From the sequence record SRR31156797_4857: 64,000 nucleotides of DNA, one strand, 5' to 3'. The notes beneath the pieces are model-generated. The model searched no databases. It saw only the letters and a list, made by a program, of their open reading frames with translations, and was not told the DNA's origin. The position numbers and the translations under genes were made by a program. This document shows, piece by piece, positions 1 to 64,000 of this stretch; positions within the stretch are counted from its first letter, which is position 1; every line of letters starts with the position of its first letter.

Positions 1-103
1 CACGGAGTCTGCGCTTACCTCTGCGCACGACCAGGCAGAAAATAGAGCGTTATTCAAGTTATCCAGAGTGCTTGTACGCATCTGAAGGACTGCTGAAAGT
101 TAC
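1..103. repeat. Copy of a dispersed ~125-bp MITE-like/structured repeat (left end cut off by the window edge)
   Basis: Hand alignment to 13205-13309 gives about 80% identity with 2 single-base gaps; ends in GCTGAAAGTTAC. Confidence 0.85.
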
Positions 104-207
104 TGATCGAGGGTAAAGCGAGGCTTTTTATTCGCTGAGTGGTTACCTGATTTCTACCACATTTTTTTGATCTCTCGGAGCTAAGGCTTCGAAATTGGAG
201 AATTTTT

Positions 208-2757
208 ATGCTCGGAAAAGCACTTACCAAGGTTTTTGGCAGTAAGAATGATCGTATCATTAAACAACTTCGTAAAACCGTCAACAGTATCAACGAGTTG
301 GAAGCTTCCATTGAACCTCTGAGTGACGAAGAGATTGCCGCAAAGACAGTGGAGTTTCGGCAGCGCCTGAAAGAAGGGGAAACCCTGGATCAATTGCTTC
401 CGGAAGCCTTTGCTGTGGTACGAGAGGCTGCTAAACGTGTATTGGGAGAGCGTCACTATGACGTGCAGCTTATCGGAGGCATGGTGCTGCATAGTGGTAG
501 AATTGCAGAGATGAAGACCGGTGAAGGAAAAACACTGACCTCGACTGGGCCAGTGTATCTCAACGCCTTGACCGGAAAAGGCGTTCATGTCGTCACTGTC
601 AATGATTATTTAGCCAAGCGTGACGTGGAGTGGATGGACAAGGTGTACAGTTTTCTTGGCCTAACCACAGCATGTATTGTTCATGAAATGGACGACGCCG
701 AGCGCCGGGAGGCCTATGCCGCAGATGTGACCTATGGTACCAATAATGAGTTTGGTTTTGACTACCTGCGCGACAATATGAAGTTCGATATTGCCGATTA
801 CTGTCAACGTGGTTTTAACTACGCCATTGTCGATGAAGTTGACTCTATTCTAATTGATGAGGCACGTACGCCGCTTATTATTTCTGGTCCCGCTGAACAG
901 ACCACGGATATGTATGTAAACGTCGACAAGCTTATGCCTCACTTTAAGGATGAAGATCATTACACCAGAGAAGAGAAATCCCGCCAGATCATGCTCACTG
1001 ATGATGGGGTAGCCCTTGCAGAAGAGCTCCTTAATATTGATAATCTTTATGATCCTGGCAATATCAATCATTTGCATCATATCAACCAGGCACTTAAAGC
1101 CCATTTCGTTTTTCAGTGTGATGTCGATTATATTGTCAAGAATGGGCAGGTGGTGATTGTTGATGAATTTACCGGCCGTACCATGGAAGGCCGTCGCTAT
1201 TCTGATGGTCTTCACCAGGCCCTAGAGGCAAAAGAAAAGGTGACTATTGAAAAGGAGAACCAGACCCTGGCCTCTGTTACCTTTCAGAATTACTTCCGTA
1301 TGTATGATAAACTTGCCGGAATGACTGGTACAGCTGATACCGAGGCACCTGAGTTTAAAAAGATTTACAACTTGGATGTAGTCGTAATTCCGACCCATAT
1401 GAATATGGTGCGGAAAGACTACCCTGATCTTATTTATAAAAATCAGCGCGCTAAATATCGTAATATTGTTAATGAGATCAAGGAGCTTAATGGGAAGGGG
1501 CAGCCAATCCTGGTAGGCACTATCTCTATTGATATTTCAGAGAAAATTTCCAGGATGTTGACCAAGGAAGGTATAAAGCATGACGTACTTAATGCCAAGC
1601 AGCATGACCGGGAAGCGGAGATAATTGCCGAAGCCGGCCATGAGGGCAGGGTAACCATTGCCACCAATATGGCTGGTCGCGGTACCGATATCAAACTCGG
1701 GGAAGGAGTTCGCGAACTAGGCGGGCTCCATATCCTTGGTACCAGTCGACATGAGAGTCGCCGTATTGACAACCAGTTACGTGGTCGATCCGGTAGGCAG
1801 GGTGATCCAGGGTCATCACGGTTTTTCCTTTCCCTTGAAGATGATTTACTGCGTATTTTTGGCTCCGGCCGTCTCGGCGGAATCATGGATAAACTTGGCA
1901 TGGAAGATGACGAACCCATCGAGCATTCCATGGTATCCAAAGCCATTGAAAATGCCCAGCGCAAGGTGGAAGGGCACAACTTTGATATTCGTAAGCATCT
2001 GCTTGAGTATGACGATGTTATGAACAAGCAGCGTGAGATCATTTACAAACAGCGTCGAGAGGTTCTTGAGAGTGATAATGTACAGCCCATAGTCGAGGAT
2101 ATGGTAGCAGAGCTTATCGATGAATTGTGCGGACAAATTGCAGTTGAGCGAACACCTTCAGAAGACTGGAATTGGGACGAGTTTAACGAACGGGTGGGGC
2201 AACTCTTTAATAAAAAGGTAGAATGGGCACCAGAAGAACTTGTTGACCTGAACCTGGAACTGCTTGTTGAAAAAGTAAACGATGCCGTCAAGGAATGGTA
2301 TAGCGGGCAGGAGAAACAAAATGGTGTTGAGCAAATGCGTCAGCTTGAGCGGATGGTGCTCCTCCAGATGGTGGATACTTTGTGGAAAGAACACCTCCTG
2401 CAAATGGATCATTTGAAAGAAGGTATTGGCCTTCGCGGATACGGCCAGAAGAATCCGCTCAACGAGTATAAGCGTGAAGGCTTTAATCTGTTTATGAGTA
2501 TGATTGAAGCTGTTAAACTGCAGACCGTATCAACTTTGATGCGGGTGCAGATTGTCCAAGATGATGAGCTTGAGCGGTTGGAAGAGGAAAGGCGTCTGCA
2601 GCGGGCAAAAGAGCTGGAAGAGGCAAAAAAGGCTGCGCGGCTACAGGCAGATGATCGTCAGCCCCAGCAGCGCAAGGAGGAGAAAGTAGGCCGCAATGCT
2701 CCGTGCCCCTGTGGGTCTGGCAAGAAATATAAAAAATGTTGTGGTGCGGCTGGCTGA
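208..2757 (+). CDS. secA: Preprotein translocase ATPase SecA
   Basis: MKTGEGKT Walker [39 protein letters not shown]-terminal SEC-C zinc motif [13 protein letters not shown]. Confidence 0.99.
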
Positions 2758-2821
2758 TTAATAAGCCCTCTCTAGCGCGAAAGGTTCAGCGTAAACACTG
2801 TCTTTGCTTTAAAGAGATTGT

Positions 2822-2860
2822 CAGGGCACAGAGGATTTTCCTCTGTGCCCTGTTTGTTTT
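2822..2860 (+). terminator. Intrinsic terminator after secA
   Basis: 14-bp perfect stem CAGGGCACAGAGGA/TCCTCTGTGCCCTG followed by TTTGTTTT. Confidence 0.85.
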
Positions 2861-2939
2861 ACAGGAGAGTTGTAAAATTTCCCCGTTCAGCCAGCAATTG
2901 TTACTTAATCAGCTAACGTTGAAAAGTGATTCCTGAGTG

Positions 2940-3845
2940 TTACCCCCTGAGGTCACTGGGGTTGAAAAGATTTTTTTCCATATGTTTAATTTCATCAATC
3001 CCGGAAATAACAATTTCTGGGTCGGGTTTAAGTTCCTCTAAATCAATTTTCTTTTCATATTCAAGATTATAGAGCAGATGCTTCATGCAGTTGAGGCGTG
3101 CTTTCTTTTTCACATCGGACTTGATGATCGTCCACGGAGCATGGGTCCGGTTTGACTCGTTGAGCATCTGAAATTTTTTCACGCTATATTCATCCCAGAG
3201 CTTTTGGGCAAGGTTGTCAACCGGGGACAGCTTATATTGCTTAAGAATATCTGTTTTTCTCGCTTCAAATCTTTTTTTCTGCTCGTTTTTTGAAACGGAG
3301 AAGTAGAATTTAAACAACTTGATCCCATCTTTGACCAGGAGTTCTTCAAATAAGGAGACATCCTTTAAAAAACGTTTGTGCTGCTCATCGGTACAAAAAC
3401 CCATAACCGGTTCAACCATGGCCCTGTTGTACCAGGAACGGTCAAACAGGATCAACTCTCCCCCTGATGGCAAGTTCGATGCATACCGTTGAAAGTACCA
3501 CTGACTAATTTCTCTGTCATTGGGAGCAGCAAGGGCTATTACCCTTGCGTTACGGGGGTTAAGAAAGGCTGTTATGCGTTTAATGGTGCCGCCTTTACCG
3601 GCGGCATCGCGACCTTCAAAGATAGCTAATACCCGCATGTTGGTCTTTTTTATCTCCAACTGCAGCTTCATTAACTCGATTTGAAGCTTTTTGAGCTCAG
3701 ACTCATATTCTAGATGGGCCTTTTTGATCCATATTGAGCAGCGTTTGTCATCCTGTTTAGAATTTTTGTTTTTCAGAGCTGTCCCTTCCAGGAGTGTGGT
3801 GTCGATCGGGCAGGATGGATTTTTTCCCTTTTTTTTCTCTCCCAT
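2940..3845 (-). CDS. ppk2: Polyphosphate kinase 2 (single-domain)
   Basis: FEGRDAAGKGG Walker A, WYFQRY, FDRSWYNR, APWTII motifs. Confidence 0.96.
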   Translation of the reverse strand: MGEKKKGKNPSCPIDTTLLEGTALKNKNSKQDDKRCSIWIKKAHLEYESELKKLQIELMKLQLEIKKTNMRVLAIFEGRDAAGKGGTIKRITAFLNPRNARVIALAAPNDREISQWYFQRYASNLPSGGELILFDRSWYNRAMVEPVMGFCTDEQHKRFLKDVSLFEELLVKDGIKLFKFYFSVSKNEQKKRFEARKTDILKQYKLSPVDNLAQKLWDEYSVKKFQMLNESNRTHAPWTIIKSDVKKKARLNCMKHLLYNLEYEKKIDLEELKPDPEIVISGIDEIKHMEKNLFNPSDLRG

Positions 3846-4083
3846 GTCGTTCTCCTTTTACTGGCTCGATGTAAGAGACTGTTGCCTGTAATAGTTATTC
3901 ACTGAGCTGTTCACCTGAACAGATTTATTTGCAGGCAGGTCTCAAAGAAAATATTAAAATAAATGATGAAAGATGATGGATATCAAGTGTATGGTATTAA
4001 ACAAATTATATTGAATTAACAATATTTAAACAAGGGTAGCTTACTGGAGATAGTAATTTTTCTCAAATAAAAACTGATAAACT

Positions 4084-4509
4084 ATGGGTGACAGGATGAG
4101 CCAGTGGCAGCAGGAGATTGCGACATTTCTTGAAGAGTGGGTCGGAACAGAAGAGCAGAATAAGGAAGGTTTTGAAAGATTGTACAAGCTGTTGCTGGAC
4201 AAGGAAAAGGGCAGTGTTGAGTTTCATCCACGCCCGGGGGTGACCTATTCCCTTCGTGGTATGTCGTCAGGGAAAGAGGCGCCATCGTTGTATGTCATGG
4301 TCGACGTGATTGAGGACGAACCGCGGTGGCTGTCTGTCTGTTTTTATGGAGACATGATCACAGACCCTGAGGAAAAAGGAGCCTTTGTGCCAGGTGGTTT
4401 GCTTGGGGAAGATGCAATTTGTTTTGACCTTGAGCGCTATGATCAACAAGAATTTGCCTATGTGGAAGCACGGATTGAAGAAGCTTATGCTTCAGCAATA
4501 GGCTTGTAA
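4084..4509 (+). CDS. Hypothetical protein (141 aa)
   Basis: Fills the intergenic space; globular-looking sequence (RPGVTYSLR, WLSVCFYGDMITDPEEKG); no family recognised. Confidence 0.8.
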   Translation: MGDRMSQWQQEIATFLEEWVGTEEQNKEGFERLYKLLLDKEKGSVEFHPRPGVTYSLRGMSSGKEAPSLYVMVDVIEDEPRWLSVCFYGDMITDPEEKGAFVPGGLLGEDAICFDLERYDQQEFAYVEARIEEAYASAIGL

Positions 4510-4533
4510 GTAAATGAGAAGGCGGAACTCAAA

Positions 4534-5250
4534 TCAGTTGAGTTTCTGTCCTGTCCGAAACATTTCATTGTATATGGGAGGGAGCTGAAGCGTATTGATA
4601 CGCATCACAACAGCTTCCACATCATAAGTGCAGCGGAAATGGGTAACTCGTACTGAACGGTCTTTTAGCTGCAGGACTGCATAAGAAGACTGCGGGTTAC
4701 CGTCAAACATCCTGCCGGCAGAGCCAGGATTAATAAAATGCACTCCTTTAATATATTTGTGATAGGGGGAGTGGGAGTGACCAGTAACAACGATGGAACA
4801 TGAGGTGTTGGTCGCAAGCTCTTCAAATCGTTTGTCCGGGGTAGTGTTGAAAAGAAACTCTTCATGGGCGGCAGGGCTGCCGTGGAAAAGGCATAATGTA
4901 TGGGTTCCGTGTTGCCAAGCATATTTTTTTTTAAGACCACAAAGATACTGTCGGTTGCTTTTGCTCAAAACCTCAAGCGTGCTGGTATACATTATCCGCT
5001 TTTCTGGTTTGCGTGGTTTCTTAAAGGTTTTGCCCTTTAGTAGTTTTATAACCTTGTCATCTGTGTTGCCTCGAATGGATTGGACCTGGTACTTGCGAAG
5101 CCAACTGAGCACTTCGTTTGGAAAAGGGCAATAAACCGTTGAATCACCGCTGTTGCAGATGAGGTCGAATTGACCCAGGGGGTGTTTTTTGGCGATAGCC
5201 TTAAGAGCTGGGAAATTGCCGTGGATATCACTGAGCAAAAGAATCTTCAT
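4534..5250 (-). CDS. Calcineurin-like metallophosphoesterase (YfcE/MJ0936-type)
   Basis: SDIHGN, GD, RGNTD, FHGSP, GHSH and NPGSAG motifs. Confidence 0.93.
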   Translation of the reverse strand: MKILLLSDIHGNFPALKAIAKKHPLGQFDLICNSGDSTVYCPFPNEVLSWLRKYQVQSIRGNTDDKVIKLLKGKTFKKPRKPEKRIMYTSTLEVLSKSNRQYLCGLKKKYAWQHGTHTLCLFHGSPAAHEEFLFNTTPDKRFEELATNTSCSIVVTGHSHSPYHKYIKGVHFINPGSAGRMFDGNPQSSYAVLQLKDRSVRVTHFRCTYDVEAVVMRINTLQLPPIYNEMFRTGQKLN

Positions 5251-5277
5251 GGTTTTTCTCGCTTACTACCAAGTTGG

Positions 5278-6738
5278 TCAGAGTAGAGGGCCGACAAGAA
5301 GTGCTACATTTTCCTTGAACCTTTCCCGGAAAGGACGCTGGGTGAAGATTTCGCAGTCTATTTCTCTCGCATTTTGTAAATAGCTCTGCTGTAGTTCACG
5401 CACCCGGGCAGTGAATTCCTTGTTGTAAATAAAAAGGGTCATCTCAAAGTTGAGCCAGAAGCTGCGCATATCAAGATTTACAGAGCCAAACAAACAGAAG
5501 TCGCCGTCAATGGTTATGGTTTTGGTGTGGAGGAGGCCATCGGAAAAACCCATTATTTTCACTCCAGCTCTGGTAAGTATCTCATATCGCGCCCTGCTGG
5601 CATAATGTACCAGCCGGGAGTCATTTTTTTCAGGGACAATGATAGTAACATCCACCCCTCTCTGTGCTGCTGATTTCAGGGCTGCCAGGATGGCGTTATC
5701 CGGAACAAAATAGGGGGTTGTAAGGATCAGTTCTTTTCGGGCCGCATAAAGGGTGGTGAGCAAAAGATCATGAATCGCACCCTCTTCCAGGTTTGGTCCT
5801 GAGGGCACAAGTTGTACCAGAGCGTCTCCTGATGGCTCCACTGGTCCAATGTCTGAGGTGGGGTACAGTTCTTCAAGGGGTGCATGGTTCTCCATCATCC
5901 AGTCATATGTAAAGGCGGCAGTCATTACTTCGACCACCGGCCCTTTGATACGGACCATAGCATCTACCCATTTGCCAACCCCTTGATTTTGCTTGAAAAA
6001 TCTTGGGTCAACCAGGTTCTGGCTGCCGGTGTAAGCTATGGTGCCGTCAATAATAGCTACCTTGCGGTGATTACGCAGGTCAATGCGGACAAACAGTGCT
6101 CGGATTATTCCAGCAGGTAGTGCTTCTGTTATCTCTATTCCCACTGAACGCATTTTTTTAGCCAGCGCACTTTTTAAAAAGGTTTTGCTGCCGATAGAAT
6201 CAACCAGGATACGGCAGGTAACTCCTCGTTTCTTTGCATCAATGAGTGCTTCGCAAATATCATCAGCCAAACCTCCTTCATTCCATATGTAAAATTCAAG
6301 GAAGCAGGTGGATCTCGCCTGGCGAATGTCCATAATGAGTTTGCGAAGAAAAACAGTGGGGTTGGTTATGAGTTCAAGGCAATTGTCCGGCATCGTCGGG
6401 GTGTGGACGATTGTGTTAATTTGGCGGTCAATTGGGCGACATTCTGGGTTGATTTGTTCCCAGTTGACAGAAACGCGTTTATAGAGTTCCTGGAGCCACT
6501 GGCTGATAAGCGGTTGCTCTGCTGCCCTCTTGGCGGCCCTTCGCTCCCCGAGCCTTACTTCGCCAAACATGAGATACATGATGGCACCGAGAAAGGGCAG
6601 CAGCAGAATGATGATCAACCATGCAAGTGACACACTGGCAGCCCTTTTGCGCATAATGACCCGCAGGGACAATCCAATGCGAATGGCAAGGTCGGCAATG
6701 AAAATGGATGTGGTGAGCATCCAGTAAATTTTATCCAT
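5278..6738 (-). CDS. cls: Cardiolipin synthase (ClsA-type)
   Basis: Two N-terminal TM helices and two HKD motifs (NHRKVAIID, LHTKTITID), GSVNLDMRSFWLNFE. Confidence 0.96.
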   Translation of the reverse strand: MDKIYWMLTTSIFIADLAIRIGLSLRVIMRKRAASVSLAWLIIILLLPFLGAIMYLMFGEVRLGERRAAKRAAEQPLISQWLQELYKRVSVNWEQINPECRPIDRQINTIVHTPTMPDNCLELITNPTVFLRKLIMDIRQARSTCFLEFYIWNEGGLADDICEALIDAKKRGVTCRILVDSIGSKTFLKSALAKKMRSVGIEITEALPAGIIRALFVRIDLRNHRKVAIIDGTIAYTGSQNLVDPRFFKQNQGVGKWVDAMVRIKGPVVEVMTAAFTYDWMMENHAPLEELYPTSDIGPVEPSGDALVQLVPSGPNLEEGAIHDLLLTTLYAARKELILTTPYFVPDNAILAALKSAAQRGVDVTIIVPEKNDSRLVHYASRARYEILTRAGVKIMGFSDGLLHTKTITIDGDFCLFGSVNLDMRSFWLNFEMTLFIYNKEFTARVRELQQSYLQNAREIDCEIFTQRPFRERFKENVALLVGPLL

Positions 6739-6912
6739 ACTTGTTTACTGTGCCTGCTGTAAGTAACGGCACGTGTTGAAGTGAAGTGGAGATTTGTCAA
6801 TGGATGAGCAAAAATGACTGATATAAACTATGTTCATCCTTTTTTTTTATAAGGTATCTGTTAGATTACAACAATTCTCATTCTATTAAACTAAATATTA
6901 TACAGGGCTTGT

Positions 6913-8097
6913 ATGCAGGTTAAAGGATTTAGTGTTGCTGCCGTAAAGGCTGGGGTTCGATATGAAGATCGTCTGGATTTGGGGCTTATTTATTCTCAGG
7001 TTCCGGCTGTTACCGCCGGTGTTTTTACTACCAATTCCGTGAAAGCAGCTCCTGTGTTGATCGATATGGATCGTTTACGGCAAGGTAAAGTACAGGCTGT
7101 GCTCGTGAACAGCGGCAATGCAAATGCATGCACAGGTAATGTTGGCATGGAAACCGCACTCGCCACCAGCAATTTGGTAGCGGAGCACCTTGATATCAAA
7201 GAAGAACTGATACAGCTTGCGTCTACAGGCGTCATTGGGGAACCGATGCCCTATGAGCCTTTTGAGAGCAGTATGAAGGGATTGGTCGAAAAACTCTCTC
7301 CTGATGGGTTTGATGATCTGGCCCAGGCAATGATGACAACCGACACCTACCCAAAGACAGCTTTTACCACTGTCGAACTTGACGGAAAAACTGTTTCTCT
7401 TTTTGGTGTTGCCAAAGGCTCGGGCATGATCATGCCTGACATGGCAACCATGCTTTGTTTTGTGGTTACCGATGCCCAGATAGTGTTTCCGGTATTGAAC
7501 ACCATGGTCCGGGATGGGGTGGATAAAAGTTTCAATCGGATTACGGTTGACGGAGATACTTCAACAAACGATATGGTGTTGGTTATGGCCAACGGAGCGG
7601 CCGGAAATTCATGGGTTGATGAAGAAAGTCCAGAGACTGCGGAGCTTTTTGAAAAAGCATTGCATGGCTTACTCCATGATCTTGCCTTACAGATCGTTAA
7701 AGATGGTGAAGGTGCGACAAAGGCTGTGACCATTCGAATTGAAGGCGCACGAGAGCAGGAGGAAGCCATGAGTGCAGCCCAGACCATTGCCAACTCAGCT
7801 TTAGTTAAAACTGCTTTCTTTGGGGAAGACGCAAACTGGGGTAGGATTATTGCTGCCTTGGGGCGTTCAGACAGCGTTTTTGATCAAAATAAGGTTTCCA
7901 TCGCCTTTGACGAGGTGGTACTCGTTGAAAATGGAGTTGCCCTGGGGCCGGAAGTTGAAAAAGCAGCGAGTGAAGTGTTAAAGAATAAAGAGTTTACCGT
8001 CACTGTCGACCTCCATGAAGGTATGGCGTCAACAGAGGTGTATACTTGTGATTTTTCATATGATTATGTGAAGATAAATGCCGATTACCGAAGCTAG
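6913..8097 (+). CDS. argJ: Ornithine acetyltransferase/N-acetylglutamate synthase
   Basis: NSGNANACTG, MMTTDT, KGSGMIMPDMATML, DGDTSTND, DANWGR, YVKINADYRS. Confidence 0.98.
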   Translation: MQVKGFSVAAVKAGVRYEDRLDLGLIYSQVPAVTAGVFTTNSVKAAPVLIDMDRLRQGKVQAVLVNSGNANACTGNVGMETALATSNLVAEHLDIKEELIQLASTGVIGEPMPYEPFESSMKGLVEKLSPDGFDDLAQAMMTTDTYPKTAFTTVELDGKTVSLFGVAKGSGMIMPDMATMLCFVVTDAQIVFPVLNTMVRDGVDKSFNRITVDGDTSTNDMVLVMANGAAGNSWVDEESPETAELFEKALHGLLHDLALQIVKDGEGATKAVTIRIEGAREQEEAMSAAQTIANSALVKTAFFGEDANWGRIIAALGRSDSVFDQNKVSIAFDEVVLVENGVALGPEVEKAASEVLKNKEFTVTVDLHEGMASTEVYTCDFSYDYVKINADYRS

Positions 8098-8109
8098 GAG
8101 TACTGCGCC

Positions 8110-9657
8110 ATGGAGCAGCGTCTAATTGATAACTGGTACCTTCCGAAGACAGTTGAGCCAGCATCTTTATTCAAACGTTTGACCCGTAAATTTGGTCTGG
8201 TTCACGATCCGGAAGTTTGCCGCCATATTACCTACTGCGATTCATTTGACTGGCGGCTTTTTACAAACGGCTACCTGTTAACCTGTATGGGAACTGTATG
8301 GAGCTTACACGATCTCCATACAGGCGAAGTTATCATTCAGGAGACTGGGCCCAAAGTTAATAAGGGGTGTTTTGCCAAGGCGTTTCAATCCGGAGCGCTG
8401 CGGCAATTGCTGACAGACCTATTGGAAATGCGCAGTGTCTCACCGGTGGCCGCTGGTGAGGTTACGGTACAGGAGTGCCGTCTTGTTAATAAAGATGAGA
8501 AAACCGTGGTGCGTCTTTTTTTAGAAAAGCACCAGATGGCAGATGTTATTGACCTTCAATGGGCGGTAAGGCTGGAACCTGTCCGAGGGTATTTGCGTGA
8601 ACTTGCTACGGTACGTGGCGTATTAAAGAAGTACGATCCTGTGAGCAGACCGCTTGCCTGTATTGATCTTGAGCAGGGTTGCGCCAGCCAAGGACGAACG
8701 CCTGGTGATTATTCTTCAAAATTTACCCTGCATCTCGATCCTGATCAAACCGCACGTTCCGCTGTTGGTGTTATCTATAAGCAGCTGCTTGAAGCAATGT
8801 ATGTCAATATCCCTGGGATTCTGGCAGACTTGGATTCAGAGTTTCTTCATGATTTTCGGGTAGCTGTCAGAAGAACCCGGTCAGGACTTGCTCTGATTAA
8901 GGATGTCCTCCAACCTGGGATAGTAGAGAAGTATAAAGAGGATTTCGCGTATCTTGGGCAGGTTACGGGCCCCACCCGCGATCTTGATGTTTACCTGCTT
9001 TATGAAGATGAATATAAAGCCCGTTTGCCTGAAACACTTCAAGGCGGCGTGCACAGTTTTTTTGAGAATCTTGCGGCATTACGAATCCGTGAACAGCGGA
9101 AACTGGTCAGGGAATTGAAGGGTGACCGGGTTAAGGAAATCCTTAGCTCATGGGGAACTTCTCTTGACGAGGGCGATGAGCCGCCAGCAAAATTTGCTGA
9201 CGTACCGGTTATTGATATTGCCAAAAAAATTATTTACCGTCGCTATAAAAGAGTTCTCAAGGATGGTCTGGCAATAAATGAGCAAACACCTGACCAGGAA
9301 GTCCATCGTCTTCGCATCCAGGGAAAGAAGTTGCGATATGCAATTGAATTTTTCAGTTCTCTTTTTTCGGAACAAGATGTTGCGACAGCCATAAAGCGTC
9401 TTAAGAAATTACAGAATTATCTTGGTGACTTCAACGATCTTTCCGTGCAGCAGGATGTATTGCGGAATCATTTGCAGGGGGTTCGACCAGGTTCGCGGAA
9501 GAACCTCGAGCTTGGAGCAGCTTTAGGGGCTTTGATGAGTAATCTGCACCGGGAACAGGTGATCGCACGAGGAGACTTTGCGTCTATTTTCGGTAAGTTT
9601 AGCAGTGCTCGCAATATTGCGCTTTTTGAAAAGCTTTTTACCTGTAAAAAGGAGTAA
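8110..9657 (+). CDS. CHAD-domain (polyphosphate-binding) protein with a CYTH-like N-terminal region
   Basis: LHDFRVAVRRTRS, TRDLDV, VHRLRIQGKKLRYAIEFF, LQNYLGDFNDLSV; N-terminal YCDSFDWRL. Confidence 0.92.
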   Translation: MEQRLIDNWYLPKTVEPASLFKRLTRKFGLVHDPEVCRHITYCDSFDWRLFTNGYLLTCMGTVWSLHDLHTGEVIIQETGPKVNKGCFAKAFQSGALRQLLTDLLEMRSVSPVAAGEVTVQECRLVNKDEKTVVRLFLEKHQMADVIDLQWAVRLEPVRGYLRELATVRGVLKKYDPVSRPLACIDLEQGCASQGRTPGDYSSKFTLHLDPDQTARSAVGVIYKQLLEAMYVNIPGILADLDSEFLHDFRVAVRRTRSGLALIKDVLQPGIVEKYKEDFAYLGQVTGPTRDLDVYLLYEDEYKARLPETLQGGVHSFFENLAALRIREQRKLVRELKGDRVKEILSSWGTSLDEGDEPPAKFADVPVIDIAKKIIYRRYKRVLKDGLAINEQTPDQEVHRLRIQGKKLRYAIEFFSSLFSEQDVATAIKRLKKLQNYLGDFNDLSVQQDVLRNHLQGVRPGSRKNLELGAALGALMSNLHREQVIARGDFASIFGKFSSARNIALFEKLFTCKKE

Positions 9658-9659
9658 AT

Positions 9660-10400
9660 ATGAGCATTCTAGCGGTCTACAATATTAAGGGTGGTGTAGG
9701 GAAAACAGCAACATCTGTCAACCTTGCCCATCTTTCGGCCTGTCAAGGAGCAAAAACATTGCTCTGCGACCTGGACCCTCAGGGGTCAGCATCCTATTAT
9801 TTTCGGATTCGTTCCCCAAAGAAATATAATACTAAAAAATTGCTAAAGGGCGGTCAGCATATTGAGAAAAACATCCGTGGTACAGATTACCTCGGACTTG
9901 ATTTGCTTCCGGCTGATTTCTCCTATCGAAATATTGACATTGCGCTCGATGAGCTCAAAAAATCAACAATCAGGTTAGACAGCGTACTCCGGCCCCTGCT
10001 CGGTGAATATGACCGGATAATTCTTGACTGTCCACCGAACCTGACTCTGCTCTCTGAGAATATTTTTTATGCAGCAGACAAGATATTGGTACCAATTATC
10101 CCCACAACCTTGTCTCTGATGTCACTGAAGCAGCTCTTCAAATTTATGGAAAAAATAGGACAAAAGAGGAGCAAGGCACTGGTAATGTTCTCGATGGTTG
10201 AAAAACGGAAAAAGATGCACCTGGAACTCATGGATGCCATGCAGAAGAGAAAGGGTGTTCTCCAGGAGCCTATCCCTTTTTTGGCTGATGTCGAACGTAT
10301 GGGATTGTATCGTCAACCAGTAACCGCAGCCTTACCTAGGTCCAGGGCTTCTCAGGCGTATAATGCCCTGTGGCAGGAAGTCTGCCGACATTTGGGCTAG
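9660..10400 (+). CDS. Orphan ParA/Soj-family ATPase
   Basis: Deviant Walker A KGGVGKT, DLDPQGSA, ILDCPP; no parB in the window. Confidence 0.93.
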   Translation: MSILAVYNIKGGVGKTATSVNLAHLSACQGAKTLLCDLDPQGSASYYFRIRSPKKYNTKKLLKGGQHIEKNIRGTDYLGLDLLPADFSYRNIDIALDELKKSTIRLDSVLRPLLGEYDRIILDCPPNLTLLSENIFYAADKILVPIIPTTLSLMSLKQLFKFMEKIGQKRSKALVMFSMVEKRKKMHLELMDAMQKRKGVLQEPIPFLADVERMGLYRQPVTAALPRSRASQAYNALWQEVCRHLG

Positions 10401-10402
10401 TT

Positions 10403-10903
10403 ATGAAAAAACTGTTGATCTGCCGTCATGCCAAGTCAAGTTGGAAGGACCTCTCTCTGGAAGATAGGGAGCGCCCGCTCAATAAACGAGGTAAACGTAA
10501 CGCACCTATGATGGGTGAGCGATTGCGTCAGCGTGGGGTATCCCCGGATGCAGTCATTACTTCACCCGCAAGGCGTGCGGCAAAAACTGCTAAACACCTG
10601 GCCAAAGCACTGCGTTTCTCGTCTTCGCAGATTCAGGTGGTTGAATCGTTGTATGATGCTTCGCCATGGTCTATTATTGAGTTTCTGCACACCGTAGACG
10701 ACTCGCTCGCAACTATTATGGTGGTAGTCCATAATTTGGAATGCACCATGTTGGCAAACCTGCTCGGCGGTTTGCGTATAGACAATGTACCAACCTGTGG
10801 CATTGTAGCGCTTGATTTCGACATCGTAAAGTGGCACCAAGTAGAGGAAGGCAAAGGAAAACTTGTCTTTTATGACTATCCAAAAAGGAATCCCGCCACA
10901 TAA
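10403..10903 (+). CDS. SixA-like histidine phosphatase
   Basis: CRHAKSSW...DRERPLNKRG, TSPARRA; likely start is ATG 10403, 2 nt after the ParA stop. Confidence 0.9.
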   Translation: MKKLLICRHAKSSWKDLSLEDRERPLNKRGKRNAPMMGERLRQRGVSPDAVITSPARRAAKTAKHLAKALRFSSSQIQVVESLYDASPWSIIEFLHTVDDSLATIMVVVHNLECTMLANLLGGLRIDNVPTCGIVALDFDIVKWHQVEEGKGKLVFYDYPKRNPAT

Positions 10904-10916
10904 TATGAGGTAGCGC

Positions 10917-13010
10917 GTGAAAAGAAATCCGTTGGGTCTTTTCCTTGATCGTATTTCTCCACCCCAAGGTCTATTGCTGATTTTGCTGGCTATTCTTGTC
11001 GGCAGTGTCACTGGCCTGGCTGCTGTTTTTTTTATCAACCTGATCGCTGCCATCCAAAAGGTGCTGTATGCGCTTTTCCATGCAGTGATTCCGTATTTGG
11101 GGATATGGAGCTACCTGCTTGTACCTGTTACCGGCGCATTGCTTGCCGGCCCCTTGATTGCCTGGTTTGCTCGTGAAGCGAAGGGACATGGTGTGCCCGA
11201 GGTGATGCAGGCTTTGATCCTTCGAGGGGGAAGAATTCGGGCTCGTGTTGCCGTAGCTAAAATTGTCGCTTCAGCACTGTGTATTGGATCTGGAGGATCT
11301 GCCGGTCGCGAAGGACCGATTGTCCAAGTCGGATCAGCGTGTGGATCCGTTACCGGCCAGCTGCTTCACCTCTCTGATGAACGTATCAAAAATCTGGTTG
11401 CTTGCGGTGCTGCTGCCGGGATTGCAGCAACATTTAACGCTCCCATAGCAGGGGTGGCCTTTGCCATAGAAGTGCTCATGAGTGAGCTGCAAGTACGCAT
11501 GTTCGGTAATGTCGTTATTGCAGCGGTTTCGGCCTCGATCGTCAGCCAGGTGTTTCTCGGCGATCAGCCCGCGTTTCTGGTTCCAGCTTACTCCATGTCC
11601 TCACCTTATGAAATGTTACTGTACCTTCTGCTTGGCCTTGTTGCAGCCGTGGTTGGTATCTTTTTTATTCGTACATTGGATTTTTCTGAACGTTTTTTTG
11701 ATGGCTTGAAGTTTCCTCTGGCATTGAAACCGGCTGTCGGAGCAGTCTTGTTAGGTATACTTGGGATGACGTATGTTGCTGTTACAGGAGCATCACCGGA
11801 AACACTTCTTGGGTTTTCTCCTGAACAGCTAGCCGAACATAAACCCCATGTTTACGGGTCAGGCTTTGCTTTTATCGAACGAACACTTCGTGGAGATGCC
11901 AGTTTTCTCCCCTTTTTACTGCTTGTTTTTCTAAAGCCAATAGCCACCTCGTGTACCCTGGGCTCTGGTAATTCAGGTGGTGTTTTTGCACCTTCTCTCT
12001 TTACCGGCGCTATGTTGGGGGGGAGTTTGGGAGCTTTGTTTTCCACTTGGCTGCCAGAGTTGTCTGGACCAACCGGTGCTTATGCTTTGGTTGGGATGGC
12101 TGCTGTGTTTGCAGCCTGTGCCCATGCACCGTTAACAGCCATTCTCATCGTTTTTGAAATGAGCAGTGATTACGGGTTGATTCTGCCCTTAATGATTGCG
12201 GCTGTAACTGCCTCCAATGTTGCACAGTACCTGTTTCATGATTCCATGTATACAACCAAGCTTACCCGTCGCGGTATACGGTTTGATCAGGGAAGGGATC
12301 TGGATATCATGCAAGGGGTATTGGTGCGTGAAGTAATGAACACAGAGCCGGTAGTTATCGAAAAAAATGCCCCTCTAGCAAATTTATACCAGATGTTTCA
12401 GGAGACAAATTATCTTGGATTTCCTGTGGTTGACGAAAAAGGTTTGCTCTGGGGTATAGTCACCCTCCAGGATTTGGAAAAGGTGCTGGTTGAAAATAAG
12501 GAGCCCCTTCGCGAGTTGAAGGTTGTTGACGTAGCCATTGTAGACCCTGTTACAGTTTTTCCCGATGAGCCTATATGGACTGCGATCCAAAAAATGGCGC
12601 CTCGAGATCTTGCACGTTTACCGGTTGTCAGTAGGAGCAGTGAGGCAACCCTTATCGGGCTTATCAGCAGAAGTAATATTCTTCGAGCCTATGATGTTGG
12701 TATTGTCCGAAAACAACGGGGGCAGCTTTTAGATGGCAACATGGTTTTACGAAAAGAAGAACAAAATGTGTTTGTAGAAGTTCGCCTGCAGACAGCCCAG
12801 CATGCGGTCGGTGTTTGCCTGAAAGATTTGGGACTGCCTGAGGCTGTGAATGTGGTTTCCATAGAAAGGGCTGGGATACTACATATCCCCAAGGGTGACA
12901 GCCGATTTGCAGCAGGTGATATTGTGACCCTGTTTGCCAAGAAAGAAGCAGTAGAGCGAGCAATGCAACAATTTCATCATGGTCCGGACAAGAAACAGCA
13001 TGGGGAATGA
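10917..13010 (+). CDS. ClC-family chloride channel/transporter with a CBS pair and a C-terminal TrkA-C (RCK_C) domain
   Basis: GHGVPEV, GREGP, FNAPIAG, GGVFAPSL motifs; two CBS repeats (FPVVD, LPVV); TrkA-C tail (IPKGDSRFAAGD). Confidence 0.93.
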   Translation: MKRNPLGLFLDRISPPQGLLLILLAILVGSVTGLAAVFFINLIAAIQKVLYALFHAVIPYLGIWSYLLVPVTGALLAGPLIAWFAREAKGHGVPEVMQALILRGGRIRARVAVAKIVASALCIGSGGSAGREGPIVQVGSACGSVTGQLLHLSDERIKNLVACGAAAGIAATFNAPIAGVAFAIEVLMSELQVRMFGNVVIAAVSASIVSQVFLGDQPAFLVPAYSMSSPYEMLLYLLLGLVAAVVGIFFIRTLDFSERFFDGLKFPLALKPAVGAVLLGILGMTYVAVTGASPETLLGFSPEQLAEHKPHVYGSGFAFIERTLRGDASFLPFLLLVFLKPIATSCTLGSGNSGGVFAPSLFTGAMLGGSLGALFSTWLPELSGPTGAYALVGMAAVFAACAHAPLTAILIVFEMSSDYGLILPLMIAAVTASNVAQYLFHDSMYTTKLTRRGIRFDQGRDLDIMQGVLVREVMNTEPVVIEKNAPLANLYQMFQETNYLGFPVVDEKGLLWGIVTLQDLEKVLVENKEPLRELKVVDVAIVDPVTVFPDEPIWTAIQKMAPRDLARLPVVSRSSEATLIGLISRSNILRAYDVGIVRKQRGQLLDGNMVLRKEEQNVFVEVRLQTAQHAVGVCLKDLGLPEAVNVVSIERAGILHIPKGDSRFAAGDIVTLFAKKEAVERAMQQFHHGPDKKQHGE

Positions 13011-13188
13011 AAAACCAGGGTCAGAGCGACCAAATTGCTTGAAATGTAAACACTTTTATGTGACTTATGAACCCCGTTACCCTCGAGGGTGTCGTGTATA
13101 TGGGTTTAAGAGTCGTGAATTGCCGGCAGCGGTTGTTTATGCCAACTCCGGAGCGCATTGTTGTCTTTTTCAAAAAAGACAAAAGTAA
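13000..13188 (+). CDS. Small Cys-rich conserved protein (62 aa), possible metal binder
   Basis: CLKCKHFYVTYEPRYPRGCRVYGFKS...SGAHCCLF; overlaps the end of the ClC gene, suggesting translational coupling. Confidence 0.75.
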   Translation: MGNEKPGSERPNCLKCKHFYVTYEPRYPRGCRVYGFKSRELPAAVVYANSGAHCCLFQKRQK

Positions 13189-13309
13189 TCATTCAGCGAA
13201 ACTCCACGGAGTTTGCGCATACCTCAGCGCACGATCAGACAGGTAAACAGAGCTTTACTCTTGTTATCCAGCCTGTTTGCACGCATCTGGAGCAGTGCTG
13301 AACAGTTAT
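13185..13309. repeat. Full copy of the ~125-bp MITE-like repeat with imperfect terminal inverted repeats
   Basis: Ends GTAATCATTCAGCGAAACTCCA ... TGGAGCAGTGCTGAACAGTTAT; homologous to 1-103. Confidence 0.85.
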
Positions 13310-13385
13310 AGATAAAAACTCAATAAGTACAGAGTTACAAGCGGATCTAACTGCAGCCATTAGGTTGTACAAGAATAAGGACGTA

Positions 13386-14642
13386 ATGAAATTATCAAAA
13401 TTTGGTGAAAAATTTTCAGGTGATGCTGGCATATTGTCGTTAATGGATGATCTGGGAAATGCCATGGCCGAAGGTGGTATGATCATGATGGGAGGCGGGA
13501 ACCCCGGCTCCATCCCAGAAATTGAAAGTGTTATGCGCGAGCAGATGCAGGAGCTGGTTGATGACGATCAGGCCCTGCGCAAGCTTATTGGCATCTATGA
13601 TCCGCCACAGGGGGAGAAGGGATTTCTCAAGGCACTGGCAGCACTTTTACGCAAAGAATTTGGTTGGGATATATCTGCTGAAAATATCTGCCTCACCAAC
13701 GGAAGTCAGGCAGCTTTTTTCATGATGTTCAATATGTTTGCCGGGGAGTGTGAAGGCGGGGCAAGGAAAAAAATTCTACTTCCAATGGCACCTGAGTATA
13801 TTGGTTATGCCGACCTTGGGTTGAGTGACGATTTTTTTGTTTCCGTTCGACCACGCATTGAATGCGTTGGTGATAACCTTTTTAAATATCGAGTTGATTT
13901 TGATAACATTTCGATAACCGAGGATATTGGTGCTATCTGTATTTCTCGGCCAACCAACCCCACAGGTAATGTTCTCACTGGTGATGAGGTTAACGGGCTG
14001 GATAAGTTGGCCCAAAAGCATAACATCCCGTTGATTATTGATTCGGCTTACGGGGTGCCGTTTCCCAGTATGATATATACCGAGGTGGAACCGGTTTGGA
14101 ATGAAAATATCATCGTTTCCATGAGCCTGTCAAAGTTCGGTCTTCCTGCTGTCCGTACTGGTATTGTCATTGCCGGGGAAAAATATGTTGATGCGTTGTC
14201 CAGTGTTAATTCGATTATCAATCTTGCTCCAGGCAGTTTGGGTGCAATGTTGACCACACCCTTGATAAAAACAGGTGAGATTTTACGACTCAGCAAAGAT
14301 GTGATCAGACCGTTTTATAAACAAAAAATGGAAAAGGTGATGGAGGTCGTTGAGGAGGCCTTTACCGGCTGCAAGTATAAGGTGCATATCCCGGAAGGAT
14401 CTATGTTTCTCTGGTTCTGGTTTCCGGATCTTCCTATAACCAGCCGTGAGTTGTACCAGCGTCTGAAGCAGCGTAAGGTACTGGTAGTTTCCGGAGATTA
14501 TTTTTTCCCAGGATTAGAACCGGGCTGGCCTCATGTTAACGAATGTATACGGGTCAACTATTCGCAGGACGAAAGTGAAGTGCACCGGGGGATTCGCTTG
14601 ATCGCCGATGAAATACATTCAATCTACAGTGAAGGGAATTGA
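13386..14642 (+). CDS. avtA: Valine--pyruvate aminotransferase (PLP class I)
   Basis: MKLSKFGEKF, GGGNP, LTNGSQAAFF, PEYIGY, SRPTNPTGN, DSAYG, SLSKFGLP; ATG 13386 follows an AAGGA SD. Confidence 0.93.
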   Translation: MKLSKFGEKFSGDAGILSLMDDLGNAMAEGGMIMMGGGNPGSIPEIESVMREQMQELVDDDQALRKLIGIYDPPQGEKGFLKALAALLRKEFGWDISAENICLTNGSQAAFFMMFNMFAGECEGGARKKILLPMAPEYIGYADLGLSDDFFVSVRPRIECVGDNLFKYRVDFDNISITEDIGAICISRPTNPTGNVLTGDEVNGLDKLAQKHNIPLIIDSAYGVPFPSMIYTEVEPVWNENIIVSMSLSKFGLPAVRTGIVIAGEKYVDALSSVNSIINLAPGSLGAMLTTPLIKTGEILRLSKDVIRPFYKQKMEKVMEVVEEAFTGCKYKVHIPEGSMFLWFWFPDLPITSRELYQRLKQRKVLVVSGDYFFPGLEPGWPHVNECIRVNYSQDESEVHRGIRLIADEIHSIYSEGN

Positions 14643-14643
14643 T

Positions 14644-16335
14644 ATGCAGTTGAGGCGGAGATTGCTTCTGATAACCCTGCCCATGTGGCTCTCGGTATGC
14701 ATGGTAAATACTGGCTTGGCTGTTTGCCTGGAAGGGAACTGTAGAGATGGATGGGGACATTACACCAGCGATGATGGGCGTGATTATATTGGTGAATTCA
14801 AGCACGGTTATCTCTGGGGCCAGGGAAAGCTGATCCTGCCCGATGGTTCTGTGTATCAAGGCAGTTTTTATAAAGGGCGTTTCAACGGAAAAGGTACGCT
14901 CATAAGCGCAGATGGAAGACGATTTAGCGGAACCTTTAAGGACGGGGTGATTAACGGTAATGGAACTCTCACCTATGTCGATGGCCTGCAGTATATGGGT
15001 GAGTTTACCCTTGGACGTTATCATGGACAAGGCAGTATATTTTATCCTGACGGGCGAGAGTATACCGGTGATTTCCGTAATAATACCATCCATGGTCAAG
15101 GTAAACTGACCTATGAGGATGGGGGCACCTATGAAGGGCAGTTTAAAGACGACAAGCCCGACGGGCACGGGCTCCGTCGCTATCTTGACGGATCCCGCTA
15201 CGAAGGAGATTATAAGGATATTTATCGCGAGGGTAGTGGTCGGCTGACATTTCCTGACAGTACCGTTTATGAAGGGCAGTTTAAAAAAGACACCTATCAT
15301 GGTCAGGGGCAGCTCAAAATGGCTGATGGCCGCTTGTACAGCGGTACCTTTCAACAGGGTCAGATCATAGGTAATGGTACGATGACCTGGCCTGATGGTC
15401 GTGAATATACAGGGTTGTTTGTCAAAGGCATTCCCGACGGGATGGGGATTATGCTGTACCCAGACGGTAGCCGTTACGAAGGCATGTTTGTAAATGGACA
15501 GCGTGAAGGCGAAGGGATTCTGGTTTACGCAGACGGAAGTCGCTACGAAGGAGATTTTGCTGCCAATACGCTCCATGGGCAGGGTGTTTTGAAAAAGGCT
15601 GACGGCACCTCTTTTAAAGGAAAGTTTCAAAATGGTTCGCCAGTGGAGCCACCGCCTTCATCAGTTAACAAGAAAGAAACTGAGGCTGTTGCAGCGACAA
15701 AATCTGACCAAAGTGAAGAGAAGATAGAGCAGTACGGTCCCTTAACCTTTGTGGCACGTGTCCCTGAAAACAGTAAAGTGAAGGAAGGGATCTACCTTAT
15801 CAATGGGTATGTGTATACCGATGCACAGCAGCGGCAAAAATTTAATGGTACAACGATGCTTACTTTCCAAGACAATAGCCAGTACCAAGGGCAGTTTGTT
15901 GACGGGGTAATGGAAGGGAACGGCAATCTTCTCTATGATGATGGTAGAAAATATACAGGAGAATTTGTCAAAGGCAAAAAACAAGGGAAAGGCAGCCTGT
16001 CCTATCCTGACAACTCTTTGTACAAGGGCATGTTTGCCAACGACCTGTTTGACGGCGAGGGAATATATACCTTTCCCGACGGCAGTCAATATAAAGGAGA
16101 GTTCAAGCAGGGAGCTTTTTGGGGCCTGGGTAAACTGAGCTATAAAGATGGGAAAGAATATGTGGGCACCTTTAAAAATGACCTTCCCGATGGATACGGC
16201 ACCCTGCGTTCACCTGATGGGAGTCTGTATGAGGGTGGTTTTAAAAACGGACGGCGTAACGGGAAAGGAAAACTGACTCTGAAAGATGGTCGGGTTGCTG
16301 AAGGGGATTTCAAAAACGATCAACTTTTGCCGTAA
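14644..16335 (+). CDS. Secreted MORN-repeat protein
   Basis: Signal peptide then CLEGNCRDGWG; about 20 23-aa YxGxFxxGxxxGxG repeats in two blocks separated by a Pro/Glu/Lys linker. Confidence 0.92.
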   Translation: MQLRRRLLLITLPMWLSVCMVNTGLAVCLEGNCRDGWGHYTSDDGRDYIGEFKHGYLWGQGKLILPDGSVYQGSFYKGRFNGKGTLISADGRRFSGTFKDGVINGNGTLTYVDGLQYMGEFTLGRYHGQGSIFYPDGREYTGDFRNNTIHGQGKLTYEDGGTYEGQFKDDKPDGHGLRRYLDGSRYEGDYKDIYREGSGRLTFPDSTVYEGQFKKDTYHGQGQLKMADGRLYSGTFQQGQIIGNGTMTWPDGREYTGLFVKGIPDGMGIMLYPDGSRYEGMFVNGQREGEGILVYADGSRYEGDFAANTLHGQGVLKKADGTSFKGKFQNGSPVEPPPSSVNKKETEAVAATKSDQSEEKIEQYGPLTFVARVPENSKVKEGIYLINGYVYTDAQQRQKFNGTTMLTFQDNSQYQGQFVDGVMEGNGNLLYDDGRKYTGEFVKGKKQGKGSLSYPDNSLYKGMFANDLFDGEGIYTFPDGSQYKGEFKQGAFWGLGKLSYKDGKEYVGTFKNDLPDGYGTLRSPDGSLYEGGFKNGRRNGKGKLTLKDGRVAEGDFKNDQLLP

Positions 16336-16481
16336 CCTGGGTTTTTAACTGGCACCATGTTCATATAAAAACAGGGCAATGCTATTCGTCAGCCTGTCCA
16401 AAGGAACAGTCGTTTGAAAACTATAACCGTGAAAGACCAGAGGCAGCCCCTGTTGGTCTGTACAAAGGAGACTCCACTATT

Positions 16482-16832
16482 ATGATATGGCAATACCGTA
16501 CCATTATTTTTGAATTTGCCAAAGACGGTCTCTTAGGTGAGCGTTATATTAATGATGAAGAAATGGAAAATACCCTGAACGAACAAGGTAGTATGGGGTG
16601 GGAGCTGGTGAGTGCGGTTATGGTTCAAGACGGTGTACTTGCGGTCTTGAAACGAACTGGTACTAAAGTGGTAACCCAAAAGGATCGTTCGACTTCCTCT
16701 GAATCTCCACTTGAGACAGATATAATTTCCGTAACCAAGGAAGATGCCATTACCAGCGAGCAGGTACGTCAGCAGGAACAGGAATCAGGAGACCATGGCC
16801 ATCGCCATATCGGTGATATAAAAATATCCTGA
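16482..16832 (+). CDS. DUF4177-like small protein
   Basis: WQY...LNEQGSMGWELVS...LKR pattern; GGAG SD upstream. Confidence 0.75.
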   Translation: MIWQYRTIIFEFAKDGLLGERYINDEEMENTLNEQGSMGWELVSAVMVQDGVLAVLKRTGTKVVTQKDRSTSSESPLETDIISVTKEDAITSEQVRQQEQESGDHGHRHIGDIKIS

Positions 16833-16869
16833 TGCTATTGCAATGAGGTACAGCTGAGGAAATGCAGGT

Positions 16870-18051
16870 ATGCTGTTCACACCAACACTTTTGGCCCACT
16901 TAATTGAGTTGCGCAGAACCATCCACAGGAACCCTGAACTCAGTTATAAAGAGGAAAGTACCTCCGCACTTATTCGAAATGAACTGGAGGCGCTGAATAT
17001 ACCTTATCGGCAACTGGCAACTACCGGCATACGTGCTGAAATCCAAGGCCAGCAGAAGGGTAGGGGGACTCAGGAGGGAACCGTAGCCCTGCGTGCTGAT
17101 ATGGATGCGCTGCCCATTCCGGAAAAAACAGGGTTGCCTTTTGCCTCGGAAAAACCTGGAATTATGCATGCCTGTGGTCATGACGGGCATGTGGCAATGT
17201 TGCTCGGTGCTGCTCATCTCTTACATAAAGGTGATTTTTCGGGTCAGATCGTTCTTATCTTTCAACCGGCTGAAGAGGCGGGCAATGGTGCCGCACAAGT
17301 TGTAGCAGAAGGTGGGCTAGATCAGGTGGATATGATATTTGGAGGTCATATCGACACCCATTTTGCTCCCGGACATTTTACGGTAGATAGGGGGCTTATT
17401 TGTTCCTATGCTGATCCGTTTATTATCCGTATTCATGGGCAGGGAGGGCACGCTGCCAGGCCCCATGAGGCAATAGATTCTGTGGTTCTTGCCGCCAATC
17501 TGGTCATGAATATGCAAACTCTTGTATCCAGGCAGATAAATCCCTCCCACGCTGCAGTGGTTACTGTGGGCAAACTTCGCGCCGGAACTGTGCTGAATGC
17601 CATTGCTGAAGAGGCGGTGCTTGAGGGGACTATTCGCAGCGCCCATCCTGAAACCCGCAATCGCCTGATAGCTGCTTTGCAAAGGCTTATTCTGGGAGTG
17701 ATGGATATGAGTAATGCCGAAATAGAGCTAGAATTTCTTGAAGGTATGCCTGCTGTCATAAATGATGAACAGGCAACGCGCATTGCCCGGAACGCAGCAG
17801 TTGATCTGGTGGGCAGGGAAAAGGTCGGAACCCAAGAGGCACCAAGTCTTGGTGGAGAAGACTTTGCCTTTTACCAGCAGCATATTCCAGGCTGTCTGGT
17901 GCGTTTTGGCGCTCAGATACCTGGTGATAAGGTAGGGCCGGCACATTCAGCCCGCTACGATTTTGATGAAAAAGTATTGAAATACGGCACTCAGTGGCTT
18001 GCTTTGGTAGCTTGTAGAGCCCTTGATCGTTTAGCTGAACACAAGGTGTGA
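16870..18051 (+). CDS. M20D-family amidohydrolase
   Basis: RRTIHRNPEL, LRADMDALP, HACGHDGH, FQPAEE, GGHAARPH, GEDF. Confidence 0.95.
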   Translation: MLFTPTLLAHLIELRRTIHRNPELSYKEESTSALIRNELEALNIPYRQLATTGIRAEIQGQQKGRGTQEGTVALRADMDALPIPEKTGLPFASEKPGIMHACGHDGHVAMLLGAAHLLHKGDFSGQIVLIFQPAEEAGNGAAQVVAEGGLDQVDMIFGGHIDTHFAPGHFTVDRGLICSYADPFIIRIHGQGGHAARPHEAIDSVVLAANLVMNMQTLVSRQINPSHAAVVTVGKLRAGTVLNAIAEEAVLEGTIRSAHPETRNRLIAALQRLILGVMDMSNAEIELEFLEGMPAVINDEQATRIARNAAVDLVGREKVGTQEAPSLGGEDFAFYQQHIPGCLVRFGAQIPGDKVGPAHSARYDFDEKVLKYGTQWLALVACRALDRLAEHKV

Positions 18052-18062
18052 GGGAATAGATA

Positions 18063-19178
18063 ATGACACCGATCGAATTTGCTGGAAGTCGTTTTTTTAC
18101 CCTTGGGGTGGAACTCGAGTTTCAGCTCATTGACCGGCAATCATTTAATCTGGTTCCTGTGGCACCAGCCATTATTGATCACGTACCGGATTCACTGCAG
18201 TCCAAGGTGGTACCGGAATTTCTACAGTCCATTATTGAGATTCGTACCGGTATCTGTGACACGGTGGCTGATGCTAAAGAGGATTTACAGACCACGATTC
18301 TTGCGGTTCAAAAGGTCGCTGAGAAGCAGAACTGCTTCCTTTCTTCCAGTAGTCTGCATCCCTTTGCCTGCCCTGAAGATCAGGTCTTAAGTTTTGGTGA
18401 GCGGTATGCGCGGATCATGAAAGAATTGCAGTATGTTGGCAGACAATTTATCTGCCAGGGGTTGCATGTGCATGTTGGCATGCCTGATGGTGAAACCGCC
18501 ATCAAGGTATGTGATACTATCCAGGCGTATTTACCTCTGCTGTTAGCCCTGAGCTGTTCCTCTCCGTTTTTTAGAGGCGAAGACACTGGGCTCAGTTCAT
18601 ATCGTACTAAACTCTTTGAAGCCTTGCCTCTGGCTGGAATAACCGGTTTTCATAGGACCTGGCAAGGGTTTGAGCGGGAAGTGCAGATGTTGCGTGATAA
18701 TCATGTAATCGCTGAATGTCGTGATCTTTGGTGGGATGTTCGGCCAAGCCCCTCCTTTAGTACAGTTGAAATCCGCATCTGTGACTTACCTTTGCGTTTT
18801 TCCCACGTGCTTGGTCTGGTGGCGTTGGCGCAGGGACTGGTAGCGGGTCTTACACGAAATATGGCTGAGCATCAGCCCATCAGCCACCAGTTGCTTAGTC
18901 GCAATAAGTGGCAGGCGGCACGGTATGGACTGGGCGGTACTTTTGTTGATCCTCTCGGCCTGGTTGGGCAGGGGAGTATGTCAATGAAAGAAGCTCTTTC
19001 CAGACTGATAACTGTTGTACAACCCATGTTGGTTAGTTTCGGCAGTCAGGCATATGTTTCTGCTTTAGGAGAACTTTGTCACAAGATGAATGGTGCGGAT
19101 AAACAACGTCAGTTGGTAAGCGACGGCTTGGATTTTCCGGGAATGCTCCAACAACTTAATAACGAATACTGGTCATGA
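18063..19178 (+). CDS. YbdK/GCS2-family carboxylate-amine (glutamate--cysteine) ligase
   Basis: TLGVELEFQLID, GLHVHVG, SSPFF, WWDVRP, TVEIRICD, NKWQAARYGL. Confidence 0.93.
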   Translation: MTPIEFAGSRFFTLGVELEFQLIDRQSFNLVPVAPAIIDHVPDSLQSKVVPEFLQSIIEIRTGICDTVADAKEDLQTTILAVQKVAEKQNCFLSSSSLHPFACPEDQVLSFGERYARIMKELQYVGRQFICQGLHVHVGMPDGETAIKVCDTIQAYLPLLLALSCSSPFFRGEDTGLSSYRTKLFEALPLAGITGFHRTWQGFEREVQMLRDNHVIAECRDLWWDVRPSPSFSTVEIRICDLPLRFSHVLGLVALAQGLVAGLTRNMAEHQPISHQLLSRNKWQAARYGLGGTFVDPLGLVGQGSMSMKEALSRLITVVQPMLVSFGSQAYVSALGELCHKMNGADKQRQLVSDGLDFPGMLQQLNNEYWS

Positions 19179-20710
19179 GTCTCTATTCACGTTCAATTGT
19201 CGCTTCTGGGCATCATTTAGTGAGTGAAGCTGCAGCCACAGTCCTTGAAGGTGGTGGCAATGCTTTTGATGCGGCAGTTGCGGCTGGTTTTGCCGGGGCT
19301 GTTGTGGAGCCGTGTTTGACCAGTCTTGGCGGCGGAGGTTTTCTCTTAGCTCGAACCAGTGGCAAACGGCAGCAGGTCCAGGAAATATTCTTTGATTTTT
19401 TTGTAGATACACCAGGTCGAGGGTTGCGTGAAATTCCTGAACCCCATTTTTTTCCGGTAACCGTTGCTTTTGGCGGATCTGACCAGGATTTTAATATAGG
19501 GCTTGGCTCCGTCGCGGTGCCGGGAACTCTGAAAGGCCTGCTGCATGTTCATGAACGGTTGGGTTATATGGATTTGCGTGATGTTATACAGCCTGCACTG
19601 AACTTGGCAAAAGGACATGTACTTAACGATTTTCAGAGTGTCTTCATGCAGCTCCTTTATCCGATATTGACTCAGAGCGATACGGGAAAAAGGCTGTATA
19701 AACCTGAGGGCAATTTTTTAAGTGAAGGCGATTGCCTGGTAAATTTGGAACTGGCAGGATTGCTTGAACAGTTGGCAGATGAACAAGGGCGAAGCTTTTA
19801 TGGAGGTGACATTGGCCAAGCAATTGCGCGTGACATGCGGGAAGGGGAAGGGCTGCTGACGGAGAGGGATCTTGCTGCCTATAAAGTCATCGAGCGAAAA
19901 CCCCTCCAGGTCAAGTATCGTGACCACACCTTGCTTACAAGTCCGCCCCCGTCATTTGGCGGCACCCTGATTGCACTTTCCCTTGCTCTGCACCAACAGG
20001 TAAAAGGGAAACCATCATTTGGATCCAGCCAACATCTTTTACAGACAACAGCAATCATGCAGGAAGTCGAGCGGCTTCGAGAACAGGGATGGATAACGCC
20101 CCATAAACTGGAAGAATTAATGGACTCTGCTCAACTCGAACAAGCTGCGCGCACTGTGCGGCTTTTCTCTCGTGGGACAACCCACGTCAGTATTGCTGAC
20201 AGGGATGGTAACGTGGCCTCGATGACGTGCTCCAATGGAGAGGGGTCTGGGTATTTTGCACCTGGAACAGGTATTATGCTCAATAATATGATGGGCGAGG
20301 ATGACCTGCATCCCGATGGATTTCATGCCGGTCCTCCTGGCGAGCGGGTAGGTTCCATGATGTCTCCATCGCTTCTGTTGGATGGTGAAGGCGCTGTTAG
20401 GCTTGTTATGGGCAGCGGTGGCTCAAAAAGGATTAGGACTGCCATCACCCAGGTATTGACTCAGATCGTTGATCATAAGCGTGAAGTCAAACAGGCTGTA
20501 GAGGCTCCCCGTCTGTATTGGGATGGTAGGCTGCTGCAACTGGAGCCAGGTTTTGCTACAGATGCTGTAGCAGAACTAGGCCAACAGGTAAGTGTTAATT
20601 GCTGGAAAGAGCAAAGTGTTTATTTTGGAGGTGTGCATACGGTGGTTCCAGGCGAAACAGGTGTTGGTGATCCCCGTCGCGGCGGTACTGCCATAGTGGT
20701 GGAACGATGA
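19175..20710 (+). CDS. Gamma-glutamyltransferase family protein
   Basis: GGNAFDAAVA, SLGGGGF, VAVPG, nucleophile Thr in GTTHVSIAD, LNNMMGE, SMMSP, DPRRGG; no signal peptide; ATGA overlap with the upstream gene. Confidence 0.94.
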   Translation: MSLYSRSIVASGHHLVSEAAATVLEGGGNAFDAAVAAGFAGAVVEPCLTSLGGGGFLLARTSGKRQQVQEIFFDFFVDTPGRGLREIPEPHFFPVTVAFGGSDQDFNIGLGSVAVPGTLKGLLHVHERLGYMDLRDVIQPALNLAKGHVLNDFQSVFMQLLYPILTQSDTGKRLYKPEGNFLSEGDCLVNLELAGLLEQLADEQGRSFYGGDIGQAIARDMREGEGLLTERDLAAYKVIERKPLQVKYRDHTLLTSPPPSFGGTLIALSLALHQQVKGKPSFGSSQHLLQTTAIMQEVERLREQGWITPHKLEELMDSAQLEQAARTVRLFSRGTTHVSIADRDGNVASMTCSNGEGSGYFAPGTGIMLNNMMGEDDLHPDGFHAGPPGERVGSMMSPSLLLDGEGAVRLVMGSGGSKRIRTAITQVLTQIVDHKREVKQAVEAPRLYWDGRLLQLEPGFATDAVAELGQQVSVNCWKEQSVYFGGVHTVVPGETGVGDPRRGGTAIVVER

Positions 20711-21753
20711 GCTGGTATATTGTTAAACGATTGTTTCTCATGATTCCCACCTTGTTTGGCGTCATGCTGATTACCTTTACTGTGACCCAATTTGTACCTG
20801 GTGGTCCGGTAGAACGAATGATGGCCGAAATTGAAGGGCAGGGGAATGGTGGCGAAGCAGCAAGTGGCACTGGTTTCTACCAGGGCGATCGAGGGTTGGA
20901 CCAAGACAGGGTCGAGCAACTGAGACAGCTGTATGGATTTGATAAACCACCGGTTGAGCGTTTTTGGGAGATGATGAAAAGTTATTTGGTGTTTGACTTT
21001 GGCCAGTCTTACTACCACCATAAAAGTGTCGTACAACTGGTTGTATCTAAATTGCCCGTCTCGATGTCGCTAGGGCTGTGGTCTTTTTTTCTTGTCTATT
21101 CCATTTGTATCCCTTTAGGAATAAGTAAGGCTGTCCGTGACGGTTCATCATTTGACGTGTTCACCAGTTCGGTTATTCTTATCGGTTATGCCATTCCTGG
21201 TTTTGTACTTGGTATTGTCTTGATTGTCTTATTTGGCGGCGGCAGTTTTTGGAGTATATTTCCGTTGCGGGGGCTAGTTTCTGATAATTGGCAGGAGTTG
21301 TCAGTGATTGCGAAAATTCTTGATTACCTCTGGCATATGGTGCTGCCCATTACTGCCTCTACTGTAGGCAGCCTAGCTGTAATGACGCTACTGACAAAGA
21401 ATTCTTTTCTCGAAGAGATTAGAAAACAATATGTGATGACAGCCTGGGCCAAAGGGCTCACAGAGCACCAGGTCCTGTATAAGCATGTTTTTCGCAATGC
21501 CATCATTCCTATTATTACTGGATTCCCTGGATCATTTATTACTGCTTTTTTTACAGGCAGTCTGTTGATCGAAACCATTTTTTCCCTTGATGGCATGGGA
21601 CTGCTTGCTTACGAATCTGTGTTAAACCGTGATTATCCTGTGGTGCTCGGGACCCTTTATTTTTTTACAATTATAGGTCTGTTGTCCAGGTTACTTTCAG
21701 ATTTAAGTTATGTACTGGTCGATCCTCGTATCAGTTTTGATGGGATGTCATAG
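20707..21753 (+). CDS. yejB: Peptide ABC transporter permease, YejB-like
   Basis: QFVPGGPVE, YGFDKP, TKNSFLEEIRKQYV, FFTGSLLIETIFSLDG, RDYPVV. Confidence 0.88.
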   Translation: MSWYIVKRLFLMIPTLFGVMLITFTVTQFVPGGPVERMMAEIEGQGNGGEAASGTGFYQGDRGLDQDRVEQLRQLYGFDKPPVERFWEMMKSYLVFDFGQSYYHHKSVVQLVVSKLPVSMSLGLWSFFLVYSICIPLGISKAVRDGSSFDVFTSSVILIGYAIPGFVLGIVLIVLFGGGSFWSIFPLRGLVSDNWQELSVIAKILDYLWHMVLPITASTVGSLAVMTLLTKNSFLEEIRKQYVMTAWAKGLTEHQVLYKHVFRNAIIPIITGFPGSFITAFFTGSLLIETIFSLDGMGLLAYESVLNRDYPVVLGTLYFFTIIGLLSRLLSDLSYVLVDPRISFDGMS

Positions 21754-21755
21754 CT

Positions 21756-22793
21756 GTGGAACCGTTGAAGCGTAAAAGAAACAGCCTGGCAAGGCGAAGA
21801 TGGCAGTTGTTTCGCAGGAATAAACGAGGATATTATTCTTTGATTCTGTTTCTGCTCCTTTTTGTTTCCTGCCTCTTTGCAGAAGTATTAAGCAATGATA
21901 AACCTTTTTTGGTTCACTATGAGGATCAGTGGTATTTTCCATTGTTTCAGTATTATCCCGAAACGGTTTTTGGAGGCGATTTTGAAACTGAAACCGACTA
22001 CAAGGACCCTTATATTCTGGAAAAATTGACGGTAGAAGGCAACCGGGTTTTCTTCCCGCCTAATCCCCATAGTTATAATTCAATCAACCTTACGCTTCAC
22101 CGTCCAGTTCCTTCACCGCCAACAAAGGAAAATCTTTTAGGTACGGATGACCGAGGACGCGATGTACTGGCACGGCTCATTTACGGATTCAGGCTCAGTG
22201 TTCTCTTTGGACTGGCACTGACAACCATCGGTACTTTACTTGGTATTTTTGCCGGAGCTATGCAAGGGTATTTTGGTGGAAAGCTGGATTTGTTTTTTCA
22301 GCGCTTCATCGAAATATGGGGATCAATGCCGGAGCTTTATTTATTAATTATTTTTGCCTCCATCTTTAAACCCAGTGTTGCTTTGCTTCTTATTTTACTT
22401 TCCCTTTTCGGTTGGATGGGGCTTTCCGATTATGTTCGTGCCGAGTTTCTCAAGGGCAGGAATATGGAATATGTAAAGGCTGCCAAGGCTTTAGGGGTCG
22501 GCAATATAACTATTATGTATCGTCACTTGCTGCCAAACGGTATGACGCCGGTTATTACCTTTCTCCCTTTTCGGATGTCTGGTGCCATTTTGGCTCTTAC
22601 GAGTTTAGATTTCTTAGGGCTTGGAGTTCCGCCTTCCACTCCAAGTCTCGGCGAGCTTTTAGCGCAGGGCAAGGCAAATATTGACGCGTGGTGGCTATCG
22701 CTTTCCACCTTTGTGGTTTTGGTAGGCACCCTTATTTTACTGATTTTTATTGGCGAGGCGCTTCGGGAGGCATTTGATCCGAGAAAACAGTAA
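21756..22793 (+). CDS. yejE: Peptide ABC transporter permease, YejE-like
   Basis: YPETVFGGDFETETDY, LGTDDRGRDVLARLIYGFR, RAEFL, LTSLDFLGLG. Confidence 0.88.
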   Translation: MEPLKRKRNSLARRRWQLFRRNKRGYYSLILFLLLFVSCLFAEVLSNDKPFLVHYEDQWYFPLFQYYPETVFGGDFETETDYKDPYILEKLTVEGNRVFFPPNPHSYNSINLTLHRPVPSPPTKENLLGTDDRGRDVLARLIYGFRLSVLFGLALTTIGTLLGIFAGAMQGYFGGKLDLFFQRFIEIWGSMPELYLLIIFASIFKPSVALLLILLSLFGWMGLSDYVRAEFLKGRNMEYVKAAKALGVGNITIMYRHLLPNGMTPVITFLPFRMSGAILALTSLDFLGLGVPPSTPSLGELLAQGKANIDAWWLSLSTFVVLVGTLILLIFIGEALREAFDPRKQ

Positions 22794-22811
22794 GAAGAGG
22801 CTAGAGGGGAC

Positions 22812-22848
22812 AAAAAAAGGAGACGGCAATAATGCTGTCTCCTTTTTT
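22812..22848. terminator. Bidirectional intrinsic terminator between convergent operons
   Basis: A7-GGAGACGGCA-ATAA-TGCTGTCTCC-T6. Confidence 0.88.
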
Positions 22849-22935
22849 AATGGAAGGAAGAACTGCTTATTATGATACTCAGTTTCCGTAATTATTCAGA
22901 GAAGAGTGTCCTGTTATTTAATTGTTGAGGTGACA

Positions 22936-25482
22936 CTAGTTCTCTTTTTTTAGTTCATCCCGTAGTTGATTAAACTCGTCTTGTATCATGTTTTTGATAA
23001 GGCTTAATTCTGAGGGCTCAGAAGGGGCTGGGACAACTTTATCACTGGCCGCTGGTGATGTTGCTGAAGGGAGTACGAGCCCTGGTTTCGTCGACTTGGC
23101 AATGGTGGCCACAACTCCGGCCTGCCATCCAAGATACTGTTCGATGGCGTCGGTCATGTCCTCGGTGGAGACAGAAGGGCGGTTCATCTGTTCAAAAAGA
23201 AGATTGATCACTTTTTCTGTCTCGGCAAGATCAATAAATCGGCTGTGAACCAGCTGGTCAATAATCGCACCCATAAGTCGTCCAATGACTTTTTCTTCGC
23301 TCTCTTGTTCGATATTTTTGAGTTGCGTGAGTAGCTTTGCAGCCTCGGCAATCCCTTCATCAGTGGGCGCTCTTACAGTACTTGGCAGAACAGCTCCCAA
23401 TGCAGCAAGATAGACCTCTTTGTCTTCTGTTGCATTAGAAGTGCGTTCTTCTCCTTCTTCTTCTTTGACAGGGGCAGCAAAGGCAGGTAAAGGGGTGCTC
23501 AGTTCCAGGCCCGGTTCGTCCTCATCATCTTCACTTGCATCAAAAAAGAAATCGAGCTGTTCTTCGAGCTCATTCTCTTGACTGTCTTGTTGTAGACTGT
23601 CAATATTATTTGCTGTTGCAGGAGCAAAATCCAGTGAGGAGTCAAGCCGCTCATTCTTGGTATCGTCACTTCCAAAGATATCAAGGGTGTCCTCGAAATT
23701 TTCGTCAGCGTCGCTGAAGTTGGTTTCAAGTAAAGAGGCTTCATCATCTTTCTCATCAAAAAAGAAATCGAGCTTTTCCTCGATATCACCAAGAGGTGCC
23801 TTGGGCAATGATTCCATTGATTCTTCTATGGAAAAGCCCTGTTCATCTGAGCTGCCGGAAAGGGCTGGGGTAATGCCACTGTCCACTTCCTTCTGATGTA
23901 GTGGTAATTCTGCCTCATCCGTACTGGTTTCCTTATCGGAGAAAAAAGTGTCTAATTTGCTCTCAATGTCAAGGTCGAGCTCTTGTTCATTAGGTGCTAT
24001 AGAATCTTCTTCATCAGTTGTAAAATCAAAATTTGCCAAGGCAACATCAAGGGGCACCTCATCGGCCAAGGCTGGTACAGGCTCGCCTTCATTGGCTGTG
24101 ACTTTTTCTTCATCTTCTTCTGCAGCATCATCGCCGAAGATGTCATTGTCAAAGAGCTTGTCCAGTTGATCGTTTAGATCGCTTTGTGCTGGGACATCAA
24201 GTGGCTCTGTGTCCTCATTAAAACCAAAAACTTCATCCGATCCCGATAGTGCTGGGGCAAAATCCCTTTTGGTCCGCAGTTCAGTCTCAATATATTCATC
24301 CGCAACATCATCACTGATGGGATGAATTGCATCAGGGGGCAAGACTTCGTCTGGATATTTTTGACTTGAAGTTTCCATGGCTGGAGCATTGTCAACCGGA
24401 AAGAGGTCGTCAAGTTCGGCTTCAATATCCCCAGGGAACTCTTCGGCGTCCTCTGATTCTTTTGCTGCTGTAAATTCCTGCAAGGCCTCAGCTGTTGAAT
24501 CTTCGGAAGTGACTTCAGGCGGTTGTTCGGTAACGGCCATTTCTTCAACGAGGCCATCAATAAGTTTTTCAGATGGTGGTGAAGGCTGCTCAATGATAAG
24601 AGCTTTCAGAGCATTGAGACGGCCAATGCGATCAACCAACAAGGTTTGGAGCTGTTGCTTATCCCGCTTGTCTGGATCAACATGCAGTACCTGGTCAAGC
24701 CCTTCGGAAAAGGCGTGGAGGAGTGTGAAGGACTCAGGGTGGGCAGCCGCTCCCGATTCTGAAATATAATCCCCCAGTGCACTTAAACCCTGGACAAGCA
24801 CCATCGCGGGTTTGTCGCCTGCAAGTACTTGGTGAAAGTAATCCAATTGGCTAGATAATTGCTGTAAACTATCTTCTGTGACCTCCCAGTCCAGGCTCAG
24901 GATACTCGCCTTGAGAAGTTTTAAGTGATCATCTTCTGCATGATGAACAGCTTGTTTTTCCTCAACATCAGCCTGGAGCAATACGGGTTCTTCAATAATT
25001 GTGCCGGGCCCAGGCTCGTCTTCCTGATTCACCTGATACTGCAGGATACGAAATTTACGAACATCTCCCTTAAGCAGTAAAGAAATTTCTTCTTCGGTAA
25101 TTTTTTCTGAAGAGGTGATTTTTTCAAAGTTATAATAAAAGGTAAGGAGCAGCTTAATGGCATTGTGGTGGGCGTAGGCTCCTTTACTTCGTATATAACG
25201 CCCTATCTTGTCCAAGCCTTGAAGGTAAACTTCGGCAACTTTGTCATCCTGCCAGTGTCCCTGAAGTACCTGTAATTCATCGGTGAGTTCCTGAAGAATC
25301 TCATCATTAATTTCCCAGTCCAGGGAAAGGATAATGGACTTCAGGCGGGTTAATATCGAGTCATCTTCACTGGAAAACTCAAAAAGGTCCACATCACCAG
25401 TATCAAAGGATTCGTCCGCAAAAAGCGTCAGATCCTCATATTCATCAAAGCTGTTTTTTTGTTCTTCCTGGGAATTTTTCAT
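22936..25482 (-). CDS. Large acidic hypothetical protein (848 aa): two homologous helical domains, a repeat-containing acidic linker and a C-terminal helical region
   Basis: Duplicated LKxxILSLDWE domains; D/E-rich middle with repeated PAL and DIExxLDxFF motifs; 36 nt downstream of mglA on the same strand. Confidence 0.9.
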   Translation of the reverse strand: MKNSQEEQKNSFDEYEDLTLFADESFDTGDVDLFEFSSEDDSILTRLKSIILSLDWEINDEILQELTDELQVLQGHWQDDKVAEVYLQGLDKIGRYIRSKGAYAHHNAIKLLLTFYYNFEKITSSEKITEEEISLLLKGDVRKFRILQYQVNQEDEPGPGTIIEEPVLLQADVEEKQAVHHAEDDHLKLLKASILSLDWEVTEDSLQQLSSQLDYFHQVLAGDKPAMVLVQGLSALGDYISESGAAAHPESFTLLHAFSEGLDQVLHVDPDKRDKQQLQTLLVDRIGRLNALKALIIEQPSPPSEKLIDGLVEEMAVTEQPPEVTSEDSTAEALQEFTAAKESEDAEEFPGDIEAELDDLFPVDNAPAMETSSQKYPDEVLPPDAIHPISDDVADEYIETELRTKRDFAPALSGSDEVFGFNEDTEPLDVPAQSDLNDQLDKLFDNDIFGDDAAEEDEEKVTANEGEPVPALADEVPLDVALANFDFTTDEEDSIAPNEQELDLDIESKLDTFFSDKETSTDEAELPLHQKEVDSGITPALSGSSDEQGFSIEESMESLPKAPLGDIEEKLDFFFDEKDDEASLLETNFSDADENFEDTLDIFGSDDTKNERLDSSLDFAPATANNIDSLQQDSQENELEEQLDFFFDASEDDEDEPGLELSTPLPAFAAPVKEEEGEERTSNATEDKEVYLAALGAVLPSTVRAPTDEGIAEAAKLLTQLKNIEQESEEKVIGRLMGAIIDQLVHSRFIDLAETEKVINLLFEQMNRPSVSTEDMTDAIEQYLGWQAGVVATIAKSTKPGLVLPSATSPAASDKVVPAPSEPSELSLIKNMIQDEFNQLRDELKKEN

Positions 25483-25518
25483 AACCTGACCAATGGTTGA
25501 GTATCACGTATCCCCTGC

Positions 25519-26124
25519 TTATTGCAGCTTTTTCTGGATTGATACGACGGTTGAAGATATTATTTTTTTTAGTGTTTCAGCTACGTTGTACCCTGTCAGT
25601 GCACTTCCTTCAAATGCAGGAACCTTGAGCTTGGAGTTAAGATCTTTTTCTAATATAGAAATAGGTAAAATTGGAATACCTTGGTTCCGCAGGTCAACCT
25701 TGTTGTACTGCAAAACAAGGGGGATACGGAAGATCGATTCTTTGTACTCCTGAAGGTTCTCGTGGAGTTGGTTGAGGGAACGGATATTTTTTTCCCGCAT
25801 CTGCTCTTGTGCATCTGCAACAAAGACTATACCGTCCACCCCTTTTAATACCAGTTTACGGGTGGCATTATATTTTACCTGTCCAGGCACCGTATAGAGC
25901 TGAATCTTCAACTCATATCCTTTAATCTGCCCCATGTTAAAGGGGAGGAAATCGAAAAAAAGAGTACGGTCTCCGTGGGTCTTAAGGCTGACCATCTCAG
26001 ATTGGATTTGTTTGGAAAATTTCCGGTTGATGTATTCCAAATTCGTGGTCTTGCCACCACGGCCTGGGCCATAGTAGACAATTTTGACCTGGACTATTTT
26101 TTCTCTGAGGTTTATGAAACTCAA
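25519..26124 (-). CDS. mglA: MglA-family small Ras-like GTPase
   Basis: (M)SFIN..KIVYYGPGRGGKTTNL, DRTLFFDFLP (Arg finger), YTVPGQV, GVDGIVFVAD, NKVD; TTG start at 26124 after a GGAGA SD. Confidence 0.95.
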   Translation of the reverse strand: MSFINLREKIVQVKIVYYGPGRGGKTTNLEYINRKFSKQIQSEMVSLKTHGDRTLFFDFLPFNMGQIKGYELKIQLYTVPGQVKYNATRKLVLKGVDGIVFVADAQEQMREKNIRSLNQLHENLQEYKESIFRIPLVLQYNKVDLRNQGIPILPISILEKDLNSKLKVPAFEGSALTGYNVAETLKKIISSTVVSIQKKLQ

Positions 26125-26205
26125 AATTGTCTCCTGCAGCCAGTGGGTACGAACATAAGGAAGAAGCAACGCATGATAGGAAAATTTTTAGGGAAAGAGC
26201 TAGCC

Positions 26206-26598
26206 TTAACCCCAGAATTTTTTAATGCGGTCAATTGTTTCGACTACGTTGAGACGCAGGAAGCCAAGGGATATATTTTTACCGAACATGGTAATTAAAA
26301 GGAGTTCATCGTCAATTTTAGAGAAATGGATATTGCAATCTGTACCCTTATGAAAGAGGAGTGAAAATTCCTGTTCACCTACCAATTTTGCCATGGCATC
26401 AACTGTAGCAAAGTTTCCGGCAGCAAGGGCAGCAAAAGAATAAACGTCATACTTTGAGGTGCCATTGTCCTTAGCAGTGATAATGTTGCCCGCCATATCG
26501 ATAATAATAACGCAATCGACACCGATCTTGATAAGTTTCTCGGTCAGGATCCCATCTATTTTTTCAAGCTGTTCCTGGCTAACAACTCCATAATTCAT
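26206..26598 (-). CDS. mglB: MglB-family roadblock/LC7 protein (GAP of MglA), lacking the C-terminal extension
   Basis: IDMAGNII, AALAAGNFA..LVGEQEFSLLFHKG, ISLGFLRL; directly upstream of mglA. Confidence 0.9.
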   Translation of the reverse strand: MNYGVVSQEQLEKIDGILTEKLIKIGVDCVIIIDMAGNIITAKDNGTSKYDVYSFAALAAGNFATVDAMAKLVGEQEFSLLFHKGTDCNIHFSKIDDELLLITMFGKNISLGFLRLNVVETIDRIKKFWG

Positions 26599-26840
26599 AT
26601 TGCTACCTCGTGCACGTCAAAGCTATTTATAATAAAGTGTGAAAAATAGTAGTGTTACAATTACAACGAGTATACGCTAGATAAAAAGATATATGAAGTG
26701 GTTTTTGTTGATTCTTCTTTTTTCTCATCCATGGGAACCAGTTTTTATTGTTGAACTTTTGTGCTGCAATAATAGGGGTGTGGGTTCCTGGGTTTTTGGC
26801 ATGACGGCTAGAATTTATTTTTGAAAAGGGGATGATGCCC

Positions 26841-27155
26841 TTATTCCTTTTTTTTATCCTCTGGGGTAAGAGGATTGAGCTTTTCCTTGAATTTTGTATT
26901 CACCGAGTAGACAAAGGCAAGCACTTCTGCCACTGTTTGATACAATTCCGGGGGCAACGCTTCGCCAACCGGTACTTTAGCAAGAAGCTCAACCAAATCA
27001 GGATCTTTCCGGATATAGACTCCTGCTTCCTGGGCAGATTGTATAATATTGCGGGCAACAATACCCTTGCCTGATGCCACCACCTCAGGGGCTGATCCTT
27101 TCTGCTCGTCGTAGCGAAGGGCGACAGCTTTTTCCCGCTTATCTGTAGGTGTCAT
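26841..27155 (-). CDS. FlhB C-terminal-domain-like protein (EscU/YscU switch family; FlhX/YlqH-like)
   Basis: KAVALRY..APEVVASGKG..DPDLVELL..IPPELY-like LPPELYQTVAEVLAFVY; no TM domain. Confidence 0.9.
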   Translation of the reverse strand: MTPTDKREKAVALRYDEQKGSAPEVVASGKGIVARNIIQSAQEAGVYIRKDPDLVELLAKVPVGEALPPELYQTVAEVLAFVYSVNTKFKEKLNPLTPEDKKKE

Positions 27156-27226
27156 CGTATTTCCCCAAATAATTAAAGCAATGCTGTGATTTTGAAAATT
27201 GTGATATATTTTGATGAGGCAGTAAA

Positions 27227-28696
27227 TCAGGCCTTGGTGTTAATAACCCCAGTACTGTCCGCAGTGATCTTCTGGATCAGTGCCCTTACCGGATCATCTA
27301 CTCCGGCAAAGAACTGGGCTGAACCCAAATCAACTGTTGTCAGCCATTGAGCAAGCTCTTCTTTATTTTCGTGCATAAATATCATTTTTTCCCTGTCTTC
27401 AGCAAAAAAACGCAGATTGAGCTGTTCCTGAGTTTGCTGCATTTCTATCCGTAAGCTCCCCAGCCCTTCCAGCTGCAGATGTAGGGTATATACTGACGCA
27501 CTCTCCTTGGACTTCTCACCTTTTCCATCATCTTGCTCAGGTTGTTTGTCAACCAGAAGGTATCCGTGATCAAGAAAAGGGAGTGGTAGAGGGAGAAAGA
27601 AAAGGAATTCACTGGCCAGGCGCAGCTGCAGCATCTGGTAAAGCTCAAGTGTTTGTAAAATTTGTCCTGTTTGTTCACCGGAGGAAATGTTGCTTCCTGT
27701 CAGTTGTTGGTTGAGTTCAAGCAGTGCAAATTTTAAGGTTTGAGCAGCTTCTTGGCCCCTGTTTTGAGCAAATAGCTGCTCCATATTCAGGCCCAATCGC
27801 TCTACCATTTGTTGCAGTTGCTGGCCTTCAGGTGGCGCTGTGGAGGATTGAGTAGTTGAAGGCAGGGAAAGAGCAAGGGATAGAATGGCGTGCAGGTCTC
27901 TCGTTGGCAAGAGGGATTGGTTGTTGAATAGAGAAACGAGTTGGCCAGCGAGTTGTAGTGTTTGCTGGGGTGTCTGCAAGGCGGAGCTTATGGTTTGTTT
28001 AAGCAGAGATATGGGGATCCCTTGCTCATTGCCGGATACAGCAAGAGCAAGCGGCGTTGATCCCGAGAGCTTGTCCAGCAATTGTCCTGTTTGGCTTGCA
28101 GTTATTGTTCCCTCTGGCACCGTAGACTGAATTCTTTGCAGCAGTCCTTCCAGGTGAAGCGCTGCTGCCTGCGGTGTGATAGGCGGATTGGCCTGTAGAG
28201 ATTTGATTACTATGCTGAGTAAGGCGTTACCTGATGCTGTAGTAGACTGTTGTAACGAAGGGTTGAGCTGTACTGCAGATTGGGAGAAAAAGGAAAGAGT
28301 CTGTTTGGCTGTTTCGCTGAGCCCTGCCGTGTTACCGTCTTTGCTGAGTTGTGCAAGGTTTTGCAGCAGTGTTTTTTGAGTATCCAGCGCATGGAGAGCG
28401 GCACCTATTTGCCTGGGAAGAGGATCGTTTACAACCTGGAGCTCAACCTGCGGGGAAACTGCTGTAACGTGGAGGTCGAGCTTTTGTCCTATCTGCAGAA
28501 GAGCTGTAGACTCAGCTTGGAGCTGTTTCCCGCCTATATTTAAGAGGTAGCTGTTGTTATCGGGTTTACCGGTAATGGTGCCCTGAAGTACTTGTCCCTG
28601 GGTAAAAGGAAGAGGTTTACTTCCCTGTCTGCTGTCTTGTTGGCGGTACAGTTGCTGGATATTGAGAATTGAGGCGGGAATAACCGGGAAATCCAT
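27227..28696 (-). CDS. FliK-like hook-length-control-domain protein (second copy)
   Basis: Gln/Leu/Ser-rich body; C-terminal LQLEGLGSLRIEM..LNLRF domain; paired with the FlhB-C-like gene; ATG 28696 follows an AGAGG SD. Confidence 0.7.
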   Translation of the reverse strand: MDFPVIPASILNIQQLYRQQDSRQGSKPLPFTQGQVLQGTITGKPDNNSYLLNIGGKQLQAESTALLQIGQKLDLHVTAVSPQVELQVVNDPLPRQIGAALHALDTQKTLLQNLAQLSKDGNTAGLSETAKQTLSFFSQSAVQLNPSLQQSTTASGNALLSIVIKSLQANPPITPQAAALHLEGLLQRIQSTVPEGTITASQTGQLLDKLSGSTPLALAVSGNEQGIPISLLKQTISSALQTPQQTLQLAGQLVSLFNNQSLLPTRDLHAILSLALSLPSTTQSSTAPPEGQQLQQMVERLGLNMEQLFAQNRGQEAAQTLKFALLELNQQLTGSNISSGEQTGQILQTLELYQMLQLRLASEFLFFLPLPLPFLDHGYLLVDKQPEQDDGKGEKSKESASVYTLHLQLEGLGSLRIEMQQTQEQLNLRFFAEDREKMIFMHENKEELAQWLTTVDLGSAQFFAGVDDPVRALIQKITADSTGVINTKA

Positions 28697-28765
28697 GGTA
28701 TGCCTCTTCTGACTCATCCCAAGGCAAAAGACTTGGTAATTGACTGAAAAGTTAGTGTACAGCTC

Positions 28766-28888
28766 GTAACTGTTTAACTGGGCCCATTGTTTAACGAAAA
28801 TACTCAGTCTCTGAACCACAGACAGTGGCAAAGTAATTGTTTAGCTGTACCTCTGGCTTGTTTAAACGGTTAAGGCAGTTAAAGTTAC
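28766..28888. repeat. Possible related MITE-like element (123 bp)
   Basis: Terminal inverted repeats GTAACTGTTTAACTG ... CAGTTAAAGTTAC; interior does not obviously match the other copies. Confidence 0.5.
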
Positions 28889-28968
28889 GCTATACCCGTT
28901 TTGGGCTGACCCGACGGAAAGGTAAACGTAGCCTCCGTGGGTCTGGTGAACAACTATTTCTGTTACTG

Positions 28969-29643
28969 CTATTCTACTTCAATATTTTCTCTGAGTTGGC
29001 GTCGTTGTTCCTGAAGACAGCAGGAGATGATTTGGTCGCGAACATCATTGGTTATATTTTCGAAATGAAGCGCAACCTGGTAGCGATTTTTCCTCATCCT
29101 GTATGTGCGGACAACATGACCAAAGCAAGAAATAATGTTTTGGCTGGCCGTGTCAGTTATTTTTATGTCAATTCTGTTGTTTGCTTCCGGCTTTTCGGCA
29201 AATAAACCAAGCACTCCACAGCCACTAAGGTCCACCGTTGTTCCCACCATACTCCACTTTTTTAATTTAACTTCTTTGGAGCCTGGAACATATCCTATCT
29301 CGATGGGAGTATTGATGGAAACTCGAAAATATTCTCTCAATGCTTCTGGCTTGATGGGCTCGCGGGCAATAAAGCCCAAGCGTCGATCATTGATGACGGT
29401 GTCAAGTTCTGCGATGATGTTGACATTTGCGCCTTTATGCTTGACTGTTAACTGGCAATTTATCCCAAGTAACAGCTCATCACTGGTCCACGCCTTTGGG
29501 GGGAAAAATAGCTCGAAGTAGGGTGCCTCGGCTTTTGAGAAAATTGCATTGAGCCGATTTTCTTCGTTGTTTTCAATAGGCAGGTCTACAAGAGTTTCTG
29601 ATCCATCCTGCAACTGCTCTATGATTTCTTCTATTTTAGCCAC
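28969..29643 (-). CDS. PilZ-domain protein (flagellar brake-like)
   Basis: REYFR (RxxxR) and DLSGCG (DxSxxG) c-di-GMP motifs. Confidence 0.9.
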   Translation of the reverse strand: MAKIEEIIEQLQDGSETLVDLPIENNEENRLNAIFSKAEAPYFELFFPPKAWTSDELLLGINCQLTVKHKGANVNIIAELDTVINDRRLGFIAREPIKPEALREYFRVSINTPIEIGYVPGSKEVKLKKWSMVGTTVDLSGCGVLGLFAEKPEANNRIDIKITDTASQNIISCFGHVVRTYRMRKNRYQVALHFENITNDVRDQIISCCLQEQRRQLRENIEVE

Positions 29644-29790
29644 ACCGTTTTCTTCAGTTGTATTTTAAAGAAGTTGTAACTCACCTTTAACTCATTATAT
29701 TTAGTAAGTTATAGCAGGTTTTACGCTCATTTCAATGGGGAAAATAGAAATGTCGCAGCTCACCAGGGTGGTACTCCCTTTCACTAGCGC

Positions 29791-30480
29791 CTACAAAGGG
29801 TTTTTTATTTGGACTTTCATGCGAAGGTGTTTGCGCTGCAATTCAAAACAGCTTGCCATTATTTTATCTCTATCTTCACTGGTGAGTCTATCGAAATGAA
29901 ACCCGACGTGGTACATTGAATTTTCTATTTTTTTGCAGCGTACTACATGAGCTATGCCTTGCACAACATCCATGAGTCCTGTGGGTAGGGTCAGGTTTAT
30001 GCGTACCTTTTTTCCTTTTTCAAGCGGTTGTGAAAATATACATAAGGCACCGCTGCCGCTTAAATCAACTGTTTCGCCTTCAAGGTGCCACGTGTCTTTT
30101 TCGGCATCCTTTTTGAGTGAGTTGACAGACGTGGCCATGATTGGCGTATTGGCATCAACCCGAAAGTAGTTACGAGCCTGTTCGTGGCTTATAACCTGTA
30201 CAGCTTTAAGTTGAAGGGTTTGATCATCTTCTATTTCCTTAATTTTTGCTGTAACGGATATCGCTTGCCCACCAAGGTCAACTGTGACAACACAGGAGTT
30301 TGTGTTATCCACTCCGGCAGGTAGTGTACCTTCTGGAAAAAAAAGAAAAAAAGATGGTGGTGTTCCTGCACCGTAGATGCACTGAACTCGTTCACTTTGC
30401 TCACTGCCCGACAGGGGAAGTGTGACCCGAACCGCTTTCTGATCTTTTACCTGCGAAAAAAAATCCTCTAATTGCTGCAA
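29791..30480 (-). CDS. PilZ-domain protein (flagellar brake-like), paralog
   Basis: RNYFR and DLSGSG motifs; TTG start at 30480 after a GAGG SD. Confidence 0.9.
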   Translation of the reverse strand: MQQLEDFFSQVKDQKAVRVTLPLSGSEQSERVQCIYGAGTPPSFFLFFPEGTLPAGVDNTNSCVVTVDLGGQAISVTAKIKEIEDDQTLQLKAVQVISHEQARNYFRVDANTPIMATSVNSLKKDAEKDTWHLEGETVDLSGSGALCIFSQPLEKGKKVRINLTLPTGLMDVVQGIAHVVRCKKIENSMYHVGFHFDRLTSEDRDKIMASCFELQRKHLRMKVQIKNPL

Positions 30481-30502
30481 CCGTAACCTCAAATAGCGAT
30501 GA

Positions 30503-30530
30503 TTATCGTCAAAAGCTTAATTTGTCTTTA
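30503..30530 (-). promoter_or_regulatory. Sigma-28 promoter of the PilZ gene(s)
   Basis: TAAA-N16-GACGATAA on the minus strand. Confidence 0.75.
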
Positions 30531-30635
30531 GATTGCCACAGGATGCAGGAGAAGCAAAGCAATTTTTTGTGTCACCATGAGTACAGGGCAATAGGTGTTA
30601 TCACTTCAGGTAGTTGAAAGGAAGTACCTTGTGGC

Positions 30636-31025
30636 TCATCCCGCGTTGGAGACCAGTTGTCCGGTCTGTCTGGTATGGGAATGGTAATGGCGCATCATGC
30701 TGCTGCCTTGATTGAGTTTGTTTAATTCATTTTTCTGTACGGCCATTATCCCCTGTATGTGGGGAGTAAGGCGATGATTCTTATCCTGAATTTCCTGCAT
30801 CAAATCAAGTAGGTCGAGGATTCGGGTACTGCGCGTTGGATCGCTAACATCATTAAGGAGGGTTAGTATTTCCCGGTCCAGTTCTTTCGCCTCATTTTGA
30901 CTGTCCGTCATCTGCTGGTATTTGTCCAGCATTCTTTCTACGTCCTGGCCAGGTAGAAGCTGTTCGATTTCTGCCATGAGAGCAAGAATATTACGGTATG
31001 TTGCCAACGCTTTTTCTATTATCAT
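30636..31025 (-). CDS. FliT/FlgN-like small helical flagellar chaperone
   Basis: All-helical 129-aa protein immediately after fliS; called mostly from position. Confidence 0.55.
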   Translation of the reverse strand: MIIEKALATYRNILALMAEIEQLLPGQDVERMLDKYQQMTDSQNEAKELDREILTLLNDVSDPTRSTRILDLLDLMQEIQDKNHRLTPHIQGIMAVQKNELNKLNQGSSMMRHYHSHTRQTGQLVSNAG

Positions 31026-31033
31026 GTCTTATC

Positions 31034-31492
31034 CTACATTGCAGCTGCAAAGGTTTTTCTGGATGCCGGCGGTACGTCAGAGCCAACAGCAGCATACCCA
31101 TTTTTTATTGCTTTATTCTCCTGCTTGTTGATTTCTATTGCCTGAGCCCAGGTTCCACGCAGATCACTAAGCAGGGTTTTTACTTCTTCAAGCGGTTGGG
31201 TGTCATTTTTGACGGTGGCATCCTGCATTCTGCCCAGCATATAACTATAGAGTGCGTCAAGATTTTCGGCGAGGCCCGCGTCCTGTGAATGATCAAGGGT
31301 TGCGGCAAATTCAGAAATGATTGCCGAAGCCTTGTTGGTAAAGTGGGCACGCTTTTCGATATCGTTGTTCTCAATGGCCAGGATTGCTTGAGCAAGAAAG
31401 CGAATGGCACCGTCATAGAGCATGAGCATCAGCTGTTCAGGCGAGGCCGAGTTGACTGTATTGACCAGATATTGGTTGGTATAACCGTTCAT
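31034..31492 (-). CDS. fliS: Flagellin export chaperone FliS
   Basis: SASPEQLMLMLYDGAIRFL, NLDALYSYM, LRGTW. Confidence 0.96.
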   Translation of the reverse strand: MNGYTNQYLVNTVNSASPEQLMLMLYDGAIRFLAQAILAIENNDIEKRAHFTNKASAIISEFAATLDHSQDAGLAENLDALYSYMLGRMQDATVKNDTQPLEEVKTLLSDLRGTWAQAIEINKQENKAIKNGYAAVGSDVPPASRKTFAAAM

Positions 31493-32889
31493 TAGTTACT
31501 GCTCCCGTTTGTTATACTAGCTATACTTGCCATTTGTTGGGTGAGATAGGAAGATTGGGTATTAAGACCGCTGACCAGTGTTTCCATTGCATAAAATTGT
31601 GCTTCCAGGGTTGCCTGGCGTTGTTCTAGCCGCATTTCCATAATTTCTATCCTGCCGTCGATGCGGTCGATACTGCTGTTGATACTCTCCTTCCTACCCT
31701 GGAGCATGCCGGTGGTGGAGCTGGTCATGGATTCCAGATAATCGGTAAACTGCGTTGCAAGCCCACCATCATCATCTTCCCCGGAGAGCAGGGAAACAAC
31801 GCTGTCTAAATTTTCGTTTACCGCCTGTGACAGAATCTCATCATTGACACTCAAGGTTCCGTCTTGTTGGGTTTCGAAACCCAGTTGCGACATGCTGGTC
31901 AATGTGCCCGAATTTGCAAAAGGTGTTGTGAGCATGGACTGCAGATGTCTTTTGATGGAGTTAACACCGGAATCCCCACTGAGCAGGCCGCCTCCTTCTC
32001 CGTTAATCACTGATTGGCCGGTTATGAAACTGATAACTTCGTTATACCCCTTAGCAAAGGATTGGATGTTTTCTTTTATGGCACTTTTATTTAGATTTAT
32101 GGAAAGTTGAGTAGTCGTGTCTGTTTCAGCCTTAAGCAGGTCAAGAGTTACGCCGGGTATAGCTTCTGTTATTGTGTTGGAATCGGAGTAGATGTCAATG
32201 GTATCTACTTTTATATGTGCTTGAGCGGATTGGGTTATCGGTGGATTAGTAGTGCCGGTTTCATCTTCTATGGCCCCCAGAGTATCGCTGCCGCCGGACA
32301 GACCGGTGGAATCAACGGAAAAGGATTTGCCGACGCTGTCACCACTTAAAAGAAGTCGATAAGGGGTAGTTGAATCCCCACCGACATTGATGATGCCGGT
32401 GGAAATTCCTACATCAGCATCATTGATGGCTTCCATGATACCTTCAAGCGAATTGTTTTCTGAGGTGATCTCGATTGCATGGCTGGTGCCGTCAACGGTT
32501 ATACTTAATGTGCCTGTACCGAAGGTGTTGCTGTCTTTGGCCGCAAATCCGCCTGCAGTAACGGATTTTTGAGCCTGGGCAAGACTGACTACTTCCACTG
32601 CATAATTGGTTCCAGCCAGCGCTTCGCTGGAAACAGATGCCGTTAAGTGCTCTTCTCCACTCTGTTGTATACTTCTTTGCTGGAGGGTATCTTCATCCCC
32701 CAGTTTTTCAATGGAGCTCAGAAAGGATGTAAGCTTGGTGTCGAGTTCGGTAAAGGCAGAGAGCCTGTTGTTCATCCAGGTTTTATCAGTTTCCAACCGT
32801 GAGACAGGAAGGCGTTCGATATTCATCAACTGGGTGACGATGGAGCCTGTGTCCATCCCTGAGGCGAGTCCGCTGAATTGAATAGCCAT
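31492..32889 (-). CDS. fliD: Flagellar filament cap FliD
   Basis: SGLASGMDTGSIV, SNTITEAIPGVTLDL, QFYAMET C-terminus. Confidence 0.96.
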   Translation of the reverse strand: MAIQFSGLASGMDTGSIVTQLMNIERLPVSRLETDKTWMNNRLSAFTELDTKLTSFLSSIEKLGDEDTLQQRSIQQSGEEHLTASVSSEALAGTNYAVEVVSLAQAQKSVTAGGFAAKDSNTFGTGTLSITVDGTSHAIEITSENNSLEGIMEAINDADVGISTGIINVGGDSTTPYRLLLSGDSVGKSFSVDSTGLSGGSDTLGAIEDETGTTNPPITQSAQAHIKVDTIDIYSDSNTITEAIPGVTLDLLKAETDTTTQLSINLNKSAIKENIQSFAKGYNEVISFITGQSVINGEGGGLLSGDSGVNSIKRHLQSMLTTPFANSGTLTSMSQLGFETQQDGTLSVNDEILSQAVNENLDSVVSLLSGEDDDGGLATQFTDYLESMTSSTTGMLQGRKESINSSIDRIDGRIEIMEMRLEQRQATLEAQFYAMETLVSGLNTQSSYLTQQMASIASITNGSSN

Positions 32890-32909
32890 GATGCTGCTCC
32901 GTGCAATAA

Positions 32910-33254
32910 CTAGCTGACAGTGTTAACGAGATTGCCGCTCAGTTCCTGCAAGTGTTTGTTGAGATTTAACAGTTCTTCCGCTGGGATCTGTCTAATAATC
33001 TCATCGGTATCATTATCAACAATCTTTACTACTAGTTGGTTGACATTGTCATCTTGTTCAAAGCGAACACTGTATACACCATCTTCGGTGAGGGCATTGA
33101 TCTGGTTGAGGAGTTCTTCTGGCTGAATCTGGGAATCCTTACTTTCAACCTGAGGTTGCTCCTCTTTTTTTTCGCGTTGCTGGTCTACTTCTTGGGCGGG
33201 TTCGTTTACCCGAGGTGGTGAGGCGGTTGCTGGGCCGACTGTTTCGATCATCAT
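32910..33254 (-). CDS. flaG: FlaG protein
   Basis: VVKIVDNDTDEIIRQIPAEELL; lies between flagellin and fliD. Confidence 0.93.
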   Translation of the reverse strand: MMIETVGPATASPPRVNEPAQEVDQQREKKEEQPQVESKDSQIQPEELLNQINALTEDGVYSVRFEQDDNVNQLVVKIVDNDTDEIIRQIPAEELLNLNKHLQELSGNLVNTVS

Positions 33255-33288
33255 GATATGTACCTCCGTATCTGTATACTATCACATG

Positions 33289-33317
33289 CAGAAGGAACCC
33301 AATAAGGGTTCCTTCTG
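33289..33317 (-). terminator. Stem-loop after flagellin (no U-tract; mRNA stabiliser or leaky terminator)
   Basis: CAGAAGGAACCC-AATAA-GGGTTCCTTCTG, 12-bp perfect stem. Confidence 0.7.
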
Positions 33318-33328
33318 AAAAGACGTCA

Positions 33329-34861
33329 TTAACCGAGCAGGCTCAGGGCCAATTGCGGCGCCTGGTTGGCCTGGGCAAGGATGGATACACCAGCCTGCTG
33401 CAGAACGTTCTGCTTGGTCATGTTGGAGGTTTCCTGGGCAATGTCTGCATCCAGGATTCGAGAGCGTGCTGCAGAAACGTTTTCTGAAATGTTCTGCAGG
33501 TTGGCAATGGTGGATTCAAAACGATTCATCACCGCACCAAGGTTGGCACGTTCGTCATCGATAAAGCTTATGGCACCGTCGATAACAGCCAGAGCATCTT
33601 CTGCACCTGCCTGGGTACCAATATCGATGGAGGAAACGTTTTCAAGGCTTGAACCGTTTACCTGAGCGGTAAAAAGACCGTTATCTGCACTTGCTCCCTG
33701 GGCAGAGTTAACAGTAAAGGACTTGGCTGAATCAAAAGTTAAGGAGCCACCAACGCGTGCTGAGTCAGCACCGGTTGCATCACCGTCTAAGACAACTTCG
33801 GCACCTTTTTCCGCGCCACTTGCATCAAGACCAGTTACACTGATATTAGCGTCAGTTCCTCCTGTTTCTGTCCAGTTGGAGATCGCGATATCATAGCCTT
33901 CCTTATTGGTCAAAACGACTGCGCCGTCATTGTCGAGCTCAGCAGTGATACCGGTAACAGAGGCTTTTTCGTTAATAGCATCACGCAAACCGGAAAGATC
34001 AGATGCATTGGCAATATTTACGGAAAAGCTTTCAGAATCTGCTCCTGCAGTATTTTGACCGTTAAGGTCAAAAGTAAAAATTCCGCTTCCGGTTAAGGTA
34101 TCTAATTTAACCTGGGTAACAGCATCAGCGGTAACACCCGTTGATGAAGAAACATTGTTGACTTGTTCCGCTACAGTGCGTGCAGAGCTATTAGCAGCAA
34201 CATCTACGGTTTCGGTTCCAAGAGAACCTGTAAGGGTAAGGTCCTCACCTGCAACTACGGAACTGGTTGTGGCTGCAAAAGTATCTGCAGCAGTTCCCGC
34301 TGCGGTACCCCAAGCTTCGTTGAGTCGACCGGTAAGTTCAACCTGATTGCTTCCCATTTTGGATGCTCGTGCATCACCAACAGAAAAGCTAATGGTTTCC
34401 CCTTTGTTTGCACCAACCTGAAATGATTGTGAAGCAAAAGAGCCGTCAAGTACATTCTTACCGTTAAAAGAGGTGGTGTTTGCGATACGATCAAGTTCCT
34501 GCTGCAGCTGACCTACTTCCTTCTGTAGAGAAGCACGGTCTGATGCAGTGTTGGAATCGTTGGCAGACTGCACTGACAATTCACGCATGCGCTGCAGGAT
34601 GTTGGTACTTTCCTGCATTGCACCTTCAGCCGTCTGTGCAAGTGAAATACCATCGTTGGCATTTCGAACAGCCTGGTTAAGGCCGCGAATTTGAGAAGTC
34701 ATCCGGTCAGAAATAGCTAGGCCGGCTGCATCGTCCTTGGCGGAGTTGATCCGAAGACCAGATGAGAGACGCTCCATGGACGTGTTAAGATTATTCTGGG
34801 TTGCTCCCAGATTACGTTGAGCAGTGAGAGAAGCTACGTTTGTGTTAATTGAAATTGCCAT
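33329..34861 (-). CDS. fliC: Flagellin (510 aa)
   Basis: [30 protein letters not shown]-terminal [25 protein letters not shown]. Confidence 0.98.
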
Positions 34862-34862
34862 G

Positions 34863-35031
34863 ATATTCCTCCGTGAATATGTTTAGGCTTAATAACTACA
34901 TTTATTGGCATCCTTGCCGGTTATTATGGTGTTAAAAGTTTTTCTGGTTCCGCTGTTTAGCGCCTCCTGCTATTTTTAATATTGCATATGTAGTGTTTAG
35001 ATTTTGTCCGTTTTGGGGAAATCCTTTTCCC
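34863..35031 (-). promoter_or_regulatory. Flagellin 5' leader with several CsrA-type GGA hairpins
   Basis: mRNA-sense GGGAA-AAGGAT-TTCCC (35016-35031), GGCA-AGGA-TGCC (34907-34918) and ATATTC-ACGGAG-GAATAT over the SD (34863-34880). Confidence 0.75.
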
Positions 35032-35040
35032 TTAATAGCT

Positions 35041-35068
35041 TTATCGATCAGCCATTAGAAAAACTTTA
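35041..35068 (-). promoter_or_regulatory. Sigma-28 promoter of flagellin 33329-34861
   Basis: CTAAAG.. TAAA-N16-ATCGATAA. Confidence 0.75.
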
Positions 35069-35313
35069 GCTTTTATTTTAAAAATTCATTGCCAGGAGCC
35101 AAGAATAACTTCTGGACGATTGCCTATGAGCTGTATCCTTTTGATATGCTCTTCTTTTTCTGCATTAGGGGCATTGGTGATTTTTTTATTGTTTAAAATC
35201 ATAAAAGGATACTGTGCCCTGGATTGAGATTCATTTTTTTTTGGTTCGTGTAAAGCGGATGCAAATTGCTGATAGCGAAAAGTAACGAGTTTCATTGCTG
35301 TACCTGGATATGT

Positions 35314-35347
35314 AAAACACTCCGGAATTAAATAAATTCCGGAGTGT
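35314..35347 (-). terminator. Intrinsic terminator after the second flagellin
   Basis: ACACTCCGGAATT/AATTCCGGAGTGT 13-bp stem with a short U-tract on the minus strand. Confidence 0.8.
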
Positions 35348-35364
35348 AGGGAAGAGTATATCAA

Positions 35365-36858
35365 TTAACCTTGGAGCAATTGGAGAGCCAATTGTGGTGT
35401 TTGATTGGCCTGGGTAAGAATGGATACTCCCGCCTGCTGGAGTATATTGGCCTTGGTCATTTCCGAGGTTTCCTGAGCAATATCAGCATCGCGGATCCGT
35501 GAGCGGGCTGCGGTCAGATTTTCAGATACATTTTTAAGGTTGGAAATGGTGGATTCAAATCGGTTTTGAATGGCACCCAGATCAGCACGTTGGCTGTCAA
35601 TTTTGTTCAGAGCTGCATCAACTATATTAAGAGCATCATTTGCACCCAAAACATTACTGATGTCGATGGCAGTAACTTCCTCAAAGGCTGATATAACGTT
35701 GGCGTTTGCTGCCGCATCCGTAATACTACCCCCGGTTGCGGGGTCAGCGTTAGAGGCAATTGTGTATGAATCTTGAGACGAAAACTCAACCACTCCTGCT
35801 ACCCTTGTTGAATTATTACCTCCGGTAGTAAGTGGCTCCACTTGACCGTCTGCACCTATAACATCTATGGTAGTTGCAGCAGTAGAATGGGTAAAATCAC
35901 CGAGTACAATATCCTTCCCTTCTGCCTGCACGAGAGTAAGTTCCCCACCATCGATCGTTGCTGTCACTCCTGTTGTCCCGCTCTGATCGTTAATTACCGT
36001 TGCTAGTTCAGAGAGATCTGTTGTGAGAACAGATGCATTGACAGTTGAGGTATTCCCACCTGACCCAATAGTAAGAGTAACAACTCCATCATTATCTAAA
36101 CCGGAAAGTTTTACTTCAGTTCTAGCGGTGGCTGTAACCCCTGTACTGTCAGCTGAGTTGGTTACTTGAGTGGCAATATCCCAGGCAGTTGATGCTGCTG
36201 GAATAGTGAGTGTTGTCGGTCCCTTGGATCCGGTGATAGTTATATCTTGCCCACCAATGGTGTTAGCTGTGGGAGCCGTAGCCTGTGCTTGTACTGAAGA
36301 GCCTGTTCCCTGACGAGCAGTTGTATTATTAGCATCTACAAAATACCTGCCAAGATCATCAGCCGCCATTGATTTAATAGAGAAACCAATGGTCTCATTA
36401 GCGTTGGGACCGACTTGGAATTGTTGTGAAACAAAGGTGCCGTCTAAGACTTTTAATCCGTTGAACGTCGTAGACTGGGCTATCCTGTTCATTTCCGTTT
36501 TGAGCTGGTTTACTTCAGCCTGTAGGGCTGATCGATCTGCAGCCGAGTTAGTGGCGTTAGCAGCCTGAACAGAAAGTTCACGAATTCGCTGCAGGATATT
36601 TGTTGATTCCTGCATGGCGCCTTCTGCGGTTTGCGCAAGGGAAATACCGTCATTGGCGTTACGTGCAGCCTGATTAAGGCCACGAATTTGAGCCGTCATT
36701 CGGTCAGATATCGCAAGACCGGCAGCGTCGTCTTTGGCGGAATTAATACGGAGGCCCGAAGAAAGCCTCTGCATAGAGGTGTTCAGGTCGAGTTGGGAAT
36801 TAGCAAGATTACGTTGTGCATTTAAAGAGCCAACGTTCGTATTGATCGTTAAAGCCAT
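35365..36858 (-). CDS. fliC: Flagellin paralog (497 aa)
   Basis: Conserved flagellin N- and C-termini; central domain diverges from the other copy. Confidence 0.98.
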
Positions 36859-36967
36859 GGTTATCCTCCATGAATTTTCTTAGCCTCGGTCGTCCACTGA
36901 CTTTTCCTTCGGCTAACGATACAAACGTAACAACTCTCTCAGTGCATCAATGTCTCTCTCAATCTTC

Positions 36968-36995
36968 TCTTCGGTTTATGGGGAGGAACAGTTAA
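36968..36995 (-). promoter_or_regulatory. Sigma-28-like promoter of the second flagellin
   Basis: TTAA-N16-ACCGAAGA. Confidence 0.55.
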
Positions 36996-37007
36996 GTATT
37001 TTTTTGG

Positions 37008-37050
37008 AAAAAAACAAAAAAAGCCGCTATCTCAAAAGAGAAGGCGGCTT
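37008..37050 (-). terminator. Intrinsic terminator after csrA-fliW
   Basis: AAGCCGC..TCTC-AAAA-GAGA..GCGGCTT stem with a long U-tract on the minus strand. Confidence 0.8.
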
Positions 37051-37075
37051 GCATGTAACTGGAACACTCAATGTG

Positions 37076-37504
37076 TTATTTTTTTAGTTCCGGAAGTGGT
37101 GTTTGGGTGTCGTAGTGGCTGTCTTCCAGTACCACTTGCAGTGCAATGTTGGTGTCTGGGGAATAAATAATAGGGCCAGCCAGGTTAAGAGTGATTTTTT
37201 TATCTTGGTCCACGCTAACGATACTCAGGACAAAATATTTATCATCTTCGTTAATTTTTAATTTTTCTCGTTCCCCTTTGTCTGGTGCGATGGCGTAGTC
37301 GAGGAAAAAATTGGTTGGATCGGTAACCGGACAGGCAAATGCCGGATCATCAACACTTTGAATCCAGAAGAGCGGACCCTTTTTTTCATTGGGAATGACG
37401 AGGAAGTTCTTTAAATCCTTCAGTCCAATTAATCCCTCCGGAAAATGGATAACATTTGCAGGGTCAAATTCAATTTCTCCGAAGCGAGTCTTTATAGTTT
37501 TCAT
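37076..37504 (-). CDS. fliW: Flagellar assembly factor FliW (CsrA antagonist)
   Basis: TRFGEI..FPEGLIG, WIQSVDDP, TLNLAGPII; overlaps the csrA stop (ATGA). Confidence 0.95.
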   Translation of the reverse strand: MKTIKTRFGEIEFDPANVIHFPEGLIGLKDLKNFLVIPNEKKGPLFWIQSVDDPAFACPVTDPTNFFLDYAIAPDKGEREKLKINEDDKYFVLSIVSVDQDKKITLNLAGPIIYSPDTNIALQVVLEDSHYDTQTPLPELKK

Positions 37505-37743
37505 TTTTTAACTTTCCTGCTTGCAAGCTCATCACTGAGGATATCAAGGTCTGCCATATCCCACCTTGCCGCTTCAATATTTTCCTGACGGATGCGGTCG
37601 TAAACTTCCTGTCGGTATATTTTGGTTTCCCTGGGAGCGTCAATCCCTATACGGATGCCTCCGCTTTTTAATTCTATGATCTTGACGGTAATATTATCGC
37701 CAATGACGATACCTTCACCGGCTTTTCTGGTCAGCACCAGCAT
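37501..37743 (-). CDS. csrA: Carbon storage regulator CsrA, long FliW-responsive form
   Basis: MLVLTRKAGEGIVIGDNI..RIGIDAPRETKIYRQEVY..EN plus C-terminal extension; real start is ATG 37743. Confidence 0.96.
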   Translation of the reverse strand: MLVLTRKAGEGIVIGDNITVKIIELKSGGIRIGIDAPRETKIYRQEVYDRIRQENIEAARWDMADLDILSDELASRKVKK

Positions 37744-37869
37744 GTATGCACCTTGGTCTATCCGGATATGTGTATCCGGAGGGTGAAAATTGAGGGCTCT
37801 CTTTACTGCAGGGTAAAACCTGTGCAAAATGAAAGAAACACACACCTGTAACTTGTTATTCCAACGCCC

Positions 37870-37897
37870 ATATCGTCAGTATTGTGTATACCGATTA
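37870..37897 (-). promoter_or_regulatory. Possible sigma-28 promoter of csrA-fliW
   Basis: TAAT-N16-GACGATAT. Confidence 0.45.
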
Positions 37898-38285
37898 AAA
37901 AAGCAAGTGTTTTTAGTTGGTTCTGTAAGGGGGGACTTGTACAAGGGCTTCATTCTCTCAATGTTGTTTTTGGTGACGAAACACAGGTACCCCATCTTCA
38001 AAGGATTACTTTTTCGCGCATAGATAGGGTGTACCTGCAAAATGCGCTTATTCAAAGCTGAAGCACTTGAAAACTGTTACACTTTAGAGAGACGGAAAAA
38101 TAACCATTTGTGCGGCGTTTAACTCTATGTTTTTTATAAGCAAGTCTATGGATAACCGAGTGAAGCTCGGCTCGGGGAAGACTTAGCAAAAAGGTTTTAG
38201 CTATGGTGTGAGAACTGTATCTGCCCGCTGCCATAATAAATGGCGTGACATCCCGCAGGTCGATTTTTTAACGACGTCTGAAGGG

Positions 38286-39260
38286 TTAGATGAAGTCTAA
38301 GATGGAGAGCTGAGAGACTTTAGAGGTAATGCTTAATGCCGCCTGGAAAGCGGTTTCTTGCTGCACGATCTCATTAAAAACCTCGATGGCGTCTGCATCT
38401 TCATAGCGGGACAGCACCTGCTTGAGGTCAATCTGTACTTCTTCTTGGTAAACCATGGCACTTTCAACTCGACTAGCACGGTTGCCGAGTTGTGAACGGA
38501 GCCGCCGGTTTTGCTCGGCTGCACCGTCAAGGTCTTCGAGGCTGGTCTGCATTGCAGCCTGATCATTGGCACGGATAGACTCTTCTGCCTGGGTAATTTC
38601 TGCGAACAGGTCATATCTCCCTGCATCAACACTATTAAGCGTACTGTTAGTAGGGTCCCAGTTTGTAGAGCCTAAAAAAAGGTTATTGCCAGTCAGGTTG
38701 GCCTGCAGTTGTTCACCTGGACTAATTTCGACAAAGGTGGCGTTTTCGTCACCATTGTATAGCACTGGCCACGTCGCGCTATCGTTTGGGTTATACCCTG
38801 CCTCCGTGTAAGACGAGTTGATGGTAAACGGTTTGCTATCTTCCTGGTACCCGCTAAAGATGTATTTACCGTCAACGTTTCCGTTGGCGGCATCGAGTAA
38901 TTCCTGCTTAAGCTGCACTAGCTCATCAGCCAGTACGGTTCGGTCCTGGTCACCCAGGCTGCCGTTGACCGCATTGACCATGATCTCTTTGGTGCGTTGC
39001 ATGATGTTTTCCACATGTTCTAAGTGGCCATCCGTAGCAGCCATTATGTCGCCGGTCTTGCCCATGGTCTCCAGATAACGATCGACATTGCTGAGCTGTT
39101 TTCTGGTGTTGAGTACAGGTCTAATTGCTGCCGGGTCGTCTGAAGGCTTGTTTATTTTTTTTCCTGTTGCCCCCATGGTTCGAAGTCTTTCGAGATCAAG
39201 GGCCACGTCATTGAGCCGTGAGCCGAGCATGTTATATGTGGTACCTTGGGTTGCTTTCAT
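38286..39260 (-). CDS. flgL: Hook-associated protein FlgL
   Basis: TGKKINKPSDDP, GKYIFSG, C-terminal LSILDFI. Confidence 0.96.
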   Translation of the reverse strand: MKATQGTTYNMLGSRLNDVALDLERLRTMGATGKKINKPSDDPAAIRPVLNTRKQLSNVDRYLETMGKTGDIMAATDGHLEHVENIMQRTKEIMVNAVNGSLGDQDRTVLADELVQLKQELLDAANGNVDGKYIFSGYQEDSKPFTINSSYTEAGYNPNDSATWPVLYNGDENATFVEISPGEQLQANLTGNNLFLGSTNWDPTNSTLNSVDAGRYDLFAEITQAEESIRANDQAAMQTSLEDLDGAAEQNRRLRSQLGNRASRVESAMVYQEEVQIDLKQVLSRYEDADAIEVFNEIVQQETAFQAALSITSKVSQLSILDFI

Positions 39261-39263
39261 AAT

Positions 39264-40676
39264 TTACCCTTTAAGCTGCAGGAGCGAATTCATCATTTCG
39301 TCAACAGTGGAAAGAAACTTGGCAGAGGATTGAAAACCACGCTGATATTGGATGAGATCAATCATTTCTTCTTCAAGAGAAACACCAGAAAAACCGTCCC
39401 GCAGATTTTGTAACTGGATAGTTGCATCTTCAGCACCGCTGAGTGCCAGATCATTCCTGCTTGCCTCAATACCAACTTTGGAGACCATTTGACTAAAAAA
39501 CGCATCATAGTTGTCATTGGTACCTGTAACGTTGTGGCTCGTTTCCAGTTCAGCAATTTTCATTGCATTCTGGTTGTCTCCGGGTGCCGCTGTATCAAGC
39601 CCGGCAGCCGCAATATAACGACTGTCTGTAAAGGCGTTAGTAATGGATCTGCTTGCACGAACATCTGGAGGCAGCGCTGTGATATCAGTAAAAAAGAGTT
39701 GGCCGGTAGTTGCTGTCCCTGTCAAAGGATCGATGAAGTAGCCATCATCGTGGATGTCGTTAACCGAAGAGGTAAGGTCAACTGCAAGCGTATCGAGATC
39801 ATTATGCAATCCTTCTATAAACACATCTCGGATTTCATACATGCCGCGAAATTTCCCACCCAGTTCCTCACGACTCAAATCTTTGGTGGTTCCGGCTATT
39901 TCGACCTGGAGCTCGACATTGGTGCCAGTGGTAACGGTTTTAATGGTCATGGCAGTATTGCCCTGCACCAAGGGGGTGCCACCAGGAAGGACCACCGCGA
40001 GCATTCCCTGGTTATCACTGTATGTCTTAACACCAAGGGTTTGAGAGAGATCCTGGACAATCAGATCCCGTTGGTCCCTGGCTGCGTTGGCCTGCTGGCC
40101 ACCAATTTCTACCTGTCTTATTCGATCATTGAGCTTGGCAATTTCACTGATTTTTTCATTAAGCTGCTCTACTTCACCAATAATTTCGGTATTGATATTT
40201 TGTCTGATGGTGTTTAGCTCATCACTGAGCTGGGTAAAAGAATCACCCAGGAGTTCACCACGCTGGAGCACAATATCCCTTTCCACCTGTCCGCTTGGGT
40301 TGGTAGTCAGTTCCTGCCATGCATCAAAGAATTCGTTTATTTCCGTAGCGAGATTATCCTCGGAAACATTGAACAACCGTTCGAGTTCAGATAGCGGGTT
40401 GGACCTGCCGGTTTCTTCACCAAAGGCAATGTTACTTTCCTGGAGCTGGCGGCTGATAAAGGAGCTGTAATCGCGACTGACGTCGGAGACGGTTACCCCT
40501 TGACCAATGAAGAAATCACCGAAATTGACTGCAGGAATCTGCATCAACTCGGCGCGTTGCCTTGAGTAGCCCTCGGTGTTAACGTTGGCAACGTTGTTGC
40601 CTACAATCTCAATGGCTTTCTGGTTAGTGCTCAGGCTTGTTTTACCGGCATTCAGAGCGTCAAGGAGTCCTGCCAT
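39264..40676 (-). CDS. flgK: Hook-associated protein FlgK
   Basis: GNNVANVNTEGYSRQ, SGVSLEEEMIDLIQYQRGFQSSAK. Confidence 0.97.
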   Translation of the reverse strand: MAGLLDALNAGKTSLSTNQKAIEIVGNNVANVNTEGYSRQRAELMQIPAVNFGDFFIGQGVTVSDVSRDYSSFISRQLQESNIAFGEETGRSNPLSELERLFNVSEDNLATEINEFFDAWQELTTNPSGQVERDIVLQRGELLGDSFTQLSDELNTIRQNINTEIIGEVEQLNEKISEIAKLNDRIRQVEIGGQQANAARDQRDLIVQDLSQTLGVKTYSDNQGMLAVVLPGGTPLVQGNTAMTIKTVTTGTNVELQVEIAGTTKDLSREELGGKFRGMYEIRDVFIEGLHNDLDTLAVDLTSSVNDIHDDGYFIDPLTGTATTGQLFFTDITALPPDVRASRSITNAFTDSRYIAAAGLDTAAPGDNQNAMKIAELETSHNVTGTNDNYDAFFSQMVSKVGIEASRNDLALSGAEDATIQLQNLRDGFSGVSLEEEMIDLIQYQRGFQSSAKFLSTVDEMMNSLLQLKG

Positions 40677-40745
40677 GTTCGTATTCCTGGATATTGAGTA
40701 GTGTGTGTCAGTCCCTTGACGTGGTGAAATGATCCTCTGTTAGTA

Positions 40746-40773
40746 TTATCGGCACAAATAAAGAAAGAGTTTA
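40746..40773 (-). promoter_or_regulatory. Sigma-28 promoter of flgKL
   Basis: TAAA-N16-GCCGATAA (consensus boxes). Confidence 0.85.
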
Positions 40774-41127
40774 GGGTACCTTGAAAAATTGCTTTTTCTT
40801 CCTATCCCCCAGGGGGCTTACGGAGTGTGTTTGCTGTGTTATGGTAAAATGATACTCTCGGAGGTAAGCGATAGAATCCTATGTTTAGCATATGCCTCTG
40901 CAATAGTTTCATATATTTCTGAGTCAGGGCTGACTTGAATTGACCAAAAAAGCGAGTTCTTTAAAGCGCTCTTGAATTGAGATACATGCCTTTTCTCTTT
41001 CAGAGAAGTAGGATGATGTTTAAAAAGGCAGGAAGGGTAGGTCGGGAAGGAGCTTAGGCGACTGGTTGCAAATGGGGGGAAGCTGATAATCGGAGCGGTG
41101 TTCTAGAAAAGGTCGTGTGTGACTGTT

Positions 41128-41487
41128 TTAAATTCTACCGGAAAGCAGGCGACCATTCATAGCTGTATTTTTGGTTGCACCGGTCTGGCCGTAGGTTGTA
41201 GGGATTGTTTTACGACCGAAAAACTCCATGGTATCCTGAATCCAATTCAGTGTTGCCCGGAAAAGAAAGGCATTACGTCTGTTCTCATCACTGATTTCAC
41301 GGGCAAGAGCCTGGTCATCTGGATGCAGCTGTTCAACAACCTGCAGGGTCTGCAGAATCGCCTCTTTTTGTACCATGTCATTGGCCATGGCCTGCATGTC
41401 CAATTGCTTTGCATGTTCTCGTTCATTATGGATAGTTTCTCGCAACTGCATGAGTAACTCTCTTACAGATTCGCGGGTCATGATCAT
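41128..41487 (-). CDS. flgN: FlgN chaperone
   Basis: Helical protein with ENRRNAFL..TYG; lies between flgM and flgK. Confidence 0.8.
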   Translation of the reverse strand: MIMTRESVRELLMQLRETIHNEREHAKQLDMQAMANDMVQKEAILQTLQVVEQLHPDDQALAREISDENRRNAFLFRATLNWIQDTMEFFGRKTIPTTYGQTGATKNTAMNGRLLSGRI

Positions 41488-41771
41488 CCCTCGACTAAGA
41501 ATTTAAGCAGGCTGGAAGCAACTTTGTTCAAATCCGGCTCATAGGTACCGTTTGCTACCTGGGCCTTGAGTTCTTCTACGCGTGCGGCACGTTCGCTTTT
41601 GGTAACGTCACCAATGGCTGTTGTTTGGCTCGCTCCCTTAAGAGCAGAGGAAAACGATGCGCCTTGAGTGTTGTCAGCTTTGCCGGATTTTTGCGTTTCC
41701 CCGGTACGATTGGTTTTGTTGACACCACCTACTTGTGTCATACCTCTGACTCCAAAAAATTCCACTGTCAT
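41484..41771 (-). CDS. flgM: Anti-sigma-28 factor FlgM
   Basis: C-terminal RAARVEELKAQVANGTYEPDLNKVA; start uncertain (41771 or 41780). Confidence 0.9.
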   Translation of the reverse strand: MTVEFFGVRGMTQVGGVNKTNRTGETQKSGKADNTQGASFSSALKGASQTTAIGDVTKSERAARVEELKAQVANGTYEPDLNKVASSLLKFLVEG

Positions 41772-41792
41772 CTCGATCACCTGATGTTTTTA

Positions 41793-42359
41793 TTAAACCA
41801 CAGTCTCGGACTCAGCTACCCAGCTATCGAGTTTTTCCATAACCGTATCGTAGGTTGCATAAGAGATATCCGGGAGCCATCCACCAAAGGCTTCAAGCGC
41901 TTCGTTAAATCCGTTATCAATGCCTTCTTTTATGGCATCGATGCGGGATGGATCTCCTCCAGCAACTCCAACAGCGAACTGGAAAATTCGTTCTGAGGTT
42001 TTTTCTACACCAAAATAACCATCATCCGCAACCAATTCCTTGGCTGCTTCCGGGGTAACGGACGCGATGTCAATCTCTATATCGCCGACCAATGCTTTGG
42101 TGTTAATGCCTTGCTCTTTCAGCAGGTTGGCTACCAGGTCTTGCAGCAAACCAAACTTGTCTCCTGCTCCGCTCTCAACGTACATGTCGGTGGAGTAAGT
42201 GACTGCCAGTGAGGATTCGCTCTCGATGGATACAGAGTCCATCAATCCAGATTTGTTGCCGCCATTGTCCATTTGCTTGTTAAAGCTGGCTTCCATGCGG
42301 TAATTCTGGTGAGCATTAATCGTACTGTGCAATTGTTTGTGGCTTAAACTGTCTATCAT
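41793..42359 (-). CDS. Conserved hypothetical protein (DUF5610-like) leading the flgMN operon
   Basis: C-terminal DGYFGVEKTSERIFQFA..GFNEA..FGGWLPDISYATYD..LDSW domain; low-complexity N-terminus; ATG 42359. Confidence 0.8.
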   Translation of the reverse strand: MIDSLSHKQLHSTINAHQNYRMEASFNKQMDNGGNKSGLMDSVSIESESSLAVTYSTDMYVESGAGDKFGLLQDLVANLLKEQGINTKALVGDIEIDIASVTPEAAKELVADDGYFGVEKTSERIFQFAVGVAGGDPSRIDAIKEGIDNGFNEALEAFGGWLPDISYATYDTVMEKLDSWVAESETVV

Positions 42360-42432
42360 TTCCCTGCCTCCCTGCAGTTTTTTACGACTCATCCTTGGCC
42401 GTAGTACAGAATTTATCTTTTCTGTATTCTTC

Positions 42433-42460
42433 TTTTCGGTAGGAAGTTGTGAGAACTTTA
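42433..42460 (-). promoter_or_regulatory. Sigma-28 promoter of the hypothetical-flgM-flgN operon
   Basis: CTAAAG.. TAAA-N16-ACCGAAAA. Confidence 0.7.
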
Positions 42461-42822
42461 GCTTTTTAGCGTTTTTTTTCTAAAAAAAGACAAGAAAAAA
42501 AAAGGGGAATAATACTGTGTAATTCTAGTTGAATACGTGTTGGGTATCATCTGGTTGTGGCAGGGAATCTTATTTTTTATTTGAAAAATAAAAAGGAGAA
42601 AATAATTATCTGGTTACCCGCTGAAACTCAGCCATTTTTTGGCCTCGAAATGCATATTGAATTTTTCAGTACACAAAGAAAGGACAGCTTTTCACATACT
42701 TTTTTATGATAACTGGATAGCGTGGACTTCGATCTGTTTCCCGGAAAAAAAGAGAAATAAAACGGGAGTCCATTGTCTGCCTAGGTAGAAAATTGGCTGG
42801 CTATTGTATGGAATTCAAAAAA

Positions 42823-43143
42823 TTATTTTTGCTGGTTCAGTTTGCTCTGCATCTGTTCGTAAATCTGTTTGGCAAGACCAATGCTCTGTTTTTGTGAAAC
42901 TTGGGTGGCTAGTTCCATGTCCAGCATTTCTTCGTAAATCTTTTCAGCATTGGATTTTGGGAGTAATCCATCTTCGGGCACGGTGTTGCGCATGGCCTTG
43001 AACATTGATTGCACCATGATCGCTTCGAATTCAGCAGATATTTTTTCCACAGCTTTGTCATCCTTGTCCATGGAGTTGACACGTTCCTGCTGCTTGGTAT
43101 GCTGTGCCGTTGTAAATGTAGCTTTTGGGTCAATTGAATTCAT
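42823..43143 (-). CDS. flgJ: Short FlgJ (rod-binding domain only)
   Basis: EFEAIMVQSMFKAMRNTV..YEEMLD..SIGLAKQIYEQM; no muramidase domain. Confidence 0.9.
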   Translation of the reverse strand: MNSIDPKATFTTAQHTKQQERVNSMDKDDKAVEKISAEFEAIMVQSMFKAMRNTVPEDGLLPKSNAEKIYEEMLDMELATQVSQKQSIGLAKQIYEQMQSKLNQQK

Positions 43144-43233
43144 ACTATATATTCCTGTTTAGTAACTATTCAACGAATAACAAATTACTTCGCCTTAACC
43201 TCGATTTTAAACTGTTCAACGGTGGCTCCCTGA

Positions 43234-44349
43234 TTAAAGGACAACTAATTCTCCCTGCAAGGCACCAGCGGCCTTGATAGCTTGAAAAATGGCGATTAAA
43301 TCACGGGGGGTGGCTCCAATGGCATTAAGTGCTTTGGCTATCTCGCCGATATTGACGCCCATATTTAGAACCACCAAGTTGCCGTCTTCCTCAACGGTTT
43401 CAATTGTCGTCTGCGGCGCAGCAACCGTCTCACCCTCAGCCAACGGGTTGGGCTGTGATACCTCGATGGATTCAGAAATGACAAGATTAAGGTTGCCGTG
43501 GGATACGGCAACGGTTGATATGCGAACATCCTGTCCCATGACAATGGTACCTGTACGTTCATTGACGACGATTCTAGCAGGTGTATCAGGTTCGATATCG
43601 ATATTTTCAATATCAGATATAAAAGAAACGATCCCGGCCGGATACTCTTCTGGTTTTATGACTTGAATGGATGTCCCGTCAAGAGATCGGGCTGTGGCAG
43701 GGCCGAAATAATTGTTGATGGCTTCGGTCATTCTGGCAGCGGTAGTAAAGTCCGTTTCTTTGAGTTGAAAGAGCAGATTGCCGCTTTCCGGTAAGGTAAA
43801 ATCAACGGTTCGCTCAATAATAGCACCACCAGCAATTCGACCGGCAGTGGGGAAGTTTTTCTGTACCTGAGCGGCCTTGCCGCCAAAAGAAATTCCGCCA
43901 ACAGCCAGTGGTCCCTGAGCAACGGCGTAGGTCTTGCCGTCTGGTCCTTTTAGTGGTGTCATCAGCAGGTTGCCGCCTGCAAGACTTGAGGAGTCACCGA
44001 TGGAGGCAACATGGATATCGATAGTCGACCCCGTCCCTGCAAAAGGGGGCAGCTTAGCTGTGACCATGACAGCAGCCACATTTTTGGTTTTCATCTGACT
44101 AAAGACATCCGGAGTGATGGCCATGCCCATTCTCTTGATCATATTGATCATGGCTTGGCGGGTGAAAACCGATTTTTTTATATCGTCTCCAGTGCCATTG
44201 AGTCCTATAACCAGTCCGTAGCCCATGAGTTGGTTTTCACGGACCCCCTCAATGTTTGCCAGGTCTTTTATGCGTGCTGCTGAAACGGTTTGTACACATG
44301 CCAGCAAGAGGATGATGAAAAGCGGGCGTGTTAAGTTTTTTGTTTTCAT
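43234..44349 (-). CDS. flgI: Flagellar P-ring protein
   Basis: RIKDLA..GVRENQLMGYGLVIGLNGTGD, KNVAAVMVTA, IVVNERTGTIV. Confidence 0.98.
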   Translation of the reverse strand: MKTKNLTRPLFIILLLACVQTVSAARIKDLANIEGVRENQLMGYGLVIGLNGTGDDIKKSVFTRQAMINMIKRMGMAITPDVFSQMKTKNVAAVMVTAKLPPFAGTGSTIDIHVASIGDSSSLAGGNLLMTPLKGPDGKTYAVAQGPLAVGGISFGGKAAQVQKNFPTAGRIAGGAIIERTVDFTLPESGNLLFQLKETDFTTAARMTEAINNYFGPATARSLDGTSIQVIKPEEYPAGIVSFISDIENIDIEPDTPARIVVNERTGTIVMGQDVRISTVAVSHGNLNLVISESIEVSQPNPLAEGETVAAPQTTIETVEEDGNLVVLNMGVNIGEIAKALNAIGATPRDLIAIFQAIKAAGALQGELVVL

Positions 44350-44371
44350 AGGCTAGCCTCTAGCTTCTCCA

Positions 44372-45097
44372 TCAGAAAGGCCAGGTGTTATCCAGGATAC
44401 GCATCAGCCAGCCTGGTTTCTGTTTGTCTGAAATGGCGCCTTTGCCAGTATAGGCGATCTGTGCGTTAAGGATATTGCCGGAATCTACAGTGTTGGCAGC
44501 GGTCACGTCAAATGATCTGACAATACCTGTAAGATAAATAATCTGGCTTTCGTTATTAACCATTACCGATTTACCACCGCGGATTTTCATATTACCGTTA
44601 GGGTAGACCTCTATAACCTGGGTGGTCAAGGTGGCAATCAAATCTTCGGTTCTTGTCGTTTTACCGCTTCCTTTAAATTCATTGCTCAGGTTGGCTTCTA
44701 CAAGGGTTGACATATTTAAGTTAGGGTTATTTTCCTCAAACACTTTTTCATAACCAAAGAGAGTGGGAATCCCGGCAGTCATGCTTGAGTCTCGGTCTGT
44801 CTCTGTTGTAGCCTCTTTAGATGCGCTGGCCTTTTCTTGGATTATAACTGTAACAATATCACCCACGGTTCTGGCTCTGATGTCTGCAAGCCAGTTGCCC
44901 TCGTCCCCTGTCCATAAAGTACCCGGCGATTGTGCTTGTGGGGCCTGGACAACAGGTGCTTCAAGCGGTTCGGGAATGGAAACCACTTCTGGATTCGGGT
45001 TACCGCAGCCAGAGAGGAAGAGCGTCAACGCTGTAAGCAGCAACAATTGGTAACATGATGTTAGGAAGTTGTGATTCGTTGTGCGTAGATGCTTCAT
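44372..45097 (-). CDS. flgH: Flagellar L-ring lipoprotein
   Basis: Lipobox LSGC, RARTVGDIVTV, PNGN, PGWL..WPF; start ATG 45097. Confidence 0.96.
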   Translation of the reverse strand: MKHLRTTNHNFLTSCYQLLLLTALTLFLSGCGNPNPEVVSIPEPLEAPVVQAPQAQSPGTLWTGDEGNWLADIRARTVGDIVTVIIQEKASASKEATTETDRDSSMTAGIPTLFGYEKVFEENNPNLNMSTLVEANLSNEFKGSGKTTRTEDLIATLTTQVIEVYPNGNMKIRGGKSVMVNNESQIIYLTGIVRSFDVTAANTVDSGNILNAQIAYTGKGAISDKQKPGWLMRILDNTWPF

Positions 45098-45098
45098 A

Positions 45099-46055
45099 TT
45101 AAAACTCCACGGAAACCATTCCCGGGCCGTCAATCCGGGCATAGATCAGTTTGTTTGAGCGCATGTTTTTCACCCGAATGGTATCACCGATGATTCCGGC
45201 TGATCTGGCAACACCTTTCGTGGAAATTCTGAGGTTTCCCTTGCCGGCAATAACCTTTACCAGGTCACCGGTCTTGATGACAGGTGGGGGTGCAATCTGT
45301 TCATGTTCAACCACCTTTCCTGCTCCAATAGTCCTTGCGGCCTGCATGCCGATAACATTTTGAGGTTTGAAAACAGGATGATTTGCTGCAACAATATTTT
45401 TGCGTTTCATGGATATTTGTTTTGGCCTGATGATCGTCCCTTTACGGATTGTTTCAGTGGCCACTACAATATCGGTTAGGATCTCTATCCGACCACGCAC
45501 TGTACAATTGGTGGCCGGGTTCCCGTCTACTTTAAAGAAAACGGAAAAGCTAGAACTGTCGGTAATGTTAGGGCGAGATGGTGTAACACGCCACGAAAGT
45601 TGGCCATACGGCAGGAGTATCTCAGAAGGAGCACGCATGGAGGTGAAACGTATGTCACCTTTGGGTAATTTTTCGTTGTTGTTGGCCAGGAATTCGGCAA
45701 TAATATTGTAGAGTTGATCCTTTGTAACCTTTATTGCCTGGCGATGTATGACGACTTCTCTTTTACCGGACCATTTAACGTCAGATGCCTCAGGGTTATT
45801 ACGCAGTGAAGTAATGACTGAGGGAGTTTGCAGCGTTTTGTTTTTTCCTGGGGCAGGTGCGTTGGCAATGACTAATCGACTTAATGCCTGCCCATATTCG
45901 TTAGCTGGTGTAATACTGGCAATATCACCAAGTGTTATCTTATCACCGATTATTGTTGCCTTGTCGGCAAAAGTGACCGTCAGTGCCGCTGAGACTGGTG
46001 CGACAAGTATCAGCACGTAAAAAATGCTATATAATAGGCTGCGAGTACATTTCAT
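45099..46055 (-). CDS. flgA: P-ring assembly chaperone FlgA (long form)
   Basis: Signal peptide, ITLGDIA N-terminal domain, C-terminal SAF domain GDTIRVKN. Confidence 0.92.
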   Translation of the reverse strand: MKCTRSLLYSIFYVLILVAPVSAALTVTFADKATIIGDKITLGDIASITPANEYGQALSRLVIANAPAPGKNKTLQTPSVITSLRNNPEASDVKWSGKREVVIHRQAIKVTKDQLYNIIAEFLANNNEKLPKGDIRFTSMRAPSEILLPYGQLSWRVTPSRPNITDSSSFSVFFKVDGNPATNCTVRGRIEILTDIVVATETIRKGTIIRPKQISMKRKNIVAANHPVFKPQNVIGMQAARTIGAGKVVEHEQIAPPPVIKTGDLVKVIAGKGNLRISTKGVARSAGIIGDTIRVKNMRSNKLIYARIDGPGMVSVEF

Positions 46056-46062
46056 GTTTGCC

Positions 46063-46842
46063 TTACATGTTGTTGACGGTCTGCATCATTTCGTCTGTGG
46101 TGGAGACAACATTAGAGTTGATCTCAAACGCCCTCTGGGTGCTAATCATGTGGGCCACCTCTTGGACCAGATTAACATTTGAGTTTTCTACAAACCCCTG
46201 CAGTAGGAGGCCGTAACCATCACTGCCAGGGGTGCCAATGGCAGCAACGCCGGAACTGTCAGTTTCCCTGAAAAGATTACGGCCAATGGCAACCAGGCCA
46301 GCTTCGTTAACAAAAGCTGCCAGGTCAATATTACCAAGCTCTGTTGATTCGGTATCCTCGCCTAAAATGGCACTGACCACGCCTGTCTCTGAGATGGTTA
46401 CTTGTTGAGCATCCTCCGGGATGACAATTTCAGGTTGGAGAGGATAGCCGTCAGAAGTGACCATTCGGCCATCACCGTCAAGCTTGAAGTTACCTGCCCT
46501 TGTGTAAGCCGTGTTACCGTTGGGGAGATCGACCTGGAAAAAGCCTGAACCTTCAATGGCAACATCGAGCTCGTTGTCGGTTTGAATTAGGTCGCCCTGG
46601 GTAAAAATTTTTGTTACAGCACCCGGTTTTACCCCAAGACCAACCTGAATGCCGGTCGGCGATTTTGTGTCGTCTGAAGTGGGACTGCCCGGCACTTTCA
46701 TGATCTGATAAAGCAGATCCTGGAAATCGGCGCGGCTTCTTTTAAATCCTGTGGTTGAAACGTTTGCCAGATTGTTGGCAATAACGTCCAGGTTCAGGCT
46801 CTGAGCCCCCATGCCGGTGGTTGCTGTCCAGAGTGATCGCAT
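46063..46842 (-). CDS. flgG: Distal rod protein FlgG
   Basis: MRSLWTATTGM..IANNLANV.TTGFKR.RADFQDLLYQ, YTRAGNF. Confidence 0.97.
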   Translation of the reverse strand: MRSLWTATTGMGAQSLNLDVIANNLANVSTTGFKRSRADFQDLLYQIMKVPGSPTSDDTKSPTGIQVGLGVKPGAVTKIFTQGDLIQTDNELDVAIEGSGFFQVDLPNGNTAYTRAGNFKLDGDGRMVTSDGYPLQPEIVIPEDAQQVTISETGVVSAILGEDTESTELGNIDLAAFVNEAGLVAIGRNLFRETDSSGVAAIGTPGSDGYGLLLQGFVENSNVNLVQEVAHMISTQRAFEINSNVVSTTDEMMQTVNNM

Positions 46843-46893
46843 ATTGTACCTCTTTGTGCAGGAGTATCTGCATAAGTAGTATCGGTTAGCCTG

Positions 46894-47631
46894 TTAGCTT
46901 ATGGAACCGAGTTCGTTCTGTTTGTCGCCGAGGGTTGAATAACTTTCCATGATTTTGAGATCTGCTTCAAATTTCCGCTGGGTATTTATCATCAATGCCA
47001 TTTCTTCCATCATGTTGACATTGGAGGTTTCAAGGCTGCCTTGCACAATTCGAAAATTGTCGAGTCCCTGATCCGTCCCCCCCTGCTCAAGCTGGAACAG
47101 GGAGTTACCTATCTGTTTGAGCAGCTTTTCATCGTTTACTCCATATATCTGAACATGACTGTCGGATATTATTCCGTTGACTGCTATGTTGCCAGTGTCA
47201 TCGATGGAGATGAGTTTGCCAGCCGCGTCCGGGAGCTGCACAGGCTGGTTGCCTCCTGCTAAGAGGTTAAATCCGTCTTCGGTTTTCACCATACCGTTTT
47301 CATCCAGCATGAAGTGGCCTGATCTGGTGTAGAAGGTATCCGCCCCTTTTCTGATTTTGAAAAACCCCTCTCCGGCAATCGCAAGGTCAAGCTCTCTACC
47401 GGTCTCTTGCATTCCTCCCTGTCCAAAATCGGTGCCTATTTTGCGGATACGCGAGTAATTAATGCCGCCGGCGTCCGTGACCTGTTTGGCATCGTTGAGT
47501 ACGGATTCAAAGCTGATGCGATTTTTCTTAAAGCCGGTTGTGCTCACGTTGGCAAGATTAGCAGCGATATTATCCATTGCCTGTTCTCTTGCAATGGCAC
47601 CACTGAGTGCACTATATTTTCCGGAGACCAT
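46894..47631 (-). CDS. flgF: Rod protein FlgF
   Basis: ANLANVSTTGFKK, DLAIAGEGFF, QGSLETSNVN; precedes flgG. Confidence 0.9.
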   Translation of the reverse strand: MVSGKYSALSGAIAREQAMDNIAANLANVSTTGFKKNRISFESVLNDAKQVTDAGGINYSRIRKIGTDFGQGGMQETGRELDLAIAGEGFFKIRKGADTFYTRSGHFMLDENGMVKTEDGFNLLAGGNQPVQLPDAAGKLISIDDTGNIAVNGIISDSHVQIYGVNDEKLLKQIGNSLFQLEQGGTDQGLDNFRIVQGSLETSNVNMMEEMALMINTQRKFEADLKIMESYSTLGDKQNELGSIS

Positions 47632-47666
47632 GATTTCACCTGGAGAATGTTAGTAGTCTTGTAATT

Positions 47667-47694
47667 ATTTCGGTATCCAAGGCTTTTTTCTTAA
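47667..47694 (-). promoter_or_regulatory. Possible sigma-28-like promoter upstream of flgF
   Basis: TTAA-N16-ACCGAAAT, same geometry as the other sites. Confidence 0.45.
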
Positions 47695-47747
47695 GCTCTG
47701 GCGGCCCATTTGTTCGTCATAATCAAGAAAAGCAGTACCACCAAAGA

Positions 47748-48170
47748 TCAGCTGGGTGAATTACTCTTGGTGACAGAGTGCAGGTTCATCAACTGGCCTG
47801 CTTCAATTGTGGAGATGCTGAGAACAGATGCTATTTCCTCTTTGTTCAGTCCCTGGGAAATGAGTTTTTTAAAGATAGTGTATTTTTCCGGCGGTGGTTG
47901 GTGGATTCTGGCTTGATTAAGTAATCTTGGTACCTGAAAATCCGTCGTCAGTGACGCATTGTTTAATGATTGTTTAAATGTGGATATTGGTTCAGCTCGC
48001 TTATCAGCTACCAATGCCTGGTTAAGCTTTTTTTCAAGGCGTTTTATTCTTTTTTTATCGTGCGATGGAGACGCCGATTTTTTTTTCTTCTGCAAAAGAG
48101 CAATGACGATAAGACTGAGGCAGAAACCAAGAAGGGTGCTGCAGATAACTAAAGCTATGCTATTATTCAT
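47748..48170 (-). CDS. Single-pass membrane protein with a C-terminal HTH-like motif (SwrB/DUF2802-like)
   Basis: N-terminal TM, basic stretch, C-terminal QGLNKEEIASVLSISTIEA; directly after fliA. Confidence 0.65.
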   Translation of the reverse strand: MNNSIALVICSTLLGFCLSLIVIALLQKKKKSASPSHDKKRIKRLEKKLNQALVADKRAEPISTFKQSLNNASLTTDFQVPRLLNQARIHQPPPEKYTIFKKLISQGLNKEEIASVLSISTIEAGQLMNLHSVTKSNSPS

Positions 48171-48240
48171 GCTGACTCCTCCAGGAGTAGAGTTTTAAGG
48201 TGAACTTGAGAAAATTTCCTATTCAATGCACCTGGTATGC

Positions 48241-48972
48241 TTAATCCATTACATCAGAATTAAGCAGTTTAACCCTCAGTTTGAGCAGCGCTTGGCTGTG
48301 AAGCTGCGATACCCTGCCTTCTGAAACGCTGATGACCTCGGCTATTTCTTTTTGGGTAAGTTCTTCGTAATAATAAAGCGCTATGACCAGTCGTTCCTTT
48401 TCTGAGAGTTCCTCTAATATTTCTGCTAAAAGGTAGGTTAATTCTTCTTTTTCAATAATATCGGTCGGGGTGGTACCACCGATATCTTCCAAGGCATCGA
48501 GGAAACTTCTGCCTTCTTCACTGTGATCCAGCGTCTCATGGAGACTGACACATCCTAGGTGGCTAACCTGGCTTAACAAAGACTGGTATTCTTCCAGGCC
48601 TAAATTCATAGCCTGGGCCATTTCTTCTTCACTGGGAGAGCGGCCAAGCTGACGTTCTAGGCGCAGCATCGTTTGGGTAAGCTGGTTTTGTTTCTCCCGC
48701 ATAGTGCGTGAAAACCAGTCAAGTTTACGCATTTCATCGAAAATCGCCCCACGCATGCGATATTCGGCAAAGGTTTTGAACTTAACACCTTTGGAGCTGT
48801 CAAACCGTTTGGCAGCATCTGTAAGGCCGACCATTGCTGCGCTGGTCATATCATCTTTGGTCATGAATGATGGGACCTGGGGTACCATACGCTGCACAAC
48901 CAGCTCAACCATTGGCAGGTTGTCCCGAATCATCTCGGATCGGTTATCAAGTGGGGGTACCGGTGGATACAT
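48241..48972 (-). CDS. fliA: Flagellar sigma factor sigma-28
   Basis: FKTFAEYRMRGAIFDEMRKLDW, LYYYEELTQKEIA..SEGRVSQLHSQA. Confidence 0.97.
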   Translation of the reverse strand: MYPPVPPLDNRSEMIRDNLPMVELVVQRMVPQVPSFMTKDDMTSAAMVGLTDAAKRFDSSKGVKFKTFAEYRMRGAIFDEMRKLDWFSRTMREKQNQLTQTMLRLERQLGRSPSEEEMAQAMNLGLEEYQSLLSQVSHLGCVSLHETLDHSEEGRSFLDALEDIGGTTPTDIIEKEELTYLLAEILEELSEKERLVIALYYYEELTQKEIAEVISVSEGRVSQLHSQALLKLRVKLLNSDVMD

Positions 48973-48994
48973 ATTTTAAAAAATGTTTCCTTAA

Positions 48995-49894
48995 TTATTT
49001 GGTGCCGAAGTCCATTAGTCGTTTCCAGAAAAACTGGATCGAACCTTTGGGTTCAAGAGTTTGCGGCTCCTGCATGATCGTACGTGCTAAAGCTTCAAAA
49101 GCCAAACTTGTCTTAGATTCTGGGTATAGTTCAACCAGGACCTGTTGTTTGCGAATGGCGTCGATCATCATTTTGTCACGGGGGACCGAGCCTATATAAT
49201 CGATGGATATATCGAGGTATCGATTGGCGACCATGGTCAACTTACGATAAACATCCAATGCCTCTTCTTCGTTTTTAATGAAATTGACGATAAGGTTAAA
49301 GTGCTTTTCATGATACTGAGTGGAGAGCAGCTTCATCAAGGCATATGCATCTGTAATCGCTGTCGGTTCCGGGGTTGTGACCACCAGGATTTCATGGGCA
49401 GCGGTATTGAAGTAGGTAACATTTTCTGATATGCCAGCTTCGGTGTCGATGAGCACAAAATCAAAATCGTTGTGCATTGCATCAAGTGCTTCCAAAAGCC
49501 TCATTTTTTCGTGTGCATCCAACCTCGTGAACCTTTGCACACCTGACCCGGCAGGTAAAATTTTAATCCCCATGGGGCCTTCTACCAAGATCGCATCCAA
49601 CTCCTGTTCTCCGGAGAAAAAATGGTTGAGATTGTGCCCCGGTGCCAAGCCAAAAACCACATCTATATTGGCTAGGCCCAGGTCTGCATCCAGGATAAGG
49701 ACGCGTTTACCCATTTTAGCAAGCAGTACTGCCGTATTGGCGACTACAGCTGTCTTGCCGACCCCACCTTTGCCGCTGGTGACGGCAAAGACTCTTGTCG
49801 TTTGGTGAGGAAGAGGAGTGTCTGAAGTTTCCTGTGTATTCATAGCCCGCAGGGTGTCAGCCTGGTCTAACGGGCGTATCGGGTGATCAGCCAT
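48995..49894 (-). CDS. flhG: MinD-like flagellar number regulator FlhG/FleN
   Basis: DQADTLR activator motif, TSGKGGVGKT, DADLGLANID, PEPTAITDAYA. Confidence 0.95.
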   Translation of the reverse strand: MADHPIRPLDQADTLRAMNTQETSDTPLPHQTTRVFAVTSGKGGVGKTAVVANTAVLLAKMGKRVLILDADLGLANIDVVFGLAPGHNLNHFFSGEQELDAILVEGPMGIKILPAGSGVQRFTRLDAHEKMRLLEALDAMHNDFDFVLIDTEAGISENVTYFNTAAHEILVVTTPEPTAITDAYALMKLLSTQYHEKHFNLIVNFIKNEEEALDVYRKLTMVANRYLDISIDYIGSVPRDKMMIDAIRKQQVLVELYPESKTSLAFEALARTIMQEPQTLEPKGSIQFFWKRLMDFGTK

Positions 49895-51170
49895 TATGCA
49901 GGGTCCTGTGATCGTTCACTATAAAGTTTGCTATTGTTGCCGGGTTGGTAGCGATGATATCTTCTGGTACCCTTTGACCATTGGTTAAAAAAGAAAGTGG
50001 GGTACTGTTTTTGCTATGGATGTTGGCAATGACACCCAGCTGGTCACATTCATCAATCTTGCTGAAAATAAAAGTTTTAAGAGGGAGAATGCTGAATTTT
50101 TTTATGGTTTCAAGTAGTTCACGGTCTCTTGTAACCGTAGAGAGCAGCAGGTGGCTTTCAATACCATGACGTGGGTCAAGAAAACTGGCCATTTCTGCCA
50201 GGTCATGTGTGTTTCTGGGACTTCTTCCTGCTGTGTCGATCAGGATAAGATCATAGTCCTGATATTTTCTCAAAGCCTGACCAACTTCTTCCGGCTTAAT
50301 GATGACTTCCACCGGCAGTCGCATAATTTCTCCATAGACTTTGAGTTGTTCAATAGCCGCAATGCGGTATGTGTCTATGGTGATGAGCGCAATTTTCCCC
50401 CCAAAGTTGTTCAGGTAATTTGCAGCCATTTTGGCAATGGTCGTGGTTTTGCCCACCCCTGTGGGGCCAACTAGACTGATCCGCAACTGCCTGTTAAGCT
50501 TTTGCTGCAGTAGTTTTTCGGTGCAGATCATTTTTGTCATGGCGGCTTTGAGAGCAGATTCGGGATCAATCGACTCCCCGGTCGCGTTTGAGCGCAGGAT
50601 CTCTCTTGCCTGCTCAGCGACTGTTATTGCTGTTGTGTGATTGATACCGCAACACGTTAATCGTTTATATAGAAAGTCATCATCGGGTTTGGTGTTGTTT
50701 ACAAATTCAGGCTCAATATAGGGCTTTTGATGAACAGGTTTATGATTAACAGTTGTAGCCTGGATTGTTGAAACCCTTTGGGTCAGCCCAGCAATGGTAT
50801 TTTTTAAGTTCTCGATCTCATCCTTTAGCTCGGTAGATTCCAGTGTCGTGTCTATGGCCGGTGGAGTAGGGGGTTGTTCCGGAATATCCCACAAATTTTG
50901 ATACGTGAGATCTTCATCAGGAGGTGGGGGCTCTTTGTCCTGTTGTATCATGCCTTGTTTGGTATAGGATGGTGCCGGGCCAGGATCGTTTTCTGGCCAG
51001 TCATTGTCAATGGCTGCGGTAATTTCCAACAGCGGCTTGCCCATAATGCCCAATTTCCCACCACGTCTGATGGTGCGGGTGGAGAGAATGAGCGCATCCG
51101 GGCCAAAGGCATCCTTGACCTGTTTTAACCCACTTGTCATGTCTGTTGCTTCAAAGACCTTAACTTGCAT
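49887..51170 (-). CDS. flhF: SRP-family GTPase FlhF
   Basis: GPTGVGKTTTIAK, DTYRIAA, DTAGRS, GQRVPED. Confidence 0.96.
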   Translation of the reverse strand: MQVKVFEATDMTSGLKQVKDAFGPDALILSTRTIRRGGKLGIMGKPLLEITAAIDNDWPENDPGPAPSYTKQGMIQQDKEPPPPDEDLTYQNLWDIPEQPPTPPAIDTTLESTELKDEIENLKNTIAGLTQRVSTIQATTVNHKPVHQKPYIEPEFVNNTKPDDDFLYKRLTCCGINHTTAITVAEQAREILRSNATGESIDPESALKAAMTKMICTEKLLQQKLNRQLRISLVGPTGVGKTTTIAKMAANYLNNFGGKIALITIDTYRIAAIEQLKVYGEIMRLPVEVIIKPEEVGQALRKYQDYDLILIDTAGRSPRNTHDLAEMASFLDPRHGIESHLLLSTVTRDRELLETIKKFSILPLKTFIFSKIDECDQLGVIANIHSKNSTPLSFLTNGQRVPEDIIATNPATIANFIVNDHRTLHNG

Positions 51171-53265
51171 CGATGTTTACCGTTCCAACGGATTGGATAT
51201 TAATATTTGTCGTAATTTCATTATGTGAGAGAACAGCCAAGCTTGGGAAGTAACGTTCGGTCAGGCGACGAACATGCGGCCTTATCTGTGGGGTTACCAG
51301 CAGCGCTGGTTGCTGTCCTCCAGGGTAATTTGCGATAAGTGAACTGAGACTATCGAGTATCTTCTGGGCAATGGTCGGGTCCAAAGCGAGGTATGAACCG
51401 TGATCTCGGTGCTGGATAGCTGTTTGGACAGTATCTTCTACATTTCTGTCCATGGTCAGAATTGACATGGTGCCGTCATCCTGGGTGTAGGCAACTGAAA
51501 TCGAACGTGACAGGGAATGGCGGACATATTCAGTCAAGGTGTCTGTATCTTGAGTCATTGGTGTGTAGTCAGCCATGGTTTCAAGGATGGAGCGCAAATC
51601 GCGGATAGATACACCTTCACGAAGAAGGTTTTGCAGGACGCGCATGATACTACCCAGATTAAGGATGTTGGGGACCAGTTCTTCTATGAGTTTAGGGTAG
51701 GTGCGGGCGAGATTGTCTATCAGGTTTTGGGTTTCTTGACGACCAAGCAGTTCGTGGGCGTGTTGTTTTATAATTTCACTGATATGGGTGGTCATAACCG
51801 TCGTACAGTCCACAACGGTATAACCTGCTATCTGCGCCTGCTCACGCTTATCGTCAGTTATCCAGATTGCAGGCAGCTGGAAAGCAGGTTCCTGAGTGGG
51901 GATGCCTTTAATGGTATCTGTTACCATGCCTGGGTCCATGGCCATACAATACCCTGGCATCATCTCTGCGGTAGCTATTTGTACTCCCTTCAGACTGATA
52001 GTGTATTGGTTTGGGCTGAGCTGTAGATTATCCTTGATATGGACTGGGGGAACAATAAACCCGCTGGTAACGGCAAACTGTTTACGAATGGATTGGATTC
52101 GCTGTAGTAATTCACCATCTTGGGCAGCATCGACAAAGGGGATCAAGCCATAGCCAACCTCCAGTTCTATCAAATCCACATTGAGCATCTGCTCGTAGTC
52201 TTCGTCAGGCTGGACGGCAGGTTCTGGTTCTTCTATCAGTGGCCTGGCAGCAATCTCCTCTTTTTCTGCTTTGTCTATTTTGTAGGCAGTGTAGGCAAGG
52301 CCTGAGGCTATAATGAGAAAAGGGAAAAACGGCATGCCTGGTATCAAAGCGAAGGCAAGCAATATGCCAGAGACGACCCACAGCGCTTTTGTGTACCTGG
52401 TAAATTGGTTTTTCATCTCCGTCCCAAAATCATCCCGTCCAGACGAAGAACGTGTAACCAACATGCCGGCTGCAGTGGATATGATAAGGGCTGGTACCTG
52501 GCCAACAAGACCGTCACCAATGGTAAGAATGGTATAGTTTTGGGCAGCGTCAGCCATGGGCATGCCTTTCTGGAGAATACCGATAATGAAACCGGCCCCA
52601 ATATTGATCAGGGTGATGATAATCCCTGCAATGGCATCGCCGCGGACAAATTTTGAAGCACCATCCATCGCACCATGGAAGTTGGCTTCATTGGATATTT
52701 CTTCCCGTCTTTCGCGGGCGGTCTGTTCATCAATAAGGCCAGCATTCAGATCGGCATCAATGGCCATCTGTTTACCGGGCATTGCATCAAGGGTGAAGCG
52801 TGCTGCTACCTCGGCAATGCGTCCGGCACCCTTTGTGATAACTATGAAGTTGATGATGACCAAAATGATAAAGACCACCAGGCCGACAACATAGGAACCC
52901 CCAACCACAAATTGGCCAAAGGATTGAATTACCGAGCCGGCAGCGCTCATGCCTTCGTGCCCTCGAAGGAGGATCAGGCGGGTTGAAGCTACGTTTAGAG
53001 ACAGGCGAAAAAGAGTGGTAGCCAGCAAGACAGATGGGAATATGGAAAATTCCACAGCCTTTTGGGTATAGAGGCTGATTATTAAGATAAGAATCGCAAT
53101 GGTAATATTTAAAGAAAGACAAAGGTCCAGTATGATCGGTGGAACAGGGATGATCATCAGGGTCAATATGGCAACCAGTCCCAGCGAGGCAAGAATATCA
53201 CTGCGTTTCAATAAATCTTCTATCTTGAAACGGGTGAGAATTGATTGCGTATTAACTGTTTCCAT
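51160..53265 (-). CDS. flhA: Flagellar export gate protein FlhA
   Basis: RIAEVAARFTLDAMPGKQMAIDADL, GAMDGASKFVRGDA. Confidence 0.98.
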   Translation of the reverse strand: METVNTQSILTRFKIEDLLKRSDILASLGLVAILTLMIIPVPPIILDLCLSLNITIAILILIISLYTQKAVEFSIFPSVLLATTLFRLSLNVASTRLILLRGHEGMSAAGSVIQSFGQFVVGGSYVVGLVVFIILVIINFIVITKGAGRIAEVAARFTLDAMPGKQMAIDADLNAGLIDEQTARERREEISNEANFHGAMDGASKFVRGDAIAGIIITLINIGAGFIIGILQKGMPMADAAQNYTILTIGDGLVGQVPALIISTAAGMLVTRSSSGRDDFGTEMKNQFTRYTKALWVVSGILLAFALIPGMPFFPFLIIASGLAYTAYKIDKAEKEEIAARPLIEEPEPAVQPDEDYEQMLNVDLIELEVGYGLIPFVDAAQDGELLQRIQSIRKQFAVTSGFIVPPVHIKDNLQLSPNQYTISLKGVQIATAEMMPGYCMAMDPGMVTDTIKGIPTQEPAFQLPAIWITDDKREQAQIAGYTVVDCTTVMTTHISEIIKQHAHELLGRQETQNLIDNLARTYPKLIEELVPNILNLGSIMRVLQNLLREGVSIRDLRSILETMADYTPMTQDTDTLTEYVRHSLSRSISVAYTQDDGTMSILTMDRNVEDTVQTAIQHRDHGSYLALDPTIAQKILDSLSSLIANYPGGQQPALLVTPQIRPHVRRLTERYFPSLAVLSHNEITTNINIQSVGTVNIDAS

Positions 53266-54335
53266 TATCTCTTATTGGTTTTTAGTGAGTAGACATAAGC
53301 AAGGATCTCTGCAACTGTCTTAAACAGGTCTTCCGGTATGACCTGTCCTATATCTACTTTCGAATGCAATAATCTTGCCACAGGTGGGTTCTCAACCAAG
53401 GGGACATCGTGCTCTCGGGCGAGCTCTCGTATCCTGGCGGCGACAAGTTGCTGACCTTTGGCAATTACCTCAGGCGCATCCATTGTTTCGGCATTGTATT
53501 TTATTGCAACGGCAATACGAGTTGGGTTTGTAATTACAACATCTGCCTCTGGTACAGCCTCCATCATACGGCTTCTGGCGAGTTGTTGCTGGATGGCACG
53601 TATTTTTGACTTGATGTGCGGATCGCCATCGCTTTCCTTCATTTCCTCCTTGAGTTCTTGTTTAGTCATCTTCATCTTTTCTTCCATTTCCCAACGAACA
53701 AAACCATAGTCAAGGGCAGCAAGGAAAATCATAATTGCGACTACTTTGGCAATAACCAGCGCCGAAGTTTTGCCGAGATAATCAAGAGTTGCGCTAATAT
53801 CCATTCCTCCGAGAAGAAGGGCCTCATCAAATTCTCCTTTAACTGTTTTGTACGCGACCCAGGCAATGAGCAATACTTTGCTCAAAGATTTAATGAGCTC
53901 AACCAGGGCTTTTTTAGAGACAAATCGGCCCATGCCTTTTATGGGATCGAGTTTACTTAAGTCAGGTGCGAGCGGTTTGGCAGTCAACAGCCACCCAATC
54001 TGAAGGTAAGTTGACAAAAAACCAATGAGCAGGGCGACAAGGAAGAGCGGCGCGAGCAACATGCCAAGGTGTTTACCGAGAAAGTAGGATAACTGCATAA
54101 TGGAAGGTGGAGAAACGGCGAATTCTCCACTTTTGTTGAACATCATCATGGTGAGATCCTCAATACCTCTGAAAAATACAGGTGCGTAGAAAAGCCAGAA
54201 AAATAGCATGATGGTAAAAAGCGCAGCCGTTTGTACTTCCTTGCTTTGTGCGACTTGGCCTTTTTTTCTGAAATCATCCCTTCGTTTCGCCGACGGTTCT
54301 TCAGTGCGTTCTCCGCTGGGGGTATCTTCTGCCAT
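53265..54335 (-). CDS. flhB: Export specificity switch FlhB
   Basis: RTEEPSAKR..KGQVAQSKE, KMTKQELKEEMKESDGDP, NPTR at the autocleavage site. Confidence 0.97.
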   Translation of the reverse strand: MAEDTPSGERTEEPSAKRRDDFRKKGQVAQSKEVQTAALFTIMLFFWLFYAPVFFRGIEDLTMMMFNKSGEFAVSPPSIMQLSYFLGKHLGMLLAPLFLVALLIGFLSTYLQIGWLLTAKPLAPDLSKLDPIKGMGRFVSKKALVELIKSLSKVLLIAWVAYKTVKGEFDEALLLGGMDISATLDYLGKTSALVIAKVVAIMIFLAALDYGFVRWEMEEKMKMTKQELKEEMKESDGDPHIKSKIRAIQQQLARSRMMEAVPEADVVITNPTRIAVAIKYNAETMDAPEVIAKGQQLVAARIRELAREHDVPLVENPPVARLLHSKVDIGQVIPEDLFKTVAEILAYVYSLKTNKR

Positions 54336-54384
54336 TGTTTATAAAGATGTGTTGAGTCAATAGGTTATTTCAAAATTAAAAACA

Positions 54385-54400
54385 TGCAAATATCGAACCT
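54385..54400 (-). promoter_or_regulatory. Possible sigma-54 promoter upstream of flhB
   Basis: AGGTTCG-ATAT-TTGCA (GG-N10-GC) in the 173-bp fliR-flhB gap. Confidence 0.4.
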
Positions 54401-54508
54401 GAATTGAGCAGGTTTAGGCTTTTGTGGGAGTAGAGTATGAGATCTGCGAAATTACCGGAAAGCTGAATGCGGTATTCGGAAATATTGAAAAAGAGGAGAG
54501 AAAGCTGG

Positions 54509-55294
54509 TTACGGGGTTTTGAAAAGGGTGAAGAATTCCATGATATCGTACCCTAGTGTGTCAAATTCACGTCGTAGTATCAAGAGAGCTGTGTTGAGTG
54601 TCAAACCAATGACAAAAAAGGCTATGCCAATATTCATGGGAAAGGAAAGCATGAATACGTTGAGTTGAGGAAAAACACGGGAAAGGATACCAAGGACCAG
54701 GTTGGAGATCAGCAGCAGAGCTATGACCGGGGCACTGAATTTTACGCCGAGGATAAACATCTGGCTGCCGAGGCGGGTAAGTTTCGGCACGACATCCCCG
54801 GAGAAGTCGAGATACCCAGGCGGCAGGATGATATACGATTCTATGATGGCCTGCAAAAAAAAGTGGTGCCCATTGAGAGCGAGAAAGATAAGGATGGCGA
54901 GTATGTTGATGAACTGGCTCATCAAGGAAAGTTGCTGGGTTGTCTGTGGATCAAAGATGTTAGCAGCGGCAAATCCCATTTGATAGCCGATGATAGTGCC
55001 GCCAAAGCTCACGCCGGTAAAAATGAGCTGAGCTGTCAAGCCGATGAGTGCGCCAAGGATAACTTCATTGATCAGAAGAATTCCGAGTTCGGTGATTGAG
55101 CCGATGTTTTGAGGTGTATGGGGTGCCATTGATGGAAAAAGGAGCAGGGCTGTGGCCACTGCAAGGCCGATTTTCATCCGATTGGCGAGTTGTGAGCCCG
55201 CAAATACTGGAATGGCAATAATCAACGCAAGCACTCTGGAGAGGCAAAGTAGAAAATTTTGAAACTGATCGATCGGTATGAGCTGAAGATCCAT
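54509..55294 (-). CDS. fliR: Export gate protein FliR
   Basis: Hydrophobic; GYQMGF..FDP, LNGHH, RVFPQLNVF. Confidence 0.96.
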   Translation of the reverse strand: MDLQLIPIDQFQNFLLCLSRVLALIIAIPVFAGSQLANRMKIGLAVATALLLFPSMAPHTPQNIGSITELGILLINEVILGALIGLTAQLIFTGVSFGGTIIGYQMGFAAANIFDPQTTQQLSLMSQFINILAILIFLALNGHHFFLQAIIESYIILPPGYLDFSGDVVPKLTRLGSQMFILGVKFSAPVIALLLISNLVLGILSRVFPQLNVFMLSFPMNIGIAFFVIGLTLNTALLILRREFDTLGYDIMEFFTLFKTP

Positions 55295-55386
55295 AGTACT
55301 TTGCCATCCGGCGGAGTCTTAGGTTGCGGGATGAATTGTTTTTGAGAAATTTAGCGTGGTTACACAGAAATGTATACCCTTACTGG

Positions 55387-55659
55387 TTATCGACCAACGG
55401 TGGCAATGTCTGTTATAATACCAGTGGTAAAGGTGATGAGCAGGTTCATTATCCAGGGGCCAAATATCAGTAATGTTATAAAAACAGCCACAATTTTAGG
55501 GATAAAGGTCATCGTTTGTTCGTTAATTTGGGTTGCTGCCTGAAAAATACTAATGACCAGTCCCACTATCATGGCAACCAGTAGCATAGGGGCTGATGTG
55601 AGTAAAACTGTTTCGACAGCCTTTCGTCCTACATGGACAACGGTTTCAGGTGTCAGCAT
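55387..55659 (-). CDS. fliQ: Export gate protein FliQ
   Basis: GLVISIFQAATQINEQTMTFIPK; start ATG 55659. Confidence 0.97.
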   Translation of the reverse strand: MLTPETVVHVGRKAVETVLLTSAPMLLVAMIVGLVISIFQAATQINEQTMTFIPKIVAVFITLLIFGPWIMNLLITFTTGIITDIATVGR

Positions 55660-55688
55660 TCTCTGTTTCCTTGTACGAGTTAAAATAT

Positions 55689-56429
55689 TTAACCAAAGCT
55701 TTTCATTAATGAGCCCACAACAAGCTGCCATCCGTCAACCAGGACAAAAAGTAATAATTTAAAAGGGAGGGAAATAACAATGGGAGGCAGCATCATCATA
55801 CCCATGGACATCAGTACAGAGGCCACCAGCATGTCAATAACAAGAAAAGGGACGTAAATCATAAATCCCATTTGAAAAGAAGTTTTCAACTCAGAAAGCA
55901 TGAAGGCGGGAATAAGTACCATTGTCGAAATATCTTTTTTGTCCTCAGGCTGCTCCTCTTCTGTGATTTCAATAAACAGCTGCAGTTCGCTTTCCTGGAC
56001 CTGAGAAAACATAAAGTCGCGCATAATGTCAACCGCCTCGGTCATGGCCTGCTGCTGGTTGATTTGTTTGTCCATATATGGCTGAAGCGCTTTGTTGTTT
56101 AGAGTGTTGATTACAGGAGCCATCACGAAAAAGGTAAGAAACAGAGCCATACCAATAATAATCTGGTTTGGCGGTGTATTTTGAGTACCCATTGCCTGAC
56201 GAACAAAACCAAGTACAATGACAATCCTTGTAAAGGCCGTTGTCATTAGGAGAATTGCCGGGGCCACCGAAAGGATGGTTAGTAGAAAAAGTATCTGCAG
56301 GCCTGTGGATACATCTTCAGGGGTTGCAGCATCGTTAACGCCGATGCTTAAAGATGGAAGATTTACCGCTGCCGCTGACTGTGCAACCAACAGTAAACAG
56401 GTAATGAAGGTAATTACTCTGTACTGCAT
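55689..56429 (-). CDS. fliP: Export gate protein FliP
   Basis: MTTAFTRIVIVL, PPNQ, SMGMMMLPP, FVLVDGW. Confidence 0.98.
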   Translation of the reverse strand: MQYRVITFITCLLLVAQSAAAVNLPSLSIGVNDAATPEDVSTGLQILFLLTILSVAPAILLMTTAFTRIVIVLGFVRQAMGTQNTPPNQIIIGMALFLTFFVMAPVINTLNNKALQPYMDKQINQQQAMTEAVDIMRDFMFSQVQESELQLFIEITEEEQPEDKKDISTMVLIPAFMLSELKTSFQMGFMIYVPFLVIDMLVASVLMSMGMMMLPPIVISLPFKLLLFVLVDGWQLVVGSLMKSFG

Positions 56430-56794
56430 TGCTTTTCCCTGAGCACTTCTTGAAATTGCCGATCCTTTGCGGGCAACGACAGATCGGTGAGCAAGTGCAT
56501 GCCATTGCTACTGATACCTATGAGCAGTTCTTTACCCTGCACTTCAATGAGGGCAAGGGTGTTTTTGGGCATGATTGACCGTATTTCAATAACTTTGATG
56601 TTATTTGATCCTGTACTGCCATACCCTATTTTTTTACGGATTAGTCCATACAGAATCAAAATTAATCCGACCACCACAAAGAGCGCCCAGATTGTTTTGC
56701 CGAGCATTGATCCCATGGAATCAATTTCAGCAGCCAGTGCAGCAACGGGAACCAGAAGTAGGAAGAATGTAAATAAAAGGTGCCTTGGATGCAT
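56414..56794 (-). CDS. fliO: FliO
   Basis: TM segment then IKVIE..LALIEVQGKELLIG; between fliN and fliP. Confidence 0.88.
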   Translation of the reverse strand: MHPRHLLFTFFLLLVPVAALAAEIDSMGSMLGKTIWALFVVVGLILILYGLIRKKIGYGSTGSNNIKVIEIRSIMPKNTLALIEVQGKELLIGISSNGMHLLTDLSLPAKDRQFQEVLREKQCSTE

Positions 56795-56798
56795 GCCC

Positions 56799-57179
56799 TT
56801 AACCGAGGTGTTCCAGGCGGTCGGTTTGGCTGACAACCTCCGTTAGTTTAATACCGAATTTATCCCCAATCTTAACCGCTTCGCCGCGAGCGATGAGGCG
56901 TGAATTAACGTAAAGGTCAAGGGGGTCTCCTGCCTGCTTATCTAGTTCAACCACATAGCCCTCTCCCATCTGGAGCAGGTCTTTTAAAAGAATCCTTGTC
57001 CTTCCGACTTCGACAGAGACTTGGAGCGGTACATCGAAAAGAAACTCAAGATCACGCGTACTATTCTCCTTTTTGGGAGGTTGTGGTGCGGCATGCGGGT
57101 CCTCAAGTAGTTCGGCGGTTTCTTCCGGATTAAGTGTGTTGTCCGGCACAGGAGGTGAGGGGTTTTCAGTTGTTTCCAT
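56799..57179 (-). CDS. fliN: C-ring switch protein FliN
   Basis: DVPLQVSVEVGRT..VVELDK.AGDPLD..IARGE. Confidence 0.96.
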   Translation of the reverse strand: METTENPSPPVPDNTLNPEETAELLEDPHAAPQPPKKENSTRDLEFLFDVPLQVSVEVGRTRILLKDLLQMGEGYVVELDKQAGDPLDLYVNSRLIARGEAVKIGDKFGIKLTEVVSQTDRLEHLG

Positions 57180-58194
57180 GTATGTCTCCAAGTCTGCTGG
57201 TGTTGTATCGTTGAGTTACGTGGAAGGCTTTTCTTCCGTTTCTTTCTCCTGGGACGGCAAAGAACTTTGGCTGATCCTCTACTATTATATTAAGAGGGCG
57301 ATCTGGATCATAGCCAAGGTCTACAATGTCACCAGGTTTTAACTGAAGAATATTGCGGATGGTCATTTCTAGTAATCCAGAACGGGCGATCACCGAACAC
57401 TCCATCTCTGCAGCTTCACGGGTAAAGGTGTTGGCCCAGCCATAGGTCGCCTGCGTGACAGTAACCATCTGTTTAAAGGCTTCCCTAAATGGTTCGACAG
57501 TGAGGTAGGGGATGATAAAGCGCATCTGTCCTGCATTTTCTCCACTTACACTGACATTGAAGGATGCAATCAGTACTTCGGTTTCTGCTTCAACAATATT
57601 GACCAGGCGAAAGTTGTTTTCAATTTTGGTAAGGCTAGGTTGGAGTGGCGTAATGGGATTGAAGGCCTTTTTTAAATCATTGGCAATTCCCATCATGGTG
57701 CTTTTGAGGATGCTTATTTCAATGGGAGTCAGGGTCCTGTTGGGAGTTACCGAATCGCTGTCCCCTGAAGACCCAAGCATAATCTCAAGCAGTGCAAAAG
57801 CCATGGATATGTCAAAATGAAAAAGGCAGCCGTATTTTAGGGGGTCTGTGCTAAAAATGCCAACTGCACCCTGGTTGTTGAGGTCGAGAAGGCTCTGCTG
57901 AAAGGTGTTGGAGGTTATTTCAGTACGTTCAACAGTGAAAGATCGTTGCAGAGTATTGGTCAGGCTGGTTCCAAAATTTCTGGCAAACATGTCAATTATA
58001 ATATCAAAATTGGGGATACGAGATTCCCCGCCGGACGAAGCTCGGTGATAAACCTGAAAGAGATCTATCTCTTTGGCGTGTGAAAAACGCGGTTCCCTAT
58101 GGGCGGTGCTTTCAACCGAGTCGGTAGCTATTTCCCCAGATTTAAGAGCAACGAGAAGATCAGCAATTTCTTCTTTGCTTAGAATCGGTTCCAT
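57166..58194 (-). CDS. fliM: C-ring switch protein FliM
   Basis: N-terminal ILSKEEIADLL CheY-binding peptide, RTLTPIE, C-terminal SpoA domain. Confidence 0.93.
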   Translation of the reverse strand: MEPILSKEEIADLLVALKSGEIATDSVESTAHREPRFSHAKEIDLFQVYHRASSGGESRIPNFDIIIDMFARNFGTSLTNTLQRSFTVERTEITSNTFQQSLLDLNNQGAVGIFSTDPLKYGCLFHFDISMAFALLEIMLGSSGDSDSVTPNRTLTPIEISILKSTMMGIANDLKKAFNPITPLQPSLTKIENNFRLVNIVEAETEVLIASFNVSVSGENAGQMRFIIPYLTVEPFREAFKQMVTVTQATYGWANTFTREAAEMECSVIARSGLLEMTIRNILQLKPGDIVDLGYDPDRPLNIIVEDQPKFFAVPGERNGRKAFHVTQRYNTSRLGDIHGNN

Positions 58195-58198
58195 GAGG

Positions 58199-58699
58199 TT
58201 ACTGGACGACAAAGTCTGTCATGTAGATGGACTTAACCTTTCCCGTTTTGAGGAAGGTGTTGATCCTGTTTTTAAGTTCCGCTTTTACCTGTTTTTTCCC
58301 TTGCAAGTCTTGGAGTTCTTCAAAGGTCTTATTACCTATGAGCAGCAAAACGGCATCGCGTATTTGGGGCATTCTTTTGGTTGCCTCTTCCAACACCGCA
58401 TCATTGGTAAGCTCGAGGGTGAGGGATGCCTTAACATAATGTGCCGTGTCTTCACTAATGATATTGACAATAAATTCCTCAATATTGATCATCGGGCCGA
58501 TTTCAGCGTCATCGGCTTCCGGTTGGATCATTTCCACTTGCTCGTTGGGCTCCTCTTCGGGAGGTGGGTCTTTTTTAAGAAAGAGAAAGTAGGCAGCAGC
58601 TCCAGCTCCCAAGATAACAACAAGGGCTGCGGCAATAATTATGATCAGCTTTTTTTTGCCGCCTTCTTCTTCTGTGGAGTTGGTTTCCTGTTCTGCCAT
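58199..58699 (-). CDS. fliL: FliL
   Basis: N-terminal TM, FIVNI, PQIRD, GKKQVK, IYMTDFVVQ. Confidence 0.95.
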   Translation of the reverse strand: MAEQETNSTEEEGGKKKLIIIIAAALVVILGAGAAAYFLFLKKDPPPEEEPNEQVEMIQPEADDAEIGPMINIEEFIVNIISEDTAHYVKASLTLELTNDAVLEEATKRMPQIRDAVLLLIGNKTFEELQDLQGKKQVKAELKNRINTFLKTGKVKSIYMTDFVVQ

Positions 58700-58724
58700 A
58701 ATATACGTTCCTTTGAGTCGGTAA

Positions 58725-59468
58725 TTAGAAGGGGATTTTGCTGGTAGGACGATTATATTGATCGACCTTGCGATTACTATTTAAAATAAATTCAACTCTT
58801 CGGTTTTTAGCCCTGTTTGCATCGGTTGTATTTGGCTGCAAGGGTTCGGTCGCACCATAGCCGACGGCCGCCATCCGATCGATGGAAAAGATTTGTCCTC
58901 GGTTATAAAAGCGCATTACAGATACAGCCCTGGCTACGGAAATGTCCCAATTGGTAGTCGCTGCAAGGGTTGTTGGCGTGTCATCCGTATGCCCTTCAAT
59001 GCGCATTGTCATGGGAAGAGGGCGGACAATGTCGGCAATTTTTCGTAGCAGTGGATAAGAAGAGGGGTTTAAATTTGTCTTTCCCCTATCAAAAAGGATC
59101 GAGTCATTAATGCGGAGGACTATTGAGTCGTCACCCCTTTGTACTGCCTCTACCTGATCCAAAAGTTTTGTTAATTCCAGATCATTTTTAATCTTTTTAA
59201 AATAGGTAACTTTGGTTTCTCTGGGAATGGGGGTAAACTTTGATTCAGGCGGCGACTGAATGACAGGAATGGAGAACTTTTTGGGTGCTGCTGTGGTTCT
59301 CCAGCCAAAAGAGTCTTTTATTGATGACTTGGCTTGGACAAACTTTATCGGGTCCATGCTGGCCATGGAGAGTAAGAGCACGAAAAATGTAAGGAGCAGG
59401 GTAACGAGGTCACTAAAGGTAACCATCCACTCAGGGACACCCTGCGGACATTCCTGTTTTTTAGCCAT
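58725..59468 (-). CDS. motB: Stator subunit MotB/PomB
   Basis: WMVTFSDLVTLLLTFFVLL; OmpA-like domain IEGHTD..NWDISVARA..NRRVE. Confidence 0.96.
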   Translation of the reverse strand: MAKKQECPQGVPEWMVTFSDLVTLLLTFFVLLLSMASMDPIKFVQAKSSIKDSFGWRTTAAPKKFSIPVIQSPPESKFTPIPRETKVTYFKKIKNDLELTKLLDQVEAVQRGDDSIVLRINDSILFDRGKTNLNPSSYPLLRKIADIVRPLPMTMRIEGHTDDTPTTLAATTNWDISVARAVSVMRFYNRGQIFSIDRMAAVGYGATEPLQPNTTDANRAKNRRVEFILNSNRKVDQYNRPTSKIPF

Positions 59469-59483
59469 GATTCGTCCCGTGTT

Positions 59484-60248
59484 TTACTGGAAGACAGATT
59501 CACGCATTTTGGGTGCAATATAAGCGTGAAGTTTTTGTTCCATTACCCTGGGGTTCTCACCAGAAAGGATGGACTCCATTCCTTCAACAATGACAGTCTT
59601 CTGCAATAATTCTGTTTTGGATCTGGTTTTCAGCTTACCGGCCATGGGGTTGAAAAGAATATTAGCTAGAACCGCACCATAAAAGGTAGTTAAAAGAGCT
59701 ACCGCCATAGCTGGTCCAATAGAGGAAGGATCACTCATGTTTTGCAGCATCTGCACCAGGCCAATCAATGTTCCTACCATACCCATGGCAGGAGAAATGG
59801 TACCAAGAGAAGTGAAAATTTCAGCCCCCCCACTGTGTCGTTCCTGGATGTAGTCAATTTCAGTGTTGAGCATTGCTTTTAGGTCATCTGGCTCCTGCCC
59901 GTCAACAGCCATTTGCAATGCTTTGACCAGGAATTGATCTTCTACGGTATCAATGGACCCCTGTAGGGAAAGGATGCCCTCTTTGCGAGCTTTGTTGGCA
60001 AAGTCCATAAGTTGAGCAATCAGTTCGTTGGTGTTAGCCTCTTTAATCAAAATGGTTTTTTTAGCAACACCAATGGCGCTGAGAACATCTCCCAACGGAA
60101 AGTTAATCAGGGCAACCCCGGCAGTTCCTCCAAAAACGATAAGGATAGAGGCCACATCAATGAACATACCTATGCCGCCACCCTGAAGGATGGCCATCAG
60201 CATTAAACCAAATGCGGCTACGATTCCTATTATAGTTGCGATATCCAC
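59484..60248 (-). CDS. motA: Stator subunit MotA/PomA
   Basis: ARKEGILSL, PAMGMVGTLIGLVQML, MAVALLTTFYG, GENP. Confidence 0.96.
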   Translation of the reverse strand: MDIATIIGIVAAFGLMLMAILQGGGIGMFIDVASILIVFGGTAGVALINFPLGDVLSAIGVAKKTILIKEANTNELIAQLMDFANKARKEGILSLQGSIDTVEDQFLVKALQMAVDGQEPDDLKAMLNTEIDYIQERHSGGAEIFTSLGTISPAMGMVGTLIGLVQMLQNMSDPSSIGPAMAVALLTTFYGAVLANILFNPMAGKLKTRSKTELLQKTVIVEGMESILSGENPRVMEQKLHAYIAPKMRESVFQ

Positions 60249-60651
60249 GTGTTGTTTCCTGGTACGTGAGAGTTACTTGGATTATGATGGTACAAAAAGT
60301 GTACTTATCCGGGGCTCATGAATATTGTATCAATTTGTTTAATTGTACACAATTTTCTAATGTTGAGCAAAGTCACATAGAGTTATAAAAAACCACAATG
60401 TTCACCAAAGGCCAGTTAATGCGACATCAATTTTGTGAGTAGTTCTACTACGAATATAGACTACTATCGGAGTCTACGCTTACCTTTTCATTGCAAAAAA
60501 CTTTGAAGCTGACGCCGACTGAACTGATGAAGAATCGAGACTAAAGCTCTATTCGATAGTAAGATGCAAAAAGAAAGCCAACCGGAAATGTTGAGCAAAA
60601 GGAGTGGAAAAAAAGGCGGTTGCTCTCTAAAAGCTGAAAACAAGAAGAGGA

Positions 60652-60680
60652 ACCGCACTGTCTGGTGGTGACAGTGCGGT
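60652..60680 (-). terminator. Stem-loop/terminator after flgE
   Basis: ACCGCACTGTC/GACAGTGCGGT 11-bp stem followed by a pyrimidine-rich tract on the minus strand. Confidence 0.7.
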
Positions 60681-60706
60681 CGAGAGTCAGAAAGTTGACG
60701 GAGAGT

Positions 60707-61984
60707 TTATCGCTTGAGGTTGATTAATTCACCGAGCATTTCATCAACGGTGGAGATAATTTTTGAATTGGCCTGAAAACCACGCTGGGTAGAAATCATT
60801 TTTACAAATTCCTGGCCCATATCTACATTGGACTGTTCAAGAGAGTTGGTAAAGATATTTCCAAGTTCAGGACCGGCCAGACCAATGCGAATGGTCCCTG
60901 CATTTTCTGTTGCTGCAAGAAGATTTGATCCTGCCAGTTCAAGTCCTCCCGTATTTTGAAATTTCGCAAGGACCAGTTGTGCGATATTTATCTGTTCACC
61001 ATTGGAGTAGGAGGCAACAACTATACCATCCTCTGCAATTCCTACCTTGGTGAGCTCACCTGCTCCGTAGCCGTCCTGGTTCGCGCCGATAACAACCGAC
61101 TCGCTGTCAAACTGGGTACAGTCAAAGGTCAGGTTAATGACCTGGTTTTGTTCTGCACCATTGTCCCAGTTGGCAATAGTGATGGGAATAGCCAGCGGGT
61201 CGTCAGCTACATCGGCTGGATTGCCGTCACCATCGGTGTCGAGTAACCCATTACCATCAAAGGTCATTTGGTCTGCTAAGGCTACTACTGCGTCGTCGTC
61301 AGTTGTATAGGCCATGCTCCACGTATTGGTTAGGGTGTCTTCCAGGCGCCAATAGGCTTTGACAAGATGTTGTTCTCCAAGGGAGTCGTAGACAGGACTG
61401 GATGCGGCATAGTTGTAGGTGTTATTGTCGGCAGGGTTTATAACACCGACTCCAAGCTCATCGGAATTAGCATCCAGGTTAGTGCTAAAGGTGAGGTTGT
61501 TGGTGGCTTGGGCTTCTATAAGGCCGGTATTTACTACCTGTATATTGTCAGGGTCACCACCGTCCAGGGTCCCATCGGCTAGGAACTGTTTACCCTGAAC
61601 AACATACCCCTCAGGATTGACCAGGTATCCTTCATCATCAAAGCGAAAAGCGCCTGCCCTGGTATAGAGTTCGGTCTCAACGCCAAGTTCACTGACTACA
61701 AAAAAACCTTCCCCTTCTATAGCCACATCGGTATCAGAAGAGGTGGTTTCAAAGGTTCCCTGGCTGAAGATATTATCAACAGTAGAAAGGCCCACACCAC
61801 GTCCGACCTGCGAGCTACCCCCGGACCCAAAGATATTGCTGGATAAGAGATCTGAAAACACGGTCCGCGAGCCCTTAAATCCGAGGGTGTTGGTGTTGGC
61901 CAGGTTATTACCGATAACACTCATGGCCTGGGAGTTAGTATTGAGACCACTTACTCCGCTAAACATTGCACTTTGAATGCCCAT
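60707..61984 (-). CDS. flgE: Flagellar hook protein FlgE
   Basis: VIGNNLANTNT.GFK, YTRAGAF, VYDSLG, LEQSNVD..QRGFQANSK. Confidence 0.97.
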   Translation of the reverse strand: MGIQSAMFSGVSGLNTNSQAMSVIGNNLANTNTLGFKGSRTVFSDLLSSNIFGSGGSSQVGRGVGLSTVDNIFSQGTFETTSSDTDVAIEGEGFFVVSELGVETELYTRAGAFRFDDEGYLVNPEGYVVQGKQFLADGTLDGGDPDNIQVVNTGLIEAQATNNLTFSTNLDANSDELGVGVINPADNNTYNYAASSPVYDSLGEQHLVKAYWRLEDTLTNTWSMAYTTDDDAVVALADQMTFDGNGLLDTDGDGNPADVADDPLAIPITIANWDNGAEQNQVINLTFDCTQFDSESVVIGANQDGYGAGELTKVGIAEDGIVVASYSNGEQINIAQLVLAKFQNTGGLELAGSNLLAATENAGTIRIGLAGPELGNIFTNSLEQSNVDMGQEFVKMISTQRGFQANSKIISTVDEMLGELINLKR

Positions 61985-62142
61985 TGCATCCTCCTGCGTG
62001 GCTTGAAAGTTGGATAATTGTTGTAATTATATCAGTTGGATGTGCTATTTAGGTGTGAAACTGGTGACACATCCTCAATTATCCCCGCGCCATCCATTGC
62101 TGCAGAGATTGTTACTGGTAAAGCTTTGAAAACGACCGGTTA

Positions 62143-62844
62143 CTATGCCTCACCATCCGCTGGAGAGGTATATTCAGATTGCTGGGTGGTTTTGTCGTAC
62201 GCACCGTGTATCTCATCAAAATTGTAGTTACCGGCACTGGTTTCAAGTTTTGTGGTACCGTCTTCCATATTTACCCCGATAACTTCTGAACGGACGAGAG
62301 ACGTCGCCGTACCACCACCTGTAGTCTGGATATCGATGGTGTAGCTGCCAGAAGAAAGAAATTCGCCTTGTCCGTTTTTACCATCCCAGGTAAAGGTGTG
62401 ATTGCCTTTGTCAAGATCGGTAAGTTCAATGGTATCTACGGTTGTCCCAGATGAATCCTCTATACGGAGCGTCCCTTCTGTAACAGTATCTTCAATCCTG
62501 TACCCAATTTCAACCGGTTGCTGGTCAAGTCTGAAGGTGTCTCCTGAAACAAGTACCTCCTTGCCTATCAGGGAAAGGGCAGAAATGCGTTGTGAGTTGC
62601 TTTGGGCCAATGTCATTTGTTCCATGGCCGAGTTCAGGTTGAACAGTTGTTCCAGTTGACTGTATTGAGCCAGCTGGGCGGTAAATTCTGTTGCATCTGT
62701 GGGGTTAAGGGGATCCTGGTTTTCTAGCTGAGCAACCAGCAGTGTCAAGAAATCTTCCTGACCTAGGGAATTCTTTTCAGTTGTACTCTTCCCGCTTGCT
62801 GCTGAGGATATATTTTGTTGGGTAATCGATCCGATATCGGCCAT
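62143..62844 (-). CDS. flgD: Hook capping protein FlgD
   Basis: FLTLLVAQLENQDPLNP..FTAQLAQYSQLEQ, FTWDG. Confidence 0.97.
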   Translation of the reverse strand: MADIGSITQQNISSAASGKSTTEKNSLGQEDFLTLLVAQLENQDPLNPTDATEFTAQLAQYSQLEQLFNLNSAMEQMTLAQSNSQRISALSLIGKEVLVSGDTFRLDQQPVEIGYRIEDTVTEGTLRIEDSSGTTVDTIELTDLDKGNHTFTWDGKNGQGEFLSSGSYTIDIQTTGGGTATSLVRSEVIGVNMEDGTTKLETSAGNYNFDEIHGAYDKTTQQSEYTSPADGEA

Positions 62845-62859
62845 GGTGTTTCTCCTCTT

Positions 62860-64000
62860 TTATACCGTAACGCTTAAACCCTGTTTACTGTCATTTGCAA
62901 AGCTGGATTCTTCGCCTGCAATGGGGGGGAACTCAGTGGTTTGGATGTTACCCTGCCTGTAACTTTTGCCCAATTGGTGCCGGGCATTATTTTGCTGAAA
63001 ATGGTTTCCATCATGTTGGTCGCCCGCTGCTACGGTAATTTCTACCTCACCGAGGTGCAGACCTTGTTGTTCCAGGGTTTCCCGAAGTCGTGGTAAATGG
63101 CGATCCAGCGCTTCCTGAGCCTGTGGGTTTTGTGCTGTTATATGCGCCTTGACATTATCTTGTTTCACCTCTATCTCCATTCTTAGTTCGCCCAATTCCT
63201 GTGGGTGCAATTGGAGGCGGATAGAACCTGACTCAAGTTTTTTGGCACTAGAAAAATGATTAATAACCTGGTCAACCACTGCACTTTCTTGAAAAGTTGT
63301 ACCGGAGGGCAGTTTCATGAGACCAGATCCAGGAGTCGTTGCGGTTGAGGTAGGTGTTGAAACAGTGGGAACCACGCTATCAAGGGTAAAAGTTACAGGA
63401 GAGGTCTCCCTACTGAGGCGAGGTTCTGTTCCATGTTCGCTTGCAGTGGACAAGCTTTTAGGATCAGGCTGTTGTTCTCCACCGTTTTTAGTCTGTTGGT
63501 CGCCTTCTGCTCCCAGGGCAGCTTTGACTGAATTGTTGGGCAGGTTGGAATGAATATAATTACTATTGGAGTCCTGCCGCTGGCCACTTTGGTCGACAGT
63601 TGCTGGTCGGGTAGTCAGTGGAGTTGCTGCGGCCATCTCTTCGTTGTCACTGGATTGGTAAATAGTTATGGTTTGGCCACTTTCAGTTTTTATAACATTT
63701 TCACCCATGGGTGTTGGTGAGGCAGCAACTGTATTGTCAGGGCTCACAGGCTGTGCTTGAATCGGCTTGTAGGTTGCACTCCATTGCTCTACGATCACTG
63801 AAGGAGAACCTTCGTTACCTGTGGTCAGTTGGATCGTTCCTGGAATCGCGCTTTTTGTACCCTGTTGTATAGGTTGAGGGGCACTTGCAGCTGGCTCGGC
63901 CGGTGTGACAATTTCTGTAAGTGTTGTCAATTGCTGCTGGAGGGCGGAAGGCTTTTTTTGCTGACCAATTATTTCTGTAGGGGTAGGGACGACACCTTTC
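62860..64000 (-). CDS. fliK: Hook-length control protein FliK (5' part lies beyond the window)
   Basis: LQLHPQELGELRMEI..LPRLRETLEQQGL C-terminal domain; Pro/Thr/Gln-rich; frame stays open to the window edge. Confidence 0.92.
   Translation of the reverse strand, partial: KGVVPTPTEIIGQQKKPSALQQQLTTLTEIVTPAEPAASAPQPIQQGTKSAIPGTIQLTTGNEGSPSVIVEQWSATYKPIQAQPVSPDNTVAASPTPMGENVIKTESGQTITIYQSSDNEEMAAATPLTTRPATVDQSGQRQDSNSNYIHSNLPNNSVKAALGAEGDQQTKNGGEQQPDPKSLSTASEHGTEPRLSRETSPVTFTLDSVVPTVSTPTSTATTPGSGLMKLPSGTTFQESAVVDQVINHFSSAKKLESGSIRLQLHPQELGELRMEIEVKQDNVKAHITAQNPQAQEALDRHLPRLRETLEQQGLHLGEVEITVAAGDQHDGNHFQQNNARHQLGKSYRQGNIQTTEFPPIAGEESSFANDSKQGLSVTV

Follow-up and report, generated by a model that had tools for sequence, protein, structure and literature searches.

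In Myxococcus xanthus, the helix at the C terminus of MglB (Ct-helix) is described as retaining MglB on MglA-GDP and accelerating nucleotide exchange (PMC6785124). How this helix lets MglB act as an exchange factor in addition to a GAP is an active question of bacterial polarity, as is the way in which MglA is kept at a pole (PMC6785124; PMC13408092). The stretch of 64,000 nt analyzed here (the window; sequence record SRR31156797_4857) encodes an MglB that ends without such a helix and, behind mglA, a large acidic protein with repeated acidic helices, hereafter X. Does X provide in trans what MglB lacks, as the original prediction proposed?

A conserved mglB-mglA-X unit in Desulfobacterota

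The mglB product matches the Pfam family Robl_LC7 (9.7e-6, 25.7 bits; cut-off 23), covers positions 10–131 of the NCBIfam MglB model (161 positions) and aligns with M. xanthus MglB (6h5b_B; E 1.7e-15) over chain residues 7–129 of 160. Because these matches stop at model position 131 and chain residue 129, the tail is absent here, and the predicted end at 130 aa (..IKKFWG) holds; the Roadblock fold ends 1–2 residues before this C-terminus, and tailed MglB relatives run ~30–45 aa past it. The C-terminal extension of >15 aa with a D/E-rich helix by which we defined Myxococcus-type, dual GAP/GEF MglBs is missing from this protein.

The mglA gene starts 81 nt after the mglB stop. Its product aligns with M. 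xanthus MglA (6hjh_A; E 2.4e-52) from ORF residue 16 onwards and carries a TVPGQ (PM3) motif with T78, invariant among 48 sequences; Thr78 is described as the hallmark of MglA (PMC3000849). As a Ras-like GTPase close to solved MglA and with Thr in TVPGQ, it belongs to MglA. Its last helix reads TLKKIISS..IQKKLQ (..TLKKIISSTVVSIQKKLQ).

Of 78 related loci, 74 have the mglB-mglA pair upstream of X and the remaining four are cut by contig ends; mglB and mglA are the sole constant neighbors of X. The genes flanking the unit vary between lineages. Here, it closes a large flagellar cluster (flhF, flhG, fliA and two PilZ genes); this context is confined to Desulfobulbaceae, with other neighbors found in Desulfamplus, Desulfurivibrionaceae and lineage L066. 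Among named relatives, Desulfogranum marinum DSM 2058 comes closest (76% identity in X). A promoter/terminator scan of positions 22600–27400 gave no signal above shuffles and does not set the operon boundary.

Searches of Pfam and NCBIfam with X returned no family at E up to 0.1, and no description of X was found in literature searches. X is a large, so far undescribed family of 1074 representative clusters. It is present in 79 of 401 sampled Desulfobacterota genomes, about a fifth, and at least 72 of the 84 X copies in this sample lie within 2.5 kb of an MglA match. In Desulfobacterota, X most likely serves as a conserved third subunit of the polarity switch formed by tail-less MglB and MglA.

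Some X homologues are named FimV by JGI. X resembles FimV/HubP in being large and very acidic with repeated short motifs, possibly also in a polar or flagellar context, but it lacks a LysM domain, a membrane segment and the FimV C-terminal domain (Pfam/NCBIfam, E up to 0.1). We rejected the name, which appears to be derived from composition alone.

Table 1 Features of the mglB-mglA-X unit (positions in the window)
Feature	Positions	Strand	Remarks
mglB	26206..26598	-	130 aa; Roadblock/LC7 GAP subunit without C-terminal acidic helix
mglA	25519..26124	-	201 aa; TTG start 26124, AGGAGA 26130-26135 as ribosome-binding site
X	22936..25482	-	848-aa acidic protein; third gene of mglB-mglA-X; 312 homologues
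N-terminal acidic/aromatic element, aa 13-36	25375..25446	-	EDLTLFADESFDTGDVDLFEF; near-invariant, n=85 sequences
Five-helix bundle 1, aa 43-154	25021..25356	-	'SLDWE' domain, CheA-P1-like fold; AF2 pLDDT ~88-94
Five-helix bundle 2, aa 181-298	24589..24942	-	Tandem copy of bundle 1; AF2 pLDDT ~91-96
Motif 1, DIEAELDDLF, aa 352-361	24400..24429	-	F361 invariant; predicted helix 353-360
Conserved 38-aa block, aa 365-402	24277..24390	-	Directly after motif 1; alignment; predicted helix 391-407
PAL..GF motif 1, aa 408-421	24220..24261	-	P410, A411, L412 invariant
Motif 2, DLNDQLDKLF, aa 435-444	24151..24180	-	L436, L440, D441, L443, F444 invariant; predicted helix 433-444
Motif 3, DIESKLDTFF, aa 505-514	23941..23970	-	I506, L510, F513, F514 invariant; predicted helix 500-514
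PAL..GF motif 2, aa 537-550	23833..23874	-	A540, L541, G549, F550 invariant (n=85)
Motif 4, DIEEKLDFFF, aa 566-575	23758..23787	-	I567, K570, L571, F574, F575 invariant; predicted helix 564-575
Motif 5, NFEDTLDIFG, aa 595-604	23671..23700	-	Degenerate, not conserved; poorly aligned (A1); helical only 599-601
Motif 6, ELEEQLDFFF, aa 638-647	23542..23571	-	L639, L643, D644, F647 near-invariant; predicted helix 632-648
Helical bundle 3, aa 681-796	23095..23442	-	Five helices; AF2 pLDDT ~82-95
C-terminal helix, aa 822-847	22942..23019	-	..DEFNQLRDEL..; alignment + AF2

A repeated acidic helix is the hallmark of X

X combines five-helix bundles resembling the P1 domain of CheA with acidic helices whose core is [ILV]-D-x-[LF]-F and with a helix at its C-terminus. 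All six predicted motifs were recovered on the minus strand, as were both PAL(S)..GF motifs (Table 1). Within aa 345–660, the core L-[DE]-x-[FLI]-[FG] occurs six times against a shuffle mean of 0.2; none of 20,000 composition-preserving shuffles reached six copies (maximum 4). Two copies end in LDxLF, three in LDxFF and one in LDxFG. Motif 4 is nearest to the family consensus [ED][LI][ED][ED][KR]LDxFF (logo of 297 motif windows), and motif 1, with homologues reading ..LEAEIDSLF or ..LGTEIDNLF, comes closest to the MglB tail. AF2 predicts five of the six motifs to form short helices, and the motif helices in its monomer models reach only moderate confidence (pLDDT 55–74; 55–65 in full-length X and 64–74 in the short form), which counts against supply of the tail helix by X.

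At least one strict copy is found in 71 of 78 X loci, six of the other seven being truncated ORFs, and the motif core is present in 110 of 135 X representatives. In short and distant members the motif lies at the N-terminus (aa ~8–25; ..VDSRLDDLFGEEE in short forms), a place occupied in the present X by the element at aa 13–36. The 38-aa block behind motif 1 keeps M369, E370, Y376, P377, D378, A385 and I386 invariant; in PAL..GF motif 1, G420 is near-invariant in both alignments and F421 in alignment A1.

The helices might also have no specific ligand and form an acidic, disordered spacer, with repeats arising from tandem duplication and helical propensity only. Copy number does vary, with six copies here and 1–7 among relatives, recent tandem expansions are seen (EIDDKLDAFF five times in L027, EIESSLDAFF four times in L043), and one of the six copies here is degenerate. 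Such a spacer is nevertheless very improbable: across 85 aligned homologues the motif positions are invariant while the linkers are free in length and sequence, and the motif persists in members with only 20–30% identity. In two genomes in which MglA and MglB were not found (G098 and G253), the motifs of the X orthologue have decayed (0–1 matches) and SLDWE has become SLDQN; this decay speaks against a mere spacer and in favor of supply of the tail helix by X.

CheA-P1-like bundles and other possible partners of the helices

In their five helices, the bundles of X resemble CheA P1 (HPt), a four-helix bundle plus a fifth helix, and they may share its topology. The bundle of a short form (L098) aligned with CheA P1 1i5n_A at Z 12.8 and rmsd 2.6 over 110 of 128 residues; VIA Z values against five CheA P1 entries were 12.8, 12.7, 11.7 (3kyj_A), 10.5 (2ld6) and 9.6, although for helical bundles such values may reflect only a common arrangement. 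The top five Foldseek rows for the short-form model were all CheA P1 chains (E 0.44–0.61); searched against the PDB, neither this model nor that of full-length X returned a match at E ≤ 0.001. Unlike in CheA P1, the sole conserved His (AHP motif) is replaced in several X members, and the three bundles here and two short forms gave no match to Pfam Hpt at E up to 10. The W of the DWE motif in bundle 2 (W199) is invariant (alignment A3). The C-terminal helix is common to all members, long and short (pLDDT 83–94 in the short-form model). As a further likeness to CheA, some distant members carry a C-terminal CheW-like (P5-like) domain (L114, 6e-18; L116, 1e-14; L130, weak).

This architecture might offer the helices a ligand within the family itself. 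They could bind the P1-like bundles of X through helix addition, in cis or between molecules, resulting in auto-inhibition or in a network with many contacts, such as a condensate or matrix at the pole, with MglA and MglB sitting on the bundles or the C-terminal helix. X here has three bundles and six helices; in the short form, an N-terminal helix with pLDDT 64–74 stands beside a confident bundle (88–93); and in two assemblies without detected MglA or MglB (G243 and G299) an X-like protein retains two N-terminal motifs, an observation that also counts against supply of the tail helix to MglA. We consider binding to the bundles unlikely. The motif helices are not confidently packed, since their pLDDT in the full-length model is only 55–65; a network would not be the ancestral role, given that short forms contain a single bundle with a single motif; and the core shared with MglB tails and the exclusion between tail and X, both described below, would be left unexplained.

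CheZ C-terminal and FliM N-terminal peptides, which bind CheY, appear similar to the X helices in being acidic and amphipathic with hydrophobic or aromatic ends and belong to a motility context. In a similar manner, the X helices could recruit a partner other than MglA, namely a CheY-like receiver, a FlhG-type flagellar placement ATPase or the MglB dimer, and thereby couple the MglA switch with the chemosensory or flagellar apparatus. The CheA-P1-like bundles, the CheW-like domains and the position of the unit at the end of a flagellar cluster agree with this. However, no receiver gene is a constant neighbor of X, the flagellar context is restricted to Desulfobulbaceae, and it would again go unexplained why X and the MglB tail exclude each other. 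We therefore regard recruitment of such a partner as rather improbable.

The X motif shares the core of MglB tails

In the Ct-helix of M. xanthus MglB, the residues named are I148, D150–152, D154, L156 and F157 (PMC6785124), and the tail given in the original prediction (roughly DDDIDNLFSE) fits them. D154, L156 and F157 are reported to contact MglA in crystal structure 6IZW, the helix lying in a pocket formed by helix α5, strand β2 and the β2-β3 loop (Baranwal et al. 2019, PMC6785124). All 16 tailed MglBs examined from Desulfobacterota end in ..[EI][IL]T[DE]xD[IV][DE]xLF, with C-terminal ends of ..EITDDDIDNLFS, ..EITDEDIDDLFSF or ..ELTEADIESLFK. Sequence comparison shows the same core in the X motif, and when non-X genes (n = 530) were scored with a matrix derived solely from 33 N-terminal X motifs, four of the six MglB tails scanned ranked 5th, 8th, 10th and 11th. 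Matches of this matrix at loci of MglA paralogues without MglB (L108, L112) are not conserved within their group and were dropped.

Like the M. xanthus Ct-helix, the X motif is a short, acidic, amphipathic helix on a flexible linker, encoded in the mglA operon and ending in a hydrophobic residue plus D-x-L-F followed by negative charge. It differs in residing on a separate protein, N-terminally in short forms or internally in six copies here. Two deviations in sequence weigh against functional equivalence: Lys or Arg mostly replaces the third Asp (position -1, 58% K/R), and four of the six copies here end in FF or FG rather than LF.

A precedent for an acidic helix acting from another protein exists in M. 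xanthus, where RomR (with RomX) is described as a scaffold at the pole that contains a long disordered region and ends in a Glu-rich helix; when this helix is grafted onto MglB, GTPase stimulation is restored (PMC6785124). Whether RomRX is a GEF at all is presented as disputed in PMC13408092. X and RomR/RomX are both non-Roadblock partners of an MglA switch and both contain a long region that is acidic or of low complexity; for X, as for RomR, the proposal is that an acidic helix occupies the MglA pocket in trans. X differs from RomR in having no receiver domain (no Pfam Response_reg match) and from RomRX in being encoded in the mglBA operon. Its five-helix bundles are also distinct from RomX, described as a three-helix bundle (bioRxiv 10.1101/2024.02.20.581209), and from RomY, a 188-aa protein reported to have a different conserved N-terminal domain (PMC9481161); on these descriptions, we rejected RomX and RomY as homologues of the bundles.

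MglB tail and X are distributed in a near-exclusive manner

If X supplied the tail helix, tail-less MglB and X should occur together, a co-occurrence check that came out in favor of the original prediction. Among 55 MglA loci with MglB, 46 combine a tail-less MglB with X, six have a tailed MglB without X, three a tail-less MglB without X, and none a tailed MglB together with X. Ten further tailed-MglB loci are all without X, so that X adjoins a tailed MglB at none of 16 loci. At the genome level (n = 401), 69 genomes encode a tailed MglB and 79 encode X, with only one encoding both (Fisher p 1.6e-6, uncorrected for phylogeny). This complementarity has no statistical power, however, because the tail trait changes only once on the MglA tree and thus provides a single independent contrast. 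In addition, MglB of Thermus is described in PMC13408092 as lacking the Ct-helix and working without such a partner, so a replacement is not needed there.

The order of genes suggests how a helix could have moved. Where lineages have the genes arranged as mglA-mglB-X, just 49–59 nt lie between the stop of the tail-less mglB and the 5' end of X, which codes for the motif, and the transfer may therefore stem from a shift of the gene boundary. A weak search for natural fusions gave one MglB-like protein of >229 aa, which is irrelevant, and MglA proteins with long C-terminal extensions (L143–L153) carry no X domain.

The MglA pocket and a model of the complex

Three of the four named MglA pocket residues are kept here, with M64, I67 and K186 corresponding to M. 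xanthus L64, I67 and K181. Of the two M. xanthus α5 lysines, K181 is thereby retained and K185, described as pairing with D154 of the Ct-helix (PMC6785124), is replaced by Ser190. Pocket conservation is consistent with docking of a tail-like helix but does not discriminate, since MglA paralogues without MglB and without X also keep a basic residue at the K181 position; we rejected it as a discriminator. An ESMFold2 model of MglA, two MglB, GTP and X 329–366, run without supplied alignments, gave ipSAE values of 0.01 and 0.02, compared with a 0.34 mark that is not calibrated for peptides and disordered chains; these values weigh neither for nor against docking.

X as a possible source of the MglB-tail helix

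The X helices share the core of the MglB regulatory tail, and the job of this tail may thus have moved onto X. We assign a probability of about 0.4 to what we consider the best reading, namely that, in this lineage, X supplies the MglB-tail helix in trans. It draws on the conserved mglB-mglA-X unit, the motif as the hallmark of the X family, the contacts of the same core residues with MglA in 6IZW and the retained pocket residues. Of the original claim that the helices replace the missing tail, the common core, the near-exclusion and the RomR precedent stand; the single event on the tree, the tail-less Thermus MglB that works alone and the retention of one of two α5 lysines tell against it.

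Under supply in trans, each X motif could dock into the MglA pocket. Docking would keep MglA, alone or together with the MglB dimer, on X as a scaffold in both nucleotide states and might favor nucleotide exchange, and GAP and GEF functions would then be split between proteins. Short members would provide one N-terminal copy of the helix; with the copies multiplied in the Desulfobulbaceae form, one X molecule could hold several MglA. In its broadest and more tentative version, the MglB Ct-helix would be a portable short linear motif that, in a large lineage of Desulfobacterota, left MglB for the CheA-P1-like scaffold X and was arrayed in Desulfobulbaceae as a multivalent, trans-acting platform for both exchange and tethering at the flagellated pole. 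Each scaffold molecule would there bind several MglA in either nucleotide state and set exchange locally.

If true, a helix core on a separate scaffold would separate GAP and exchange activities genetically, and such a natural helix-on-scaffold system would mean that the allosteric pocket of MglA could be probed with peptides. The MglA switch would then have X as its third core component in a phylum with sulfate reducers and cable bacteria among its members. Through its P1-like bundles, the CheW-like fusions and the flagellar cluster of Desulfobulbaceae, X would tie this switch to CheA-like parts and flagellar genes.

Genomic context and conservation of the mglB-mglA-X unit

In the window, mglB, mglA and a third gene encoding an 848-aa acidic protein (X) form the end of a large minus-strand flagellar cluster that comprises fliM, fliP, fliR, flhB, flhA, flhF, flhG, fliA, flgF-I, flgK/L, two flagellins, fliD, fliS, two PilZ genes, a FliK-like gene and a stand-alone FlhB C-terminal domain. 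MglB aligns with M. xanthus MglB over residues 7-129 of a 160-residue chain and with the NCBIfam MglB model over positions 10-131 of 161, and therefore ends directly past the Roadblock fold; the acidic C-terminal helix (Ct-helix, or tail) is missing, as originally predicted. MglA is closely related to M. xanthus MglA (6hjh_A, E 2.4e-52). X matched no Pfam or NCBIfam family. The FlhB domain and FliK-like genes immediately 5' of mglB also precede the unit as a pair in other Desulfobulbaceae loci (L052; L-numbers denote sampled loci), and the FliK-like gene recurs in L022 and L031. The tandem PilZ proteins may feed c-di-GMP signals to the flagellar motor.

Coordinates of features in the window and in sampled loci
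Feature	Location	Coordinates	Strand	Remarks
mglB	window	26598..26206	minus	130 aa; Roadblock/LC7 domain
mglA	window	26124..25519	minus	201 aa; TTG start, AGGAGA 5' of start
X	window	25482..22936	minus	848 aa
38-aa block	window	24277-24390		X aa 365-402; after motif 1
P-A-L-[SA]-x(5-8)-G-F	window	24220-24261, 23833-23874		second motif of X
FlhB C-terminal domain	window	26841-27155	minus	104 aa; Bac_export_2, profile positions 262-335
FliK-like protein	window	27227-28831	minus
PilZ-domain proteins	window	28969-29643, 29791-30492	minus	tandem; between fliS and FliK-like gene
flhB, full-length	window	53265-54335
X, distant member	L114	5648-6946		CheW-like C-terminal domain (6e-18)
X, distant member	L116	5656-7059		CheW-like C-terminal domain (1e-14)
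X, distant member	L130	5649-6791		CheW-like C-terminal domain (2e-3)
mglA-mglB-X order	L090	114-2080
mglA-mglB-X order	L096	5007-6937
MglA fusion	L143	1721-4564	minus	947 aa

A 90%-clustered collection contained 312 homologues of X, and a profile of the tandem N-terminal bundles retrieved 1074 representative clusters at E <= 0.001 (395 at E <= 1e-30). Some homologues carry the automatic name FimV, but none of FimV's domains is present in X. Across 78 related genome loci, mostly Desulfobulbaceae (closest: Desulfogranum marinum, 76% identity), mglB lies 5' of X in 74 and mglA in 75, the remainder ending at contig ends; MglB and MglA are 84-97% identical to those of the window, but X only 31-76%. 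Flagellar neighbours are retained within Desulfobulbaceae only, with others in Desulfamplus, Desulfurivibrionaceae and L066, which leaves mglB-mglA-X as the constant unit. Of 401 genomes sampled from the phylum, MglA was found in 229 and the X domain in 79; at least 72 of 84 X proteins lie <=2.5 kb from an MglA match among the matches listed (197 further MglA matches fall outside that listing). X almost certainly functions together with the window's MglA/MglB pair. Our literature search found no description of the family or its arrangement.

Repeated motifs are a hallmark of the X family

All six decapeptides of the D-x-E-x-x-L-D-x-[LF]-F type (motifs 1-6, N- to C-terminal) and both PAL..GF motifs were recovered exactly where the original prediction had placed them. 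The pattern L-[DE]-x-[FLI]-[FG] occurs six times in X aa 345-660 against 0.2 expected, and 0 of 20,000 shuffles reached six, confirming repetition far beyond chance. Among 85 aligned homologues, motif positions are invariant or nearly so and the linkers are free in sequence and length; that such helices have no specific ligand at all would be very improbable. Of the 78 related loci, 71 have a strict copy (six of the other seven are truncated ORFs, and L064 has LExFF variants), and the core occurs in 110 of 135 representatives. Copies number between 1 and 7, and there are recent tandem expansions. The motif, with the logo [ED][LI][ED][ED][KR]-L-D-x-F-F-[GD]-x-[DE][DE] (297 windows), is the hallmark of the family. 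The second motif, which alternates with the helices, and the invariant 38-aa block occur only in long Desulfobulbaceae forms.

Short X proteins of 219-400 aa were found among 60 MglA loci that had been selected from the phylum sample. They are made up of an N-terminal motif (aa ~8-25; e.g. ..ITAEVDSRLDDLFGEEE), one bundle, a linker and a C-terminal helix; distant members read ..IDQAIDDLFVP, ..IEAKVDSLFVE or ..IEERIDELFRP at the motif site. This single-motif protein emerges as the ancestral form. In one clade with the order mglA-mglB-X, the motif-coding 5' end of X lies 49-59 nt past the stop of a tail-less mglB, and a gene-boundary shift could transfer the MglB tail to X.

Predicted fold of X

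The AlphaFold2 model of the window's X (85-homologue alignment; mean pLDDT 65) contains three confident helical bundles (aa 43-154, 181-298 and 681-796) and a C-terminal helix (aa 822-847). Five of the six motifs are modelled as short helices (block pLDDT 55-65). With bundles and helices in one chain, the helices might dock on X's own bundles, which we consider unlikely. The short form L098 (221 aa; 13-sequence alignment) was modelled with an N-terminal helix (pLDDT 64-74), a bundle (88-93), a disordered linker and a C-terminal helix (83-94). Against 48,161 chains, VIA-align placed CheA P1 at ranks 2, 3, 4, 6 and 7 (Z 12.8, 12.7, 11.7, 10.5 and 9.6; for 1i5n_A, 110 of 128 residues aligned), behind a designed repeat protein at rank 1; the top five Foldseek rows were CheA P1 chains (E 0.44-0.61), and Pfam Hpt did not match the X bundles. 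By fold resemblance, the bundle is probably P1-like. L114, L116 and L130 combine an N-terminal I-D-x-L-F helix, a P1-like bundle and a CheW-like end, resembling CheA cut to P1 + P5; in L086, the end of X is instead formed by a membrane segment plus a HAMP domain.

The X motif resembles the MglB Ct-helix

According to Baranwal et al. 2019 (PMC6785124), the Ct-helix of M. xanthus MglB (residues 147-157) sits in an MglA pocket of alpha5, beta2 and the beta2-beta3 loop, with involvement of D150-D152, D154 (to K185), F157 (to K181), L64 and I67; GTPase stimulation is regained when a Glu-rich RomR helix is grafted on instead of the Ct-helix. Long-tailed MglB occurs in 6 of 60 sampled loci, ending ..FAEITDDDIDNLFS, ..ITDEDIDNLFSD or ..LTEEDIDKLFNH, and the ends in ten additional tailed loci read ..EITDEDIDDLFSF, ..ELTEADIESLFK or ..GLTEDDVDGLFSF. 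MglB tails and X motifs share a core made of a hydrophobic residue, D-x-L-F and a following negative charge, and homologues of motif 1 (..EIDNLF, ..EIDSLF) come close to the tail. A matrix built from only 33 X N-terminal motifs ranked four of six scanned tails 5th, 8th, 10th and 11th (530 non-X genes, 156,088 windows), and an internal-repeat matrix ranked those four 9th to 18th. Unlike the tail, however, X usually has K/R in place of the third Asp, its upstream hydrophobic residue is shifted by one position, and most window copies end FF. At the motif level, the X helices appear equivalent to the Ct-helix.

On the MglA side, M. xanthus L64, I67, K181 and K185 align with M64, I67, K186 and S190 of the window, which has an additional K187; TLKK is nearly invariant in the X-linked MglA clade. 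A basic alpha5-site residue is also found in MglA paralogues with neither MglB nor X, and pocket conservation is therefore compatible but not diagnostic.

Other MglA types were encountered. The L143 fusion has acidic repeats in its C-terminal extension (..EEPLFNPKEIMEEGEE..); with the shorter, acidic-extended MglA of L144-L152 it constitutes a separate subfamily, which has no X domain. An MglA paralogue without MglB (L102, L105-L110, L112; alpha5 ..LKKCLELTL..) has its own conserved gene set, namely an upstream protein of ~300 aa, a downstream one of ~390 aa starting ..LSGxLxFISLADVLQLLG.. and a third of ~117 aa, and in three genomes lies 13-25 kb from an X-type module on the same contig. In L099 and L101, which have neither MglB nor X, MglA adjoins a MinD/FlhG-like P-loop ATPase and a long protein with, by eye, a TPR-like start and a secretion-ATPase-like end; the second alpha5 lysine of L099 is Ser (TLKSIIT).

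Distribution of MglB tails and X

Among 70 MglA loci (10 of them contributed by the first set, 60 by the sample), tail-less MglB was accompanied by X in 46 and not detectably so in three, whereas tailed MglB occurred without X in six and with X in none; 13 loci had neither an adjacent MglB nor X, and two had X with no MglB found. Of the three exceptions, L120 contains an X-like ORF that bears the N-terminal motif and escaped the profile; neither L127 nor L129 has one. Of 401 genomes, 69 have tailed MglB and 79 have X, with a single genome having both (Fisher's p 1.6e-6, ignoring phylogeny). The tailed genomes were picked by hand: matches had to extend to query position 153 of 161 or beyond, and rows that stopped at position 145 or earlier were dropped, as were two read-through rows containing an internal TGA. 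The sole genome with both (G359) carries them on separate contigs, each with its own mglA. On the MglA tree, tailed-MglB proteins form one clade (SH-aLRT 100); the tail trait changes once and so provides one independent contrast. The predicted co-occurrence of tail-less MglB and X is thus real as a pattern, but carries no statistical weight once phylogeny is counted.

Two genomes (G098, G253) retain an X orthologue in window-like downstream synteny (convergent peptide ABC permeases), and a profile search found neither MglA nor MglB in them. Their SLDWE, the conserved motif of the N-terminal bundle, has become SLDQN and their repeated motifs have decayed to 0-1 matches, which fits an X function tied to MglA/MglB. 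In G243 and G299, likewise with neither protein detectable, a 365-aa X-like protein keeps two N-terminal motifs and has lost SLDWE; unless these assemblies are incomplete, they count against strict MglA dependence. Here the X-like gene adjoins genes identified by eye as PP2C phosphatase-like and protein kinase-like. That the helices bind another partner, be it a receiver, FlhG or MglB, seems to us rather doubtful.

A possible exchange helix in trans

Motif identity, operon linkage and complementary distribution suggest that the X helices may dock on MglA. The best-supported mechanism, to which we assign a probability of roughly 0.4, is that they would act as Ct-helix equivalents supplied in trans, as originally proposed. 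According to PMC13408092, MglB without the helix binds MglA-GTP and not MglA-GDP, and Thermus MglB is without the helix; a tail-less MglB is thus viable as a plain GAP, and replacement is not obligatory. New here are the apparent equivalence of the X motif with the Ct-helix, the ancestral form with its single N-terminal motif, the finding that tail and X almost exclude each other, and a probable P1-like fold with CheW-like fusions.
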